From Spirochaetota bacterium (GTDB lineage: Bacteria > Spirochaetota > Spirochaetia > Treponematales > UBA12059), in NCBI GenBank assembly GCA_026398615.1, contig JAPLSN010000011.1, positions 12,577 to 76,576 on the forward strand: a stretch of DNA of 64,000 nt, read 5' to 3'. Positions 1 to 64,000 of the stretch are shown one piece after another; the first letter of the stretch is position 1, and each line of letters opens with the position of its first letter. Both the position numbers and the translations under genes were made by a program. The notes under the pieces are model-generated. The model saw nothing but the letters and a program-made list of their open reading frames with translations, was not told the DNA's origin and made no database searches.

Positions 1-3000
1 GACTACGCGATGAACGAAGCCTGCTCGGCCGGCACGGGCAGTTTCCTCGAGGAATCGGCCTCGGGTGACCTCAACATCGCCAACGCGTGGGAGATCGGCG
101 AGATCGCGCTGCGGGCCGACGCACCGCTCAAGTTCGGCGAGCACTGCTCCGCCTTCATCAACTCTGACATCAGGAAGGCCATCCAGCAGGGAGCCTCGCG
201 GGAGAACATCACCGCGGGCATCGTCTGTTCCATCGTGTCCAACTACCTGAACCGCGTGGTCGGGAACCGCACCATCGGCGGAAAGGTCTTCCTCCAGGGC
301 GGCGTGGCCAAGAACAAGGCCATTCCGCTCGCCTTCGCCATGCTCCTCGACAAGCCGATCCTCGTTCCGCCGAGCCCCGAGCTCATGGGCTGCTTCGGCG
401 TCGCGCTCCTCGCTAAGAAAAAGATGGCGGATGGCCTGCTCGCGAAGGCAGACGTCGACATCGACGCGCTCCTCGCGCGCGAGATCGTCTACGAGCGCGT
501 ATTCACCTGCAAGGCCTGCGACAACTACTGCCCCATCCAGGTGCTCAAGGTGAACGGCCACCCCTACATGTTCGGCGGCCGCTGCAACAAGTACGCGAAC
601 ATGCGCAAGAACGCCACGGACATCCCCGTCTTCGACTACGTCGAGAAGCGGACGCAGCTCCTGTTCGTCGAGAGCGCCCCGAAGAGCGAAGACTTCATGC
701 CCAGGCGCGGGTACACGGTGGGCATCCCGCGCTGCTTCTCCGTCCATACCCTCTACCCGCTCTACGCCTGGTTCTGGCACGAACTCGGCGTGAAGACCGT
801 GCTCTCCGACCAGGTCGAGCACGACGGCGTCGCGCGCGCGGAGAGCACCTACTGCTTCCCCGCCGAGATCGCCCACGGAGCCGTTCAGGACGTGGTGAAC
901 AAGGGCTGCGACTACATCTTCCTGCCGCACTTCCGCGACATGCCGAGCTACGAGGACGACGTTCACGCCAACTTCTGCCCCATCACCCAGAGCCTTCCTT
1001 ATTACATCGAGAAGGCCTTCCCCGACGTGGACAAGGGAAAGATCCTCCCGCTCGTGGTGAGCTTCAAGTTCGGCGTCCCGAAAGCCCTCGAACACTTCAT
1101 CGCGCTGGGAACACGCCTCGGGATACCCGAGCCGGAGGTCCGCGCCGCCTTCGACGTCGCCTTCCGCAAGCAGGAAGAATACTTCGCCAAGGCGCGCGTC
1201 TTGGGCAAACAAGCCATCGCGGACGCGCGCAAGGCGGACCGCCCCGTCATCGCCGTGCTCGGACGACCGTACAACGCGTTCACCGCGGAAGCGAACATGG
1301 GCATCCCGCGCAAATTCACGACCCGCGGGTACTCGGTGATTCCCTTCGATATCCTCCCCTTCGAGCATGAAGGCATCTTCCCCAACATGTACTGGTTCTA
1401 CGGCCAACAGGACATGAAGGCCGCCGCCCTCCTCAAGGACGAGGACAACATCTACGTCACCTTCATCTCGAACTTTTCGTGCGCCCCCGATTCTTTCCTC
1501 CTCCACTACCTCAGGTGGATCATGGGCCAGAAACCCTTCCTCATCCTCGAGCTCGATTCCCACTCCGCCGACGCGGGCATCGACACCCGCGTCGAAGCCT
1601 TCCTCGACATCATCGAGGGCTACCGGTCCAAGAAATCCGAGCTCCTCGAAAGCTGCTACGACAACGGGCTCACGTTCGTGAACGACGGCAAGAGCGACGT
1701 ACACATCCTGAACCGGACGACCGGCGAGCGGACCCCCATCCGCAACAACGAGCGGGTGAAGATACTCCTGTCGAACATGGGGAACATCGCCACGGAGTTC
1801 CTTGCTGCCATCCTGCGCGGCGGCGGCCTCAACGCGGAGGCCATGCCCGTGGCCAACCCGAAGACGATCCAGATGGCGCGAGCGCACGCCTCGGGCAAGG
1901 AATGCGTGCCGTCGCACCTGGTGCTCGGAAGCGCCCTCCAGTACTTCGCCTCGGAGAAATACCGCAAGGACGAGATCTACATGCTCTTCGTCCCGATCAC
2001 GACCGGACCCTGCCGCACCGGCCAGTACTTCGTCTTCTACGAAAACCTCTTCAAGGACCTCCGGCTCGAGAACGTGGTCGTCTTCACGCTTTCCGCCGAC
2101 AATTCCTACACGGAACTCGGGCCCGGCTTCTCGAAGGACATGTGGCTCGGACTCGCGGTCTCCGATTACATGAAGGACATCCATACAGCGCTCAAGACCA
2201 CGGCTCAGGACCCGTCGACGGCGCTCGAAACTTTCCATGGGCTGTGGATGGGCATGATGTCCACCGTCGAGAAGGACTCGTCGAAACTCATGCCGGAAAT
2301 GGAGCGGATCGCGAAGGAAGTCGCGAAGATACCGCTCAGGCGGAAGCTCGCGGATTGCCCGAAGGTGCTCATCGTCGGCGAGATCTACGTGCGCCGCGAC
2401 GACTACGCGGTCGGGGAACTGATCGACCTCATGAGCTCGCGCGGCATCGTCACCAAGGTTTCTGGCATCTGCGAGTGGATCCACTACCTCGATTTCGTCC
2501 GCGAATACGACCTCAAGAAGCGCCTTAAGCTCCTGCCCTGGTACGCGCGGCCGTTCTCCGGGCCGGTGATGAAGCTCATCCGCCTGCGCATCGAGGAGAT
2601 GTGGAAACATTCGGTGGAGAACCGCGTGAAGCGGGCGCTCGCCCCGTCGGGCCTGGTCCCCTCCGCGCCGCACGACATGCGGAAGATCATGGCGAACACC
2701 GCGAAGCACTTCATCAGCCACGAGCTCAACTCGGAGATCGCGGTATCCACCGGCGTCGCGGCCACGGCCATGGAAGAGGGCTACTCGGGCGTCGTCAACA
2801 TCTCGCCCTTCGCCTGCCTCATCGGCCGCGTCATCGAAGGCCTCTACATGCCCTGGGCCCGCGACCGCAACTATCCCTCGATATCGGTGGAGGTGGACGG
2901 CAACATGCTGCCGCCGAACATCGTCAACAAGCTCGCCATCTTCATGGTCAACGTCCTGCGCTTCCGCGGGGAACGCGACGCGTCGTCGCTCATCGACGAC

Positions 3001-3111
3001 GTGGACGACCTCACGGCCAGGCTCGCCGACGAAGCCGCCAAGGCCGGGATCGGAACAGGGCCGGGCTGCGCCGACTGCGTCAAGTGTCCCGGCAACCACG
3101 ACGCACAATAG
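1..3111 (+). CDS. Acyl-CoA (2-hydroxyacyl-CoA) dehydratase activase-like multidomain protein, 5'-partial
   Basis: Frame open from base 1. ASKHA activase motifs MNEACSAGTGSFLEE, CSAF, FLQGGVAKN, followed by C-x2-C-x3-C..GGRC and dehydratase-like domains (CFPAEIAHG, LGRPYN, NFSCAPD, GPCRTGQY, PFACL). Confidence 0.85.
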   Translation, partial: DYAMNEACSAGTGSFLEESASGDLNIANAWEIGEIALRADAPLKFGEHCSAFINSDIRKAIQQGASRENITAGIVCSIVSNYLNRVVGNRTIGGKVFLQGGVAKNKAIPLAFAMLLDKPILVPPSPELMGCFGVALLAKKKMADGLLAKADVDIDALLAREIVYERVFTCKACDNYCPIQVLKVNGHPYMFGGRCNKYANMRKNATDIPVFDYVEKRTQLLFVESAPKSEDFMPRRGYTVGIPRCFSVHTLYPLYAWFWHELGVKTVLSDQVEHDGVARAESTYCFPAEIAHGAVQDVVNKGCDYIFLPHFRDMPSYEDDVHANFCPITQSLPYYIEKAFPDVDKGKILPLVVSFKFGVPKALEHFIALGTRLGIPEPEVRAAFDVAFRKQEEYFAKARVLGKQAIADARKADRPVIAVLGRPYNAFTAEANMGIPRKFTTRGYSVIPFDILPFEHEGIFPNMYWFYGQQDMKAAALLKDEDNIYVTFISNFSCAPDSFLLHYLRWIMGQKPFLILELDSHSADAGIDTRVEAFLDIIEGYRSKKSELLESCYDNGLTFVNDGKSDVHILNRTTGERTPIRNNERVKILLSNMGNIATEFLAAILRGGGLNAEAMPVANPKTIQMARAHASGKECVPSHLVLGSALQYFASEKYRKDEIYMLFVPITTGPCRTGQYFVFYENLFKDLRLENVVVFTLSADNSYTELGPGFSKDMWLGLAVSDYMKDIHTALKTTAQDPSTALETFHGLWMGMMSTVEKDSSKLMPEMERIAKEVAKIPLRRKLADCPKVLIVGEIYVRRDDYAVGELIDLMSSRGIVTKVSGICEWIHYLDFVREYDLKKRLKLLPWYARPFSGPVMKLIRLRIEEMWKHSVENRVKRALAPSGLVPSAPHDMRKIMANTAKHFISHELNSEIAVSTGVAATAMEEGYSGVVNISPFACLIGRVIEGLYMPWARDRNYPSISVEVDGNMLPPNIVNKLAIFMVNVLRFRGERDASSLIDDVDDLTARLADEAAKAGIGTGPGCADCVKCPGNHDAQ

Positions 3112-3462
3112 CTGACCGGTATCTGCAGCCGCGGCATGGGCCCGTAATTGCCTGGACGTTGCGCGGCAACTGGGTGGGCCCATGAACCGGGCCGGACGGG
3201 TGGCGGCTCCGGAATGGCTCCGTGGCGCGGTTCCTTTTCCGATATGCCACGTTCTTCCGACAAGACCTCACAGCCGGTCGTTCGCCTGCCTTCCTCCGGC
3301 GCAGCCGTCTTTCCCCCTCGTTACCCGGAGATTTCCATACCGCTTCCTTTCCCTCTTCCCGTCGTGACCTTCGTGGTCTCCCCTTCGCGTCCTTCGCGGT
3401 TCCCTTGACCGCGTCCACCCGCCGGGCTATCCTTTCGTCGGAGCGCTCGAGTGCATGGAAGG

Positions 3463-4710
3463 ATGCCTGATATACCGATGTCCCTCCTCTTCACGACCGC
3501 CCGACGGAACCTCGCGCGCCACCGGAGGAGGACGATCGTGAACGCCCTGAGCGTCGGGACGACGACCGCCATCCTCGTGTTCTTCATGGGCTACTACCGC
3601 GGCTCCTATGAAGAGCTCCTGTTCGACACGATCATCCGCTACCAGACCGCGCACATCCAGGTCCAGCGCCCGAATTTCTCGGAAGCCGATCCGGATTCCT
3701 GGGCTTCGCCGTCCAACCTCATCTCCGGCTGGGAGACGCTTCCGGGCCGCATCCGCTCCGTCCCCGGCGTGACGGGAGCCGCGCCCCGACTCCTCCTCTC
3801 CGGCTACGCCGGCGACGGCCGCGACAAGCTGCCGGTCATCTCCGTCGGGATCCTGCCGGATGCAGAAAGGAAGGTCAGCGTCGTCCTGGACAGCATCGTC
3901 CGCGGCACCGGGCTCACGTCTCCGGGCACGGTCCTCGTCGGGGATTCCTTCGCTGCGCTGTTCGGCATGGAACCCGGATCCCGCTGTTCCGTCATGACCA
4001 GGACATCGTATGGAGCGCCCAACGCGCAGGATTTCGCCGTCGCCGGCGTCTTCCGGACGGGATACGCCGCGCTGGACAGGTCCACGATCCTCCTGTCCCT
4101 CGCCGACGCGCAGGCGCTCGCCGACTCGGGCGACGCGGTGAACAAGGTGTTCGTCATGTGTTCCTCGGCCGCGGCGGCTGGCGCGGCCTTCCCCGCGGTG
4201 TTCGACTCGGCATGGAAATCCGGGGCCGAGGCCAAACCCTGGACCGTCTACGCGCGATCGCTCATCGAGCACTCGGAAACGGAGACTTTTTTCTATTACA
4301 TCTTCCTCGGCATGATCTTCGCTCTCTCGGTTTCCACCATCGCGAACACGATGTACGTCAGCGTCTTCGAGAGAACGAGGGAGATCGGCGTGATGCGCGC
4401 CGTCGGATGGCGCCGGCGGGAACTGTTCTTCCTGTTCATGCTGGAAGCGGCGACGATCGGCGCCATCGGTGCCGCGGTCGGCCTCGTCGTCGGGGGCGCC
4501 GCTTCGTTCTTACTCAGGGCTTTCCCCATCGACGTGCGTTCGATGGCCGGATCCGTGGACATGCCGTTTTTCGAGATCAAGAGCACCCCGCACTGGACGG
4601 ATTTCGCGCTTTCGTCGCTCGCGGGCATCGCCTGCGCGATGGCGGCCGGCACGTCCCCGGCCCGGAGGGCGGCGAGGATGGACGTGGTCAAGGCGCTCGC
4701 CGCGCGCTAG
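3463..4710 (+). CDS. ABC transporter permease, FtsX/LolE/MacB family
   Basis: ARRNLARHRRRT N-terminus, large periplasmic loop, SVFERTREIGVMRAVG motif, PARRAARMD C-terminus. Start could be 3463 or 3478. Confidence 0.9.
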   Translation: MPDIPMSLLFTTARRNLARHRRRTIVNALSVGTTTAILVFFMGYYRGSYEELLFDTIIRYQTAHIQVQRPNFSEADPDSWASPSNLISGWETLPGRIRSVPGVTGAAPRLLLSGYAGDGRDKLPVISVGILPDAERKVSVVLDSIVRGTGLTSPGTVLVGDSFAALFGMEPGSRCSVMTRTSYGAPNAQDFAVAGVFRTGYAALDRSTILLSLADAQALADSGDAVNKVFVMCSSAAAAGAAFPAVFDSAWKSGAEAKPWTVYARSLIEHSETETFFYYIFLGMIFALSVSTIANTMYVSVFERTREIGVMRAVGWRRRELFFLFMLEAATIGAIGAAVGLVVGGAASFLLRAFPIDVRSMAGSVDMPFFEIKSTPHWTDFALSSLAGIACAMAAGTSPARRAARMDVVKALAAR

Positions 4711-4759
4711 ACCTTTCGGCCGGTACGCCGGCCGAACCATGGATTGTCGGAGGCACCGG

Positions 4760-5479
4760 ATGAGAATATTGCTCGCGTCGGCCCTGGCCCTGGCGACGAT
4801 CGCGCTGCCCGCGGTGGCCGAAGGAACGCTGGATGCCGCGGCGATCCTGGATAGGATGGACGAAGCGCTCAATTTCCCGGAAGGCACGATGGTCGTGTCG
4901 CTCGAGGACAGGAAGCCCGACGGTTCTTCCAGGATCCTGCGGGCGAAGGTCGCCTACGCCCTCGACTCGGGCACCCTGGCGGAATTCATCGCGCCGGAAC
5001 GCGAAAAGGGCAAGCGCGTCCTCATGATCGGCGACGCCATGTGGATGTCGGTTCCCGGGGTTTCGCGGGCTGTTCGGCTCTCGGGCAAGGCCTCGTTCTT
5101 GGGGACGAGCCTCACGAACGACGACCTGCTCAACTTCGACAAGGCCGACGACTACACGGGCAGGATAGCCTCCGAGACTTCCGCCGGCTGGACCCTGGAA
5201 CTCGAAGCCAGGTCCAGGTCCAGGCCCTACCAGCGGATCGTCGTCACCGTGGACAGGGAATTCCTGCCCGTCCTCATGGTGCTCTACTCGCTCTCCGGCC
5301 GCGAGGCGAAGCGCATGGAGTATTCCGATCCCGTCGATTTCGGGGGAAAGCGCCGCCCCTCGCGCATCGCCGTGACCGACGCGATGGAAAGGGACCGGAG
5401 CACGGTGGTCACCTTCGAGTCCATCGTCGAGGGGAAGGTGGACAGGTCCCGGCTGTCGCCAGCCGGTTTCATGAAGTGA
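4760..5479 (+). CDS. Outer-membrane lipoprotein-sorting (LolA-like) protein
   Basis: Signal peptide; F..PERE.G..VL...MW and FLGTSLTNDDL motifs typical of this family; GGAGG upstream of ATG 4760. Confidence 0.8.
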   Translation: MRILLASALALATIALPAVAEGTLDAAAILDRMDEALNFPEGTMVVSLEDRKPDGSSRILRAKVAYALDSGTLAEFIAPEREKGKRVLMIGDAMWMSVPGVSRAVRLSGKASFLGTSLTNDDLLNFDKADDYTGRIASETSAGWTLELEARSRSRPYQRIVVTVDREFLPVLMVLYSLSGREAKRMEYSDPVDFGGKRRPSRIAVTDAMERDRSTVVTFESIVEGKVDRSRLSPAGFMK

Positions 5480-5489
5480 GGACGGCCCG

Positions 5490-6188
5490 ATGAGCTCGGT
5501 GTCGGTCAGGGACGTCAGGAAGAGCTACCGCCTCGGCAAGCTCTCGGTCCCGGCATTGAACGGCGTGGATCTCTTCGTCGAGGCGGGAAAGATCGTCGGC
5601 ATCGTCGGACCGTCCGGCTCGGGCAAGACCACACTGCTCAACATGATAGGCTGCATCGACAGGCCGGACGACGGCATCGTGGAGATCGACGGGATCAACG
5701 TCGTCCCGCTGCGCGACCGCGAGCTGACCGAGCTCAGGCGATCTTCGATCGGCTTCGTCTTCCAGTCCTTCAACCTGATCCCCGTGCTGTCCGCGCGGGA
5801 AAACGTCGAACTTCCCCTCATCGCGCTCGGCGTGCCCGGGCGGGAACGGAAAGCCCGCGTGGACCGCATGCTCGAGCTCGTCGACATCGCGGAATTCGCC
5901 GCCCACAAGCCCGACGAACTGTCGGGCGGCCAGCGCCAGCAAGTTGCCGTCGCGCGGGCCCTCGTCATCGGGCCGAAGATCGTGCTGGCCGACGAGCCGA
6001 CCGCCAACCTGGACGGGGAGACGGGCAGGCGCATCCTCTCCCTCATGCAGCGCCTGAACCGCGAGATCCGCACGACCTTCATCCTCGCGACCCACGACCC
6101 CCGCATACTGCCCTTCATGGATTCGAGGATCTACCTCGAAGATGGCATCGTGACCCGGGTGGAGACGCTCGACGGAGGCGCCGGGTGA
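5490..6188 (+). CDS. ABC transporter ATP-binding protein, LolD/MacB-like
   Basis: Walker A GPSGSGKT, FVFQSFNL, LSGGQRQ, ADEPTANLD, ATHD. Confidence 0.95.
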   Translation: MSSVSVRDVRKSYRLGKLSVPALNGVDLFVEAGKIVGIVGPSGSGKTTLLNMIGCIDRPDDGIVEIDGINVVPLRDRELTELRRSSIGFVFQSFNLIPVLSARENVELPLIALGVPGRERKARVDRMLELVDIAEFAAHKPDELSGGQRQQVAVARALVIGPKIVLADEPTANLDGETGRRILSLMQRLNREIRTTFILATHDPRILPFMDSRIYLEDGIVTRVETLDGGAG

Positions 6189-6222
6189 TGCGGCCCGCCA
6201 TCCTGTCCATCGAGGCGTTCTT

Positions 6223-7545
6223 CTGAAGGCCGTCGGCGGCGACCGGCGCTGCGCGAAAGGATCACCCGGTCCCCGGCTCGTCCTCTTCGCCACCCTGGCG
6301 TTCCGCAATGCCCTGAAGTACGGCCGGAGGAACGTGCAGTCGGGGCTGGCCGTCTTCGCCGGGGTTTTTATCGTCGCGCTGGCCGACGCCTTCATCGCGG
6401 GCTTTTCGGCGCGGGTCGTCAACGACTTCATCGCCGAGGGCGGCCACCTCCTCGTCTCCGCCCCCGGCTACGCGGCACGGCGGGAAGCCTTCCCCTCGGA
6501 CAGGTACATTCCCGACTCGGCGTCCGTCGAGCGCGAACTGCGCGCCGTCGACCCCTTCCTTCTGGTATTTCCCGCCATCCGCGCCGCCGTCGTCGTTTCG
6601 AGGGGCAGTTCGGAAGAAACCGCTACCGTGGCCTGCCGCGGGATCGTCCCCTGGTCCGCCGGTTCCATGAACCCCGCGTATGAATCGATGCCCGACCGCA
6701 TGCAGTCCGGCCGCTTCCTCGAGGGCGCCGGCGACTCCGGCATGGTGCTGACCTCTGGTGCGGCGAAACGGATCGGGGCGTCCTCGGGCGACCGCATCAT
6801 CTTCCTGTGCGAAGACCGTTACGGGAGCTTCAACGCCGTCGAACTGCCCCTGATCGGGATCCTGCGCGACGGGGCGTCCTTTTCCGCGGACTCGTGCTTC
6901 ATCGACATGAGGAACGCGCGGCGGCTCGTGGGACTCGAAGACGGCGCCGACGAGATCGCTGTCTACGCCGCGGACAGGGACCGGATGCCGCTGTCGCCGA
7001 GGGCCGCGGAACCCGCCCTGAAAGCGGCGGCTGAGGCCGTCGCGGGCCTCGGGCTGGAATCCACGCGCTGGGACGAACTCTCGAGCTCGCTATCCCGAAT
7101 GCTGGATTTCCTCGACATCTTCATGTTCGTGATCTACGCGATGTTCGCCGTGGTAGCGGCCGTCGGAATCACGAACTCGGTCCTCCTCTCCGTCCAGGAC
7201 CGCGTCCGCGACCTGGGCACCTTGCGCGCCATCGCCTTCACGAAGCGCCAGGTGTCGGTCATGCTGCTCTTCGAAACCTTCCTCGTTTCCGCCGCGTCGT
7301 CCGCGCTCGCCGTCCTCGCGGCATTCGCGGTGTCGGGCCGCTTCGCCGCCGACGGGTTCGCGCTCCCGGCATCCACGCAGGCCCTGCTCTCGTGGATGCC
7401 GGCGGAAGTCCGCCCCCTCGTCGTCCCTTCGCGCTTCGCCCTCGCCTTCGCTGCCGGCTCCATCCTTCCCGCGCTCGCGGCCGCCTGGCCCGTCTCCACG
7501 GTGAACCGGATGAGCATCCGGGAAGCGCTCGGCTTCTCGTCCTGA
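6223..7545 (+). CDS. Second FtsX/LolE-family ABC permease (start uncertain, possible frameshift)
   Basis: SVQDRVRDLGTLRAIAF motif. Family-like LAFRNALKYGRRN lies in frame upstream of the first GTG (6334), with no ATG; 6223 is a CTG. Confidence 0.8.
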   Translation: MKAVGGDRRCAKGSPGPRLVLFATLAFRNALKYGRRNVQSGLAVFAGVFIVALADAFIAGFSARVVNDFIAEGGHLLVSAPGYAARREAFPSDRYIPDSASVERELRAVDPFLLVFPAIRAAVVVSRGSSEETATVACRGIVPWSAGSMNPAYESMPDRMQSGRFLEGAGDSGMVLTSGAAKRIGASSGDRIIFLCEDRYGSFNAVELPLIGILRDGASFSADSCFIDMRNARRLVGLEDGADEIAVYAADRDRMPLSPRAAEPALKAAAEAVAGLGLESTRWDELSSSLSRMLDFLDIFMFVIYAMFAVVAAVGITNSVLLSVQDRVRDLGTLRAIAFTKRQVSVMLLFETFLVSAASSALAVLAAFAVSGRFAADGFALPASTQALLSWMPAEVRPLVVPSRFALAFAAGSILPALAAAWPVSTVNRMSIREALGFSS

Positions 7546-7611
7546 AAGCCGGAATTCCGCCCGCCCCGCGACCCGTGGATATCGACCTCGGATCGCAGTA
7601 CACTGGATGTC

Positions 7612-8301
7612 ATGAGAGCGAAAAAAGGAGCCGCCGCCTTCGCGCTGGCGCTTGTCCTGTCCCTGCCGGCTGCCGCCCAGGAGGGCTTGCCCCATATCCT
7701 CGGGATCGATTTGGTCGTCGGCACACCCTCGTCCGTCCAGGACGTGTTCCGCTCGGTTACCGTCGGCGCGAGCGTGCGCTGGCTGATGTCGTACAACGTC
7801 GAACTGAGCCTCGACTACTTTTTCCTCGGCACGGAATACTACTACCCCGATCCGGATTCGGGCGACTGGGTCGGCCCGGTGCCGTGGACCTCGGTGCCGC
7901 AGAACTGGGGCGTCGACGCCTCCGACTGGATCTTCTACCACACGCGGCACTACCTGGCGCCCAAGGCCTGGCTCCTCATCCCGTCGGAACCGTACGGCGG
8001 GTTCGCCGCCAGGTTCGGCACGGGCCCCGCCCTTTCGTTCGTCGTCCCCTCCGAGGCCGCCACCTACTACCCGGAACTCGCGGACGCCTTCGCTGAATTC
8101 GAAACGACCTTCGAAGCCTACCTCGGCTGGACCCTGGACGCGGGTCTGGAGTGGCGGCCCATGAAACTGCTGGCCGTCGGCTTCGAGTACCTCTTCGTGG
8201 CGGATGACCTGCGGACCATCCTGGCGTCCTTCGCCCGCGACTGGCTGGGCTACCTGGACCGCTCGGGCAACCTCGTGATCTACCTGGGGGTGCGGATATG
8301 A
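7612..8301 (+). CDS. Probable outer-membrane beta-barrel protein
   Basis: Signal peptide (LPAAA|Q), alternating aromatic/hydrophobic strands, C-terminal IYLGVRI beta-signal-like end. Confidence 0.6.
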   Translation: MRAKKGAAAFALALVLSLPAAAQEGLPHILGIDLVVGTPSSVQDVFRSVTVGASVRWLMSYNVELSLDYFFLGTEYYYPDPDSGDWVGPVPWTSVPQNWGVDASDWIFYHTRHYLAPKAWLLIPSEPYGGFAARFGTGPALSFVVPSEAATYYPELADAFAEFETTFEAYLGWTLDAGLEWRPMKLLAVGFEYLFVADDLRTILASFARDWLGYLDRSGNLVIYLGVRI

Positions 8302-9008
8302 AACGCACCATGGCGATCCTCGCCATCCTGGCGACCATCCTGGCGGCCATCCTGGCGGCAGCAGTCTGCCTGTCTTCCTGCGAGGACTTCCTGAACGCGA
8401 TCCTGAATTCCGACGCCCCCTCCGGCGTGGACGCGAGCGACGGCGACAATGAAAACTCGATCCACGTCAGCTGGAACGCCCCCAGCTTCTCGGAGGAAGA
8501 TGCCAAAACCCACGGGGTCGATCATTATAGAGTATCGTGGACGGGTCTGACGAACAGCAATTCCGTTGATTTGCATCCCACTTCGTACGACATCCCGGTC
8601 GCACCCGAAAACCGCGGCGAGGAATACGACGTGACGGTCGAATCCTGGATTTCAGTTTCCGGAATCCCCGAATACGGCGGCTCGGACTCCGATACCGGCT
8701 TCGCTCTGAAATCCCGCAACCTGTCCTGGCTCCCCGACTGGCGTTCGACGAGCCTTCCCGACGATGCCGGGCTCGACACCTGGTTCGTGACCATGTTCCA
8801 GGAAGGATTCACCTACCACTTCGATTCGGGCGGCGTGACCACAAGCATCGTCGTTTATGACTTCGAGGATGTCTCCGGCTCCATTCATGCGATAGACATG
8901 CCCGCGGGTATTGGTTCCTGGAGATGCGACGAAGGCGGTAATGGACACAAGTTTTACCTTCGCGTGCCATCCACACCGCTGACCCTTGCCTATCACTATT
9001 CCCCCTGA
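8298..9008 (+). CDS. Lipoprotein with fibronectin type III-like domain
   Basis: Lipobox-like LSSC; APSGVDASDG..IHVSWNAP..YRVSW..Y.VTV pattern; ATGA overlap with the upstream gene. Confidence 0.7.
   Translation: MKRTMAILAILATILAAILAAAVCLSSCEDFLNAILNSDAPSGVDASDGDNENSIHVSWNAPSFSEEDAKTHGVDHYRVSWTGLTNSNSVDLHPTSYDIPVAPENRGEEYDVTVESWISVSGIPEYGGSDSDTGFALKSRNLSWLPDWRSTSLPDDAGLDTWFVTMFQEGFTYHFDSGGVTTSIVVYDFEDVSGSIHAIDMPAGIGSWRCDEGGNGHKFYLRVPSTPLTLAYHYSP
8322..8357 (+). repeat. 3 x 12-bp tandem repeat (RCCATCCTGGCG) in the signal peptide
   Basis: gccatcctggcg accatcctggcg gccatcctggcg read directly. Confidence 0.85.
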
Positions 9009-9026
9009 CCCGTCCCCCGCATGATA

Positions 9027-9060
9027 GAACGCCCCCGGACCTCGCGATCCGGGGGCGTTC
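9027..9060. terminator. Hairpin between convergent operons (probable bidirectional terminator)
   Basis: gaacgcccccgga / tccgggggcgttc perfect 13-bp stem. Confidence 0.8.
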
Positions 9061-9080
9061 CTCTTTACACGCAGCGAAAA

Positions 9081-10082
9081 TCAGTCGTGGTACAGGAAAC
9101 AGGCGACGTTGTGATCGGTTCCGACCTCGTGGAGCGTCGGTATGGAAGCGGAGCACTTGTCCATGCGCTTGGAGCAGCGGTCGTGGAAGTAGCAGCAGGT
9201 CCGCTTCTTGTCCGGCGAAGGCACGTCGCCCGTGAGGATGATGCGCTGTCGCTTGCGCTCGATCACGGGGTCGGGGATGGGAGCGGCCGAAAGGAGGGCC
9301 TGCGTGTAGGGGTGCAGGGGATTCTTGTAGAGATCGATGGAAGCCGAGATCTCCATGATGGCCCCGAGGTACATGACCGCCACACGGGTGGAGATGTACT
9401 CGATGACGGAGAGGTCGTGCGCGACGAAAAGGTAGGTGAGCTGGAACTCGTCCTGCAGGTCCTTGAAGAGGTTGAGGATCTGGGCCTGGATGGACACGTC
9501 GAGCGCCGACACGGGTTCGTCGCAGAGGATCAGATCCGGCTTGAGCGCCAGGGCGCGGGCGATGCCGATGCGCTGGCGCTGTCCCCCCGAAAACTCGTGC
9601 GGGTAGCGGTTCTTGAAATAACGCGAAAGCCCGACGCGCTCCATGAGGAGCTCGACGCGGTCGTTGATCTCCTGCTGGCTGATGTCGAGAACGCCGCGTT
9701 TCTTGTAGATGCGCAGGGGCTCCGATATGATCTCGCCGGAGGTCATGCGCGGGTTGAGCGACGCGTAGGGGTCCTGGAACACGAGCTGCATGGACTTCCT
9801 GGCCTTGATGAGGTTGTCCCTGGACAGCTTGACGAGGTCCTGCCCGTTGAGCATGACTTCGCCGCCCGTGGGCTTGTGGAGCTGGGCGATGGCGCGTAGG
9901 GTCGTCGATTTCCCGCAGCCGGACTCGCCGACCAGGCCGAGGGTCTCGCCCTTGCGTATGGCGAAATTCACGCCGTCGACGGCGTAGATGAACCCCTTCT
10001 TCTCGGACAGGAGCGATCCGGAGCGGAAGGGGAAATGCATTTTCAGGTCGCGCACTTCGAGCAGGTTTTCGTTCGGGGCCAT
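9081..10082 (-). CDS. oppF: Oligopeptide ABC transporter ATP-binding protein
   Basis: [37 protein letters not shown]. Confidence 0.93.
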
Positions 10083-10085
10083 GGG

Positions 10086-11069
10086 TCAGTTACCTCCACC
10101 GTAGAGCCAGCATGCGACCGACCGGCCGGTCGAAATCCCGGATACCGGCGGGTATTTCTGCTTGCAGATATCCTTCGCGTACTCGCACCGCGGGAAGAAC
10201 GGGCAGCAATCGGGAAGGTTGATGACGTTCGGCGGCTGGCCGGGGATCGAGTAGAGGCGTTCCTTGGTGGTCTTGTCCAGGCGCGGCACGCTCTTGATCA
10301 GGCCCATCGTGTAGGGGTGTTTCGGTTCGCCGAAGATCTGGTCGGCGTTCGCCTTTTCGACGATGCGCCCGGCGTACATGACGCAGATTTCGTCGCACAT
10401 GCCGGCCACGACGCCCAGGGAGTGGGTGATCAGGATCACGGCCGTCCCGAGGCGCTCCGAGAGCTCGTTGATGAGCTCGAGGATCTGCGCCTGTATGGTC
10501 ACGTCGAGGGCCGTCGTCGGCTCGTCGGCGATGAGAATTTCCGGGTTGCACGAGAGCGCCATGGCGATCATGACGCGCTGCCGCATGCCGCCGGAGAACT
10601 GGTGCGGGTACTGGTCGATGCGTTTTTCGGGAGCCGGGATGCCGGCGAGCTTGAGCATCTCGATCGCCTTGTCCTTGGCCGCCTTCTTGTCGAGCCCCTG
10701 GTGGAGGACGATGGTCTCGATCATCTGCGTGGAGATGCGCAGGAAGGGATTGAGGCAGGTCATGGGATCCTGGAAGATCATAGAAATCTTGTTGCCCCGG
10801 ATCTCGCGGATCTCGGTATCCGACATCTTGAGGATGTCCTTCCCGTGCAGGAGGACTTCACCCCCCGCGATCCAGCCCGGGGGCGAGGGAATCAGCTTCA
10901 TGATCGCCAGGTTCGTGACGCTCTTGCCCGAACCGGATTCCCCGACGATGCCCAACGTGCGCCCCTTCTTTATGTCGAAGCTGACGCCGTCGACGGCCTT
11001 GAGCAGGCCCTCGTCGAGCTTGAAATACGTTTTCAGGTCCTTGACCTGGAGGATGACGTCATCGGTCAT
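10086..11069 (-). CDS. oppD: Oligopeptide ABC transporter ATP-binding protein
   Basis: GESGSGKS, IFQDPMTCLNP, FSGGMRQR, ADEPTTALDVTIQAQI. Confidence 0.93.
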   Translation of the reverse strand: MTDDVILQVKDLKTYFKLDEGLLKAVDGVSFDIKKGRTLGIVGESGSGKSVTNLAIMKLIPSPPGWIAGGEVLLHGKDILKMSDTEIREIRGNKISMIFQDPMTCLNPFLRISTQMIETIVLHQGLDKKAAKDKAIEMLKLAGIPAPEKRIDQYPHQFSGGMRQRVMIAMALSCNPEILIADEPTTALDVTIQAQILELINELSERLGTAVILITHSLGVVAGMCDEICVMYAGRIVEKANADQIFGEPKHPYTMGLIKSVPRLDKTTKERLYSIPGQPPNVINLPDCCPFFPRCEYAKDICKQKYPPVSGISTGRSVACWLYGGGN

Positions 11070-11084
11070 TCGTTGCTCCTTGCC

Positions 11085-12164
11085 TCATGCCCGGTTCTTG
11101 CTCTGGGGATCGAGCGCGTCGCGAAGACCGTCGCCGAGGAAGTTCATGGCGAAAAGGAATATGGTCATCACGCACGCGGGTACGAGAAGCCGCCAGGGGA
11201 AAAGTTCCATGCTCTGGACGCCCTCGGACACGAGGGTCCCCCACGAAGCATCGGGCGCGGAAACGCCAAGGCCGAGGAATGACAGAAAGGATTCGCTCAT
11301 GATGAACCCCGGCAACGAGAGGGTCGAGAATACGATAATGACGCCAAGGGTGTTCGGCAGGAGATGCCTGAAGATGATGCGCGCCGAGCTGGCGCCCATC
11401 GACCGCGCGGCTTCCACGAACTCGGCGTTCTTGAGGCTGATGATCTGACCGCGCACGACCCGGGCGATGGTCAGCCAGGATACCATCGCGATGGCGACGA
11501 ACAGGATGATGACGGAACTCTGGCCCTCCTTGCGGAACATGGCCATGAGGATGATGACCACGAGCATGTAGGGCAGACCGTACATGATGTCGACGAAACG
11601 CATCAGGAAATCGTCGAGCCTGCCGCCGATGTAACCGGCGATCGCCCCGATGATGATGCCGATGAAAACCGCGGTGATGGTCCCGATGAAGCCGATCAGC
11701 ATCGAGATCCTGCCGCCGTAGATCGTGCGCGAAAGCATGTCGCGCCCAAGATAGTCGGTGCCCATCAGGTAGACCCTCTTGTGCACGGGATTCACGTTGA
11801 TTTCGGCCTTGATGAGTTCGTACTCGGCCATGACCTTCTCGAGCTCCGGCTTCAGGTCATCGCGTCCTTCGTTGGCTATCATCGCGTTGATCTGGTTCGC
11901 CTTCCTCTGGAGCGTCTCCAGCGCCACCTGCCCGGCGTTCTTGAACGACGGAGGAAGATTGATGTGCTTCATCTCCTGCTCGGTGTTCGAGTAAATCGGA
12001 AGCATCGGGGCCATTAAAGTCAGGACGGCGAAGACGGCCACGATCCAGAGCCCTATCAGGGCCATCTTGTTCCTGCGCAGGCGTTTCCAGGCATCCGCCC
12101 AGAGGGAGACGGGCTTGACCTGCTGGTTGAACTCGTTGATCACCTGGTTTCTTTCAAGGGACAT
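11085..12164 (-). CDS. oppC: Oligopeptide ABC transporter permease
   Basis: SLWADAWKRLRRNK, GTDYLGRD, EFVEAARSMGA, NFLGDGLRDALDP. Confidence 0.93.
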   Translation of the reverse strand: MSLERNQVINEFNQQVKPVSLWADAWKRLRRNKMALIGLWIVAVFAVLTLMAPMLPIYSNTEQEMKHINLPPSFKNAGQVALETLQRKANQINAMIANEGRDDLKPELEKVMAEYELIKAEINVNPVHKRVYLMGTDYLGRDMLSRTIYGGRISMLIGFIGTITAVFIGIIIGAIAGYIGGRLDDFLMRFVDIMYGLPYMLVVIILMAMFRKEGQSSVIILFVAIAMVSWLTIARVVRGQIISLKNAEFVEAARSMGASSARIIFRHLLPNTLGVIIVFSTLSLPGFIMSESFLSFLGLGVSAPDASWGTLVSEGVQSMELFPWRLLVPACVMTIFLFAMNFLGDGLRDALDPQSKNRA

Positions 12165-12174
12165 GCATCTGCTC

Positions 12175-13104
12175 CTATTTGTAGGCGATCCGGGGATCGA
12201 GGAACCCGTAGAGGACGTCGACCAGGAAGTTCATCGTGACCAGGAAAAGGGAATACACGATGACCTCGCCCATGATGAGAGGGTAGTCGCGGTTCAGCGC
12301 CGACTGCACGAAGATCTTTCCGATGCCGGGTATGAAAAAGATCGACTCGACGACTATCGAGCCGGTGATGATGCCGGCGAAGGCGGGACCCAGATAGGAC
12401 ACGATGGGCAGGAGGGCTCCCTTGAGAACGTGACGGCGGATGACAATGCCCTCGCTCAGACCTTTCGAGCGCGCCGTCCGGACATAATCCGAGCGGAGCA
12501 CTTCGAGAATGCTCGCGCGCGACAGACGGGCGATATAGGCGAAATAGGGGAAAGCCAGGGTCAGAGCCGGCAGGATGAGCGTCTTGAGCCCGGCCCGGCT
12601 GAAGATCCAGCCCGACACCGGCAGCCATTTCAGGTTCATCGCGAATACGAGCTGGAGAACAGGGCCTATGACGAACAGGGGAACCGAAATGCCGATGACC
12701 GCCAGCGACATCGCCGAGTAATCCTGCCACCGATTCTGCTTCAGGGCGGACAGGATCCCGACGCAGATGCCCGCGAACGTGGCAAGCGCGAGCGCCACCG
12801 TGCCCAAAATGATCGAGTTCGGGAAGCCCTGGGCGATGAGCTCATTGACAGAACTTTCCTTATACCTCAGGGAAGGACCGAAGTTGCCGATCAGGACGTC
12901 GCCGAAGTAGCGCAGGTATTGCCGGAACAGCGGTTCGTCCATGTGATACTTCTTGAGCAGGTTTTGCTGAACCTGTTCCGGCAAGCCTTTCTCGCCCGAG
13001 AAAGGTCCGCCCGGGGCGACGCGGATCAGGAAAAAGCTGAGCGTGATGATGATGAACATCGTCGGTATCAGGCTCAACAATCTGCGGATGATGTACTTGG
13101 CCAT
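12175..13104 (-). CDS. oppB: Oligopeptide ABC transporter permease
   Basis: YIIRRLL..APGGPF, DYVRTARSKGL, DVLYGFLDPRI. Confidence 0.93.
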   Translation of the reverse strand: MAKYIIRRLLSLIPTMFIIITLSFFLIRVAPGGPFSGEKGLPEQVQQNLLKKYHMDEPLFRQYLRYFGDVLIGNFGPSLRYKESSVNELIAQGFPNSIILGTVALALATFAGICVGILSALKQNRWQDYSAMSLAVIGISVPLFVIGPVLQLVFAMNLKWLPVSGWIFSRAGLKTLILPALTLAFPYFAYIARLSRASILEVLRSDYVRTARSKGLSEGIVIRRHVLKGALLPIVSYLGPAFAGIITGSIVVESIFFIPGIGKIFVQSALNRDYPLIMGEVIVYSLFLVTMNFLVDVLYGFLDPRIAYK

Positions 13105-13210
13105 CGTGTCCTTTTCCTCCGGTGAGGGGATCTACCAGCGCGTGGGGCTTGCAAGGCCGCGCGGAGCCCGCCAGCGACAGGCTCGCGAGCGCGCTTCGGG
13201 CGTCTTTCGC

Positions 13211-13253
13211 AAAAAAGGCCGCGGTGAACGCCCAATGTTCCCCGAGGCCTTTT
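13211..13253 (-). terminator. Hairpin between oppA and oppB (terminator or stabiliser)
   Basis: aaaaggcc...ggcctttt stem; A-run gives a U-tail on the minus strand. Confidence 0.55.
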
Positions 13254-13303
13254 CATGCATCAATCGGCCGCCCGACCCGCGGGCTCAGACGGCCGAATCC
13301 GCA

Positions 13304-14848
13304 TTATTTCTTGAACATGTACTTGAAGGAGTGGAACCCGAGCGGGGTCGCGTACCAGCCGCCCCACTTGGTCGTGTCGATGAGATCCTGGTTGGCATAG
13401 TGGTAGATCGGAATCATCCCCTGGTCCCGGGTGAGGTACATCGCATCGGCCTGCTGCAGGATCTTCATGCGGGCGGCGCCCTTCGCCAACCTGGCATTCT
13501 CGATCAGCTTGTCGTACTCGGGGTCCGCGTACAGGCCGTCGTTGTTGCCGCTGCCGGTCATGAAGAGGTCGAGCATGGTGTTGGGATCGAGGTAGTCACC
13601 GATCCAGCCATGGCGCGCGATCGTGAAGTCATGCGCCTTCCCGCGGAGATCGAGGAAGGTCTTGAACTCCATGTTCTGCAGGGTGACGTCGATGCCGAGG
13701 TTGTTCTTCCACTGCTGCTGGATATATTCGGCTATGGCCTTGTGACCCTCGTTGGTGTTATAGACGATGGTCAGGGTCGGGAAATCCTTGCCGCCCGGGT
13801 AACCGGCCGCGGCGAGGAGCTTCTTGGCTTCCTCGGGGTTGAATCCGATGCCTTTCTGGGGGACGTAGCCGGCCATCGGGGGAACCCATGAGTCAGTCGG
13901 GATCTGCCCGCCCTTCGTGACCTTGTCGACGAGGGTCTTCTTGTCGATCGCGGCGGCGAGGGCCTTGCGGACACGCACGTCGTCGACCGGTTTGCGGGTG
14001 ACGTTGAAGCAGTAATAATAGGTGCCGACCTGGGCGGAAGTCTGGTAATCCTTGCGGAGTTTGATCTCGTCGATCTTGCTCAGCGCGATGCCGTGCATCC
14101 AGTCGACCTCACCGTTCTTGTACATGTTGTAATTCGTCGAATCATTGTCCGAGGCGTAGATCTTGATGGACTTGATCTTGACGTTCTTCTGGTCCCAGTA
14201 CTTGGCGTTCTTCTCGAGAAGGACGTACTCCTGCGGCTTCCACTCCTTGAGGAGGTAGGGGCCGTTGGTGAGGATGTTGCCGGGCTTGGTCCAGTCGGTG
14301 CCATACTTCTCGACGGCGGACTGGGGAACCGGCCAGAACGCGCTATGCGCGGTCATATCGGCGAAGTAGGGCGCGGCGCCGGTCAGCGAATACTCGACCG
14401 TGGTGTCGTTGATCGCCTTGATGCCGACATCCTCGAACCCGCCCTTGCCCTCGTTGAATTCCTGAGCGCCCTTGATGACCATCGCGGGCATGTACGCGTA
14501 CTCGGCGCCGGTGGCGGGGTCGAGGATACGCTTCATGGCGTAGACGAAGTCCTTGGCGGTAACGCGGGTGCCGTCGGACCAAGTAGCGGTCTTGCGGAGG
14601 ATGAACGTGACCTTGAGACCGTCGGGGCTGACCTTGTACGACTCGGCCACGCCGGGGGTACCCAGGTTGGTCTTCGGGTCGTAAGCCATGAGCCCCTCGA
14701 AAAGTCCGATGCCGACGTTCGTGGACGCGACGTCGGTCATGAGGGTCGGGTCGAGGGTCGGCTCGGCGCCGTTGGACATGATGAAGTCCTGGGCGCCGAG
14801 GGAAACCACGGCGGCCAGAGCCAGGAACAGGAATAACGCCTTCTTCAT
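13304..14848 (-). CDS. oppA: Oligopeptide ABC transporter substrate-binding protein
   Basis: Family 5 SBP motifs EPTLDP, FEGL, WSDG..VTAKDF, NGPYLL, VRKAL; AAGGAGG SD. Confidence 0.92.
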   Translation of the reverse strand: MKKALFLFLALAAVVSLGAQDFIMSNGAEPTLDPTLMTDVASTNVGIGLFEGLMAYDPKTNLGTPGVAESYKVSPDGLKVTFILRKTATWSDGTRVTAKDFVYAMKRILDPATGAEYAYMPAMVIKGAQEFNEGKGGFEDVGIKAINDTTVEYSLTGAAPYFADMTAHSAFWPVPQSAVEKYGTDWTKPGNILTNGPYLLKEWKPQEYVLLEKNAKYWDQKNVKIKSIKIYASDNDSTNYNMYKNGEVDWMHGIALSKIDEIKLRKDYQTSAQVGTYYYCFNVTRKPVDDVRVRKALAAAIDKKTLVDKVTKGGQIPTDSWVPPMAGYVPQKGIGFNPEEAKKLLAAAGYPGGKDFPTLTIVYNTNEGHKAIAEYIQQQWKNNLGIDVTLQNMEFKTFLDLRGKAHDFTIARHGWIGDYLDPNTMLDLFMTGSGNNDGLYADPEYDKLIENARLAKGAARMKILQQADAMYLTRDQGMIPIYHYANQDLIDTTKWGGWYATPLGFHSFKYMFKK

Positions 14849-15391
14849 GAATGCCTCCTTGAAAAAGCATGACTGAAAGTGTCGTTATTGTGCGACAAGC
14901 CTGATAAAATATCAAGCGCGAAGTGCCCCGAAGTCCCGATTTTGACATCAGTAAACCGATTTGTACCAATGGAATCGGCGAAGAACCTTTCACATAGTAA
15001 CGATATTGCGGAAAAATGCCGGAATCGCGCCCATTCGGCGTTTCTCCGGCCGAAAATCGCTCCCGCTGGTCCGTTTCCGCTCCGGAACGCGTTCCGGATG
15101 CCCACCGTCTTCGACGGGCTGGAGAGCCTGTTCGGCGACCTCATGCCGAACGGCGACGCCGCCGTCCGCAACGGCGACGGCTTGAAGAGCGGGGCTCCAG
15201 AAGAGCCTTCAGAATGGCGATCCCCCGTTCGTCCCCGGTCTGTTCCGGCCAGAAGTACTGCAAGGCTCTGCCGATACCCGGAATCCCGCATTGCTTCGCG
15301 ATCGAGAACTCGGTATTTTCAGGCTCGACAGCCTGGCAGGGGTGTATTCTCCGGGTCGTACATCGATGCCGGATCGGGGAAGGTGGGCGGG

Positions 15392-15661
15392 ATGGCGAAA
15401 ACCGACGGGGATGAACCTCTCACCGGCGAAAGGCTGGTCAAGGAAGTCTGCCGCCTGGTCCGCGCGGCCAGGAAGCACTGGGATGCGCATGAAAACCTGG
15501 CTTGCCGGCGGGAGCGCGACCGGGCCCTGGAACTCTACGCCACGCTGACGAAGGGCCAGAAAGCGGAGATTCCCCGGGTGTTGCTGATCTGGCTGCGGTA
15601 TCGAAGCGAAAAGTACTTCGGTGAATCCCGGACGCCCCCGGATCGCACGGGCGCTTCATGA
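15392..15661 (+). CDS. Small hypothetical protein (89 aa)
   Basis: Helical, protein-like composition (LVKEVCRLVR..HWDAH..WLRYRSEKYFG). Confidence 0.6.
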   Translation: MAKTDGDEPLTGERLVKEVCRLVRAARKHWDAHENLACRRERDRALELYATLTKGQKAEIPRVLLIWLRYRSEKYFGESRTPPDRTGAS

Positions 15662-16022
15662 CGAAGCGCTTTTCGTCTTTCCCCGCGAAAACACGGGCAC
15701 GCTTGACAGGAAAATGGGCATCCTGCCCGACTCCGGCCCGATTTCCACGTTCCCGTACGGCGACAGGGATGAAATCACCATGGAAATTCCCATGACGGGA
15801 GAAACCGGCTTCTCGCTGAAGGCGCATTCCCGAAAACTGGGCGTGAAAACCATATTCACCGGAAAGAAATACCCGGATTGCGAACTGGCGCTGCTGGGTT
15901 ATTTCCCCAGCCCCGGCGGACTGCGAATGGCCATGGTCATCGAGGAAAATCTTTCCCCCATGTCGTATTCCAATTACCATGTGGTCGGCTGCAACCTGAA
16001 GACCGGATTCCGTAAAGAATAG
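15621..16022 (+). other. Possible hypothetical protein or C-terminal gene fragment
   Basis: Protein-like ORF (not Arg/Pro-biased) but no convincing start or RBS; overlaps the upstream ORF. Confidence 0.3.
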
Positions 16023-16162
16023 ATATCCCCGGCGAACCCCGGAAGATGCGGCTTGCATCGCGATCCCGGCGCGGCGGCCGGGAACCATCGCTGGCACCCG
16101 GTCGCTTCATCCATCGATTGTCGCAAATCTTCTTGAAGAAGCGTACGGTGCGCTTCGCCGGC

Positions 16163-17428
16163 CTACCTGTGCAGCTTGGCCGCGGCCACGAAGGAAAGGC
16201 CGTTTTCCGTGAGGGCCCGCGCCGTCAGGTTGCAGGCGTCGAACTTGTCCAGGAAATTGGTCTGCAGGGCGTCCCATTCGCCCGAGGCTATCACTTCCGC
16301 CTTTTCGCGGAAGTAGTCGAGGATGTCCGAGGGATGGGGCCGGGCGCCGTCAGTTTCGGGATCGCCGCCCTCGTGCTTGGCGGAGATGTTGGCCACGCGG
16401 CCGGCCACCTGGACCAGCTCGTCGCGCCGGTTGTAGGGTTGGCGAACGATGCTCTTGAAGGTCTCGGTGATGTGGTGCTCGAAGCGGATGTTGTGCTCGA
16501 AGCCGAAGGCCTTGCGGAACTGGGCCGTGATCTCCATGGTCTCGTTGTTGATGGAATTGGACCAGTTGAAGCCGATCAGGGGCGTGGTGCCGTCGTCGCG
16601 GGAGAAGAGCTTGGCGGCCAGGAGCGTCCAGAGCCCGGCGTAGGGATTGTCGTTGCCCATGAAGACGGAAATCTTGAACTCGATGTCGATGCCGAGCTTG
16701 TACAGCATGTAGCTCGCCAGCACGGTGCCGGGATTGATGACGAGAACCTGCCGGACGCCGTAGTTCGTGTAGTAATAGAGGAATTCATCGACCCACTTGA
16801 GCGGATAGTCATTGGGTTCGCCGATTCCGCCGAAATAACCCGTGATCGTCGCCGGCCCCCCGAGGTGGACGTTGGAGCCGTCGGTTCCCTTGGTGTCGAG
16901 CGTCTCGACATAGGAGGCGCCGATGATGTCCATGGCGGCCGCGATGGCCGCGAGGTCGCCGTCGGCTTCCTGTTCCTTCATGTTGCGCACCTTGATCCAT
17001 CGCCCGGGCATGAGGGCCCTGCCCTGGATGGCGCGCCTGGCGGCGGCGATCAGCCAGGGGAAATACTGCAGGGCGCTGACTTCGAGGGTGACGGCCGAGG
17101 CGTCCGCGAAGCGGGTCGAGTCGGCCTTCGCGCCGAGAACGCCGCGGCGGTAATCGGCGACTTTCACGAAGGCGCCCGAGTCCCGCTGCTCGCGGAGCCA
17201 GTCCAGGTCCGCCAGGTATTCCGGCTTCGCCGCTTTCACGCGGGAGAACAGGTTGTCGGCTTTCCCCGCCTCGGCGGCCCTGCGGTTGATCTCCTCGGGG
17301 CTGCCGTATTTCGCGACCACCTTCAGGAAATCGCTGACGGCCCGGCACTCCGGATCCATGAGGACGGTGTTGATCGAATCCAGGCGGGACTGGGGAATTT
17401 TCAGGCTTGCGCGCAGTTTGTCGTACAT
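16163..17428 (-). CDS. Uncharacterised 421-aa cytoplasmic protein downstream of panB
   Basis: Typical GC3 codon bias, AAGGAG SD, 19 bp from the panB stop; no family recognised. Confidence 0.85.
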   Translation of the reverse strand: MYDKLRASLKIPQSRLDSINTVLMDPECRAVSDFLKVVAKYGSPEEINRRAAEAGKADNLFSRVKAAKPEYLADLDWLREQRDSGAFVKVADYRRGVLGAKADSTRFADASAVTLEVSALQYFPWLIAAARRAIQGRALMPGRWIKVRNMKEQEADGDLAAIAAAMDIIGASYVETLDTKGTDGSNVHLGGPATITGYFGGIGEPNDYPLKWVDEFLYYYTNYGVRQVLVINPGTVLASYMLYKLGIDIEFKISVFMGNDNPYAGLWTLLAAKLFSRDDGTTPLIGFNWSNSINNETMEITAQFRKAFGFEHNIRFEHHITETFKSIVRQPYNRRDELVQVAGRVANISAKHEGGDPETDGARPHPSDILDYFREKAEVIASGEWDALQTNFLDKFDACNLTARALTENGLSFVAAAKLHR

Positions 17429-17447
17429 GTGCTCTCCTTGTCCTTGA

Positions 17448-18317
17448 TCATCCGAGCGTCTGCAGGAGCTCGTCGTATTCGTCGTCCTTCATGGTGAAAT
17501 AATTTTCCGGCTGGGGGAAGGCCCCGGATTTCACCTCGGCGGCGTAGTTCCTGAGGCCGTTCAGGATCACTTCGCCGGCGTTGCCGTAGACCTTGGCCAT
17601 CTTCGGCTTGAACTTCGGGTAGAGGCCGAACATGTCATGGTAGATCAGGAGCTGGCCGTGGGCGCTGGGGCCGCAGCCCAGGCTCATGATCAGGCAGTCC
17701 TTGGAACGTTCGGTGATGAGCTTGCACACGCGGTCGGGCACCATCTCCAGGAGGATCATGAAGGCGCCCGCCTTTTCCAGCAGCTTGGCGTCATCCACGA
17801 TCCTTTTTGCCATGGCGGCGCTCTTGCCCTGCACGCGGAACCCGCCGAGCATGCTGGCCGATTGCGGGGTCAGGCCCAGGTGCCCGATGGCGGGGATTCC
17901 GGCCGAGACGATCCCGTGGATGCGGTCGGCCATCTCGCCGCCGCCCTCGAGCTTGATCGCGTCGCAGCCGGCTTCGGCCATGAAACGGCCGGCGTTGCGG
18001 ATGGCGGTCTCCACGCTGGGCTGGTAGGTCATGTAGGGCATGTCGCCCACGATGAAGGTGTTCGGCGCGCCGCGGCGGACGGCCGCCGCATGGGGAATCA
18101 TGTCGTCCATCCGGACGGGAAGCGTGCCGTCGTAGCCGAGGATGGTCATGCCGAGGCTGTCGCCCACGAGGATCATGTCGATGCCGGCCTGTTCCTGGAG
18201 GTAGGCGGTCGGATAGTCATAGCAGGTGAGCCAGGAGATCATTTCGCCACCGGCGGCTTTCTTGAAAAGGTCCGGAAGGGTCAGTTTTTTCTTTTGCCCG
18301 GATTTCGGATCGGCCAT
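17448..18317 (-). CDS. panB: 3-methyl-2-oxobutanoate hydroxymethyltransferase
   Basis: LTCYD, ILVGDSLGM, DMPYMTY, KLEGG, GHLGLTPQS; AAGGAGG SD. Confidence 0.96.
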   Translation of the reverse strand: MADPKSGQKKKLTLPDLFKKAAGGEMISWLTCYDYPTAYLQEQAGIDMILVGDSLGMTILGYDGTLPVRMDDMIPHAAAVRRGAPNTFIVGDMPYMTYQPSVETAIRNAGRFMAEAGCDAIKLEGGGEMADRIHGIVSAGIPAIGHLGLTPQSASMLGGFRVQGKSAAMAKRIVDDAKLLEKAGAFMILLEMVPDRVCKLITERSKDCLIMSLGCGPSAHGQLLIYHDMFGLYPKFKPKMAKVYGNAGEVILNGLRNYAAEVKSGAFPQPENYFTMKDDEYDELLQTLG

Positions 18318-18505
18318 ACGTGCCTCCTTGATCTGAATTGCGGAATCGCCAGGTGCCCGGCGATCATGGGGGCAATCATATGACGGATCGGGCGAATTCG
18401 CAAGTTCAGGATGCATCGCCGGTGCGTATCCGTACCGGGTGCCGGAAAACGCGGGGGGGGGGTCGACGCTGCAAGCGCGGTTCCCCGCGAGGACCGACGG
18501 GAAGG

Positions 18506-19603
18506 CTACCAGGCCAGGCCCAGCGACAGCCGGACGCCGCCGCCCCTTCCATCCGCGACGGGAAGCACGGCTAGCGAAACCCCCGGAATCCCGCCGGCGA
18601 CCGGTCCCCGGCGGGATTCCGGCTCGAGGCCCCCGGTGAACGCGACCGCGAGCGCCTGGCCCGCGATCGCGCAACTCGCGAACACGATGGTGCCCGACCG
18701 GTCCGCGTCGAACGGCGTCAGCCCCGCCATGACGTTGACGGTCGTGCCGACGAGCATGCCCGCGATGCCCCCGACGCTCACGAGCCCCGAACGCAGCGAC
18801 GACCACCGGAGGGCTTCCTGGCCCAGCGCGCCGACGACGATGCCCGCATCCATGGCTGCTGCCGCCGCGATGCCGTTCACGTAGCGGTTTTCGCAGCGGA
18901 CGAGTCCGCTCAGCGCGATCGCCTCGTAGAACGCCGCCCAGGCGGCCGACTGCGACGCGAATGCCGCCTGCCCGAAGGAGAGGTCCCTGTCGCGCACGGT
19001 TAACCACGCCGCACCCCGCGCCGCGATCATGGCCGCCAGGGTGCCGCCCGAGACGATCTTCGGGTCGGGCTGGTCGTCCGCGAACGCCATGTACAGCGAC
19101 AGCCAGTTCGCGACAGTCAGGGCCTCGACGGACTCGATCCAGAGGTCCTGCGCCGCGCCGATCGGGCGGCCTCGGCTCATGAGCCACGAACTGCCCAGCC
19201 CGAGCCCCGCGCCGCCGAGCATGAGCGCGCCGGACGGCACCGGGTCCGATTCCGGGTTGATGCCCAGGATCTCGAAAAGCAGGCTCGCCGACGAAACCCC
19301 CGTGACGAGACCGCCCAGGTAGAACGTGACGATGCCGGAATTGTCCCCGCCCTCGGGCGCATCGGAGGGCAGGAAGTCGTCGACGCGCCGGGCGTACTCC
19401 GAATCCGGAAACCGGGTCTTGAGCTCGTCGGCTGCCTTGCGGGCCGCAACCCAGTCGGATCGTACGCACGCCTCGAGCACCGCGATGTACGCGGCCTCGG
19501 CGTCGTCCACCCGGGCGGGGGCTGGGGCGTCCTGCGCACTTAACGGGAGCGCGCAGGAGAGGACAAGACACACCAATGCCGCGGTGAACCTGTGCATGTT
19601 CAT
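18506..19603 (-). CDS. Hypothetical membrane protein (signal peptide, short TPR-like segment, Gly/Ala-rich helices)
   Basis: Signal peptide LSA|Q, LKTRFPDSEYA, multiple hydrophobic segments. Confidence 0.7.
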   Translation of the reverse strand: MNMHRFTAALVCLVLSCALPLSAQDAPAPARVDDAEAAYIAVLEACVRSDWVAARKAADELKTRFPDSEYARRVDDFLPSDAPEGGDNSGIVTFYLGGLVTGVSSASLLFEILGINPESDPVPSGALMLGGAGLGLGSSWLMSRGRPIGAAQDLWIESVEALTVANWLSLYMAFADDQPDPKIVSGGTLAAMIAARGAAWLTVRDRDLSFGQAAFASQSAAWAAFYEAIALSGLVRCENRYVNGIAAAAAMDAGIVVGALGQEALRWSSLRSGLVSVGGIAGMLVGTTVNVMAGLTPFDADRSGTIVFASCAIAGQALAVAFTGGLEPESRRGPVAGGIPGVSLAVLPVADGRGGGVRLSLGLAW

Positions 19604-19692
19604 GGTTCCCAGCATACTGCATGGACAGAGCGGGGCCAAGGACCGGCGGCCGGGATTTCCACATCAGCCCTTCCCTTCGGGCGCCCTTCCCT

Positions 19693-20961
19693 TCACCGCG
19701 CCAGGAATGCTTCCCAGCTGCGCATCGCCCCGTCGACCGCGACGCGCGCCGACGCGATGACCGCGGCATCGCCGGCCGCGCTGGCTGCCTCCCGAGCGGC
19801 GTCGAGCAGCCTGGCCTGGACGCCGTCGCGCATGCCCGCGAAGGGGTGATCCTCCGAACGCGCGGCGCCGCCGGCCCCGCGGGCGATCGCACGACGGGTT
19901 TCCCAGAGGCGGTACGGGGCCGTCGAGCCCTCCGCGTGGTCGTAGCCGGTCCAGAGCGGGAGGAAGGTCCCGCCGGCGAGCAGGATCGGGACGAATACCG
20001 AAAGGCAGGGATACGAAGCGCCCGTGAACCACACGATCGCGGAAGCGGGGCAGCCCGGGGGGAGGTACTCGACGACCATGCTCGCGGTCGTGGAGCTCTT
20101 GACCGGAAAGCCCGCCTCGTGGAGACAGGGCGCGGCCATGCCGGCCCGGCCGGGGCCACGGGCATCCTTCCCATGCGAGCGGAGGGCGGCGATGACGGTC
20201 TCGAACCCGACCGCCGGCTCGGCCGCACGGAGGGTCGCGGCGGTACAGGCGCGGCGCAGTTCGCCCTTCGTGAACGCCAGGTAGAACCGGTCCTCGACAT
20301 GAGCCTTCCAGGATCCCCTGCAGCCGGGATCGCTGCCGCCCGAAGCGGTCGCGCGCGCGTCTCCCTGAGCCAGTTCCGCGAGGGTGCACGCGTCCAGGCG
20401 CTCGTGGTCATCCGCGATGGAATAGGCATTCGAAATGGTCGCGATGGAGCGGGTCGACCGCCATGCCCAGCGGCGGTCCGCGGTCTCGAGCACGAATCCT
20501 TCGCCGGGGCTCGCCACGATGAAGGAGTTCGAGTAGACGAGACTGCCCTTGTATGCCCCGTTCCCGCCCTGGCTTTCCCGTTCCACGAACGAGCACAGGA
20601 AGTCCCGGGCTTCGGCGGCGGTCTCCGCGTGCGCCAGCGCGGCCCGGAGGAGGTCCATGCCGAGCACCCCGTCCTTCCTCGCCTTGAAGCGGGAGAAGAC
20701 GGCCTCGTTCCCGATCGCGACACCCCGCTCGTTGACGCCCATCTCGCCGCCTTCCATCCAGGAGGGCTTGGACAGGACGAACGAGAACCCCCGGTCGGGG
20801 ACGCCGAAGGTCCTGCCCGAGACGTGGACGACGGGCGCAGTCGGGCGGCACGGAACGATGCAGAGGGCCTGCGGCTCGTCGGGATGCCGGTCGGAATTCT
20901 TGGCGAACCAGGCCCGTTCGCCGCCGGTCGCGGCGGGGCCCGCGTAGAGAGTGTCACACAT
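19693..20961 (-). CDS. Secernin / peptidase C69-like Ntn hydrolase
   Basis: N-terminal MCDT, AKNSDR.P.EPQ, GGEMGVNERGVAIGNEAV, LGMDLLR; GGAGG SD. Confidence 0.88.
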   Translation of the reverse strand: MCDTLYAGPAATGGERAWFAKNSDRHPDEPQALCIVPCRPTAPVVHVSGRTFGVPDRGFSFVLSKPSWMEGGEMGVNERGVAIGNEAVFSRFKARKDGVLGMDLLRAALAHAETAAEARDFLCSFVERESQGGNGAYKGSLVYSNSFIVASPGEGFVLETADRRWAWRSTRSIATISNAYSIADDHERLDACTLAELAQGDARATASGGSDPGCRGSWKAHVEDRFYLAFTKGELRRACTAATLRAAEPAVGFETVIAALRSHGKDARGPGRAGMAAPCLHEAGFPVKSSTTASMVVEYLPPGCPASAIVWFTGASYPCLSVFVPILLAGGTFLPLWTGYDHAEGSTAPYRLWETRRAIARGAGGAARSEDHPFAGMRDGVQARLLDAAREAASAAGDAAVIASARVAVDGAMRSWEAFLAR

Positions 20962-21137
20962 CGATATCCTCCTTTGGATTTCCCCGGACGGGGCCATGCA
21001 TGGGATCGGTTTCCATGTCCCCAAGCATACCGCCATGCGGCGGCCGGTTCCATGGCCGGAGACGGCTGTCGGGAACCGGGTCGGCGCGATGCCGGGCTCA
21101 CGCCATGTCGCGCGACGGCCTTACCGCACCGGCGCCC

Positions 21138-21171
21138 AAAAAAAACGGGGCCGCCCCGAAGGACGGCCCCG
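21138..21171 (-). terminator. Intrinsic terminator after nifJ
   Basis: cggggccg/cggccccg stem with an 8-A run (U-tail on minus). Confidence 0.85.
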
Positions 21172-21194
21172 CGATGCAGGCTGCCGGTGCAGCC

Positions 21195-24758
<3,564 letters not shown>

Positions 24759-25103
24759 ATCTGTTCCCTCATTGAAAAAAGCTGGTGGAGCTGGTACCGG
24801 ACCGATGTCCGGCTTGCTTGACGGTGCAGGATGCAACGATGCGCGGAATATTTTATGGTTTTATCGATATTTATGCAAGCAATGAGTGCAGGTCTCCACG
24901 GCGAATTCGATGTTTTTTTATTGATTGGGAAACGGTTGCAGGGACGGGAACCGGCCGTCGGGAGCCCGATTCATCCTCCTGGAGGCGGAACGCGGGAATC
25001 CCGAGTGTACGATACCGGGGCGGCATGGTATACTTCGATCCGATCATGCGGCGGCACGGGCCGCCGCCGATCCGTACCCGAATTGTCGCAGGGAGTGCGC
25101 CCG

Positions 25104-27005
25104 ATGAAAAGCATACGGATGAGGATAATCGCGGCATTGGTCGGGGTTTCCATCACGACGAGCGTTCTCATGCAGGTTTTCCTGGGCATCTATTTCGAGA
25201 AGGATCTCGAAGCCACGATCTCCAGGCTGGGATACTTCGGCGTCGTCGTGCTCGCCCTCGAAGCGGCGGGATCGCTCTGGCTGGCCATCGCGCTCGACCC
25301 CTTCGCGCGCACGATAGCACGCGCCGCGTCGGGCGCCGCGATCGCCGACGCGGAGATGGCGGCGGCCAGGCGCTCGGCTTCCCGGGTCACCTCCATCATC
25401 GTCACCGTGGTCGTGGGCGGATTCCTCGTCGGTCCGATCGCCACCATCATCGTCAACACCGTCCTCGGGATCGACGTGCATACCGTCCCGGAAATCATCC
25501 TCCTCCTCTTCGTGAATGCGACCATCGGGGCGATGACCGCCCTCCAGATCATGTTCCTTGCCGACAACGTCCTGCAGAAACCGATCGAGTCCCTGAAATT
25601 CCGGGACGTCGACGCCCGCGAGAAAACCATGGGCATCCAGGGCAGGATCCTGATGACGGGCCTCGCCTCCACCACCCTCGCCGTCGCGTTGGTCGTCACG
25701 GCGGGATACGGGTACGTCGTCCACTTCAACGACAGCTTGAAGGGGGCCGACATATCCGTCGCGCGTTTCATGATCGAGATGGCGGTTCTCGGCTTCGCCG
25801 TCATCCTCTGGGGCGGGATCCTGATCACGACGGTTGCACGGAGCATCTCCCAGCGGATCCGCAGCGTCGAAACCCGCATCGCGAACATCGCGGAGGGCGG
25901 CGGCGACCTCACCCGCCGCGCCCGCATCGTGCGGAACGACGAAGTGGGCCGCCTCGCCGCGGTCTTCAACCGCTTCCTGAACAGCCTCCAGAGCCTCGTC
26001 GCGGGTACCGGCGGCCTGGCCCGCGACGTCCAGCTCTCGGCCTCTTCCCTCGCCGAGAGCGCCGAAAACGCGCGCGTCTCGGTTGACGACCTCGAGCGCT
26101 CCCTGGCCGGGGTCAGGAATTCGATCGAGCGGCAGAACGAGGTCGTCGGGACTACCGAAGGCGAGATAGCGCGGATGCTCGACTCCATCGAGCGGGTTGC
26201 CGAGCAGGTATCCACGCAGGCCGGCTACGTGGAACAGAGTTCCGCCGCCATTTCGCAGATGGCCGCCAACATCGGCAGCGTCGCGAAGACCGCGGACAAG
26301 GCCGACGAAGTCGCGCGCCGCCTGAAGGAAATGAGCGAGACCGGCGGCACGGCCCTTCGCGACAGCCTCTCGTCCATCGACGAGATTCAGACCGCTTCCC
26401 GGTCGATGCGGGACATCGTGGGCGTCATCTCCAAGATCGCGGCGCAGACGAACCTCCTGGCGATGAACGCGGCCATCGAGGCGGCCCACGCCGGCGCGGC
26501 GGGCGCGGGTTTCGCGGTGGTGGCCGACGAAGTGCGGTCCCTCGCCGAATCCGCGTCGCGGAGCGCCAAGGAAATCGTGGCGCTGATCGCCGGGATGGCG
26601 ACCAAGATCGAGCGCGGCTCCTCCCTCGCCGGGCGCGCGGGCACCGCATTCGACGGCATCCGCGAGGGCGTGGACCAGACGGGCGAACTTGTGCGGACCA
26701 TTGCCGCTTCCATGACCGAGCAGAAGGTCGGCGTCGGGGAAATCCTGTCCAGCACGGAGTCGCTCATCAGGGCGACGGAAACGATCAAGGACCAGGCCAC
26801 CGACCAGAAAGCCAAGTCGAAGGAAATGGAAAAGGCCATGTTCGCCATCGTGGACGCGTCCAACAGCATGTTCGAAGCCGTCGAAGAGGAGACCGGGAGC
26901 ACCCAGACCCTGGCGCGCATCGTTTCACTCGTCGGGGCCGAGGCGGAAAAAAACCGCGCGCGCGTGACCGAGCTCCAGGCCGCCGTCGAAAAGTTCAAGG
27001 TTTGA
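25104..27005 (+). CDS. Methyl-accepting chemotaxis protein with multi-TM N-terminus
   Basis: HAMP (GDLTRR..DEVG.L...FN) and IAAQTNLLAMNAAIEAAHAG..GFAVVADEVR. Confidence 0.93.
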   Translation: MKSIRMRIIAALVGVSITTSVLMQVFLGIYFEKDLEATISRLGYFGVVVLALEAAGSLWLAIALDPFARTIARAASGAAIADAEMAAARRSASRVTSIIVTVVVGGFLVGPIATIIVNTVLGIDVHTVPEIILLLFVNATIGAMTALQIMFLADNVLQKPIESLKFRDVDAREKTMGIQGRILMTGLASTTLAVALVVTAGYGYVVHFNDSLKGADISVARFMIEMAVLGFAVILWGGILITTVARSISQRIRSVETRIANIAEGGGDLTRRARIVRNDEVGRLAAVFNRFLNSLQSLVAGTGGLARDVQLSASSLAESAENARVSVDDLERSLAGVRNSIERQNEVVGTTEGEIARMLDSIERVAEQVSTQAGYVEQSSAAISQMAANIGSVAKTADKADEVARRLKEMSETGGTALRDSLSSIDEIQTASRSMRDIVGVISKIAAQTNLLAMNAAIEAAHAGAAGAGFAVVADEVRSLAESASRSAKEIVALIAGMATKIERGSSLAGRAGTAFDGIREGVDQTGELVRTIAASMTEQKVGVGEILSSTESLIRATETIKDQATDQKAKSKEMEKAMFAIVDASNSMFEAVEEETGSTQTLARIVSLVGAEAEKNRARVTELQAAVEKFKV

Positions 27006-27051
27006 CCCGGGCGCGAGCCTGAAGCAGCCACGAACGCCGGAGGAGGCCGTT

Positions 27052-27918
27052 GTGAACCGGATTACCGCGATTCGCAGACTGTCCGATGAAGTCTACCGCA
27101 TGGAGATCGAGGCGCCGGATGTTGCGCGGGAACGCAAGGCGGGCCAGTTCGTCATCGTGCAGACCGACCTCGAATGGGGCGAGCGGATACCGCTCACCAT
27201 CGCCGACGCCGATCCTTCGAAGGGCACCATCGCGCTGATCTTCCAGACCGTGGGCGCGTCCACCCACAGGCTCGCGGCCAAGGCCGTCGGCGACGCCGTG
27301 GCGGTGCTCGGCCCCTTGGGCAATCCCACCCGTGTCTGGAAGGTCGGCACCGCCGTGTGCGTGGGCGGAGGCATCGGGGCCGCCCCGCTCCACCCGATCG
27401 CGCAGGCGCTCAAGGCCGCCGGCAACCGGCTCGTGACGATCATCGGCGCGCGCACGAAGAGCCTCCTCGTCATGGAGGACGAGATGCGCGCCATCGCCGA
27501 CGAACTCATCGTCGTCACCGACGACGGCAGCTACGGGCGCAAGGCCCTCGTGACGGAACCGCTCAAGGAGCTCTGCTCTCTCCCGGAGAAGCCGGGCATC
27601 GTCGTGGCCATCGGGCCTGCGATCATGATGAAATTCTGCGCCGAAACCACGCGGCCCTTCGGCGTGAAGACGATCGTCTCCCTCAACACGATCATGATCG
27701 ACGGGACGGGCATGTGCGGCGGCTGCCGCGTCTCGGTCGGTGGCGAGACGAAATTCGTCTGCGTCGACGGCCCCGAATTCGACGGCCACCTCGTGGATTT
27801 CGACGGCATGATGCGGCGGCTCCGCGCGTACAGGGACCAGGAGGACGCGGCCCACGAAAAGTGCCACCTCGAGCTGAAGCTGGCGGAACTCGAAGCCGGC
27901 AGGGGAAGCACCCGTTGA
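27052..27918 (+). CDS. nfnA: NfnAB transhydrogenase small subunit (SudB/PyrK-like)
   Basis: GQFVIV, ERIPLTIAD, GPLGNP, GGGIG, DGTGMCGGCRV..CVDGPEF. Confidence 0.9.
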   Translation: MNRITAIRRLSDEVYRMEIEAPDVARERKAGQFVIVQTDLEWGERIPLTIADADPSKGTIALIFQTVGASTHRLAAKAVGDAVAVLGPLGNPTRVWKVGTAVCVGGGIGAAPLHPIAQALKAAGNRLVTIIGARTKSLLVMEDEMRAIADELIVVTDDGSYGRKALVTEPLKELCSLPEKPGIVVAIGPAIMMKFCAETTRPFGVKTIVSLNTIMIDGTGMCGGCRVSVGGETKFVCVDGPEFDGHLVDFDGMMRRLRAYRDQEDAAHEKCHLELKLAELEAGRGSTR

Positions 27919-29396
27919 CGCTGACCAGGGACGTCCTCTACCCGGCCGCCGCGGCCGAACTCGCCCGCATCGACGGAAAACCCCTGAGCAACAAGGAACG
28001 GCTCGCCATCCCCCACCAGGAAATGCCCTGCCAGGCCCCCGAAGAACGCGCCTGCAACATGCGGGAAGTCGCGCTCGGATATTCGGCGGAACAGGCGCGC
28101 GTGGAGGCGGCGCGCTGCCTGCAGTGCCGGAACGCGCCCTGCGTGGCCGGCTGCCCGGTTCTTGTGGACATACCCCTCTTCATCGGGAAGATGCGGGACG
28201 GCGATTTCGCGGGAGCGGCCGCGGTCATCATGAAGACGAACCTCCTGCCCGCGGTATGCGGACGCGTCTGCCCGCAGGAAAAGCAGTGCCAGCTCCCCTG
28301 CACCGTCGGCAAGGCGCTCGGCGGCGTGGAAAAAGCCGTGCAGATCGGGCGCCTGGAGCGCTTCGCGGCCGACTTCGCGCGCGAGGGGCGCCTCGTTCCC
28401 CCGCCGGCCATGAAACCGCCTTCGGGCAAGCGCGTCGCCGTGGTGGGTTCGGGCCCCGCCGGGCTCACCGTCGCCGCGGACCTCCGCAGGGAAGGCCACG
28501 ACGTGGTGGTGTACGAAGCCTTCCAGAAGCCCGGCGGCGTGATGGTCTACGGTATACCGGAATTCCGGCTTCCGAAGGAGATCGTCCGTTTCGAAGTTTC
28601 GGCACTCGAAAAGATGGGCGTGCGGATAGAGACGAACTTCCTCGTGGGTCGCACGCGCAGGCTCAAGGACCTCCTCGACGGCGACGGGTTCGACGCGGTC
28701 TTCATCGGGTCGGGCGCGGGGCTTCCCAAGTTCATGGACATGCCCGGGGAGAACCTCGTCGGGGTCTTCAGCGCGAACGAGTACCTGACCCGGACCAACC
28801 TCATGAAAGCCTGGGACCGCGAACGTGCCCTCACGCCGATATTCCCGTCCAGACGGGTCGCCGTGCTCGGGGGCGGCAATGTCGCCATGGACTCCGCGCG
28901 CATGGCCCTGAGGCTCGGCGCCGGGGAAGTCCGCGTGCTGTACCGCCGCACCCGCGAGGAAATGCCGGCCAGGACGGAGGAAATCGACCACGCCATGGAG
29001 GAAGGGATCTTCTTCGACTTCCTCTCGAGCCCGACCCGCGTGCTTCCCGACGGCGACGGCAAGGTCCGCGCTCTCGAAGTGAAGAACTACCGCCTGGGCG
29101 AACCGGACGCCTCCGGCCGACGGAGCCCGGTCGGCATCGAGGGCAGCGAGCACGAAGCGGCCTTCGACACCGTGATCGTGGCCATCGGCAACGAGTCCAA
29201 CCCGCTCCTCGCGCGGACGACCGAGGAACTCGTCGTCGACCGCCGGGGCCACATCATCGTGGACGAAAAGCAGAAGACCTCGATGGAAAGGGTCTACGCC
29301 GGGGGCGACATCGTCCTCGGCGCCGCCACGGTCATCCTGGCCATGGGCGAAGGCCGCCGCGCCGCCGCCGCCATCAACGAGCTGCTCTCGAAATAA
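27915..29396 (+). CDS. nfnB: NfnAB transhydrogenase large subunit (GltD-like)
   Basis: RCLQC..PCVAGCP, CGRVCPQEKQC, GSGPAGL, GGGNVAMD, GAATVILAMG; TTG start overlapping the nfnA stop. Confidence 0.9.
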   Translation: MTLTRDVLYPAAAAELARIDGKPLSNKERLAIPHQEMPCQAPEERACNMREVALGYSAEQARVEAARCLQCRNAPCVAGCPVLVDIPLFIGKMRDGDFAGAAAVIMKTNLLPAVCGRVCPQEKQCQLPCTVGKALGGVEKAVQIGRLERFAADFAREGRLVPPPAMKPPSGKRVAVVGSGPAGLTVAADLRREGHDVVVYEAFQKPGGVMVYGIPEFRLPKEIVRFEVSALEKMGVRIETNFLVGRTRRLKDLLDGDGFDAVFIGSGAGLPKFMDMPGENLVGVFSANEYLTRTNLMKAWDRERALTPIFPSRRVAVLGGGNVAMDSARMALRLGAGEVRVLYRRTREEMPARTEEIDHAMEEGIFFDFLSSPTRVLPDGDGKVRALEVKNYRLGEPDASGRRSPVGIEGSEHEAAFDTVIVAIGNESNPLLARTTEELVVDRRGHIIVDEKQKTSMERVYAGGDIVLGAATVILAMGEGRRAAAAINELLSK

Positions 29397-29401
29397 GAAT
29401 A

Positions 29402-29550
29402 CCGTGGACGAAAACCACGGAAGCACGGGACACGGAGATGGAAAAAACAAAACACGGAAAATGCCGGAAAATGGAAAAAGCCGATTCCCCGTTTCATTCA
29501 TGCTTCCGTTTCCCTCCGTGCCTCCGTGTTTCCGTGGTTCCATTTCACGG
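29402..29550. repeat. Imperfect inverted repeat built of CACGGA-type units
   Basis: aaccacggaagcacgggacacggag pairs with ctccgtgcctccgtgtttccgtggtt. Confidence 0.75.
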
Positions 29551-29929
29551 GAAAGCGGATTGCGCTGCAAGTCTCGCGTCAGAGCGTGAAGGTCAGGCCG
29601 TCCACGGGGAGACCCGGGAGCGGGTCGCGGCCAGGGCCAGCACCGCGGCGCGGGCGGCTTCCGGGAGGCGGCGCATGTCGTCGGGCATCTGCGGCTCCTT
29701 GTCGTCGGGATATCCGGGAAACCCGGTTCCGGATGTCGTTCGTCCGTATCGCCGAGTGTAACACGGGATCGCGCCCGGCGCCCGTTTCCCCGGCGATCCG
29801 GATCGCTTGCAATGCGGCATTCCACTCGGATACCTTACATGGAGGAACGATGCCCGAGGCAAGCCGACCCGCAAACTGCGTCACCCGTCCATGCCGGTCG
29901 CTCGGTCGCTCGGACTGTCGGAGGCATTC

Positions 29930-31015
29930 ATGAAAAAGTCTTCCTGGACCGGTCATGCATGGATCCTGGCGGCGGCGCTGCTTTCGGCCGCATCGTGCAC
30001 TCCGACGGGAGATATCGTCATCGGGTTCGCCGCCAGCCTTTCCGGAAAGGACGCGGCGCTGGGTGTCGACGGGCGCAACGCCGCCGAGCTGTACGTCAGG
30101 CAGATCAATGCGGGCGGCGGCATCGGAGGCAGGAAGATCAAGCTCGTCGCGAAGGATTTCCGGAGCGACGATGCCAGGATCGTGCCCTCGGACGAAGAGC
30201 TGCTCCGCGATGGCGCCGTCGCCATCGTCGGGCATTTCACGAGCGCCGCGGTCAATGCCGCGCTGGAATTCGCGAACCGGGAAAAGATCACGCTCGTGAG
30301 CCCTGCGGCCACATCGACGGATCTCTCGGGAAAAGACGACCTTTTCTTCAGGACGATCATGAGTTCCGCCAAGGACCCGGTATTCCTCGCCGGCCACATG
30401 CGATCCAGAGGCGCGACATCCCTCCTGATCATCAAGTCATCCTCGAACCGGTCGTACACCGCGACGTATGCCGACCACATGAGGACGGCGATGAACGTGG
30501 TCGCCGAAATCGAATACGGGGACGCGAAGGCCATCGATTTCGGGCGGATAGCGGCCATACCGAAGATCGACGCCATCCTCGTCATCGCGAATTCGATCGA
30601 TACGGGTACGATCGCCCAGGCGCTGAAGATCCGTGGCATCCGCAAACCCCATTACCTGAGCGGCTGGGCCGGCGACGACACGCTCATCGAGTACGGGGGC
30701 GAGGCCGTCGAGGGAGCCATCTTCGTCCACCAGATCGACAACACGAACGAGAGCCTCGGCGGATTCATCGATGACTACCGGGCCGTCTACGGCGTTCCGC
30801 CGAGCTTCGCGGCCATAGAGACCTGAGACGCGATGTGCCTCGTTCGCGACGTGCTCAAGGAAGGCGGAGGCACGGGGCGCGCCACCTTCCACGACATCAT
30901 CCGGAAGATCCGGTCCTTCAAAAGCCCGTCAGGCGAGATCCGCATGGACCGGTTCGGTGACGCCGAACGCACGCTGTATTTCAAGAAGGTGTCCGGCGGC
31001 CGGATCGTCGTGCTC
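29930..31015 (+). pseudogene. LivJ-like ABC substrate-binding lipoprotein, interrupted by an in-frame TGA
   Basis: AASC lipobox-like, INAGGGIGGRKI, VGHFTS. TGA at 30824-30826 where [YW]DA is expected; homologous sequence continues (SPSGEIRMDRFGD). Confidence 0.75.
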
Positions 31016-31969
31016 GGTCTTCGAGACCGCCGGCAGCGCGATGTTCATCATCGACGCGGAAGATTCCCTCGTGCTGGAAGCCAACAACCACGCCCTGCGC
31101 CTGTTCGGCTACCCGAAGGAGGAGTTCCTGCGCCTGCGCGAAGCCGACCTCATGGCGCCGGCCCGGGATCCGGGCATCGGCGACGGACCGGGCCCCGCCA
31201 TGAACTGCCGTCGTAAGGACGGCTCTACCTTCCCCGCGGAGACCGAGGTGGCCGGCACCTCGGTGGGCGGGCGCCCGGTATGCGTCCGCAGCGTCCGCGA
31301 CGTCACGTACAAGAAGGAAGCTGAAAACCGCCTGCTTCTGAACCTCGCCGAGAGGAAGTCCTGCTCAGGGAAATCCACCACCGCGTCAAGAACAACCTCC
31401 AGCTCGTCATCAGCCTGCTCTCCCTGCAGTCGAACGACATCGAGGACGAAGCCCAGAAGAAGTCGTTCTCGGACTCGATGGACCGCATCCAGGTGATGTC
31501 GATGATCCACGAGATGCTCTACGAATCCAGCAACCTGTCGAACATCGATTTCTCGGAGTACGCGCGCGCGATCTCGGAGTCCCTCGTGACGACCTACTCG
31601 AACAGCCGGATCATCCCGCGGCTGAGCTTCGACCTGGAACCGGTCCGGTTCGGCATCGATACCGCCATATCCTGCGGCCTCATCGTGAACGAAGTCCTCA
31701 CCAATTCGTTCAAGTACGCGTTTTCCGGGGAATGCCCGCCGCACGACCCGACGCTTTCCGTCGGCGTCAGGCGTTCCGCCGACGGCGTCGTCGCAATCGC
31801 CATTTTCGACAACGGCAAGGGCATACCCGAATCCGTCGACCCCGCGACTGCGACGACGCTCGGGCTCCAGCTCGTCGTCATGCTCACCCGCCAGATCGAC
31901 GGGGAATGGGAACTGGGGCGCGACGGCGGCACGCGTTGGACGAGACGCTTCAATCCGCAAACCCGCTGA
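31014..31969 (+). pseudogene. PAS + HisKA_2-type histidine kinase, N-terminally truncated and frameshifted
   Basis: PAS (FETAGSAMFIID..ANNHALRLFGY..RKDGSTFP) in one frame; REIHHRVKNNLQ, NEVLTNSFKYAF, DNGKG, LGLQLV in another; shift near 31353. Confidence 0.8.
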
Positions 31970-32185
31970 ACGCAAGCCCCGGCGGCACCGTCATTCTTTC
32001 ATCAGCCTTCTCTGCTCATCGGAGAACGCTGCCTTGGCGGGCGCGACGGCCGGGACTCCGGCCACTGTACAACGGGGCTCGATCCAGGCTACATTCATGC
32101 AAGGTTCGTCCGCCAAGGCAGCGGGCGGTTTCGCATTTTCCCCGACCCGGCGCAGCAGCGCGCCGTGCACCCCGGAGTCACGCAC

Positions 32186-34537
32186 ATGAACAACCCCGAA
32201 CTTCTCGCGCCGGCAGGATCGCTCGAGGCGCTCGACGCCGCCGTCGGAGAGGGAGCGGACGCCGTCTATCTCGGCCTCCGGTCCTTCAACGCGCGCATGC
32301 GTACGCGCAACTTCGCCTTCAACCAGTTCGAAGCGGCCGTCGACACCCTGCACAAGTCCGGGAAGCGCATCTACGTCACCGTCAACACCGTTTTCGAGGA
32401 CCGCGAATCCGACCGCATGTACCAGCTCCTCCAGTACATCGACCGGGTCGGGCCGGACGGCGTCATCGTCCAGGATCTCGGCACGGTCAGGCTGGCAAGG
32501 GAGGAATTCCCGAAACTGCGCCTCCACGCATCCACTCAGATGAACGTCGCCTCCGCGGCCGGAGCCAACTTCCTCTCCAGGTTCGGCTTCAAGCGCGTCG
32601 TGCTCGCAAGGGAATCGACCCTCGATGAAATCGCCTCCATCCGCCGCGCCACCAATATCGAGATCGAAACCTTCGTCCACGGAGCGCTGTGCGTGTCGTG
32701 CTCCGGGATCTGCCTGTTCTCGAGCTACCTCGGCGGAAAGAGCGCGAACCGCGGCGTCTGCGCCCAGGCCTGCAGGCGCCTGTACGAGGCGGACGGAGCC
32801 CGCTCCGGCTATTTCTTCAGCCCCGACGACCTCCAGCTCATCGGGAAGGTCCCGGAGCTCGTCGAAGCCGGCGTCAGCAGTTTCAAGATCGAAGGGCGCA
32901 TGAAGAGCGCCGAGTACGTGGGCGCCGTGACCGCGGCATACCGCTACCTGATCGACAACTGGCGGCACGACCGCGAGCGAGCCGAGGCCAAGGCCAAGGC
33001 CATCCTCCAGTCCGACTTCGCGCGCCGGAAGACCACGTACTGGTTCGACGGCCGCGTCGAACCCGACTACATCAAGATCGACCAGGCCGGCGGCACGGGC
33101 ACGTCGCTCGGGAAGGTTCGCAAGGTGCGCGCGTTCGAGGAAGACGGACCGCGTTGGGCGCTCGTCACCACGCACGAGGGGCTCGCGGAGGGCGACTCGG
33201 TGCGCATCCACAGCGCCGACGACTCGGGCCGCGTCACGAGCAAGATCCGCGGCATCAAGATGACGCCGGAGGGCATGTACCTCAAGCTCGAATGCGAATT
33301 CAAGGCGATGGACCAGATCTATCTCATCCAGACGGCCTCGGCCGGCAAGCGCTTCAGGCGCGTGATCCCGGACGACCTGGCCCGCTTCCGCGCGTTCCCG
33401 AGTTGGGACGCCGCGCCCGGCGTGCCGTTCGCGAAAGCGCGCGCCGAAGTCCGCTCCGATTGGCCCGACGGGTTGTACGCGATGGTCAGCCGCTTTGCCA
33501 ACCTCCATACCCTTCTCTCGGTCCGGCCGACCAAGGCGGTGCTCCGCCTCACCCGGAAGACGGCCGGGCAGCTCCGCAAGTACGAGAAGGAGCTTCCGTT
33601 CAAGAGGGACTCGCTCGTCCTCTGGCTCGAACCCTGGCTCGCGGAATCCGACGCCGAATGGCTCGCCGCGGAACTCGACTGGTGGTGCGAACGGGGACAG
33701 CGGCATTTCATCGCCAACAACCTCGGGCATTTCACCATGCTTCGCGGGCGCGACGCGGCCATCGTCGCCGGACCCTTCCTCTACGCCTTCAACCCATACG
33801 CCGCGGCGTTCCTCTTCGAGGCGGGGAGCGAGTGCATCGTCCCGCCGCTCGAGGTATCGAAACAGGATATCTTCAGGCTGGCCGAAATTTTCGACAAGCG
33901 CTCGTGGATGCTGCCGGTATTCGCCTTCCCGCAGCTCTTCACGATCCGCGCCGACCTGGGCGCATCCCACGATTTCCGCTTCTTTTCCGATCGCGACCGG
34001 CTCTCCTACGAACTCGTCTCCGGGCAGGAAGGCTCGGTCGTGATCCCCGCCAACCCATTCTCCATCGTGGATCGCGTCCCCTTCCTCCGCAAGGAAGGCT
34101 TCGGCAAGTTCCTCCTGGACTTCAGCTTCGTCGACCTCAAGAAACCACTGTACCGGCAGGTGATGGCGGCGGCGGAAGAGGCGAAAGTCCTTCCGGAAAC
34201 GCATCGATTCAACTGGAAGGAAGGATTCTGGACGCCCGAGGAAGAGAGGAAGCCCGTCGATCGCGAGGATGACCGGGCGGAGCCCGTTGTCGATCCCGAG
34301 AGCCGTCCTGCCGGCGGGCGCTCCGACCGGACAAAAGCGCGCGGCGGAAGGATCATGGGGAAGGACGGTCTCCGTCCCCGCGGCACCGACCGCCACGGAG
34401 TGGCCGCACCGGGCAGCCGCCGGGGTCGGGGCATACCCGGGGCCGGAAGAAGCTCGACAGCCACGGGCAACAGTGCCGGTCGCGGCGGGAAAACCTCTGG
34501 CCGCAAGCCGGGAAGCCCCGGCCGCGGCCGACCCTGA
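32186..34537 (+). CDS. U32-family protein (RlhA-like putative RNA hydroxylase)
   Basis: PELLAPAG, GADAVYLG, HASTQ, HGALCVSCSGIC, SANRGVCAQACR, FKIEGRMK; Arg/Gly-rich tail. Confidence 0.88.
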   Translation: MNNPELLAPAGSLEALDAAVGEGADAVYLGLRSFNARMRTRNFAFNQFEAAVDTLHKSGKRIYVTVNTVFEDRESDRMYQLLQYIDRVGPDGVIVQDLGTVRLAREEFPKLRLHASTQMNVASAAGANFLSRFGFKRVVLARESTLDEIASIRRATNIEIETFVHGALCVSCSGICLFSSYLGGKSANRGVCAQACRRLYEADGARSGYFFSPDDLQLIGKVPELVEAGVSSFKIEGRMKSAEYVGAVTAAYRYLIDNWRHDRERAEAKAKAILQSDFARRKTTYWFDGRVEPDYIKIDQAGGTGTSLGKVRKVRAFEEDGPRWALVTTHEGLAEGDSVRIHSADDSGRVTSKIRGIKMTPEGMYLKLECEFKAMDQIYLIQTASAGKRFRRVIPDDLARFRAFPSWDAAPGVPFAKARAEVRSDWPDGLYAMVSRFANLHTLLSVRPTKAVLRLTRKTAGQLRKYEKELPFKRDSLVLWLEPWLAESDAEWLAAELDWWCERGQRHFIANNLGHFTMLRGRDAAIVAGPFLYAFNPYAAAFLFEAGSECIVPPLEVSKQDIFRLAEIFDKRSWMLPVFAFPQLFTIRADLGASHDFRFFSDRDRLSYELVSGQEGSVVIPANPFSIVDRVPFLRKEGFGKFLLDFSFVDLKKPLYRQVMAAAEEAKVLPETHRFNWKEGFWTPEEERKPVDREDDRAEPVVDPESRPAGGRSDRTKARGGRIMGKDGLRPRGTDRHGVAAPGSRRGRGIPGAGRSSTATGNSAGRGGKTSGRKPGSPGRGRP

Positions 34538-34693
34538 CCTGTCCCCGGCGCGGACGCGGTGCCCGGCGATTGACTGCATGAAGGCGCCCGCGATATCGTC
34601 GAAGTTCGCATGCGGCCCGCGGAGGGCCTGTTCCGAAAGGATGAAACTCTCCTCCGGACCGGAATCGATCCTTCCCGAATGGAGGGACATCTC

Positions 34694-36025
34694 ATGAATT
34701 CGGCGTGGCTCGACGCAGGCGTCATCTTGCTCATAATCCTGATCAACGGCTTCTTTTCCATGTCGGAAATGGCCGTGGTGTCATCCCGGAAGTCCCGCCT
34801 CAAGGCCAAGGCGGAGGAAGGCAGGCGCTCCTACAAGGCCGTCCTGAAGATCCTCGAAGCGCCATCAGCCTTCCTCTCCACGATACAGCTCGGCATCACC
34901 CTCATCGGCGTGTTCGCCGGCGCGTTCGGCGGGACAACCATCGCCGCGAACATCGGTACGGCGATCGCCCGCGTTCCCCGACTTGCCCCGTACGCCAGGT
35001 CGATCGGCCTCGGGATCGTCGTGCTGCTCATCACTTTCGTGCAGATCGTGATCGGCGAACTCGTTCCCAAGCAGATCGCCCTCTCCCGGCCGGAAAGCAT
35101 CGCTGCGGGAGTGATACGCCCCCTGCGCGCGATCCAGATCGTTTTCACGCCGATCGTGAAGGTCCTTTCCTTCACCACGGGGCTCATCCTCAAGGTGATG
35201 GGCGTTCGCGAACGCCATGACCATTCCGTCACCGAAGAGGAGATCCGCGTCCTCATCCGCGAAGGGACACGGGAGGGTCTCTTCGGGGAAAGCGAACAGG
35301 AACTCGTGGAGAACGTCTTCTACCTCGGGGACCGGCGCCTCGGCTCCTTCATGACGCATCGTTCCGACCTCGTCTGGCTCGACCGCTCGTCCACGCCCGG
35401 GGACATCATCGCGCTGATCCTCGAGAACGACGAACAGGAGTGTTTCCCCGTGTGCGAAGGCGGCACCGACGATGCCGTCGGCGTAGTCCAGTCGCGCAAG
35501 GCACTGCTCGCGAAAACGAGGGGCGGTTTCAATCGGCTCGACGACGTGATGGATCCCCCCTTCCTTCTGCCCGAATCCTTCACCGCGATCAAGGCGCTCG
35601 AGGCGTTCAAGAGCTCGAAGGAAGCCTTCGCGTTCGTCGTGGACGAGTACGGCGGCATCGAGGGAATCCTGACCATCAAGGACATCGTCGAGGACATCCT
35701 CGGCGAGACGGCCATGGCATCCAAGCCCGACGAACCGAGCATCATCGCCCGAGGGGAAAATGGATGGCTCGTGGACGGGATGTACGATTTCCGCGATTTC
35801 GTCGAAGCCATCGGTGCCGTGCCGATCATCGTGCCGGGACACGAATACCACACGGTCGCCGGGTACATACTCAGGATGTCCGGCATCATCCCCAAGGCAG
35901 GCGACAGTTTCGTATGGAACGACATTTCCTTCGAGATCATGGACATGGACGGCAGGCGGATCGACAAGGTCCTCGTGACCACGAAAAAGGAAGAGGAAGC
36001 ATTCCATTCCGAGGAAACGCATTGA
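34694..36025 (+). CDS. Hemolysin-family / CNNM-CBS-CorC membrane protein
   Basis: NGFFSMSEMAVVS, IQLGIT, GELVPKQIA, VDEYGGIEG..DIVEDILG, C-terminal CorC domain. Confidence 0.92.
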   Translation: MNSAWLDAGVILLIILINGFFSMSEMAVVSSRKSRLKAKAEEGRRSYKAVLKILEAPSAFLSTIQLGITLIGVFAGAFGGTTIAANIGTAIARVPRLAPYARSIGLGIVVLLITFVQIVIGELVPKQIALSRPESIAAGVIRPLRAIQIVFTPIVKVLSFTTGLILKVMGVRERHDHSVTEEEIRVLIREGTREGLFGESEQELVENVFYLGDRRLGSFMTHRSDLVWLDRSSTPGDIIALILENDEQECFPVCEGGTDDAVGVVQSRKALLAKTRGGFNRLDDVMDPPFLLPESFTAIKALEAFKSSKEAFAFVVDEYGGIEGILTIKDIVEDILGETAMASKPDEPSIIARGENGWLVDGMYDFRDFVEAIGAVPIIVPGHEYHTVAGYILRMSGIIPKAGDSFVWNDISFEIMDMDGRRIDKVLVTTKKEEEAFHSEETH

Positions 36026-36061
36026 GGCCCGGCCGCCCTTGGTCTTTCACGACTCCCGCCC

Positions 36062-36090
36062 TTGAAAAAACGGTTATCATTCTGTATATT
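36062..36090 (+). promoter_or_regulatory. Sigma70-type promoter of tRNA-Cys
   Basis: TTGAAA-17-TATATT, 12 bp upstream of the tRNA. Confidence 0.7.
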
Positions 36091-36102
36091 GATCCGCGTG
36101 AC

Positions 36103-36174
36103 GGCGCCGTACCCAAGTGGTAAGGGAGAGGTCTGCAAAACCTTTATGCATCGGTTCGATTCCGATCGGCGCCT
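36103..36174 (+). tRNA. tRNA-Cys (GCA), CCA not encoded
   Basis: GGCGCCG/CGGCGCC acceptor stem, AAGTGGTAA D-loop, CTGCAAA anticodon loop, GGTTCGATTCC T-arm, U discriminator. Confidence 0.96.
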
Positions 36175-36176
36175 TT

Positions 36177-36209
36177 AAAACGAAGCCCCGCATTCGCGGG
36201 GTTTCGTTT
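36177..36209 (+). terminator. Terminator hairpin after tRNA-Cys
   Basis: aaacgaagccccgc / gcggggtttcgttt stem. Confidence 0.75.
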
Positions 36210-36411
36210 CAAAGGCGCCGGGGATGCAAGGTATTTTATTGTAGTCGTCGCGTTCCGCGACGTTCATCCACGGCGCCTACGCCCGTCAGGGCTGTCCTGC
36301 GGACAGCCGATCGATAGGGCGCCAGACAAGCCAACACCTTTTCCCTTCGTGCCCTTCATTCCCTCCATAACCTTCGTGGTTCCCCCTTCGTGGCAAATCG
36401 TCTGACGGCAT

Positions 36412-36440
36412 AAAAAACCGGAGCCATCGCCGGCCCCGGT
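36412..36440 (-). terminator. Probable terminator after secF
   Basis: accgg.gcc / ggc.ccggt stem with a 6-A run. Confidence 0.55.
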
Positions 36441-36459
36441 CGCTGTCATGGAAGGATGC

Positions 36460-37734
36460 TTACTTCGCGGGTTGGAGGGCAGCTTTCGCTTCCTTTTTCG
36501 GGGGATGGTGGGCATCGTGCCTGACGATCGCCTTTTTTTCCATCCGTTTCACGGAAACATCGTCCCAGAATTTCGCGAATGCGGTCGCGATGAAGACGGT
36601 CGAGTAGGTGCCGGATACCAGTCCCACAAGGAGCGCAAGGGAAAAGTCCTTGATGCTGCCCGTGGTGAAGATGAACAGCGCCAGCACCGCGAGCATCGTG
36701 GTGAGGATCGTGATGATCGTGCGGCTCATGGTCTCGGTGATGGACTTGTTCATGATGTTCGTGAAAGATTCGTTCGGCGCGAGGCGGCGATCTTCGCGGA
36801 CGCGGTCGAAGATGACGATGGTGTCGTTGATCGAATAGCCGAGTATCGTGAGGATGGCCGCGATCGAGCTCGTGTTGAACTCCATTCGGGTCCACACGAT
36901 GAAGCCGATCATGATGAGGGCGTCGTGCGCAATGGCGAGCACCGCGCCGATGGCGTACTGCAGCTTGAACCGCAGGGTCGAGTAGATCATGATCACGCCG
37001 AGCGTCGCCAGGACCAGCCAGAGGGCGTTCTTGGACAGGTCCTTGGAGAAGCGCTGGTCCACCGTGTCCGTCTTCATGACGACGACCTTGCCGGCGCCGA
37101 AGGCGGACTCGAGGGCCTGGCGGATCTTCACCGAGGCGTTCACGCCGAAGTCGGCGTCCTTCTTGTCGTCCTGGACGCGGATGATGAACTGCTGCTTGGC
37201 CTTGTCGCCGATGGACTGCACGGACACCGTGCCGACCGTGCCTGCCGCTGCCCGCACCCTGTCGATGGGAGCGAAGAGCTCGTTGTCGTCGCGCGGAGTA
37301 CGGTGGATCAAGACTGTCCCCGTTGCCAGGTTGAAATCGCCCTGATAGGTGGGTACGACGAGGGCAGCGGGAAGGGTCCCACCGTCGAGAACCTTCACGT
37401 CGACGTTCTCGATGGCGTCGACCTTCGCGGCGAAGTCGCCGATGGTGCCGGTCCTGATGTCGAAATCGACCGTCCTGGCTTCGACCTCGGCGCCCGAGAA
37501 CACGATGGCCGCGTTCCCTTTTTCCGAGATCGACAGCACCGCGTTGCCCTTGCCCGTGTAGGAAACTTCCAGCGCCGGGTAGGCAAGCTGGACATACTGG
37601 TTGATGCCGGCCTGGAAGTCCACGCCGAGGTTGAAGCCCATCATGAAGTACCCGGCCATGCCCGCCGCTATGAGGGTCAGCGAAAGTGCGATGGCGGGGA
37701 CGAATGCCCTGTCAAAACGGATGATGCGCTTCAT
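36460..37734 (-). CDS. secF: Protein translocase subunit SecF
   Basis: GFNLGVDFQAG, ILGYSINDTIVIFDRVRE, TMSRTIIT, GTYSTVFIA. Confidence 0.96.
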   Translation of the reverse strand: MKRIIRFDRAFVPAIALSLTLIAAGMAGYFMMGFNLGVDFQAGINQYVQLAYPALEVSYTGKGNAVLSISEKGNAAIVFSGAEVEARTVDFDIRTGTIGDFAAKVDAIENVDVKVLDGGTLPAALVVPTYQGDFNLATGTVLIHRTPRDDNELFAPIDRVRAAAGTVGTVSVQSIGDKAKQQFIIRVQDDKKDADFGVNASVKIRQALESAFGAGKVVVMKTDTVDQRFSKDLSKNALWLVLATLGVIMIYSTLRFKLQYAIGAVLAIAHDALIMIGFIVWTRMEFNTSSIAAILTILGYSINDTIVIFDRVREDRRLAPNESFTNIMNKSITETMSRTIITILTTMLAVLALFIFTTGSIKDFSLALLVGLVSGTYSTVFIATAFAKFWDDVSVKRMEKKAIVRHDAHHPPKKEAKAALQPAK

Positions 37735-39462
37735 TTACCTGATCCTCCAGCTGATGGACACGTTCCTGGACTTGAGCACGTCGGTGCCGAAGTCGAAGAT
37801 GAGCTTCGAGACGAAGAGCGACGTGAACAGCGAGCTGATGTTTCCGATCGCGAGGGAGACCGCGAAACCCTGGATCGGTCCGGAACCGAGTTGGGCCAGG
37901 AACAGCGCGGCGATGATGGTCGTGATGTTGGAGTCCATGACCGCCCAGAAGGCCTTGTCGAAACCCGCCGCGATCGAGGCCCGCCGTCCCTTCCCGAGCC
38001 GGAGTTCCTCCTTGATGCGTTCGAAGATGATGACGTTGGCGTCGACGGACATGCCGACCGTGAGCAGGAAGCCCGCGATCGACGGCAGCGTGAGCGTCAG
38101 GTTGAAGGCGGACAGGATGGACAGCATGATGTACAGGTTGAGCACCTGCGCGACCATGGCGTTGATCCCCGCGAACTTGTAGTAGACGAACATGAACGCG
38201 AACACGAGGGCCAGGCCCCAGGCCACGGCCCGTTTGCCCTGCTCGATGGCGTCCTCGCCGAGCGAAGCCCCGATCGACTGCTGGGAGGCGACGGACAGTT
38301 CGATGGGAAGGGCGGCGGTCCTGAGCACGCGGGCCAGGTTCTGGGCCTCCTCGACGTTGAACCCGGACATCTGCACGGATTCCCGGATGGCCTCGTTGAT
38401 CTGCGCGTAGCTCTTGACCCGGTCGTCCAGAACGACGGTCATGTACTTCTTCACGTTGCTGCTGGTAAGGGCGTAGAAGAGTTCGCCGCCCTCCTTGTCC
38501 AGGACGAAGTTGACGACCGGCGTTCCCTTGACGGGGTCGGTCGACACGTCGGCGCGCTGGATGTGGTTGCCGTCCAGGCCCGCGGTTTCCGTGATGACGA
38601 GGTAGGTGCCGGTCCACTCGTCGAGCCCGTAGCGGTCGCGCTTGAAGAACTTGCGGACGATGAAACCCGCGGGCACGACCGACGGGTCGGCTACCTTGAG
38701 GTTCTCGTCGACGCCGTTCGGATTGGTCTGCAGGTACGTCGTCAGCTTCTCGGTCGCGTCGGTGTCCACGATGTGGAACGCGAGCCGGCCGCGGCCCATG
38801 ATGATCGAGTTGATGCGTTCGGGGTCGGCGGTGCCGGGGATCTCCACGTAGACCCCGTCCTGGCCCTGGCGGCGGATCACCGGCTCGGTGAGGCCGAATT
38901 TGTCGATGCGGCTGTTGAGCACTTCCATGGCCCGGCTCATCGCATCCTCGCGTTCGGCGTCGGAAAGCGCGTGGCCGAGCTTGACGGCATACGCCTCGAG
39001 GTCGGCTCGTATGATGACGGACAGGCCGCCCGAGAGGTCGAGGCCGAGCTGCACGGCGGAGCCCTGGAGCTGCTTGAGCCCGAGGATCTTCGTGCGGTAG
39101 TAGTCTTCGAAATCGTTGATGCAGATTCGCCTGGATTCGTACGCGGCGAGCAGCGCGGCGGCGTCCCACGTCGCGGGCACCGGCTTCTTGAGGAACCGGT
39201 ACTGCTTCCTGGCGCGGACCAGGAGCGGTTCGTACTTTTCGGGCAGGACATTTTTGTCGCCGTTCTTGGCGAGTTTCTCTATCTCGACGAGATCCGTGCT
39301 GGCCATGCGCCACGCGTAATCGCGGATCTGTTCACGGGTTCCGACGGCCAGCGCCCTGTCCTCGCGGGGAGTCAGGAAATACCACTTGATCGACGGGAAC
39401 AGGAAGGCGAGCGCGATGCCGATCACGACGAGCACGAGCAGGAATCGCTTCGTTTTATTCAT
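37735..39462 (-). CDS. secD: Protein translocase subunit SecD
   Basis: LGLDLSGG, RIDKFGLTEP, GMSVDANVIIFERIKEE, DSNITT. Confidence 0.96.
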   Translation of the reverse strand: MNKTKRFLLVLVVIGIALAFLFPSIKWYFLTPREDRALAVGTREQIRDYAWRMASTDLVEIEKLAKNGDKNVLPEKYEPLLVRARKQYRFLKKPVPATWDAAALLAAYESRRICINDFEDYYRTKILGLKQLQGSAVQLGLDLSGGLSVIIRADLEAYAVKLGHALSDAEREDAMSRAMEVLNSRIDKFGLTEPVIRRQGQDGVYVEIPGTADPERINSIIMGRGRLAFHIVDTDATEKLTTYLQTNPNGVDENLKVADPSVVPAGFIVRKFFKRDRYGLDEWTGTYLVITETAGLDGNHIQRADVSTDPVKGTPVVNFVLDKEGGELFYALTSSNVKKYMTVVLDDRVKSYAQINEAIRESVQMSGFNVEEAQNLARVLRTAALPIELSVASQQSIGASLGEDAIEQGKRAVAWGLALVFAFMFVYYKFAGINAMVAQVLNLYIMLSILSAFNLTLTLPSIAGFLLTVGMSVDANVIIFERIKEELRLGKGRRASIAAGFDKAFWAVMDSNITTIIAALFLAQLGSGPIQGFAVSLAIGNISSLFTSLFVSKLIFDFGTDVLKSRNVSISWRIR

Positions 39463-39520
39463 TCCTCAATCTCCAGTCCTGGGTTGAGGCGAACGCGGAC
39501 GCATCGGCCCGCGCACGCCG

Positions 39521-39919
39521 CTATTTGCCGTTTTCGCCGGCCTTGGGTTCTTCGTTCTTGTCGCCTTTCTTCTCTTCGATCTTCTCGACGGGCTTTTCGG
39601 AGCCTTCGCGCGAGACGACGGTGGCGACGGCGCTCTTCGAGAATTCGATCTTGCACCCTTCGTCGACCTTGATCACCACGGTGTTGTCCCTCGTGGAGAC
39701 GACGGTGCCATGCACGCCCCCGATGGTGATGACCTTGTCGTTCTTCTGCAGGGTTTCGATCATCTTCTGCAGCTCTTTCTTCTGCTTGTTCTGGGGCCTG
39801 ATGATGAGCAGGTACATGATGAGGAAGACGGCGCCGAAGGTGATCAGCGTGGTCATGAGTTGGCCGGAGGCTTCCGCCTGGGCTTGGATGACCGGGAGCG
39901 AGGTAAACAGGGTATTCAT
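39521..39919 (-). CDS. yajC: Preprotein translocase subunit YajC
   Basis: Single TM, IIRPQNK, DKVITIGGVHG; directly upstream of secDF. Confidence 0.95.
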   Translation of the reverse strand: MNTLFTSLPVIQAQAEASGQLMTTLITFGAVFLIMYLLIIRPQNKQKKELQKMIETLQKNDKVITIGGVHGTVVSTRDNTVVIKVDEGCKIEFSKSAVATVVSREGSEKPVEKIEEKKGDKNEEPKAGENGK

Positions 39920-40066
39920 GACGTTTCCCTTGAGTGTGTGATTGCCTTGGTGCGGAACCCGCGAAGCATGACGTTGATCACGCCGCGGATGCCGACACGG
40001 ATTAAAAAGGCAGGGTACGTTATCATAGAAGGCTTCATCGGTCAACGCCCGAAGGTCGGTTCCGTC

Positions 40067-40304
40067 CCGGAAGGGGCGGGTACGCCTTCGAGGCGACGAA
40101 TACGTCTTTGTCGTATTCGTCGATGCACCGTAAAGGCAGCGTCGAGCCTATTTGACGATCTTGGTGCCTGCCAGACCATCGACCACCCGAAGGGCGGGTA
40201 CGCCCTTCGAGGCGACGAATACGCCCTTGGCGTATTCGTCGATGCACCGTAAAGGCCGCGGTTGAGCCTATTTGACGATCTTGGTGCCTGCCAGACCATC
40301 GACC
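40067..40304. repeat. ~120-bp tandem duplication including the arcC 3' end and two hairpins
   Basis: 41-bp exact repeat at 40144-40184 and 40264-40304; the hairpin parts are similar but diverged. Confidence 0.9.
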
Positions 40305-41212
40305 GCGGCCTGGGCTTTTTCGAGGCTGGTGATGATGACGTGGTTGCCGCCGCGCTTGACGAAATCGATGGCGGCCTCCATTTTCGGGCCCATGGAACCC
40401 TTCGGGAACTGGCCTTCTGCCATGTAGCGCTCGGCTTCCGCCACGGTCATCGTGTCGAGGACCTTCATGCTTGGCTTCTTGTAGTTGATGGCGACCTTGT
40501 CAACACCGGTCAGGATCAGGAGTTCGTCGGCATCGATGAGGCTGGCGAGGAGGGCAGAGGCGCGATCCTTGTCGATGACCGCGTCCACGCCGGTATAGGT
40601 GCCATCGGCATTCAGGCAGACGGGAACCCCCCCGCCACCCACCGCGATGACGAGCTTGTCGTCGTCGAGAAGGTCGTGGATGACGCTCTTCTCGACGACA
40701 TCGATGGGAATCGGCGAGGCGACGACGCGGCGGTACCCGCGGCCCGGGTCTTCCTTCATCACCCACCCCTTCTTCCTGCAGGTTTCGAGATCCTCGGCCT
40801 TGAAGAAGGGACCCACGTACTTGGTGGGGTTGACCATGGAGGGATCGTTCTTGTCCACGACGACCTGCGTGATCACGGTGACGACGTCCTTGCGGACTCC
40901 ATGCCGGATGAGTTCGTTGACGAGTGACTGCTGGATCATGTAGCCGATGGATCCCTGCGTGTCCGCGACGATCACGTTGAGCGGGCTCGGGGGAACCTGG
41001 GAGGAGCCAGCCTCGTTCCGGATGAGGTGGACGCCGGCCTGGGGACCGTTCCCGTGGGTAAGGACGACCCTGTGGCCTTCCTTTATGAGTCCGACGATGG
41101 CGTCCATGCTCTTGCGCGTATTCTCGAACTGCTGCTCGATCGTGCCCTCGGTGCCTTCCTCGATGAGGGCGTTGCCGCCGAGCGCAACGACGATGGTCTT
41201 CTGCTTGCCCAT
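40268..41212 (-). CDS. arcC: Carbamate kinase
   Basis: VALGGNAL, THGNGPQ, PTKYVG, GYRRVVASP, AVIDKD, GSMGPK. Confidence 0.95.
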   Translation of the reverse strand: MGKQKTIVVALGGNALIEEGTEGTIEQQFENTRKSMDAIVGLIKEGHRVVLTHGNGPQAGVHLIRNEAGSSQVPPSPLNVIVADTQGSIGYMIQQSLVNELIRHGVRKDVVTVITQVVVDKNDPSMVNPTKYVGPFFKAEDLETCRKKGWVMKEDPGRGYRRVVASPIPIDVVEKSVIHDLLDDDKLVIAVGGGGVPVCLNADGTYTGVDAVIDKDRASALLASLIDADELLILTGVDKVAINYKKPSMKVLDTMTVAEAERYMAEGQFPKGSMGPKMEAAIDFVKRGGNHVIITSLEKAQAAVDGLAGTKIVK

Positions 41213-41335
41213 TCACTACCTACCTTTTGCAGGGCCTGAGCTCTACCCCGTTCTTCGACCGGTCCGTCAGTATATACGAACGATCTTCATCGCTCAAGTC
41301 TCGCTCAAGTCCGGGAAACACGCTATGCTTGGATC

Positions 41336-41899
41336 ATGGATATACTGACATCGATCGCGGAACGACGTGCGAGGCGGGCCATCTCTCCCGAAGCTCTTGA
41401 AGAAGGGCAAACCGAGCGGCTCCTCGCTGCAGCTACCCTGGCTCCCTCCTGTTTCAACAGCCAACCCTGGCGCCTCGTGGCGGTCAGCTCCCCCGAAGCG
41501 CTCGAAAGCGTCCGCGCGACATTCTCCGAATCCAACGCGTGGGCAAGACCGGCGCCCTTGCTCGTTTTGGTCGCGACAAAGCCCAGCCTCGACTGCCGTC
41601 TGGACGAAGGCAGGGATTACGCCGTCTTCGATGCAGGCTCGGCCGCCATGAGTCTCCAGATCCAGGCATCCGCCGAGGGGCTTTATGCCCATCCCATCGC
41701 GGGATTTTCGCCGAAAAAGGCGCGAAAGGCCCTGGGGATTCCTGATGATTATATTGTTATCACAATCATCGTCGTGGGAAAACCAGGAGACACCGGGATG
41801 CTTGACGGGCGGCAAAAGACGGATGAAAGCTCCGAACGGAGCCGCAAACCCTTCGGGGATGTCATCTTCGCCGACAAGTGGCCCCAGAATCTCGCCTGA
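41336..41899 (+). CDS. Nitroreductase family protein
   Basis: IAERRARR, APSCFNSQPWR, FDAG, GLYAHPIAGF. Confidence 0.9.
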   Translation: MDILTSIAERRARRAISPEALEEGQTERLLAAATLAPSCFNSQPWRLVAVSSPEALESVRATFSESNAWARPAPLLVLVATKPSLDCRLDEGRDYAVFDAGSAAMSLQIQASAEGLYAHPIAGFSPKKARKALGIPDDYIVITIIVVGKPGDTGMLDGRQKTDESSERSRKPFGDVIFADKWPQNLA

Positions 41900-41923
41900 A
41901 GCTTGCGTGAAAAGGATCGTTCC

Positions 41924-42541
41924 TCAGCGCGGATTGACGATGTTGTTCATGAAGGAGACGAGTACGCCGAGCGCGTTCTCGTTCGCACCTCCTTCCGGGA
42001 TGATGAGGTCGGCGTACGCCTTGGTGGGTTCGATGAATTCGTAGTGTCCCGGGCGCACGACGTTCAGGTACTGCTCGATGACGGAATCCAGGGTACGGCC
42101 GCGTTCCTTGATGTCGCGCGTCAGGCGCCGTATGAACCGTATGTCGTCGGGGGTGTCCACGAAGATCTTGAGGTCGATGAGGTCGCGGACCGCCTTGTTC
42201 GTGAAAATCATGATCCCTTCGAAGATGATGAGCTTTTTCGGGACGACGTGGATCGTCTCCGCGGCCCTGCGGTGGTGTACGAAGTCGTAGGTCGGCATCT
42301 CCACGCTCTTGTCCGCCTTGAGGCACATGAGGTGCTCGACGAGCAGGTCGTTGTCGAAAGCTTCGGGATGGTCGAAGTTGAACGCCGTGATGTTCGCGTT
42401 GGAAATGTACTCGGCGCTCTTGTAGTAGTTGTCCTGGGGAAGGAAGACGAAATCCGAGACGACTTCCGAAATCTTCCGCACGATCGTGGTTTTCCCGGAC
42501 CCCGACCCCCCGCAGATGCCGATAAGCTTGGGCTGGCTCAT
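41924..42541 (-). CDS. udk: Uridine kinase
   Basis: [46 protein letters not shown]. Confidence 0.95.
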
Positions 42542-42602
42542 GAGAGCCAGCATAGCACCCCCGGGAAGGCATGAAAAGCGGGAAACGACCGTTCTCCCGC
42601 GA

Positions 42603-43766
42603 TCATTTCGCAGGTCCCACCGCCGCGTAGAAATCCTTGAGCTGGTCGTCGTTTTCGGGGACGAGGATGGTTCCATCCACGATCTTGCGCTTGATGGCGT
42701 CGAGATCGGAAAAATACGGTTTCAGCGCGTCCTCGTTGTACTGGTTCACGGCAAAATCGACCCCGCCGTCCGCGAGCTCGAAGAGGCGGTATCCCCCGCG
42801 CACTTCCTCCCGGTCCATGAGTTCCTTGCCCAGGAGGAATACGGCCCGGTCGACCCGCTTGATCATGGACGTGACGATGATCGACCCGTACTTGACCAGT
42901 TCCGGGACACCCGAGTCATGGTAGATGGCGCCCTGGTCCGAGTCCACGCCGATCGCGAGCTTGTCGTTCTCGAAAGCCGCCTTGAATACGCCGGCCCCCG
43001 ACGCACCGGACGCGTGGAAGATGATTGCCGCCCCCCTTACGAACATCTCGTAGGAGGCGGCGTACGCGCCGTACGGGTCATTGAAGCCCGTGACGTCCGG
43101 CGCAACGTACTTCGTCACGAATCCGCCAGGGAGCAGCGCCGGGTTCGTGAACGCGGCGCCCGCGTAGAACCCGACCCTGAACCTGTTGACGATCGGGCTG
43201 TTGGTGCCGCCGAGGAAGCCGACGCGCCTGGACTGGTCGCTCCGGGTGAGGTAGCCGGCGAGTGCCCCCACCATGAACGCGCCCTCGTGCTCGGAAAAAT
43301 TCACGCAGGTGATATTGGAATCAGTATTGAGGTTCGGGATGATGCCGTCCACGACCGCGAAGTGGGTATCCGGGAAGTTCTTGGCGGTGATGAGGGCCGC
43401 CTCGGTGTAGGCGTTGCCGATCCCGATCACGAGGTCGTAGCCGTCCTCCGCGAAGAACCGGAACAACTGCTCGTTGTCCCGGCCGTCGGCCTTGGTTTCC
43501 AGGTAGCGGAGCTGGAGGCGGTAGCCTTTGCTCACGCCGTCGGGATCGTCGACGATGAAACCATAGAAGGTTTCGGCCAGGATCTTGATGCCTTCGTATG
43601 CCGAATCGTTGAACGCGCGGTCGCCGCGTCCGCCGATGTCGAACGCCACGCCGATCTTGTGCACGGGTTTCACCGGCCCGACGAAATTCCCGCCCGTGGT
43701 CGATTCCCTGCGGCATCCCGATGCCAGGGCCAGGACCGCCGCGAGGACGAGCGCCATCCTTTTCAC
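42603..43766 (-). CDS. BMP-family (PnrA/TmpC-like) binding lipoprotein
   Basis: LASGC lipobox, [34 protein letters not shown]; GTG start. Confidence 0.9.
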
Positions 43767-43853
43767 CGTCTTTTCCTTTCGACACGGGCTGGTGCCAACG
43801 GACCGCAGGGTCCGCACGACGCGAGGGGGCATCCCGGGCTCCCTCGCGGGAGG

Positions 43854-44801
43854 TCAGCGTTTACCCGCGTCGTAGATCTCTCCGGCGGCCTTCGGGCCGA
43901 CCGATTTGCCGCTGAACACGATGAGCGCGACGATCGTGAGCACGTACGGAAGGACATAGAAGACGTCGGTCGGAACCGACGAGAGGAAGGGAATGTCCTT
44001 GGCGTAGTACGAGAGGGTCTGGGCGAACCCGAAAAAGAACCCGGCGCCCAGCACGCCCCACGGATTCCATTTCCCGAAGATGAGCGAAGCGAGGGCGATG
44101 AAGCCCGTGCCATGCACCGAGCCGATTGTGTACTGGATGTCCTGGGTCAGCACCATCGTGGCGCCCGCGAGCCCCGCGAGGGCGCCCGAGGCTCCCACAC
44201 CGATGTAGCGCATCCAGAAGACGTTGATGCCCATGGACGCCGCCGCCTGGGGATTCTCGCCGCAAGCCCGGAGCCTGAGGCCGAAGGGGGTCTTGTAGAC
44301 GACGAACCAGGTGAACGCGACGAGGGCCAGGGCGATGTAGAAGGTCGGGTAGATCTCCGTGAAGACCGCCGGCCCGAGGATCGGGATGCGGTTGAGCAGG
44401 GGCACCGTGACTTTCAGGACGCCGGTCTGGAAGGAACTCGTCCGCTGCTGGTTGAAGAAGATCTGGCAGAGGTAGACGGTAAGCCCGCCGGCCAGGATGT
44501 TGAGGGCCGTGCCCGACACGACCTGTTCGGATTTGAGGTTGATGCTGGCGAAAGCGTGGAGCATCGAAAATACGATGCCCGCGAGGATGCCGACGCCGAG
44601 CCCTATCCATCCCGCCAGGGGCGTGACGGGTTCGAGGACCACTATGATCGAAGCGGCCGCGAAACCGCCCACCATCATGATGCCTTCGAGGCCGATGTTC
44701 ACGATGCCGGAGCGTTCGCTGAACAGCCCGCCGAGCGCGGCGATGACGATCGGCGTGGTGCCCGCCAGGGCGATGGGAAACATCTGGACGAGGATGTTCA
44801 T
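43854..44801 (-). CDS. Nucleoside-type ABC transporter permease (NupC-like)
   Basis: SERSGIVNIGLEG, GLRLRACGENP, GFIALA.LIFGKWNP, LPYVLT. Confidence 0.9.
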   Translation of the reverse strand: MNILVQMFPIALAGTTPIVIAALGGLFSERSGIVNIGLEGIMMVGGFAAASIIVVLEPVTPLAGWIGLGVGILAGIVFSMLHAFASINLKSEQVVSGTALNILAGGLTVYLCQIFFNQQRTSSFQTGVLKVTVPLLNRIPILGPAVFTEIYPTFYIALALVAFTWFVVYKTPFGLRLRACGENPQAAASMGINVFWMRYIGVGASGALAGLAGATMVLTQDIQYTIGSVHGTGFIALASLIFGKWNPWGVLGAGFFFGFAQTLSYYAKDIPFLSSVPTDVFYVLPYVLTIVALIVFSGKSVGPKAAGEIYDAGKR

Positions 44802-45889
44802 GCCTCGGCCTCCTTGGGGGGTTCTTTCCTCGTCCGCATGCGCTCCAGGATGTAGGTGATGCCGTGCTTCATCGCCACGAACATGACGATGGATGCTTGG
44901 ATGATGCCGGCGATCTCCTTCGGGATGCCCTGGGACTGCATGAGCGGCTGGGCCGCCTTGAGCATGCCGAATAGGAGGCCCGACAGGAAGATGCCCGGCG
45001 CGACGTTGCCGCCGACCAGCGCCACGGCGATGCCGTCGAAACCGTAGCCCTCCGCCATCGGAAGCGCGCGCCCGAAGTTGAAGGTACCCACCGTGATGAT
45101 GGCGCCCGCGAGACCGGCGAAGGCGCCCGCCATGGTCATGGACAGCACGACGTTCCTGTTGACCTTCATGCCCGCGTATCTGGCCGCGTCCTTGTTGAAG
45201 CCCACGGCCCGGAGGCTGTAGCCGAACGTGGTCTTTTCGATCACGAACCAGTATACGATGAGGGCGATGATGACCGGCACGAAGCCCCAGTTGAGGCGCG
45301 ATCCCCGCGTGAGCTGGGACAGCATCGGATCCTTGAGTAGGGCGGTGACGGGGAATTCGGCGGTCTTGACGCGGTCGGCGCTGTGGAACACGTCGAGGAT
45401 GGCCCAGTTGTTCACGAAGAACGCCACGTAGTTCAGCATGATCGTCACGACCACTTCGTGCACGTTGAATTTCGCCTTGAGGTAGCCGGGGATGGCGCCC
45501 CAGAACCCGCCCGCGACCATCGCGCCGAGCAGCACGAGGACGACGTGGATCCCCGGGGGAGCCTTGACGCCCAGGGCGACGATGGCTGCCGCGAGCGAAC
45601 CCACCACGAACTGCCCCTCGGCGCCGATGTTGAAGAGGCCGGTCCTGAAGGCGAAACCGACCGATAGCCCGGTCAGGATGATGGGCAGGGCCTGGATCAC
45701 GAACTCGCCGATGTAGCGCGGGTTGAACTTGCCCGTCTTGATGATAACGCCGGACGCACCCTGGATCATCGCGCTGAACATCGCGATCGGGTTCTTGCCG
45801 GTGAGGAGAATGATGACCGATCCGGTGAGGAACCCGAGGAGTACGGCAACGAGGGACACGACGAGGGCGTCCCGATTCCTGTTCGCCAT
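44798..45889 (-). CDS. Nucleoside-type ABC transporter permease (NupB-like)
   Basis: GLFNIGAEGQ, HEVVVTIMLNY, GYSLRAVGFN, GFDGIAVALVG. Confidence 0.9.
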   Translation of the reverse strand: MANRNRDALVVSLVAVLLGFLTGSVIILLTGKNPIAMFSAMIQGASGVIIKTGKFNPRYIGEFVIQALPIILTGLSVGFAFRTGLFNIGAEGQFVVGSLAAAIVALGVKAPPGIHVVLVLLGAMVAGGFWGAIPGYLKAKFNVHEVVVTIMLNYVAFFVNNWAILDVFHSADRVKTAEFPVTALLKDPMLSQLTRGSRLNWGFVPVIIALIVYWFVIEKTTFGYSLRAVGFNKDAARYAGMKVNRNVVLSMTMAGAFAGLAGAIITVGTFNFGRALPMAEGYGFDGIAVALVGGNVAPGIFLSGLLFGMLKAAQPLMQSQGIPKEIAGIIQASIVMFVAMKHGITYILERMRTRKEPPKEAEA

Positions 45890-45891
45890 GC

Positions 45892-47412
45892 TTACACCGC
45901 CTTCCGGATCGAGCCCGACATCATGAGGCCGAGCTCGTTCTCGTCGGTTTCCGACGCGTTCACGAGACCGACGATCTCGCCGCCGTAGATGACCGCTATG
46001 CGGTCCGAGACGTCGAGCACCTCGTCCAGCTCCAGCGACAGGAGGAGGATCGCCTTGCCCTTGTCGCGCTCCGCGATGATGCGCGTATGGATGTACTCGA
46101 TGGCGCCCACGTCGAGGCCGCGCGTCGGCTGGGCTACGATGAACACCTCGGGGGAAAGGTCGATCTCGCGCGCGACGATGGCCTTCTGCTGGTTCCCGCC
46201 GGACATGGAACGGGTCGGCGTCGCGGGGCCCTGGCCGCAGCGGACGTCGAATTCCGCGATGAGCCGGTTCGCGTTCGTCCTGATCGACTTGAAATCGAGC
46301 ACGAAGCCCTGCGCGAAGGGTTTCCTGTTGTAGTTGTGCACGACGAGATTTTCGTCGAGCCTGAAATCCAGGACCAGGCCGTGCTTGTGGCGGTCCTCGG
46401 GGATGTGGCCAAGGCCGCAGGAAAAGCGTTCCTTGACGGAGACATGGGCGATATCCATCCCCTTGAGGAGGATCTTCCCGCTCTCGACCGGGGTCAGGCC
46501 CGTGATCGCCTGGACGAGCTCGGTCTGCCCGTTGCCGTCGATGCCGCACACGCCGAGAATCTCGCCGCGGCGGACCTCCAGTGAAAGGTTCTTCACGCCG
46601 AGGAGGCCTTTCGGGTTGCGGACGTTGAGGCATTCGATCCTGAGGAGGACATCCCCCGGCTCGGCTGGCTTTTTCTGGACATGGAAGTTGACTTCGCGGC
46701 CGACCATCATCTCCGCCATCCTGGCTTCGGAGGTTTCCGCCACCGGGACCGTACCGATGTACTTGCCCCTGCGGAGCACCGTGCACTGGTCGGCGACTTC
46801 CTTGATTTCCTTGAGCTTGTGGGTGATGAGGAGGACCGTCTTCCCCTCCTGCACGAGCCGGCGCATGATGTGCATGAGCTCGTGTATCTCCTGCGGCGTG
46901 AGTACGGCCGTCGGTTCGTCGAAGATCAGGATTTCCGCGTCGCGGTACAGCATCTTGAGTATTTCGACGCGCTGCTGCATGCCCACCGAGATGTTCTCGA
47001 TGATGGCTTCCGGGTCCACGTTGAGGCCGTAGAGTTCGGAGATCTTCCTGACCCGGGCGGCGGCGGACTTGCGGTCGATGACGAGGCCCTTGCGGGGTTC
47101 GATCCCGAGGATGATGTTCTCGGTGACGGTGAAGTTGTGGACGAGCTGGAAGTGCTGGTGGACCATGCCGATCCCCAGCTCGTTCGCCACGTTCGGGTCG
47201 TGGATCGCGACTTCCTTCCCCCTGACCCTGATGATTCCGGAATCCGGCTGGTAGAGCCCGAACAGTATGCTCATGAGCGTGGACTTGCCCGCTCCGTTCT
47301 CCCCGAGGAGGGCGTGGATCGAGCCCTGCTCCACCTGGAGCGTGACGCGATCGTTGGCGCGAATGCCGGGGAAGTCCTTGATGATGTCGATCATTTCGAT
47401 GATATGCGGCAC
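45892..47412 (-). CDS. Nucleoside-type ABC transporter ATP-binding protein (NupA-like, two domains)
   Basis: GENGAGKSTL, GMVHQHF, DEPTAVLTPQE, SGGNQQK, QPTRGLDVGA. Confidence 0.92.
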   Translation of the reverse strand: MPHIIEMIDIIKDFPGIRANDRVTLQVEQGSIHALLGENGAGKSTLMSILFGLYQPDSGIIRVRGKEVAIHDPNVANELGIGMVHQHFQLVHNFTVTENIILGIEPRKGLVIDRKSAAARVRKISELYGLNVDPEAIIENISVGMQQRVEILKMLYRDAEILIFDEPTAVLTPQEIHELMHIMRRLVQEGKTVLLITHKLKEIKEVADQCTVLRRGKYIGTVPVAETSEARMAEMMVGREVNFHVQKKPAEPGDVLLRIECLNVRNPKGLLGVKNLSLEVRRGEILGVCGIDGNGQTELVQAITGLTPVESGKILLKGMDIAHVSVKERFSCGLGHIPEDRHKHGLVLDFRLDENLVVHNYNRKPFAQGFVLDFKSIRTNANRLIAEFDVRCGQGPATPTRSMSGGNQQKAIVAREIDLSPEVFIVAQPTRGLDVGAIEYIHTRIIAERDKGKAILLLSLELDEVLDVSDRIAVIYGGEIVGLVNASETDENELGLMMSGSIRKAV

Positions 47413-47496
47413 GCTTGTTCCCCCTGATGAGGTTTATCGGAAAACTATATCACAGGACGCGGTGCGGAGGAACTGTAAATCCTCCCATCGGGCGTG

Positions 47497-47525
47497 AAAA
47501 AAGGCCGCCCCCGGCGGGGACGGCC
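47497..47525 (-). terminator. Terminator-like hairpin after the BMP gene
   Basis: ggccg.ccc / gggacggcc stem with a 6-A run. Confidence 0.7.
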
Positions 47526-47549
47526 CTGTCTTCGATAGGATCGGGGAAA

Positions 47550-48563
47550 TTACTTCTTCGCGGGAATTTCGGACACGACGAGCTTGCCGGAAGCGATCTG
47601 CTTCTCGTAGTCGGCGATCTTGGCGATGATGTCCTTCGAAAGGTTGGGGTTCGTGGCGGGGATGCTGACGCCCTTGTTCTTCACGTTGAAGACCAGGACC
47701 TGGCCGCCGGGGAACTTGCCGGCCATCGTGAGGACGGCCACGTCGTGCGCGGCGACGTCGACGCGCTTCATCATGCTGGTGAGGACGGCGGACTTGGTGC
47801 CGTACACACCGTCGGCGTACTGATCCTTGTCGACGCCGATGGCCCAGCGGATGTCGCCCTTCTGGGAGCGTTCCTTGGCTTCCTTGATGACGCCGTTGCC
47901 GGTGCCGCCCGCGGCGTGGAAGATGATGTAAGCGCCCGCGTTGAACTGCTTCACGGCGAGGGCCTGGCCTTTGCCCGGGTTGCCGAAGTCGCCGGCATAG
48001 TCGACGAGGACGGTGATCTTGGGATCCACGGCCTTGACGCCCTGCTCGAAACCGGCCTGGAACTTCTCGATGAGCGGGAACTGCATGCCGCCGACGAAGC
48101 CGACCATGTTCTTCTTGGCCTTCTTGGCCTGCATGCCGGCGGCGACGCCGACGAGGAAGGAACCCTCGTGCTCGGCGAAGACGGCGCTGGCGACGTTCGG
48201 CTTGTTGACGACGGAGTCGATGATCAGGAGCTTCTGGGTGGGATACTGGTCCGCGACTTCGCCCATGGCCTTCTCGAAGAGGAAACCCGGGGCCACGATG
48301 AGGTCGAGACCTTCGTCGGCGAAGGTGCTGAGGTTCGGGACGTAGTCCGCTTCGGCGGTGGACTGGAGATACTTGACATCCGTGCCGACGACGAGCTTGT
48401 TCTCGGTGGCGAACCGCTTGATGCCTTCCCAGGTGCCCTGGTTGAAGGACTTGTCATCGATGCCGCCGACGTCGGTAACGAGGCCGACGCGGAAGGCCGG
48501 AGCCGCGAACACCGCGACGATGGCGGTCAGCGCGACGAGAGCGAAAACAATACGCTTCTTCAT
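47550..48563 (-). CDS. BMP-family (PnrA/TmpC-like) nucleoside-binding protein
   Basis: GGIDDKSFNQ, FAEHEGSFLVG, IGVDKDQ, SMMKRVD; signal peptide without Cys. Confidence 0.92.
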   Translation of the reverse strand: MKKRIVFALVALTAIVAVFAAPAFRVGLVTDVGGIDDKSFNQGTWEGIKRFATENKLVVGTDVKYLQSTAEADYVPNLSTFADEGLDLIVAPGFLFEKAMGEVADQYPTQKLLIIDSVVNKPNVASAVFAEHEGSFLVGVAAGMQAKKAKKNMVGFVGGMQFPLIEKFQAGFEQGVKAVDPKITVLVDYAGDFGNPGKGQALAVKQFNAGAYIIFHAAGGTGNGVIKEAKERSQKGDIRWAIGVDKDQYADGVYGTKSAVLTSMMKRVDVAAHDVAVLTMAGKFPGGQVLVFNVKNKGVSIPATNPNLSKDIIAKIADYEKQIASGKLVVSEIPAKK

Positions 48564-48602
48564 GTACATGCTCCTTTGACTTGAACAGATGTGCGAAATT
48601 AG

Positions 48603-48631
48603 ATGGTACGTCCATGCATCAATTATTTCAA
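48603..48631 (-). promoter_or_regulatory. Sigma70-type promoter of the BMP/nucleoside transporter genes
   Basis: Minus strand TTGAAA-17-TACCAT in an AT-rich spacer. Confidence 0.6.
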
Positions 48632-48790
48632 GTCCTTTTTCCGGTTTGAAGTCTACTTAACCGGTAAAGCAACACCGGCCTTTATTAATAAGATCGTTGA
48701 TTGCCAAAACCATCGACCATGCAGTTTTTCGATATTCCGGAAGCGGTGAGCGCCGGATTGAACTTTACCCATAGAAGGCGCCCGTAAGCA

Positions 48791-49567
48791 TCAGGCGATC
48801 CGGAGCGTGATGCCCAGGCCCCGTATGATCCCGGAATATTCGGCGGAAATGCCCGAATCGGTGATGATCTCGTCGAAAGTCGAGAGATCCGCAAAATAGT
48901 CGGAGCGAACCACCCCGAATTTCGAGGAATCGACCAGGAGGATCTTCATCATCGAGGACTGGATCGCCGCCATCTTGGTTTCCCGTTCGTAGGGGTTCAT
49001 GCACGTGACGCCGAACTGCCGGCTCGCTCCCGCGGAGGATATGAAGGCTTTCGTCGCCCGGAAGCGCCTGATCATGTCGAGCCCCTCGGGGCTCTCGAAC
49101 ATGAGGGTGTTCCCATGGAAGATGCCGCCTGAGAACAGGGACGTGCAATTCTTCCGCCGGACCGTCTCCGAGAGGATGTTGAGCGACCAGCTGAGGACGG
49201 TGTAGTGCCGGTCGTCCGGCAGGCACTTGGCAAGGTACTCGGTGGTCGAGCCGGAATCGATGATCAGGGTATCGTCCGCCTCGATGAGCGAGGCCGCGAG
49301 CGACCCGATCGTCCGCTTCTGTTCCTGCCATTTCGCGCCCGCGGCGATGAGCGAATAATGGTTCTCCCCGGTTCGGATATCGTTCTTCGGGTGGAGGATG
49401 ACGCTTCCGTGGAGGATCTTGACGAGTTCGTCGTCGACGAGCGGCACGAGATCCCGCCTGATCGTCATGTGGGAAACCTTCAACTCCCGCGACAGCTCCT
49501 GCACGCTCGAAGCCTTGTCGGTCTCGAGGATCCGCAGTATATAGCTCAAGCGCTCGGACCTGTTCAT
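48791..49567 (-). CDS. deoR: DeoR/GlpR-family transcriptional regulator
   Basis: HTH VSHMTIRRDL, IDSGSTT, VDSSKFG; divergent from the deoC-containing operon. Confidence 0.9.
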   Translation of the reverse strand: MNRSERLSYILRILETDKASSVQELSRELKVSHMTIRRDLVPLVDDELVKILHGSVILHPKNDIRTGENHYSLIAAGAKWQEQKRTIGSLAASLIEADDTLIIDSGSTTEYLAKCLPDDRHYTVLSWSLNILSETVRRKNCTSLFSGGIFHGNTLMFESPEGLDMIRRFRATKAFISSAGASRQFGVTCMNPYERETKMAAIQSSMMKILLVDSSKFGVVRSDYFADLSTFDEIITDSGISAEYSGIIRGLGITLRIA

Positions 49568-49669
49568 CCATCTTCCCCGGTGCGGATGCCCGCTGGCTGG
49601 CAAATACGGTAGTGGAGTTCCGTCGATGCAGCTTGACAATATCCTGAATGGAAGGTAAAGACAACCCGA

Positions 49670-49691
49670 AAAAGTTATTATTTTAACTTTT
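49670..49691. promoter_or_regulatory. Palindrome, candidate DeoR operator
   Basis: AAAAGTTA-ttattt-TAACTTTT; the GTTA-N6-TAAC core matches E. coli deo operators. Confidence 0.6.
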
Positions 49692-49705
49692 ATTCAAAAT
49701 TTTGC

Positions 49706-49734
49706 TTGACATTTAACATATCCATTCCTAAGAT
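49706..49734 (+). promoter_or_regulatory. Sigma70-type promoter of the BMC operon
   Basis: TTGACA-17-TAAGAT. Confidence 0.75.
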
Positions 49735-50061
49735 GGACTGGAAAGCAGCTGGGCAGCTGCCCTGATCGAGGAGGGAATGCATGAAAAGGCGACAATTCCC
49801 GAACCCGGAAACCTTGCCATGCAGTACACTGGATTCGAGCAGTGTGTTGAAACAGGCAATGGAGCCTGTTCAACACTACCTGGATTTCCGCGATTGTGCA
49901 GGAAACCGACAGGTTTTCGAGCAATTGCAGACTGCGTTTCACCCGCTCGGTATCCCCGTTTCCGGTCGATGAATGCCAAGGGCGGCGCCCCTGCGGGCAC
50001 TCGGTATGGCGGGCGCCGGGGCGGACCGGCAGGGCGACAAGGGCTTGAAAGAGGAGGAATC

Positions 50062-50361
50062 ATGGCTGAAGGAAAGGGCGCGCTCGGGATGATCGAAACG
50101 AAAGGATTCGCCGCCATGGTGGAAGCCGCGGACGCGATGGTGAAGGCGGCCAATGTCGACCTCGTCGGGTTCGAGAAGATCGGCGGCGGGTACGTCACGG
50201 CCATCGTGCGCGGCGACGTGGCCTCCTGCAGGGCGGCCGTCGACGCCGGCGTCAAGTCGGCGGAGAAGGTCGGCGAGGTGGTGTCGACCCACGTGATCCC
50301 GAGGCCGAATGGCGCGGTCGACGCGACGCTGCCGCTCGGCGGGTCCGGGGTGGAGGCATAG
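50062..50361 (+). CDS. BMC hexamer shell protein (BMC-H)
   Basis: [39 protein letters not shown]; GAGGAGG SD. Confidence 0.96.
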
Positions 50362-50364
50362 GCC

Positions 50365-51006
50365 ATGGCGATAGATCTCAGGACATACGTATTCCTCGAT
50401 TCGCTCCAGCTGCAGAACGCCTCGTTCATCGCGACGATCAGCAAGGGTTACTATCCGATCGGCATGCAGGCATGCTGCATCATAGAGATCGCGCCCGGCA
50501 TCGAGATCAACCGGCTGACGGACATCGCGCTCAAGGCGACCAACGTCACGCCGGGCCTGCAGATCGTCGAGCGGGCCTACGGCCTCCTCGAAGTGCATTC
50601 GGACAGCCAGGGCGATGCGCGCATGGCCGGCGAGGCTGTGCTGCGCGAGCTCGGCATGACCGAGGAGAACAGGCTCAAGCCGCGGGTCATGACGAGCCAG
50701 CTGATCAAGAACGTCACGGACCACCACGCGCAGCTGATCAACAAGGTCCGTCACGGGAACATGATCCTGCGGGGCGACACGCTCTACGTGCTCGAGGTCG
50801 AGCCGGCGGGGTACGCCTACTTCGCCTCCAACGAGGCCGAGAAAACCTCCGATGTCAACATCATCGAGGTACTGGGATTCGGCGCCTTCGGCCGCGTGTA
50901 CATCGCGGGTGACGAGGCCGAGGTGATCGAGGCGAGGAAAGTGGTGGAAGCGAGGCTCGCGGACATCGGCGGCAGGGTCCTGGACACCAAGGCGGCGCGG
51001 ATATAG
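50365..51006 (+). CDS. Tandem-domain BMC shell protein (BMC-T, double-stacking CcmP/CsoS1D-like type)
   Basis: LRTYVFLDSLQ, EIAPG, VERAYGLLEVH, EPAGYA..NEAEK, FGAFGR. Confidence 0.92.
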   Translation: MAIDLRTYVFLDSLQLQNASFIATISKGYYPIGMQACCIIEIAPGIEINRLTDIALKATNVTPGLQIVERAYGLLEVHSDSQGDARMAGEAVLRELGMTEENRLKPRVMTSQLIKNVTDHHAQLINKVRHGNMILRGDTLYVLEVEPAGYAYFASNEAEKTSDVNIIEVLGFGAFGRVYIAGDEAEVIEARKVVEARLADIGGRVLDTKAARI

Positions 51007-51067
51007 ACGCTGACCGGATCCGATGGACGATGTGCGGACCGGCAATGACCGACAAGGAGATGGCGAC

Positions 51068-51373
51068 ATGGCAGAAACGAACGATGCGCTCGGGATGATC
51101 GAGACCAGGGGATTCGCCGGGATGGTGGAAGCCGCCGACGCGATGGTTAAGGCGGCCAAGGTCGACCTCATCGGGTTCGAGAAGATCGGCGGCGGGTACG
51201 TCACGGCGATCGTGCGCGGCGACGTGGCCGCGTGCCGCGCGGCGGTCGACGCCGGCGCCAGGTCGGCGGAGAAGGTCGGCGAGGTGGTGTCGACCCACGT
51301 GATCCCGAGACCGCATGAGGCGGTGGACGCGGTCCTCCCCCTGGGCAGGAAGCCCGCCGCGGCCAAGAAGTAG
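51068..51373 (+). CDS. BMC hexamer shell protein (BMC-H), second copy
   Basis: [31 protein letters not shown]. Confidence 0.96.
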
Positions 51374-51386
51374 CGAGGGAGCCCCG

Positions 51387-51689
51387 ATGGTACTCGCGCG
51401 GGTGAGGGGGACCGTGGTCTCCACGCACAAGCCCTCCAGCATGGAAGGCCTCAAGCTGCTCCTCCTCGAGAAGGTCGATCCCGTGACCATGAAGGGCAAG
51501 GGCGATTTCGTCGTGGGGGTCGACAGCGTCGGGGCCAATGCCGGGGAGATCGTGTTCTTCGTGACCGGGTCGAGCGCGCGGATGACCGAGACGACGAAGG
51601 GAAAACCTTCGGACGCCACGATCATCGCGATCGTCGACGCGATAGAGAAGGACGGCGCCCTGACGTACGAGAAGGCCCGGCCCGAATGA
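51387..51689 (+). CDS. BMC pentamer (EutN/CcmL family)
   Basis: ARVRGTVVST.K, KLLL, DSVGA..GE.V...GSSAR, DATIIAIVD. Confidence 0.95.
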   Translation: MVLARVRGTVVSTHKPSSMEGLKLLLLEKVDPVTMKGKGDFVVGVDSVGANAGEIVFFVTGSSARMTETTKGKPSDATIIAIVDAIEKDGALTYEKARPE

Positions 51690-51976
51690 ACATGGCCCGT
51701 GTCCGCGGCACCGTCGTCGCGACCGCGCGGTCGGACGGCGTCGCGCATGCGCGCTTCCTGCTCGTCGAGGAATGCGACCAGAAGGGCGAAGGCAGGGGCG
51801 AATACCTCGTCGCGCTGGACATGGTGGGCGCGGAGAGGGGACATCTGGTCCTGCTCGCGCAGGGCAGCTCCTGCAGGTGGACCCGGGAAACCGACGGGAA
51901 GCCCATGGACGCCCTCATCGTGGCGATCGTCGACCGGATGGACCAGGCCGGCGTGGATGTCTGGAAGCAGGATTGA
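51686..51976 (+). CDS. BMC pentamer (EutN/CcmL family)
   Basis: ARVRGTVVAT, VALDMVGA, QGSSCR, DALIVAIVD. Confidence 0.93.
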   Translation: MNMARVRGTVVATARSDGVAHARFLLVEECDQKGEGRGEYLVALDMVGAERGHLVLLAQGSSCRWTRETDGKPMDALIVAIVDRMDQAGVDVWKQD

Positions 51977-51987
51977 CGGGAGCGGGC

Positions 51988-53421
51988 ATGGCAGACTTGA
52001 CTGACAAGATCCGGCTGATCGCCGAGCAGGTGCTCGGGAGCCAGGATATACAGGCGCTGCTGAGGGGTGCCGAACCCGTCCCCGCCGCGCCCTCGAGGGC
52101 GGGCATTTTCCGCGATATCGACTCCGCGGTGGCCGCGGCGGCGGTGGCGCAGCGCGAGCTGGCCGCCCTGCCCCTCGAGAGACGCAAGGCGATGATCGCG
52201 GCGATGCGCCGCGTCATCGCCTGGAACAACAGGGACCTGTCGGAAGCGGCGGTGGCCGAGACGGGCTTGGGGAACCTCGCGGACAAGCAGGCGAAGAACG
52301 CGCTCGCCGCGGAGAAGACGCCGGGGGTCGAGGACATCGAGCCGACGGCGAGGACCGACGAGCACGGGCTCACCCTCACCGAGCCGGCTCCCTGGGGGGT
52401 CATCGGCGCGATCACCCCCGTGACCAACCCGATCGCGACGATCGTCTGCAACGCGATCGGCATGATCGCCGCCGGCAATAGCGTCGTGTTCAACGTCCAC
52501 CCCGGTGCCAAGGGTATTTCCTGCCGGCTGGTCGGCATGCTCAACGAGGCCATCATCTACGAAAGGGGGCCGCGCAACCTGCTGTGCGCGATCGCCGAAC
52601 CCACGATCGAGAGCGCCGGCGAGCTGATGAGGCACCCCGGGATCGCGCTCCTCGTCGTCACGGGCGGACCGGCCGTCGTGAAGGCGGCGATGGGGAGCGG
52701 CAAGAAGGCGATCTGCGCGGGACCGGGCAATCCGCCCTGCGTGGTCGACGCTACCGCGGACATCCCCAAGGCGGGGAGGGACATCGTCGCGGGCGCCAGC
52801 TTCGACCACAACGTGGTCTGCATCTGCGAAAAGGAAGTCCTCGCCGTGGACGCCATCGCCGACAGGCTCAAGGACGAGATGAGGAAGAACGGCGCATGGG
52901 AGCTCACCGGGGCGCAGATCGACGCCGTCACCAAGCTGGTGATCGCCGAGCCGGGCGGCCCCGACCGCGAGGGCGCCCCGAACAAGGCCTGGGTCGGCAA
53001 GAGTCCGGTCGCGATCGCGCGGGCTGCCGGCATCGAGGTCCCCCCGGAGACGAGGCTCCTCCTGATGGAGGTGGGCCGCGAACACCCGCTCGTGTGGACG
53101 GAGCAGCTCATGCCCGTCCTGCCCCTCGTGCGCATGAAGGACGTCGACGAGGCGATCGACTTCGCCGTGCTGGTGGAGCGGGGCTGCCGCCACTCCGCCA
53201 TGATCCACTCGCACGACATCGTGAAGCTTTCGCGCATGGCCAAGGCCATGGACTGCTCGCTGTTCGTCAAGAACGGGCCCTGCTACGCCGGCCTCGGCCA
53301 AGGCGGGGCCGGGCACACGTCCTTCACGATCGCGAGCCCCACGGGCGAGGGCATCACGCGCGCCCGCACCTTCACGCGCGAGCGCAGGTGCACGCTCGTC
53401 GACTCGTTCCGGATCGTGTGA
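51988..53421 (+). CDS. CoA-acylating aldehyde dehydrogenase (EutE/PduP family)
   Basis: PWGVIGAITPVTNP, VTGGPAVV, AGPGNPP, SFDHNVVCICEKE, EQLMP, TIASPTGEG. Confidence 0.95.
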   Translation: MADLTDKIRLIAEQVLGSQDIQALLRGAEPVPAAPSRAGIFRDIDSAVAAAAVAQRELAALPLERRKAMIAAMRRVIAWNNRDLSEAAVAETGLGNLADKQAKNALAAEKTPGVEDIEPTARTDEHGLTLTEPAPWGVIGAITPVTNPIATIVCNAIGMIAAGNSVVFNVHPGAKGISCRLVGMLNEAIIYERGPRNLLCAIAEPTIESAGELMRHPGIALLVVTGGPAVVKAAMGSGKKAICAGPGNPPCVVDATADIPKAGRDIVAGASFDHNVVCICEKEVLAVDAIADRLKDEMRKNGAWELTGAQIDAVTKLVIAEPGGPDREGAPNKAWVGKSPVAIARAAGIEVPPETRLLLMEVGREHPLVWTEQLMPVLPLVRMKDVDEAIDFAVLVERGCRHSAMIHSHDIVKLSRMAKAMDCSLFVKNGPCYAGLGQGGAGHTSFTIASPTGEGITRARTFTRERRCTLVDSFRIV

Positions 53422-53429
53422 GGGCTGCG

Positions 53430-53708
53430 ATGAAACTCGCGAAAGTCATAGGCAGGGTGGTCAGCACGAGGAAACTGCCCTGCTTCGAGGGCCTGAAGCT
53501 CCTGCTCGTGCAGCCGCTGGACCAGAAGCTCCAGGATTCGGGGCCCGCCATCGTGGCATGGGATACGGCAAGGGCGGGAGAGGGCGATCTCGTGTTCTTC
53601 GAGTCCGGCAAGGAAGCCGCCCAGGCCAACCCGAACGGCTGGTTCAATCCCGGCGACGCGGCCATCCTGGGCATCGTCGACTCGGTCGACCGGGAGGAGA
53701 TGCCATGA
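53430..53708 (+). CDS. BMC pentamer (EutN/CcmL family)
   Basis: MKLAKVIGRVVSTRK, KLLLVQP, AGEGDLV, DAAILGIVD. Confidence 0.93.
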   Translation: MKLAKVIGRVVSTRKLPCFEGLKLLLVQPLDQKLQDSGPAIVAWDTARAGEGDLVFFESGKEAAQANPNGWFNPGDAAILGIVDSVDREEMP

Positions 53709-53986
53709 TGGCCGGCAAGGTGGTGGCCAAGGTCGTATCCACGGAGAAGCATGCGCATTACGTGGGATACAAGCTGCTCATGGTCCAGCCGCTCGACGAC
53801 GGTGGGAAGCCAAGCGGCAGGCCCCTGCTCGCCGTGGACGGCGTGCAGGCGGGCGTCGGCGACCTCGTACTCGTGGTGGACGAAGGCGGTTCGGCCAGGA
53901 GCGTCGTCGGCGACGAGCAGGCCGTCACGATACGGACGGCGATCTGCGGGATCATCGACAGGATCGATATCGAGGTGGACGAGTGA
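53705..53986 (+). CDS. BMC pentamer (EutN/CcmL family)
   Basis: GKVVAKVVSTEK, KLLMVQP, DGVQAGVGD.V...EGGSAR, ICGIID. Confidence 0.93.
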   Translation: MMAGKVVAKVVSTEKHAHYVGYKLLMVQPLDDGGKPSGRPLLAVDGVQAGVGDLVLVVDEGGSARSVVGDEQAVTIRTAICGIIDRIDIEVDE

Positions 53987-54474
53987 GCGATCGAGATGAC
54001 GGCGAATTCGCGGACCCGGTCCGCAGCGTCGCGATGGGGGCCGACCATGGCGCGGTCGCCCAGAAGGAAATGCTGGCGAGGTACCTCGGGCTCCTCGGGT
54101 ATCTCGTCGTGGATGTCGGATGTTTCGGCACCGACAAGGCGGATTATCCCGATATCGCCGCGGCGGTCTGCCGCAAGGTCGTCTCGGGCGACTGCGAGCG
54201 CGGGATCGTCCTCGACGGAGCGGGCATCGGCTCCTGCATGGCCGCCAACAAGGTCAGGGGAATCAGGGCGGCGCTGTGCTACGACCTCAGGACGGTCGTC
54301 AACAGCAGGGCGCACAACAACGCGAACGTGCTGACCCTCGGCGGCCCCATGCACGGACCCGACGCGCTCGCGGAAATGGCGCGGGTCTGGCTCGAGACGC
54401 GCTTCGAGGGCGGACGTCACATCGTGCGCATAAACAAGATGATGGCATTGGAGCGTGGAGGCTCGATCGACTGA
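53983..54474 (+). CDS. rpiB: RpiB/LacAB-family sugar-phosphate isomerase
   Basis: [37 protein letters not shown]. Confidence 0.92.
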
Positions 54475-55274
54475 TGGACCAGAACCAGATCATCCAGAAG
54501 ATAGTGGAGGAAGTCATGGCGAGGATGGTCGCCGTGCCGGGAGCGCAGGCGGCCGCACCGGTCCCGCCCGCCAAGCCGGCGGCCGGAGCCGGGGAAGGCT
54601 TGTTGCCCCCGGACCTGGCGAAGTACATCGACCATACGCTCCTCAAGCCCGATGCCACCGTGGAGCAGATAAACGTGCTCTGCGACGAAGCGGTGAAGTA
54701 TCGCTTCTGGTCGGTGTGCGTGAATTCCTCGTGGGTGGAGTATTGCGCGCGAAAGCTCGGAGGAACTGGCGTGAAGGTGTGCGCGGTCGTCGGATTCCCC
54801 CTCGGCGCGATGGACAGCCGCTCCAAGGGTCTCGAGGCCCGGACCGCGGTGGCCAACGGCGCCGCGGAGATCGACATGGTCGTCAACATGGGCACGCTCA
54901 AGGCCAAGGACCTGAAGGCGGTCCGCGAGGACATGCTTGCGGTGCGCAGGGCTTGCAGGGCCGGGATCGTGCTCAAGGTCATCATCGAGACCTGCCTCCT
55001 GACCGACGAGGAAAAGGTGCTCGCCTGCCAGATCGCCAAGGATATCGGCGCGGATTTCGTGAAGACCTCGACCGGGTTCAGCAAGAGCGGCGCCACGGTC
55101 GCTGACATAACGCTGATGCGCAGGACGGTCGGCCCCAAGATGGGAGTGAAGGCATCGGGAGGGGTAAAGAGTTTTGAGGACGCCGTCCAGATGATACGTG
55201 CGGGAGCCACGCGGCTCGGGACGAGCTCGGGCGTCGCCATCGTGAGCGGGCAGGCGGGCTCCGCGGCCTATTGA
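54474..55274 (+). CDS. deoC: Deoxyribose-phosphate aldolase with an N-terminal encapsulation-peptide-like extension
   Basis: [45 protein letters not shown]. Confidence 0.96.
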
Positions 55275-55327
55275 GCATCGCGTCGCCACACGTGGCTCCG
55301 CGCGGCCGGTGCCGACCGGATACCGCC

Positions 55328-55999
55328 CTATTCCGGAAGCTCTGAGACAATGCTGACGCCTGAACTCGCCCCAATCCGATCCGCGCCGGCGTCGAGCATC
55401 TGGAGGGCGTCGTGGTAGTTGCGCAAGCCCCCGGAGGCCTTGATCTTCATCCGGTTGCCGACGACCTTGCGCATGAGGCGGACGTCGTCCACGCTGGCGC
55501 CGCCGGTGCCGAATCCCGTGCTCGTCTGCACGAAGCGCGCCCCGGCCTTGAGGGACGCCTCGCAGGCCTTCTCCTTCTCGGCGTCGGTGAGATAGCAGGT
55601 CTCGATGATCACCTTGACGGTCGCGTTCCCCGAGGCCTTGACGACCGACCGGATGTCGTCCTCGACGGCGCGCCAGTCGCCGGACTTGGCTGCCCCGACA
55701 TTGATCACCATGTCGACTTCGCGGGCTCCCTGCTTCACCGCCAGCGCTGCCTCGGCCGCCTTCACCTCCGTGGCGTTGGCGCCGAGGGGGAAGCCGATGA
55801 CGGTGCAGACCATCACCTTCGAACCTGCGAGCTCACGGGCGCAAAGCGGCACCCAGCAGGGATTGACGCAGACACCCGCGAAGCAGAACTTCCGCGCCTC
55901 GGCGCAGAGCTCGCGGATCTGCTGCTCGGTCGCGATGGTCTTGAGGGTCGTGTGATCGATCGTCGCCGCCAGTGCGTCCTTGGTCCATGCAGTGGGCAT
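55328..55999 (-). CDS. deoC: Second DeoC homologue with the Schiff-base Lys replaced by Gln
   Basis: IDHT, IGFPLGA, EVDMV, KVIIET, KASGG, RIGASS present, but FVQTSTGF instead of FVKTSTGF. Confidence 0.9.
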
Positions 56000-56070
56000 G
56001 TGTGACTCCTCTTTTTTACGGGCGCGCCCCGGACGGGGTGCACCTCTCCAGATCTGGAAACAGCACTCTG

Positions 56071-56655
56071 CTAGAGCAGTTCGCGCCGCGTCTGGACCAG
56101 CTTCCGGAGCTCGTCGAGCATCCGCCTGTCCACCGACTCGGCGATGGGATAGATGAATCTTTCCGTCTCGTCCGTGTAGCGGACGATGAACTCCACGTCG
56201 GTAACGTATCCGATCGAGATCATGTTGCTGATCCTGTCCGCGGTCTTGAGCACCCTCGCCGAACGGGATCCGAAACGCCTGATCCGTTCCAGGAATTCCG
56301 GTTTCGTCTCGACGGGACGGCGGGTCACCTCGAGCACCAGCTTGTAGACCTCCGCGGCTTCGTCGTCGATCTCGAGGATGGAACCCCGGTCCAGATCCGG
56401 CAGGTCCTCGACGATGTCGTGGATGAGGCTCGCCTTGAGCAGGACCGAGTCGATGTAGCCGTAGTCCATGAGTATGCCCAGGGTGTCGATCTGGTGGCGG
56501 AACATGTTGCCGCCGGATCTCCTGGGCTTGCCGATGAGCGCGGAGGCCAGCTGGATGTAGGGCGCCAGGTGCATCTCCCTGAGCTTGACCATGTCGTCGG
56601 GCTTCATGAGGAGAATGTCATCGCCGTGAGGCGCGTCGCCTTGGCTCTTGTCCAT
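56071..56655 (-). CDS. Stand-alone HD-domain protein, RelA/SpoT hydrolase (Mesh1/SAH)-like
   Basis: R.SG....[25 protein letters not shown]. Confidence 0.75.
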
Positions 56656-56707
56656 GATGCTCCGTGTCGACATCCAGGCGGACTGACAGCACCCGCCTGA
56701 ACTCCTT

Positions 56708-59347
56708 TCAGGCCAGATCCCGGACGTATTGTTCGAGCTTGCCGATCCTGCGCTCGGCTTCGGCCAGCTTCTCGCGCTCCCCCCGTACGATCTCCTCGGG
56801 GGCCGACGCGGTAAAATTGCCGTTGGACAGTTTCGTCCTGAGTCGCTCGGCGAAGGAGCGTTCCTTTTCGGCGTCCTTGGAGAGCTTCGCGGCCAGTTCC
56901 TTCGCGTCGATGACGTCGCGCACGATCACCCAGGCTTCGAAGCCGTTCCCCACGAGCGCCACGGCGCCTTCCGGCTTGACGTCCGCCTTCTCCAGGCCGG
57001 GCGCGTTCGCGAGCAGGGCGACCAGGGCGCCGTTCTGGATTATGTACTCGGCGGCAGCGAAACCCGGTTCGAAACGGACGGCCACGCGCGCCTTCTTCTC
57101 CGGCGCCACGCCGAACTCGGAACGCAGGGTACGCACGAGCCGCACGAGCTCCTGCAGCGAGCCGAATTTCACCCCGAGTTCCGGGGCTTCCCGTTCCTTC
57201 GACGGTTCGGGGTACTTGCGGACGATGAGCCGCCCTCGCTTGTTCGGCAGCATCCCGTAGATCTCCTCGGTCACGAAGGGAAGCAGGGGATGCAGGAGGG
57301 CGAGCGTCTCCTCGAGCACGTCGAGGAGGATCGTGGCGGCGCGGTCCTTTTCGCGGCCGTCGTCCCCGCGGAAGGAAATCTTGGTCGCCTCGATGTACCA
57401 GTCGCAGAAGTCGTTCCAGAAGAATTCGTGCGCCGCCTGGGCCGCCTCGTTGAAGCGGTAGCCTTCCAGCGAGCCACGGCAGGCCGCGGCGGCGGCGTTC
57501 AGCCTGTGGAGGATCCAGCGGTCGACGTCGCTGTACCCGAGGGAACCCGCGGGGAGGAGTTCGCGTCCCTCGAGGTTGCCGAGGATGTAGCGGCTGGCGT
57601 TCCAGAGCTTGTTCGCGAACCTGGAGCCGAGCTTGAAGCTTTCCCTGTCGACGAGGACGTCCTGGCCAGAGGCGCAGTTGAAGGCAAGCGTGAACTTGAG
57701 GGCGTCGGCGCCGTATTCGTCCACGATCTCCAGCGGATCGAGGCCGTTCCCGAGGGACTTGGACATCTTCCTGCCCTGCTTGTCGCGGACGAGGCCGTGG
57801 ATGCAGACGTCGCGGAAGGGGCTCTTCCCGGTGAATTCCATGCCTGCCATGATCATCCGCGCCACCCAGAAGAAGATGATGTCGTAGCCGGTCATGAGGG
57901 TCGACGTCGGGTAGAACTTCCGGAAATCGGCCGTGTCCTTCGGCCAGCCGAGGGTGCTGAACGGCCAGAGCCAGCTGGAGAACCAGGTGTCCAGCACGTC
58001 CTCGTCCCGGCGGAGTTCCGTCGACCTGCACTTCGGGCAGATCACCGGATCATCGCGGTCCGCGATGACGTGGCCGCAGGAGTCGCAGTACCACACGGGA
58101 ATGCGGTGACCCCACCAGAGCTGGCGGCTGATGCACCAGTCGCGGATGTTGGTGAGCCAGTGCTCGTAGGTGTGCTCCCACTTCTTCGGGTAGAAGACCA
58201 CGTCGCCGTCGCGCCAGGCCTTGAGGGCCTTTTCCGCGAGCGGCTTCATGCGCACGAACCACTGCTTCGAAAGGAAGGGCTCGATGGTCGTGCCGCAGCG
58301 GTAGCAGTGTCCCACCGCGTGCGCGTGCTCCCTGACCTCCTTGAGTAGGCCCGCGGCCTCGAGATCCGCCAGCACGGCTTCGCGTGCCGCAACCACCTTC
58401 ATGCCCCGGTATTTCCCCGGGACATTGTCGTTGAGCGTGCCGTCGGGCGCGAGCACGTTGATCCGCTGAAGGCCGTGGCGGTTCCCTACCTCGAAGTCGT
58501 TCGCGTCGTGCGCCGGGGTGATCTTCACGATCCCGGTGCCGAAGGTCCGGTCCACATAGGAGTCGGCGATGACCGGTATGAGGCGATCGGTCAGGGGCAG
58601 CTTCACGCGTTCGCCGACGAGGGCGGCGTAACGCTCGTCGTCGGGATGCACGGCCACCGCCGTGTCCCCGAGGAGGGTTTCCGGACGGGTGGTGGCGATC
58701 TCGATGCGCCCCGAGCCGTCCGCCAGCTCGTACCAGATATGGTACATCTTGCCGTTCTCGTCCGCGTGCTCGACCTCGTCGTCGGAGAGGGCCGTACCGC
58801 AGGACGTGCACCAGTTCACGAGGTACTCGCCGCGGTAGACGAGGCCGCGCTCGTAGAGCATCACGAAGACGTCGCGCACCGCCCGGGAGAGCCCGTCGTC
58901 GAGGGTGAATCGCTCGCGGCTCCAATCCACGCTGGCCCCGATCCTCGCGAGCTGGTTCCGGATGAAGGCCTTGTGCTCTCTGGCCGTCTTCCAGGTTTCC
59001 TCGACGAACGATTCGCGCCCGAGTTCGTGGCGGCTCCTGCCTTCCTTGCGCAGGCGCCGTTCCACGACGTTCTGCGTGGCGATCCCGGCGTGGTCCGTGC
59101 CCGGCACCCAGAGCGTGGGGCGGCCGAGCATGCGGTTGTAACGCACGGAGATGTCCTGAAGGCTGTTGTTGAGGCCGTGCCCCATGTGGAGCACGCCGGT
59201 CACGTTCGGAGGGGGGATGACGACGACGAAGGGCTGTTTCCCGGCTTCCCCGGCGGGCTCGAAGAGCCGCTCGGATTTCCACATCGCGTAGATGCGGTCT
59301 TCGAAGCCTTTCGGGTCATAGGCCTTCGCCAGCTCGATCGCTTTCAC
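56708..59347 (-). CDS. valS: Valine--tRNA ligase
   Basis: PPPNVTGVLHMGH, DHAGIATQ, DWCISRQLWWGH, KMSKS, C-terminal coiled coil. Confidence 0.97.
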   Translation of the reverse strand: MKAIELAKAYDPKGFEDRIYAMWKSERLFEPAGEAGKQPFVVVIPPPNVTGVLHMGHGLNNSLQDISVRYNRMLGRPTLWVPGTDHAGIATQNVVERRLRKEGRSRHELGRESFVEETWKTAREHKAFIRNQLARIGASVDWSRERFTLDDGLSRAVRDVFVMLYERGLVYRGEYLVNWCTSCGTALSDDEVEHADENGKMYHIWYELADGSGRIEIATTRPETLLGDTAVAVHPDDERYAALVGERVKLPLTDRLIPVIADSYVDRTFGTGIVKITPAHDANDFEVGNRHGLQRINVLAPDGTLNDNVPGKYRGMKVVAAREAVLADLEAAGLLKEVREHAHAVGHCYRCGTTIEPFLSKQWFVRMKPLAEKALKAWRDGDVVFYPKKWEHTYEHWLTNIRDWCISRQLWWGHRIPVWYCDSCGHVIADRDDPVICPKCRSTELRRDEDVLDTWFSSWLWPFSTLGWPKDTADFRKFYPTSTLMTGYDIIFFWVARMIMAGMEFTGKSPFRDVCIHGLVRDKQGRKMSKSLGNGLDPLEIVDEYGADALKFTLAFNCASGQDVLVDRESFKLGSRFANKLWNASRYILGNLEGRELLPAGSLGYSDVDRWILHRLNAAAAACRGSLEGYRFNEAAQAAHEFFWNDFCDWYIEATKISFRGDDGREKDRAATILLDVLEETLALLHPLLPFVTEEIYGMLPNKRGRLIVRKYPEPSKEREAPELGVKFGSLQELVRLVRTLRSEFGVAPEKKARVAVRFEPGFAAAEYIIQNGALVALLANAPGLEKADVKPEGAVALVGNGFEAWVIVRDVIDAKELAAKLSKDAEKERSFAERLRTKLSNGNFTASAPEEIVRGEREKLAEAERRIGKLEQYVRDLA

Positions 59348-59573
59348 CTGTACTACCCTCCGTCGGGGCTGACGCTCGGTCCGCCCCGGGCTCGGGGTGG
59401 ATGTGACGCCGCCCCGTTTCCCCGCCGCCCCTCGTCATCGGGGAAACGGGTACCGGCAATCTACCAGAAAAGACGGTGCAATGGCAAAGGGGAGCGGAGG
59501 GAAGCCGCTCCACTCCCCGGAACTCGCTGCCAGTCACCGTGACAAAACCGGATAATTCGTCTATCGTGTGCGC

Positions 59574-60860
59574 ATGGATCGAACCGACGTCCTCATCGTC
59601 GGCACGGGGCCCGCCGGCCTCGCCGCCGCCTTCGAAATCAGTTCGCGCGCGCCCAGGCTCACGGTGGCGATGATCGACCGGGAGAAATTCTCCACGGGCG
59701 GCCTGCGAAACGACTGTAAAATGAATTTCACCTACCCCATCGGATTCCCCGTGGACGTGTGGACGGAAGACCTCGCGAAAGCGTACCTCGCGCGCACAGA
59801 GGAGTTCCTCAAACCCCCGATCATGGACAGGAAAAACGTGTCCGTGTACGCCCGTCGGGCCGAGAAGATCGGCGTCAGGCTGCTCGAGATCCGCCAGGCC
59901 CACCTCGGTACGGACGGCGGCCTGGCACTCATCAAGGACCTCACCGCCGAACTCATGCGGCGCGGCGTGGCCATCTCGCTCGGGGAAAACCTCCTCGGGA
60001 TCGACGCTGCCTCCCGGGTCGCGACCACCGACCGGCGCGAGCTGTCCTGGGGCGCCCTTGTCGTCGCTCCCGGGCGGAGCGGCTTTTCGTTCGTGCAGAG
60101 CCTCCTCACGACGCTCGGGGTGCCGTTCACCGACAACGTCGTGGACATCGGGGTGCGGGTGGAGACGAGGGAGGGAAACTACCAGATCGTCAAGGATTAC
60201 TACGACCCCAAGTTCATATTCCCCGAAAAGACGCGCACCTTCTGCACGAACTCGCGGACAGCCCGCGTGGTCCAGGAGAAATACGTCACGGACGACGGAC
60301 GCGCCTACTACAGCGTGAACGGCCACGCCTACGCGGACGAGAAGATGCGGAACGGGCTGGCGAATTTCGCCATGCTCAGGACCGTGGAATTCACCGAGCC
60401 GCTCGCCTCGGGGCAGCGCTTCGCGGAAATGCTCGGGATCCAGGCGGCGCTCATGGGCGGGGGAAGGCCCATCATGCAGCGCATCGGCGATTTCCGCCTC
60501 GGCAAGCGCTCGAAGCTGTCCGGGTTCTCAGGCGACCTCTACGATTTCGAGCCCACGCTGGCTTCCGCCACGCCGGGGGATATCTCGCTCGCGGCGCCTT
60601 CGAAGATACTCCGGGCCATCTGGAAGTCGCTCAAGGCCCTCGACACGATCGTGCCGGGCGTCCTCCACCCGAGCACGATCATGTACTACCCGGAGATCAA
60701 GCTCTACGCGAACCGGCCGACCTTCGCCGACGGAAGCTTCCGCGTCGCCGACCGGGTATGGATGATCGGCGATGGGGCAGGCACGAGCCGCGGGATCACC
60801 GCGGCGTGGTCCAGCGGGCTCCGGGCGGCCGACGGGATCATGGACGCGTTGCGCGACTGA
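59574..60860 (+). CDS. Uncharacterised FAD-dependent oxidoreductase
   Basis: VGTGPAG Rossmann motif, HLGTD, APGRSG, DIGVRVE, RTFCTN, VNGH, GDGAGTSRG. Confidence 0.85.
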   Translation: MDRTDVLIVGTGPAGLAAAFEISSRAPRLTVAMIDREKFSTGGLRNDCKMNFTYPIGFPVDVWTEDLAKAYLARTEEFLKPPIMDRKNVSVYARRAEKIGVRLLEIRQAHLGTDGGLALIKDLTAELMRRGVAISLGENLLGIDAASRVATTDRRELSWGALVVAPGRSGFSFVQSLLTTLGVPFTDNVVDIGVRVETREGNYQIVKDYYDPKFIFPEKTRTFCTNSRTARVVQEKYVTDDGRAYYSVNGHAYADEKMRNGLANFAMLRTVEFTEPLASGQRFAEMLGIQAALMGGGRPIMQRIGDFRLGKRSKLSGFSGDLYDFEPTLASATPGDISLAAPSKILRAIWKSLKALDTIVPGVLHPSTIMYYPEIKLYANRPTFADGSFRVADRVWMIGDGAGTSRGITAAWSSGLRAADGIMDALRD

Positions 60861-61216
60861 AGCCGGCGAGCCGGGCGCGTCCTCACTTTTCCCGAAGGTC
60901 GTGACCCCGTCCCGGGCTGCCTGGGAGGGAGCGCGGAGGCTGCGCGCGCAGCGGTCGCGGAACAGCTTCGCGGGTTCGTCGGAGGGGTTGTTCCGGATCA
61001 TCGACTCGTACGCGACGAAGGCTTCCTCGAAACGGCCTGTCCGGTAGGGTTCCCACGCCGATGCCCTGTCCGCCGGAATGAGCTTGTGCCTGCTTTGGCG
61101 GTACCGCCGGGACTTTTCCTTGACGCGGCGCGCTTCCCTTCCGTATATTGTCGCTCCGGAAGGCGGGAAAACAGCGAGCACGGGTTCCCCGCACCCATCT
61201 CAAGGAGCATGATGCC

Positions 61217-62458
61217 ATGGACAGGAATTTCCTCGAAAAATACGCGAACGTCCTCCTCACCGCGGTGAACATCCAGAAGGGCCAGAACCTCCTCGTCAGG
61301 GGCGAACCCGTCCATGCCGGATTCGCCTCGATCATCGCGGCGGAGGCTTACAAGCGCGGCGCGCGCTACGTGCGATTCGACAACAACGAGATAGAGAACC
61401 CCGCCCTGTACCGCGCGCGCATCGAGCATTCGGACCCGGGCTTCCTGGAGTACGTTCCCCAGTTCCGTCTCGATTTCCTCAAGACCCTGGTCGAGGAGAA
61501 CTGGGCGCTCATCGCGATCCGGACTCCCGAGGATCCCGGATCGCTCGCCGCCCTCGACCAGGAGCGGAACGCGGTCGTCGGGCGGGCGATCGCCGAAGCG
61601 TCCAGGCCCTGGCAGCGCCGCGTCAACAACAACGAGATCGCCTGGCTCGTCGCCTTCGCCCCGACCGAAAAACTCGCAGGCAAGATCATGGAAAAAACCG
61701 CCGGCCCCGACGCCGTCGAAGAGCTCTGGAAGGTCCTCATCCCCATCCTCAGGCTGGACCGGGAGGACCCGGCCGCCTTCTGGGCCGAGCACGGCAAGCG
61801 CCTCGCCCGCCGCGCCGAATCCATCACCGCGCTCAAGCTGGCCAAGATCAGGTTCAGGGGTCCCGGCACGGACTTCGTCATCGGCCTGTCGGATCGCGCG
61901 CTCTGGCACGGTGGTCCGTCCCTCACGCCGCGCGGGATCGAGTTCGAGCCGAACATCCCCACCGAGGAGGTGTACACGAGCCCCGACTGCCGCGTCGCCG
62001 AGGGAAGGGTGGCTTTCACGCGCCCCGTCTTCGTTCCGAGTGTCGGAAAGATCATCGAGGACGGCTGGCTGGAATTCAGGAACGGCGAAGTCGCCGACTA
62101 CGGCGCCGCCGCGGGCAAGGACGTGCTCGACACCTACTTCGCCCTCGATCCGAACGCGAAGCGGCTCGGTGAGGTCGCCCTGGTCGACGTCGACTCGCCG
62201 ATCTTCAAGTCCAACCGGGTGTTCTACAACATCCTTTTTGACGAGAACGCTTCGTGCCACATCGCGCTCGGTTCCGCCTACCCGGGCTGCCTGCGCGGCG
62301 GGGAATCCATGGGCGAGGACGAGCTGCGCTCCATCGGCGCCAACTTCGCGAACGTCCACACGGATTTCATGATCGGGTCGCCCGAGGTCGAGGTTTCCGG
62401 CGTGACGCGCGACGGGGAAATCATCCCGATCATACGGAACGGCATCTTCACGCTCTGA
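61217..62458 (+). CDS. Aminopeptidase, M29 (AmpS/AmpT) family
   Basis: LEKYA, NIPTEEVYTSP, LGEVALV, ILFDENASCHIALG.AY, VHTDFMIGS. Confidence 0.93.
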   Translation: MDRNFLEKYANVLLTAVNIQKGQNLLVRGEPVHAGFASIIAAEAYKRGARYVRFDNNEIENPALYRARIEHSDPGFLEYVPQFRLDFLKTLVEENWALIAIRTPEDPGSLAALDQERNAVVGRAIAEASRPWQRRVNNNEIAWLVAFAPTEKLAGKIMEKTAGPDAVEELWKVLIPILRLDREDPAAFWAEHGKRLARRAESITALKLAKIRFRGPGTDFVIGLSDRALWHGGPSLTPRGIEFEPNIPTEEVYTSPDCRVAEGRVAFTRPVFVPSVGKIIEDGWLEFRNGEVADYGAAAGKDVLDTYFALDPNAKRLGEVALVDVDSPIFKSNRVFYNILFDENASCHIALGSAYPGCLRGGESMGEDELRSIGANFANVHTDFMIGSPEVEVSGVTRDGEIIPIIRNGIFTL

Positions 62459-62576
62459 GACTTGGCAAGGAATTTGCCACTGAGGCACGGTGCGCAGGCC
62501 GAGCCAGATCGGCGCTTCCCGCCCTCCCGGTCGGCCGCGCCCCCGGCGCGTTTCGTCCCCTCGTCCCCGCGCCGGG

Positions 62577-62927
62577 TCACCGCGTTCCTCCTTCGAGCCG
62601 CCGGTACGCGGCCGCATTCTTTTCGTATTCCGTCTTCATGCCCGAGAGCAGGTATCCGCCTTGCCCGGTGATCCGGTAGTATTTGCGTGGATGCCCGGAA
62701 TCCGGCGTCGTCCAGGAAGCGGCCAGGCTCTCCTCCCGCGTCATCCTCATGAGCAGCGGATACAGCGTGCCCTCCGAAACCCCGAGCCCGGCCCCGTTCA
62801 GGCTCTCCATCATGTCAAGGCCATAGCTCGGGCCCTTCCCCGCGAGCAGGACCAGCACACACAGGTCAAGGAAGCCCTTCCTGCTCTGCGTGCGCCATTT
62901 TCCGATCAGGATATCGGTTTCTTCCAT
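62577..62927 (-). CDS. PadR-family transcriptional regulator
   Basis: Q.RKG.LDLCVL, YG, EGTLYPLL.R, PRKYY.IT.QG; GAGGAG SD. Confidence 0.92.
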   Translation of the reverse strand: MEETDILIGKWRTQSRKGFLDLCVLVLLAGKGPSYGLDMMESLNGAGLGVSEGTLYPLLMRMTREESLAASWTTPDSGHPRKYYRITGQGGYLLSGMKTEYEKNAAAYRRLEGGTR

Positions 62928-62988
62928 AATTGCTCCTCCTCTTGCCGTGAAAAGTCATCTATAATCAGGAAATTTGGATTTGCCATTA

Positions 62989-63007
62989 TATCTTGCATTG
63001 CATAATA
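62989..63007. promoter_or_regulatory. Imperfect palindrome upstream of padR (candidate autoregulatory site)
   Basis: TATctTGCAtTGCAtaATA in an AT-rich patch. Confidence 0.4.
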
Positions 63008-63431
63008 TAATATTATGAATCGGCTTCGTCCAGTGAATACTGTAAAAATCGTTAAGGGTTGAGGGAACCGGATTTCAGTCGGCAGGGCAGGTGGCAAAGG
63101 ACGATCGGACCCTTTTCACAAGCCGGAGTTCGGTCTCCGAGGGGGATGGCTGCGGGTCGGCAAGCTCAGGCCTGTCCTGGAGTCCGCCTGCGATGCCTTC
63201 GGATTCCGGCAGGACTGTCGGTGCGGAGGGAGACGAGGAACATCGTCATGGTCGGTGTCAGTACCGCTTTGGGGAGGAAAGATTGGCCAGCGGCCGCGTC
63301 ATCCGCAGGGATGCCTTCCAGATCCGTTGGCAGGGTGCATGGCAAGAGGAAAACGAAGGACGGTCCCGATCTGCACCATGTAAAGACCGCCGCCGTGCCG
63401 CGGCGTGCGATGACGAAGCCCCGGGAAAACG

Positions 63432-63477
63432 AAAAGCCATCCCGACGCCGCTCTGGGGGAGCGGCGAACGGGATGGC
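63432..63477 (-). terminator. Terminator after the histone-like gene
   Basis: gccatcccg..cgccgctc / gagcggcg..cgggatggc stem with A-runs. Confidence 0.7.
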
Positions 63478-63506
63478 CGGTCATGACGAAACGGTCAGCG
63501 ACGGTT

Positions 63507-63824
63507 TCAGCCGAAGAACGACTTCGGATCGACGACCGGGGCCGTTTCCGGTTTGGTTTCCGGTTTCTTCCCAGCCGGTTTCTTCACCGCGACCTTCTTG
63601 ACGGCCGGTTTCTTCAGCAACGGCTTCTTGGCGACGGGTTTCTTCTCCGCGACCTTCTTGGCAGCCGGTTTCTTGAGCGGCGTCTTCTTGGCGACGGGTT
63701 TCTTCACCGCGGCTTTCTTGACGGCCGGTTTCTTCGCCGCAGCCGGTTTCGCGGTTTTGACCGCCGTTTTTTTCACTGCCGTCGTCGCGGGGGCGGCGGT
63801 CATCGAGGACGCTTTCTTGGGCAT
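63507..63824 (-). CDS. Histone H1-like Lys/Ala/Pro-rich protein
   Basis: Repeated KKPA[AV]/KKPVA pentapeptides (15-bp periodicity); GGAGG upstream; terminator downstream. Confidence 0.85.
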   Translation of the reverse strand: MPKKASSMTAAPATTAVKKTAVKTAKPAAAKKPAVKKAAVKKPVAKKTPLKKPAAKKVAEKKPVAKKPLLKKPAVKKVAVKKPAGKKPETKPETAPVVDPKSFFG

Positions 63825-64000
63825 CTTCTCTCCTCCGTTAGGAATCCGTCCGCCTTGGCGGGGGACTCCATCCGTCCACTGGCGGACGGTGCTCTCGAAA
63901 TAATGTACGCCGACGGCGCATCGCCGTCGAAACCCGGTCGACCGATCCGAAACAACGTCGTTCCGATCGACCGTTCGTTCTCACCTGAAATGATACAGTA

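Follow-up and report, generated by a model that had tools for sequence, protein, structure and literature searches.

Recurrent replacement of the Schiff-base lysine in a housekeeping DeoC of spirochaetes that carry an SPU-type microcompartment

Why should a bacterium with two copies of deoC, one of them in a microcompartment operon, keep the other at full length with a glutamine in place of the lysine by which deoxyribose-5-phosphate aldolase (DERA) works? The question is raised by the window, a 64,000 nt stretch of a Spirochaetota genome (assembly GCA_026398615.1, contig JAPLSN010000011.1), the relevant features of which are collected in Table 1. An earlier note on this DNA had pointed out the substitution, and had proposed that the cytosolic copy was inactivated so that acetaldehyde production is confined to the compartment, or that it is a pseudo-enzyme serving as a ligand sensor or partner; it had also allowed for a sequencing error or a recent mutation. 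Throughout, Gxxx, Lxxx, gxx and fx are the genome, locus, genus and family labels of the comparison, with G000 being the window's own genome.

Table 1. Features of the window around the two deoC genes
Feature	Position	Strand	Evidence
Bmp/PnrA-type (nucleoside-type) ABC transporter genes	42603..48569	-	Pfam; synteny
DeoR-family regulator, divergent from shell operon	48791..49639	-	Pfam
SPU shell and core gene block	49777..53986	+	Pfam
BMC-H	49777-50361 (ORF)	+	Pfam
CcmP-like tandem BMC protein, 213 aa	50365-51006	+	NF053796 274.6 bits, cut-off 340
BMC-H, second	51023-51373	+	Pfam
EutN/BMC-P, two	51315-51976	+	Pfam
Aldehyde dehydrogenase, start not fixed	51772-53421 (ORF)	+	Pfam
BMC-P, third	53558-53986	+	Pfam
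RpiB-type isomerase-like gene of SPU operon	53983..54474	+	Pfam PF02502 6.7e-46
Microcompartment-type DeoC, N-terminal extension, Lys kept; convergent with lysine-less copy	54474..55274	+	ORF, Pfam
Lysine-less DeoC, 223 aa, final gene of valS-HD-deoC	55328..55999	-	ORF; Pfam PF01791 3e-15; TIGR00126 278.1 bits; 3ngj_A 1.4e-76
Gln158 codon (CAG), aligned with the Schiff-base lysine K167 of E. coli	55526..55528	-	Translation and alignment; contigs of 4 runs
HD-type hydrolase gene, 200 aa, weakly RelA/SpoT-like	56071..56673	-	TIGR00691 3e-6, far under cut-off; synteny
valS (valyl-tRNA synthetase), opens conserved valS-HD-deoC string	56708..59347	-	Pfam; synteny

The second deoC displays a strong AGGAG sequence 7 nt upstream of its ATG, and carries FVQTSTG as its strand motif, the Gln codon (CAG) occupying 55528-55526. 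Alignment with E. coli K-12 DeoC places Gln158 at K167, the residue to which PMC7671976 (in passages) and PMC11585597 (legend to Fig. 2) assign formation of the Schiff base. Every other E. coli residue that was checked has a counterpart, with D16, T18, C47, D102, K137 and K201 matching D15, T17, C44, D96, K129 and K187, respectively. The same is true of the phosphate-binding residues G171, G204/G205 and S238/S239 (a role named in part of PMC7671976), which are kept as G162, G190/G191 and S212/S213. A Lys to Gln replacement within an otherwise intact 223 aa reading frame, as described in the earlier note, is thus borne out.

By sequence, the protein belongs to the DeoC family of TIM-barrel class I aldolases, scoring 278.1 bits against a cut-off of 117.3 on TIGR00126 (the deoC equivalog model), and 23 solved DERA sequences match it at E-values ≤ 1e-20, the best of these being 3ngj_A (1.4e-76). 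It is of the same family and length class as canonical DERA (E. coli DeoC; TIGR00126; EC 4.1.2.4), and equivalents of D102, K137, K201, C47 and the phosphate site are present, with the proton-relay pair (D102 and K201) retained as D96 and K187. It differs in lacking the Schiff-base lysine on the FxKTSTG strand, where K167 has become Gln158 and the defining covalent step is made impossible; automatic annotation would still return an aldolase. Taken together with established DERA chemistry, the loss of this lysine predicts that the protein is dead as a deoxyribose-5-phosphate aldolase.

The copy within the microcompartment operon carries AAG (Lys) at 55062-55064, just as had been noted, and the 3.38 Mb assembly contains no DeoC homologue beyond these two. 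As the two are just 54 % identical, the earlier description of a single-base difference applies to that codon but cannot describe the genes as a whole. Contigs from Logan for four runs, representing four samples of one freshwater-sediment study, cover 55526-55528 with no differing letters, at word depths of about 12, 9, 5 and 4; the assembly may have been built from two of these samples, and contigs, as opposed to raw reads, could hide a minority allele. This agreement makes an assembly slip unlikely, and the same change recurs in relatives (see below). A sequencing or assembly error is an unlikely cause of Gln158, and this part of the earlier caution is not favoured.

The operon that faces the lysine-less gene is an SPU microcompartment by definition, with shell genes, DeoC (pfam01791), RpiB (pfam02502) and aldehyde dehydrogenase all present; these are the type-defining parts as given in portions of Axen 2014 (PMC4207490) and Sutter 2021 (PMC8217296), and in sections 7 and 10 of Dwyer 2024 (PMC11585597). 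The lysine-less deoC converges on this operon from the other side, on the opposite strand, and is not a member of it. Unlike the encapsulated SPU DERAs, whose N-terminal extensions are described in section 7 of PMC11585597, it ends a housekeeping valS-HD-deoC string, lacks the lysine, and has no encapsulation extension when compared with its Lys orthologues. In relatives without a compartment, this string is followed directly by the Bmp-ABC transporter genes, and in G000, g8 and g10 the compartment locus lies between deoC and the Bmp transporter. In all relatives examined, valS and deoC are separated by the HD-type gene; its product in the window returned zero Pfam matches, and may be a small alarmone hydrolase or nucleotidase. 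A consensus scan of 55150-56750 for promoters and terminators yielded no promoter-like sites, and one terminator-like site that is inside the ORF and at chance level. Separately, the shell protein encoded at 50365-51006 scores below the cut-off on a beta-carboxysome CcmP model (NF053796), yet is inside an SPU locus; it has no Pfam BMC match at 1e-5, and its orthologues give weak BMC matches.

The immediate adjacency of gene and locus in G000, g8 and g10 would suit a dead DeoC that acts as a structural partner of the organelle, residing in its core or regulating it, through association with the encapsulated DeoC or the RpiB-like protein. Parts of PMC11585597 describe a complex of SPU DERA with the SPU isomerase-like protein, the latter of which seems non-catalytic, and dead enzymes are known as organelle scaffolds, namely the defunct AldDH of GRM loci (PMC4207490 and PMC11585597, in part) and CcmM (PMC11585597, likewise). 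Such a role is nonetheless very improbable, as the protein has neither an N- nor a C-terminal extension relative to Lys orthologues, and in G013, G022, G064, G099 and G204 the locus was not seen beside the gene, being on another contig or outside the stretch examined.

The substitution is not confined to the window. Motif patterns were searched in 401 genomes of the order (with 150 of 200 matches listed) and, separately, in all 42 genomes of family f1, and loci were followed up; together these reveal Gln in the valS-HD-linked DeoC of at least 16 genomes (G000, G008, G019, G024, G010, G021, G105, G131, G123, G052, G064, G121, G140, G204, G213 and G249), and Met in that of at least eight (G013, G022, G039, G081, G099, G192, G225 and G240). 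One of these, G123 (LLQTSTG), escaped the pattern and was found via its HD neighbour, and other odd motifs may be missed likewise; a match in G277 (VLTGTGFG) was a false positive with DeoC not nearby. Source names for close homologues of the lysine-less DeoC are those of Spirochaetales and Rectinemataceae MAGs. All non-Lys copies examined in the order are the valS-HD-deoC orthologue. Their new residue is encoded by CAG (CAA in one case) or by ATG, all a single base away from AAG or AAA. Among the matches listed, Gln and Met are the only replacements seen in the order, from seven possible one-step missense outcomes.

Both states can occur within a genus. Gln in G000 contrasts with Lys in G001, Met in G013 with Lys in G002, Met in G022 with Lys in G003, G014 and G152, and Gln in G064 with Lys in the other g38 genomes, whilst the other copies read from the genus of G123 have Lys. 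In genus g10, four Gln genomes have the SPU locus, and G148 and G156, with Lys, do not. A tree of 60 valS-linked copies, for which every non-Lys sequence was fetched except the later-found G123, and the Lys sequences of family f4 were subsampled, requires a minimum of 11 switches between Lys and non-Lys. Within it, G000 groups with G001 (support 96/92), and G064 is nested among the Lys-bearing g38 copies. As Gln and Met copies group by genus, alongside the Lys copies of that genus and not with each other, the alleles did not spread with the locus, and their co-transfer with SPU genes is rejected.

For G000 itself, the surroundings are almost wholly of the Lys type. The best 120 closest proteins (73-100 % identical) comprise 118 with Lys, one with Met (G022), and only the window's own with Gln; its closest relatives are 73-81 % identical, and all but G022 have Lys. 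The protein forms a singleton cluster. The near-complete prevalence of Lys in this set indicates that the change is young in the G000 lineage, and it could be viewed as a recent mutation, perhaps mildly deleterious, or as a variant within the population, whose presence in an SPU-bearing genome is coincidental. The modest length of the G000 branch, only 1.43 times that of its Lys sister G001, agrees with this, as does the nature of the site evidence, since contigs drop rare variants. However, 22 further SPU-bearing genomes from the order have the same codon changed to one of the same two residues in the same setting, and the four runs have no other letter at 55526-55528. We thus consider chance improbable, even for G000; it is in this genome only that the recent mutation entertained in the earlier note retains a place. 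The check that the note had proposed, for Gln in valS-HD-deoC orthologues, finds Gln or Met in SPU-bearing genomes of the order, and Lys, apart from one Met, amongst the closest relatives.

What nearly all lysine-less copies of the order share is the microcompartment. Defining SPU-type genomes as those with a protein at ≥67 % identity to the window's encapsulated DeoC returns 32 of the 401, in which the valS-linked DeoC has Gln or Met in 23 and Lys in three (G011, G107 and G216). In four more, all from genus g15 (G027, G031, G171 and G183), the valS-HD string is intact and deoC is absent; the remaining two, G055 (at a contig end) and G067, are left unassigned. Outside these 32, the only non-Lys copy among the matches listed is that of G240, a genome that is 69 % complete and several of whose genus mates (G039, G099, G192 and G204) carry the compartment. 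Family f1, for which all 42 genomes were read, displays the same picture: the 12 with an SPU-type DeoC contain 11 Gln or Met copies and one Lys, and the 30 without contain 27 Lys, no non-Lys, and three with no match. Across six independent pairs on starred branches of the tree of valS-linked copies, the SPU state changed in the same direction in 5.7 on average, and never in the opposite one (sign test, median p 0.031). That lysine is replaced almost only in genomes with an SPU-type DeoC thus appears strongly supported within the order, from comparison of its sequences.

The association is not without exceptions. Ten further genomes harbour a full-length, more divergent compartment-type DeoC (57-63 % identity), and reading the loci of five of these reveals a complete SPU-like locus in three (G136, G189 and G255), with a DeoC of the form FVKTCTGFS or FVKTCTGFA. 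Two of them, G136 and G189, have FVKTCTGFS in the SPU-like DeoC and keep Lys in the valS-linked copy; the 67 % cut missed both, and setting them apart afterwards is post hoc. Together with G011, G107 and G216, at least five genomes with an SPU-like locus therefore retain the lysine. The FVKTCTGFS/A loci (L155 7657-9015, L156 8008-8883 and L157 7884-8888) have Cys for Ser after the Lys and a DeoC that is 57-58 % identical to that of the window, and may handle a different substrate. Another unusual arrangement is that of G208 in family f5 (L158 8773-10442 and 16162-16965), where two tandem DeoC genes and a third, distant DeoC-like gene (FVKISNA) all lie within one shell-gene locus. In genus g23, a third DeoC paralogue with lysine (YVKTSTGFG; 52-59 % identical) is located away from both valS and the compartment locus (L065, L066, L067, L068 and L082). 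It is present with or without the compartment, and also where the valS-linked copy has Met or Gln, so cytosolic DERA activity may persist there.

Once a second DERA is present, the first might simply decay as a redundant copy, with the Gln and Met forms being early, functionless pseudogenes. All 12 lysine-less lineages are indeed longer than the nearest Lys sister since their common node, by ratios of 1.43-3.2, and this acceleration fits relaxed constraint equally well as a new role. Genus g15 has deleted deoC outright, and g8 has altered its active site at other positions too (D to E; TSTG to TGTG). Set against this, the 60 valS-linked copies contain no frameshift or stop, with lengths of 211-233 aa, despite the 11 or more separate changes at one codon, and just two of the seven one-step missense outcomes are seen in the order among the matches listed. 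The dN/dS analysis that the earlier note had proposed, performed by NG86, gave 0.07-0.20 inside clades that inherited the change: medians were 0.139 for g8 (three pairs), 0.168 for g10 (six pairs), 0.0715 for g33 (six pairs), 0.075 for g23 with Met (three pairs) and 0.195 for g43 (one pair). The Lys clades gave 0.04-0.13, as medians of the computed pairs, with several others saturated or containing N.

The remaining catalytic and phosphate-binding residues are also kept. Across 23 spirochaete Gln and Met copies, the K201 equivalent is present in every one and that of D102 in 20, with the other three, all from g8, having Glu. This conservation and the low dN/dS make neutral decay an improbable account of the class. 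A lost catalytic residue combined with purifying selection characterizes a pseudoenzyme, and this holds for the class through five lysine-less clades; the earlier suggestion of a pseudo-enzyme is to that extent upheld, whilst the G000 branch itself is outside these clades. Positions that vary little or not at all across 37 Lys copies show recurrent co-changes in the 12 lineages, namely T17S in five, alteration of L31 in five, and S42 to G or A in seven; G000 has S42G and T169S only.

The reading that we prefer, with a probability of roughly 0.55, is that the cytosolic DERA would have been surgically killed by selection after the organelle arrived, and that the protein would have been retained to bind a sugar phosphate without catalysis. 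The valS-HD-linked DeoC would be unable to form the Schiff base, and would accordingly possess no deoxyribose-5-phosphate aldolase activity. A free cytosolic DERA in an SPU-bearing lineage would cleave deoxyribose-5-phosphate outside the shell, releasing acetaldehyde in the cytosol, and could also run in reverse on products that escape the shell. Lineages of this kind would be expected to lose exactly the nucleophile, by change of Lys to Gln or Met, or to delete deoC. It is the comparative pattern that suggests that a cytosolic DERA becomes harmful once an SPU locus with its own DeoC is present, so that its nucleophile is removed or the gene deleted. Given purifying selection, and the retention of the phosphate site and the D102/K201-equivalent pair, the lysine-less DeoC has most likely retained sugar-phosphate binding in the absence of turnover. 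That such binding would serve as a buffer, a carrier or a regulator is a guess.

Lysine-less DeoCs are also found in other phyla. When species-representative genomes were scanned for the Gln form, 45 matches were obtained, 41 inside DeoC genes and four not. The 41 derive from 11 Cohnella species and one Bacillota MAG, eight Acidobacteriaceae or Acidobacteriota, ten spirochaete loci, seven MAGs placed in one order with Ca. Humimicrobium, and single representatives of Verrucomicrobiota, Nitrospirales, Hydrogenedentota and Ca. Humimicrobium (Atribacterota). Shell genes are present in 17 of the 31 non-spirochaete genomes, and the neighbours of deoC there are housekeeping genes. Examples of the strings so formed are prmA-rsmE-mtaB-NUDIX-deoC in Cohnella (L130 9818-10962), and ybeY-GNAT-era-deoC-recO-glyQS in Atribacterota-like MAGs (L131 8539-11062), both of which place the gene beside translation-related genes, as does valS-HD-deoC. 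Several of the MAGs concerned (L094, L108, L111, L116, L123 and L131) are titled Actinomycetota at NCBI and belong to the same order as Ca. Humimicrobium oleiphilum; the label looks wrong.

The Cohnella group has a second DeoC match in all 12 genomes, and the two of these that were read both have Lys and lie by a nucleoside transporter. Shell genes occur in six of the 12, with the one Cohnella shell locus that was read containing no DeoC. For most Acidobacteriaceae examined, the Gln form is the sole close DeoC, and three of the eight have shell genes. The lysine-less DeoCs of Cohnella and Acidobacteriaceae are not tied to the SPU compartment. A closer parallel is provided by the Atribacterota-like order that contains Humimicrobium, where, across 80 genomes, nine have Gln and eight have Glu, all 17 with shell genes, and the Lys forms comprise 24 with shell genes and 36 without. 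These 17 cases are probably about three events, and a second, Lys-bearing DeoC is present in only a few of them; the order is, as such, a partial replicate of the association. The Glu form (FIETSTGFG) occurs at L173 and L174, and in six further genomes (G446-G450 and G498-G500), all with shell genes; no Glu at this site was seen in the spirochaete order among the matches listed. The active site is again retained, with the D102 equivalent in 11 of 12, and the K201 equivalent in all 12, Gln copies of the Cohnella group, and with retention in seven of seven Atribacterota-like and six of six Acidobacteriaceae Gln copies. Of the earlier proposal of inactivation for the sake of the compartment, the link to the compartment is supported by comparison in the spirochaete order, where lysine is lost almost only alongside an SPU-type DeoC and the gene was deleted in one genus, but does not carry over to lysine-less DeoCs found elsewhere without a compartment.

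These distant examples lend credibility, beyond what spirochaete data alone would, to the main rival: that the protein is a working enzyme with new, non-covalent chemistry on a sugar phosphate, performed via the D102/K201-type pair, and that loss of lysine marks a change of function instead of a kill. Only the nucleophile has been replaced, with equivalents of D16, D102, K137, K201, TSTG, G204/G205 and S238 near-invariant in every lysine-less group examined, and some lineages have the Gln form as their sole close DeoC and no shell genes. The recurrent T17S and L31 changes, and the long stem branches followed by low dN/dS within clades, are likewise what a new activity might produce. No new conserved nucleophile is present in the spirochaete Gln and Met copies, however, and Met, Gln and Glu are chemically unlike, having in common only the missing amine. 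The housekeeping neighbours (valS, era-recO-glyQS and prmA-rsmE-mtaB) name no reaction, and G000 differs from its Lys relatives at very few conserved sites. On balance, we regard new chemistry as unlikely, albeit less so than decay or chance.

A broader, and tentative, formulation, which we place well short of even odds, is that lysine-less DeoCs may constitute a distinct, convergent functional class and not broken aldolases, holding deoxyribose-5-phosphate or a related sugar phosphate uncleaved, or acting via the Asp/Lys pair. Housekeeping DERA would then have given rise to such a class on 11 or more occasions within one spirochaete order, with further origins in Atribacterota-like bacteria, in Cohnella, in Acidobacteriaceae and in other groups; where an SPU locus is present, its appearance would be the footprint of selection to contain aldehyde chemistry within the organelle.

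Partial parallels can be found in known systems. The non-catalytic homologues of compartments (the SPU RpiB-like protein, the defunct AldDH of GRM1, and CcmM), as presented in parts of PMC11585597 and PMC4207490, similarly keep their fold after catalytic loss. They differ in being locus-encoded with encapsulation peptides, whereas the lysine-less DeoC is a pre-existing cytosolic orthologue that was altered in place, many times independently. Trypanosomatid deoxyhypusine synthase and the AdoMetDC prozyme, so far as the portions of the literature drawn upon describe them, are likewise dead copies under selection beside an active paralogue; these serve the active partner, whereas the DeoC pair shares 54 % identity, with one member encapsulated. 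A full-text literature search, extending to main texts for the SPU papers, found no paper on a natural lysine-less DERA. The main text of PMC11585597 returned zero matches for lysine, housekeeping, cytosolic and inactive, and the portions of PMC4207490, PMC8217296 and PMC11585597 that were read make no mention of a lysine-less second DeoC copy.

There is a practical consequence for annotation, as the NCBI deoC equivalog cut-off is exceeded by every one of the seven DeoC sequences that were scanned, five of which lack the lysine. A DERA activity that is missing may accordingly be credited in pathway reconstructions for Spirochaetota, Atribacterota-like MAGs, Cohnella and Acidobacteriaceae. If the preferred reading is true, these spirochaetes represent a natural experiment, many times repeated, in which gain of a microcompartment reshapes the cytosolic enzyme set. 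They would also provide in-genome evidence that the shell keeps an aldehyde-forming step away from the cytosol, and would present a testable class of pseudoenzymes, or of new enzymes, within one of the best-studied aldolase families.
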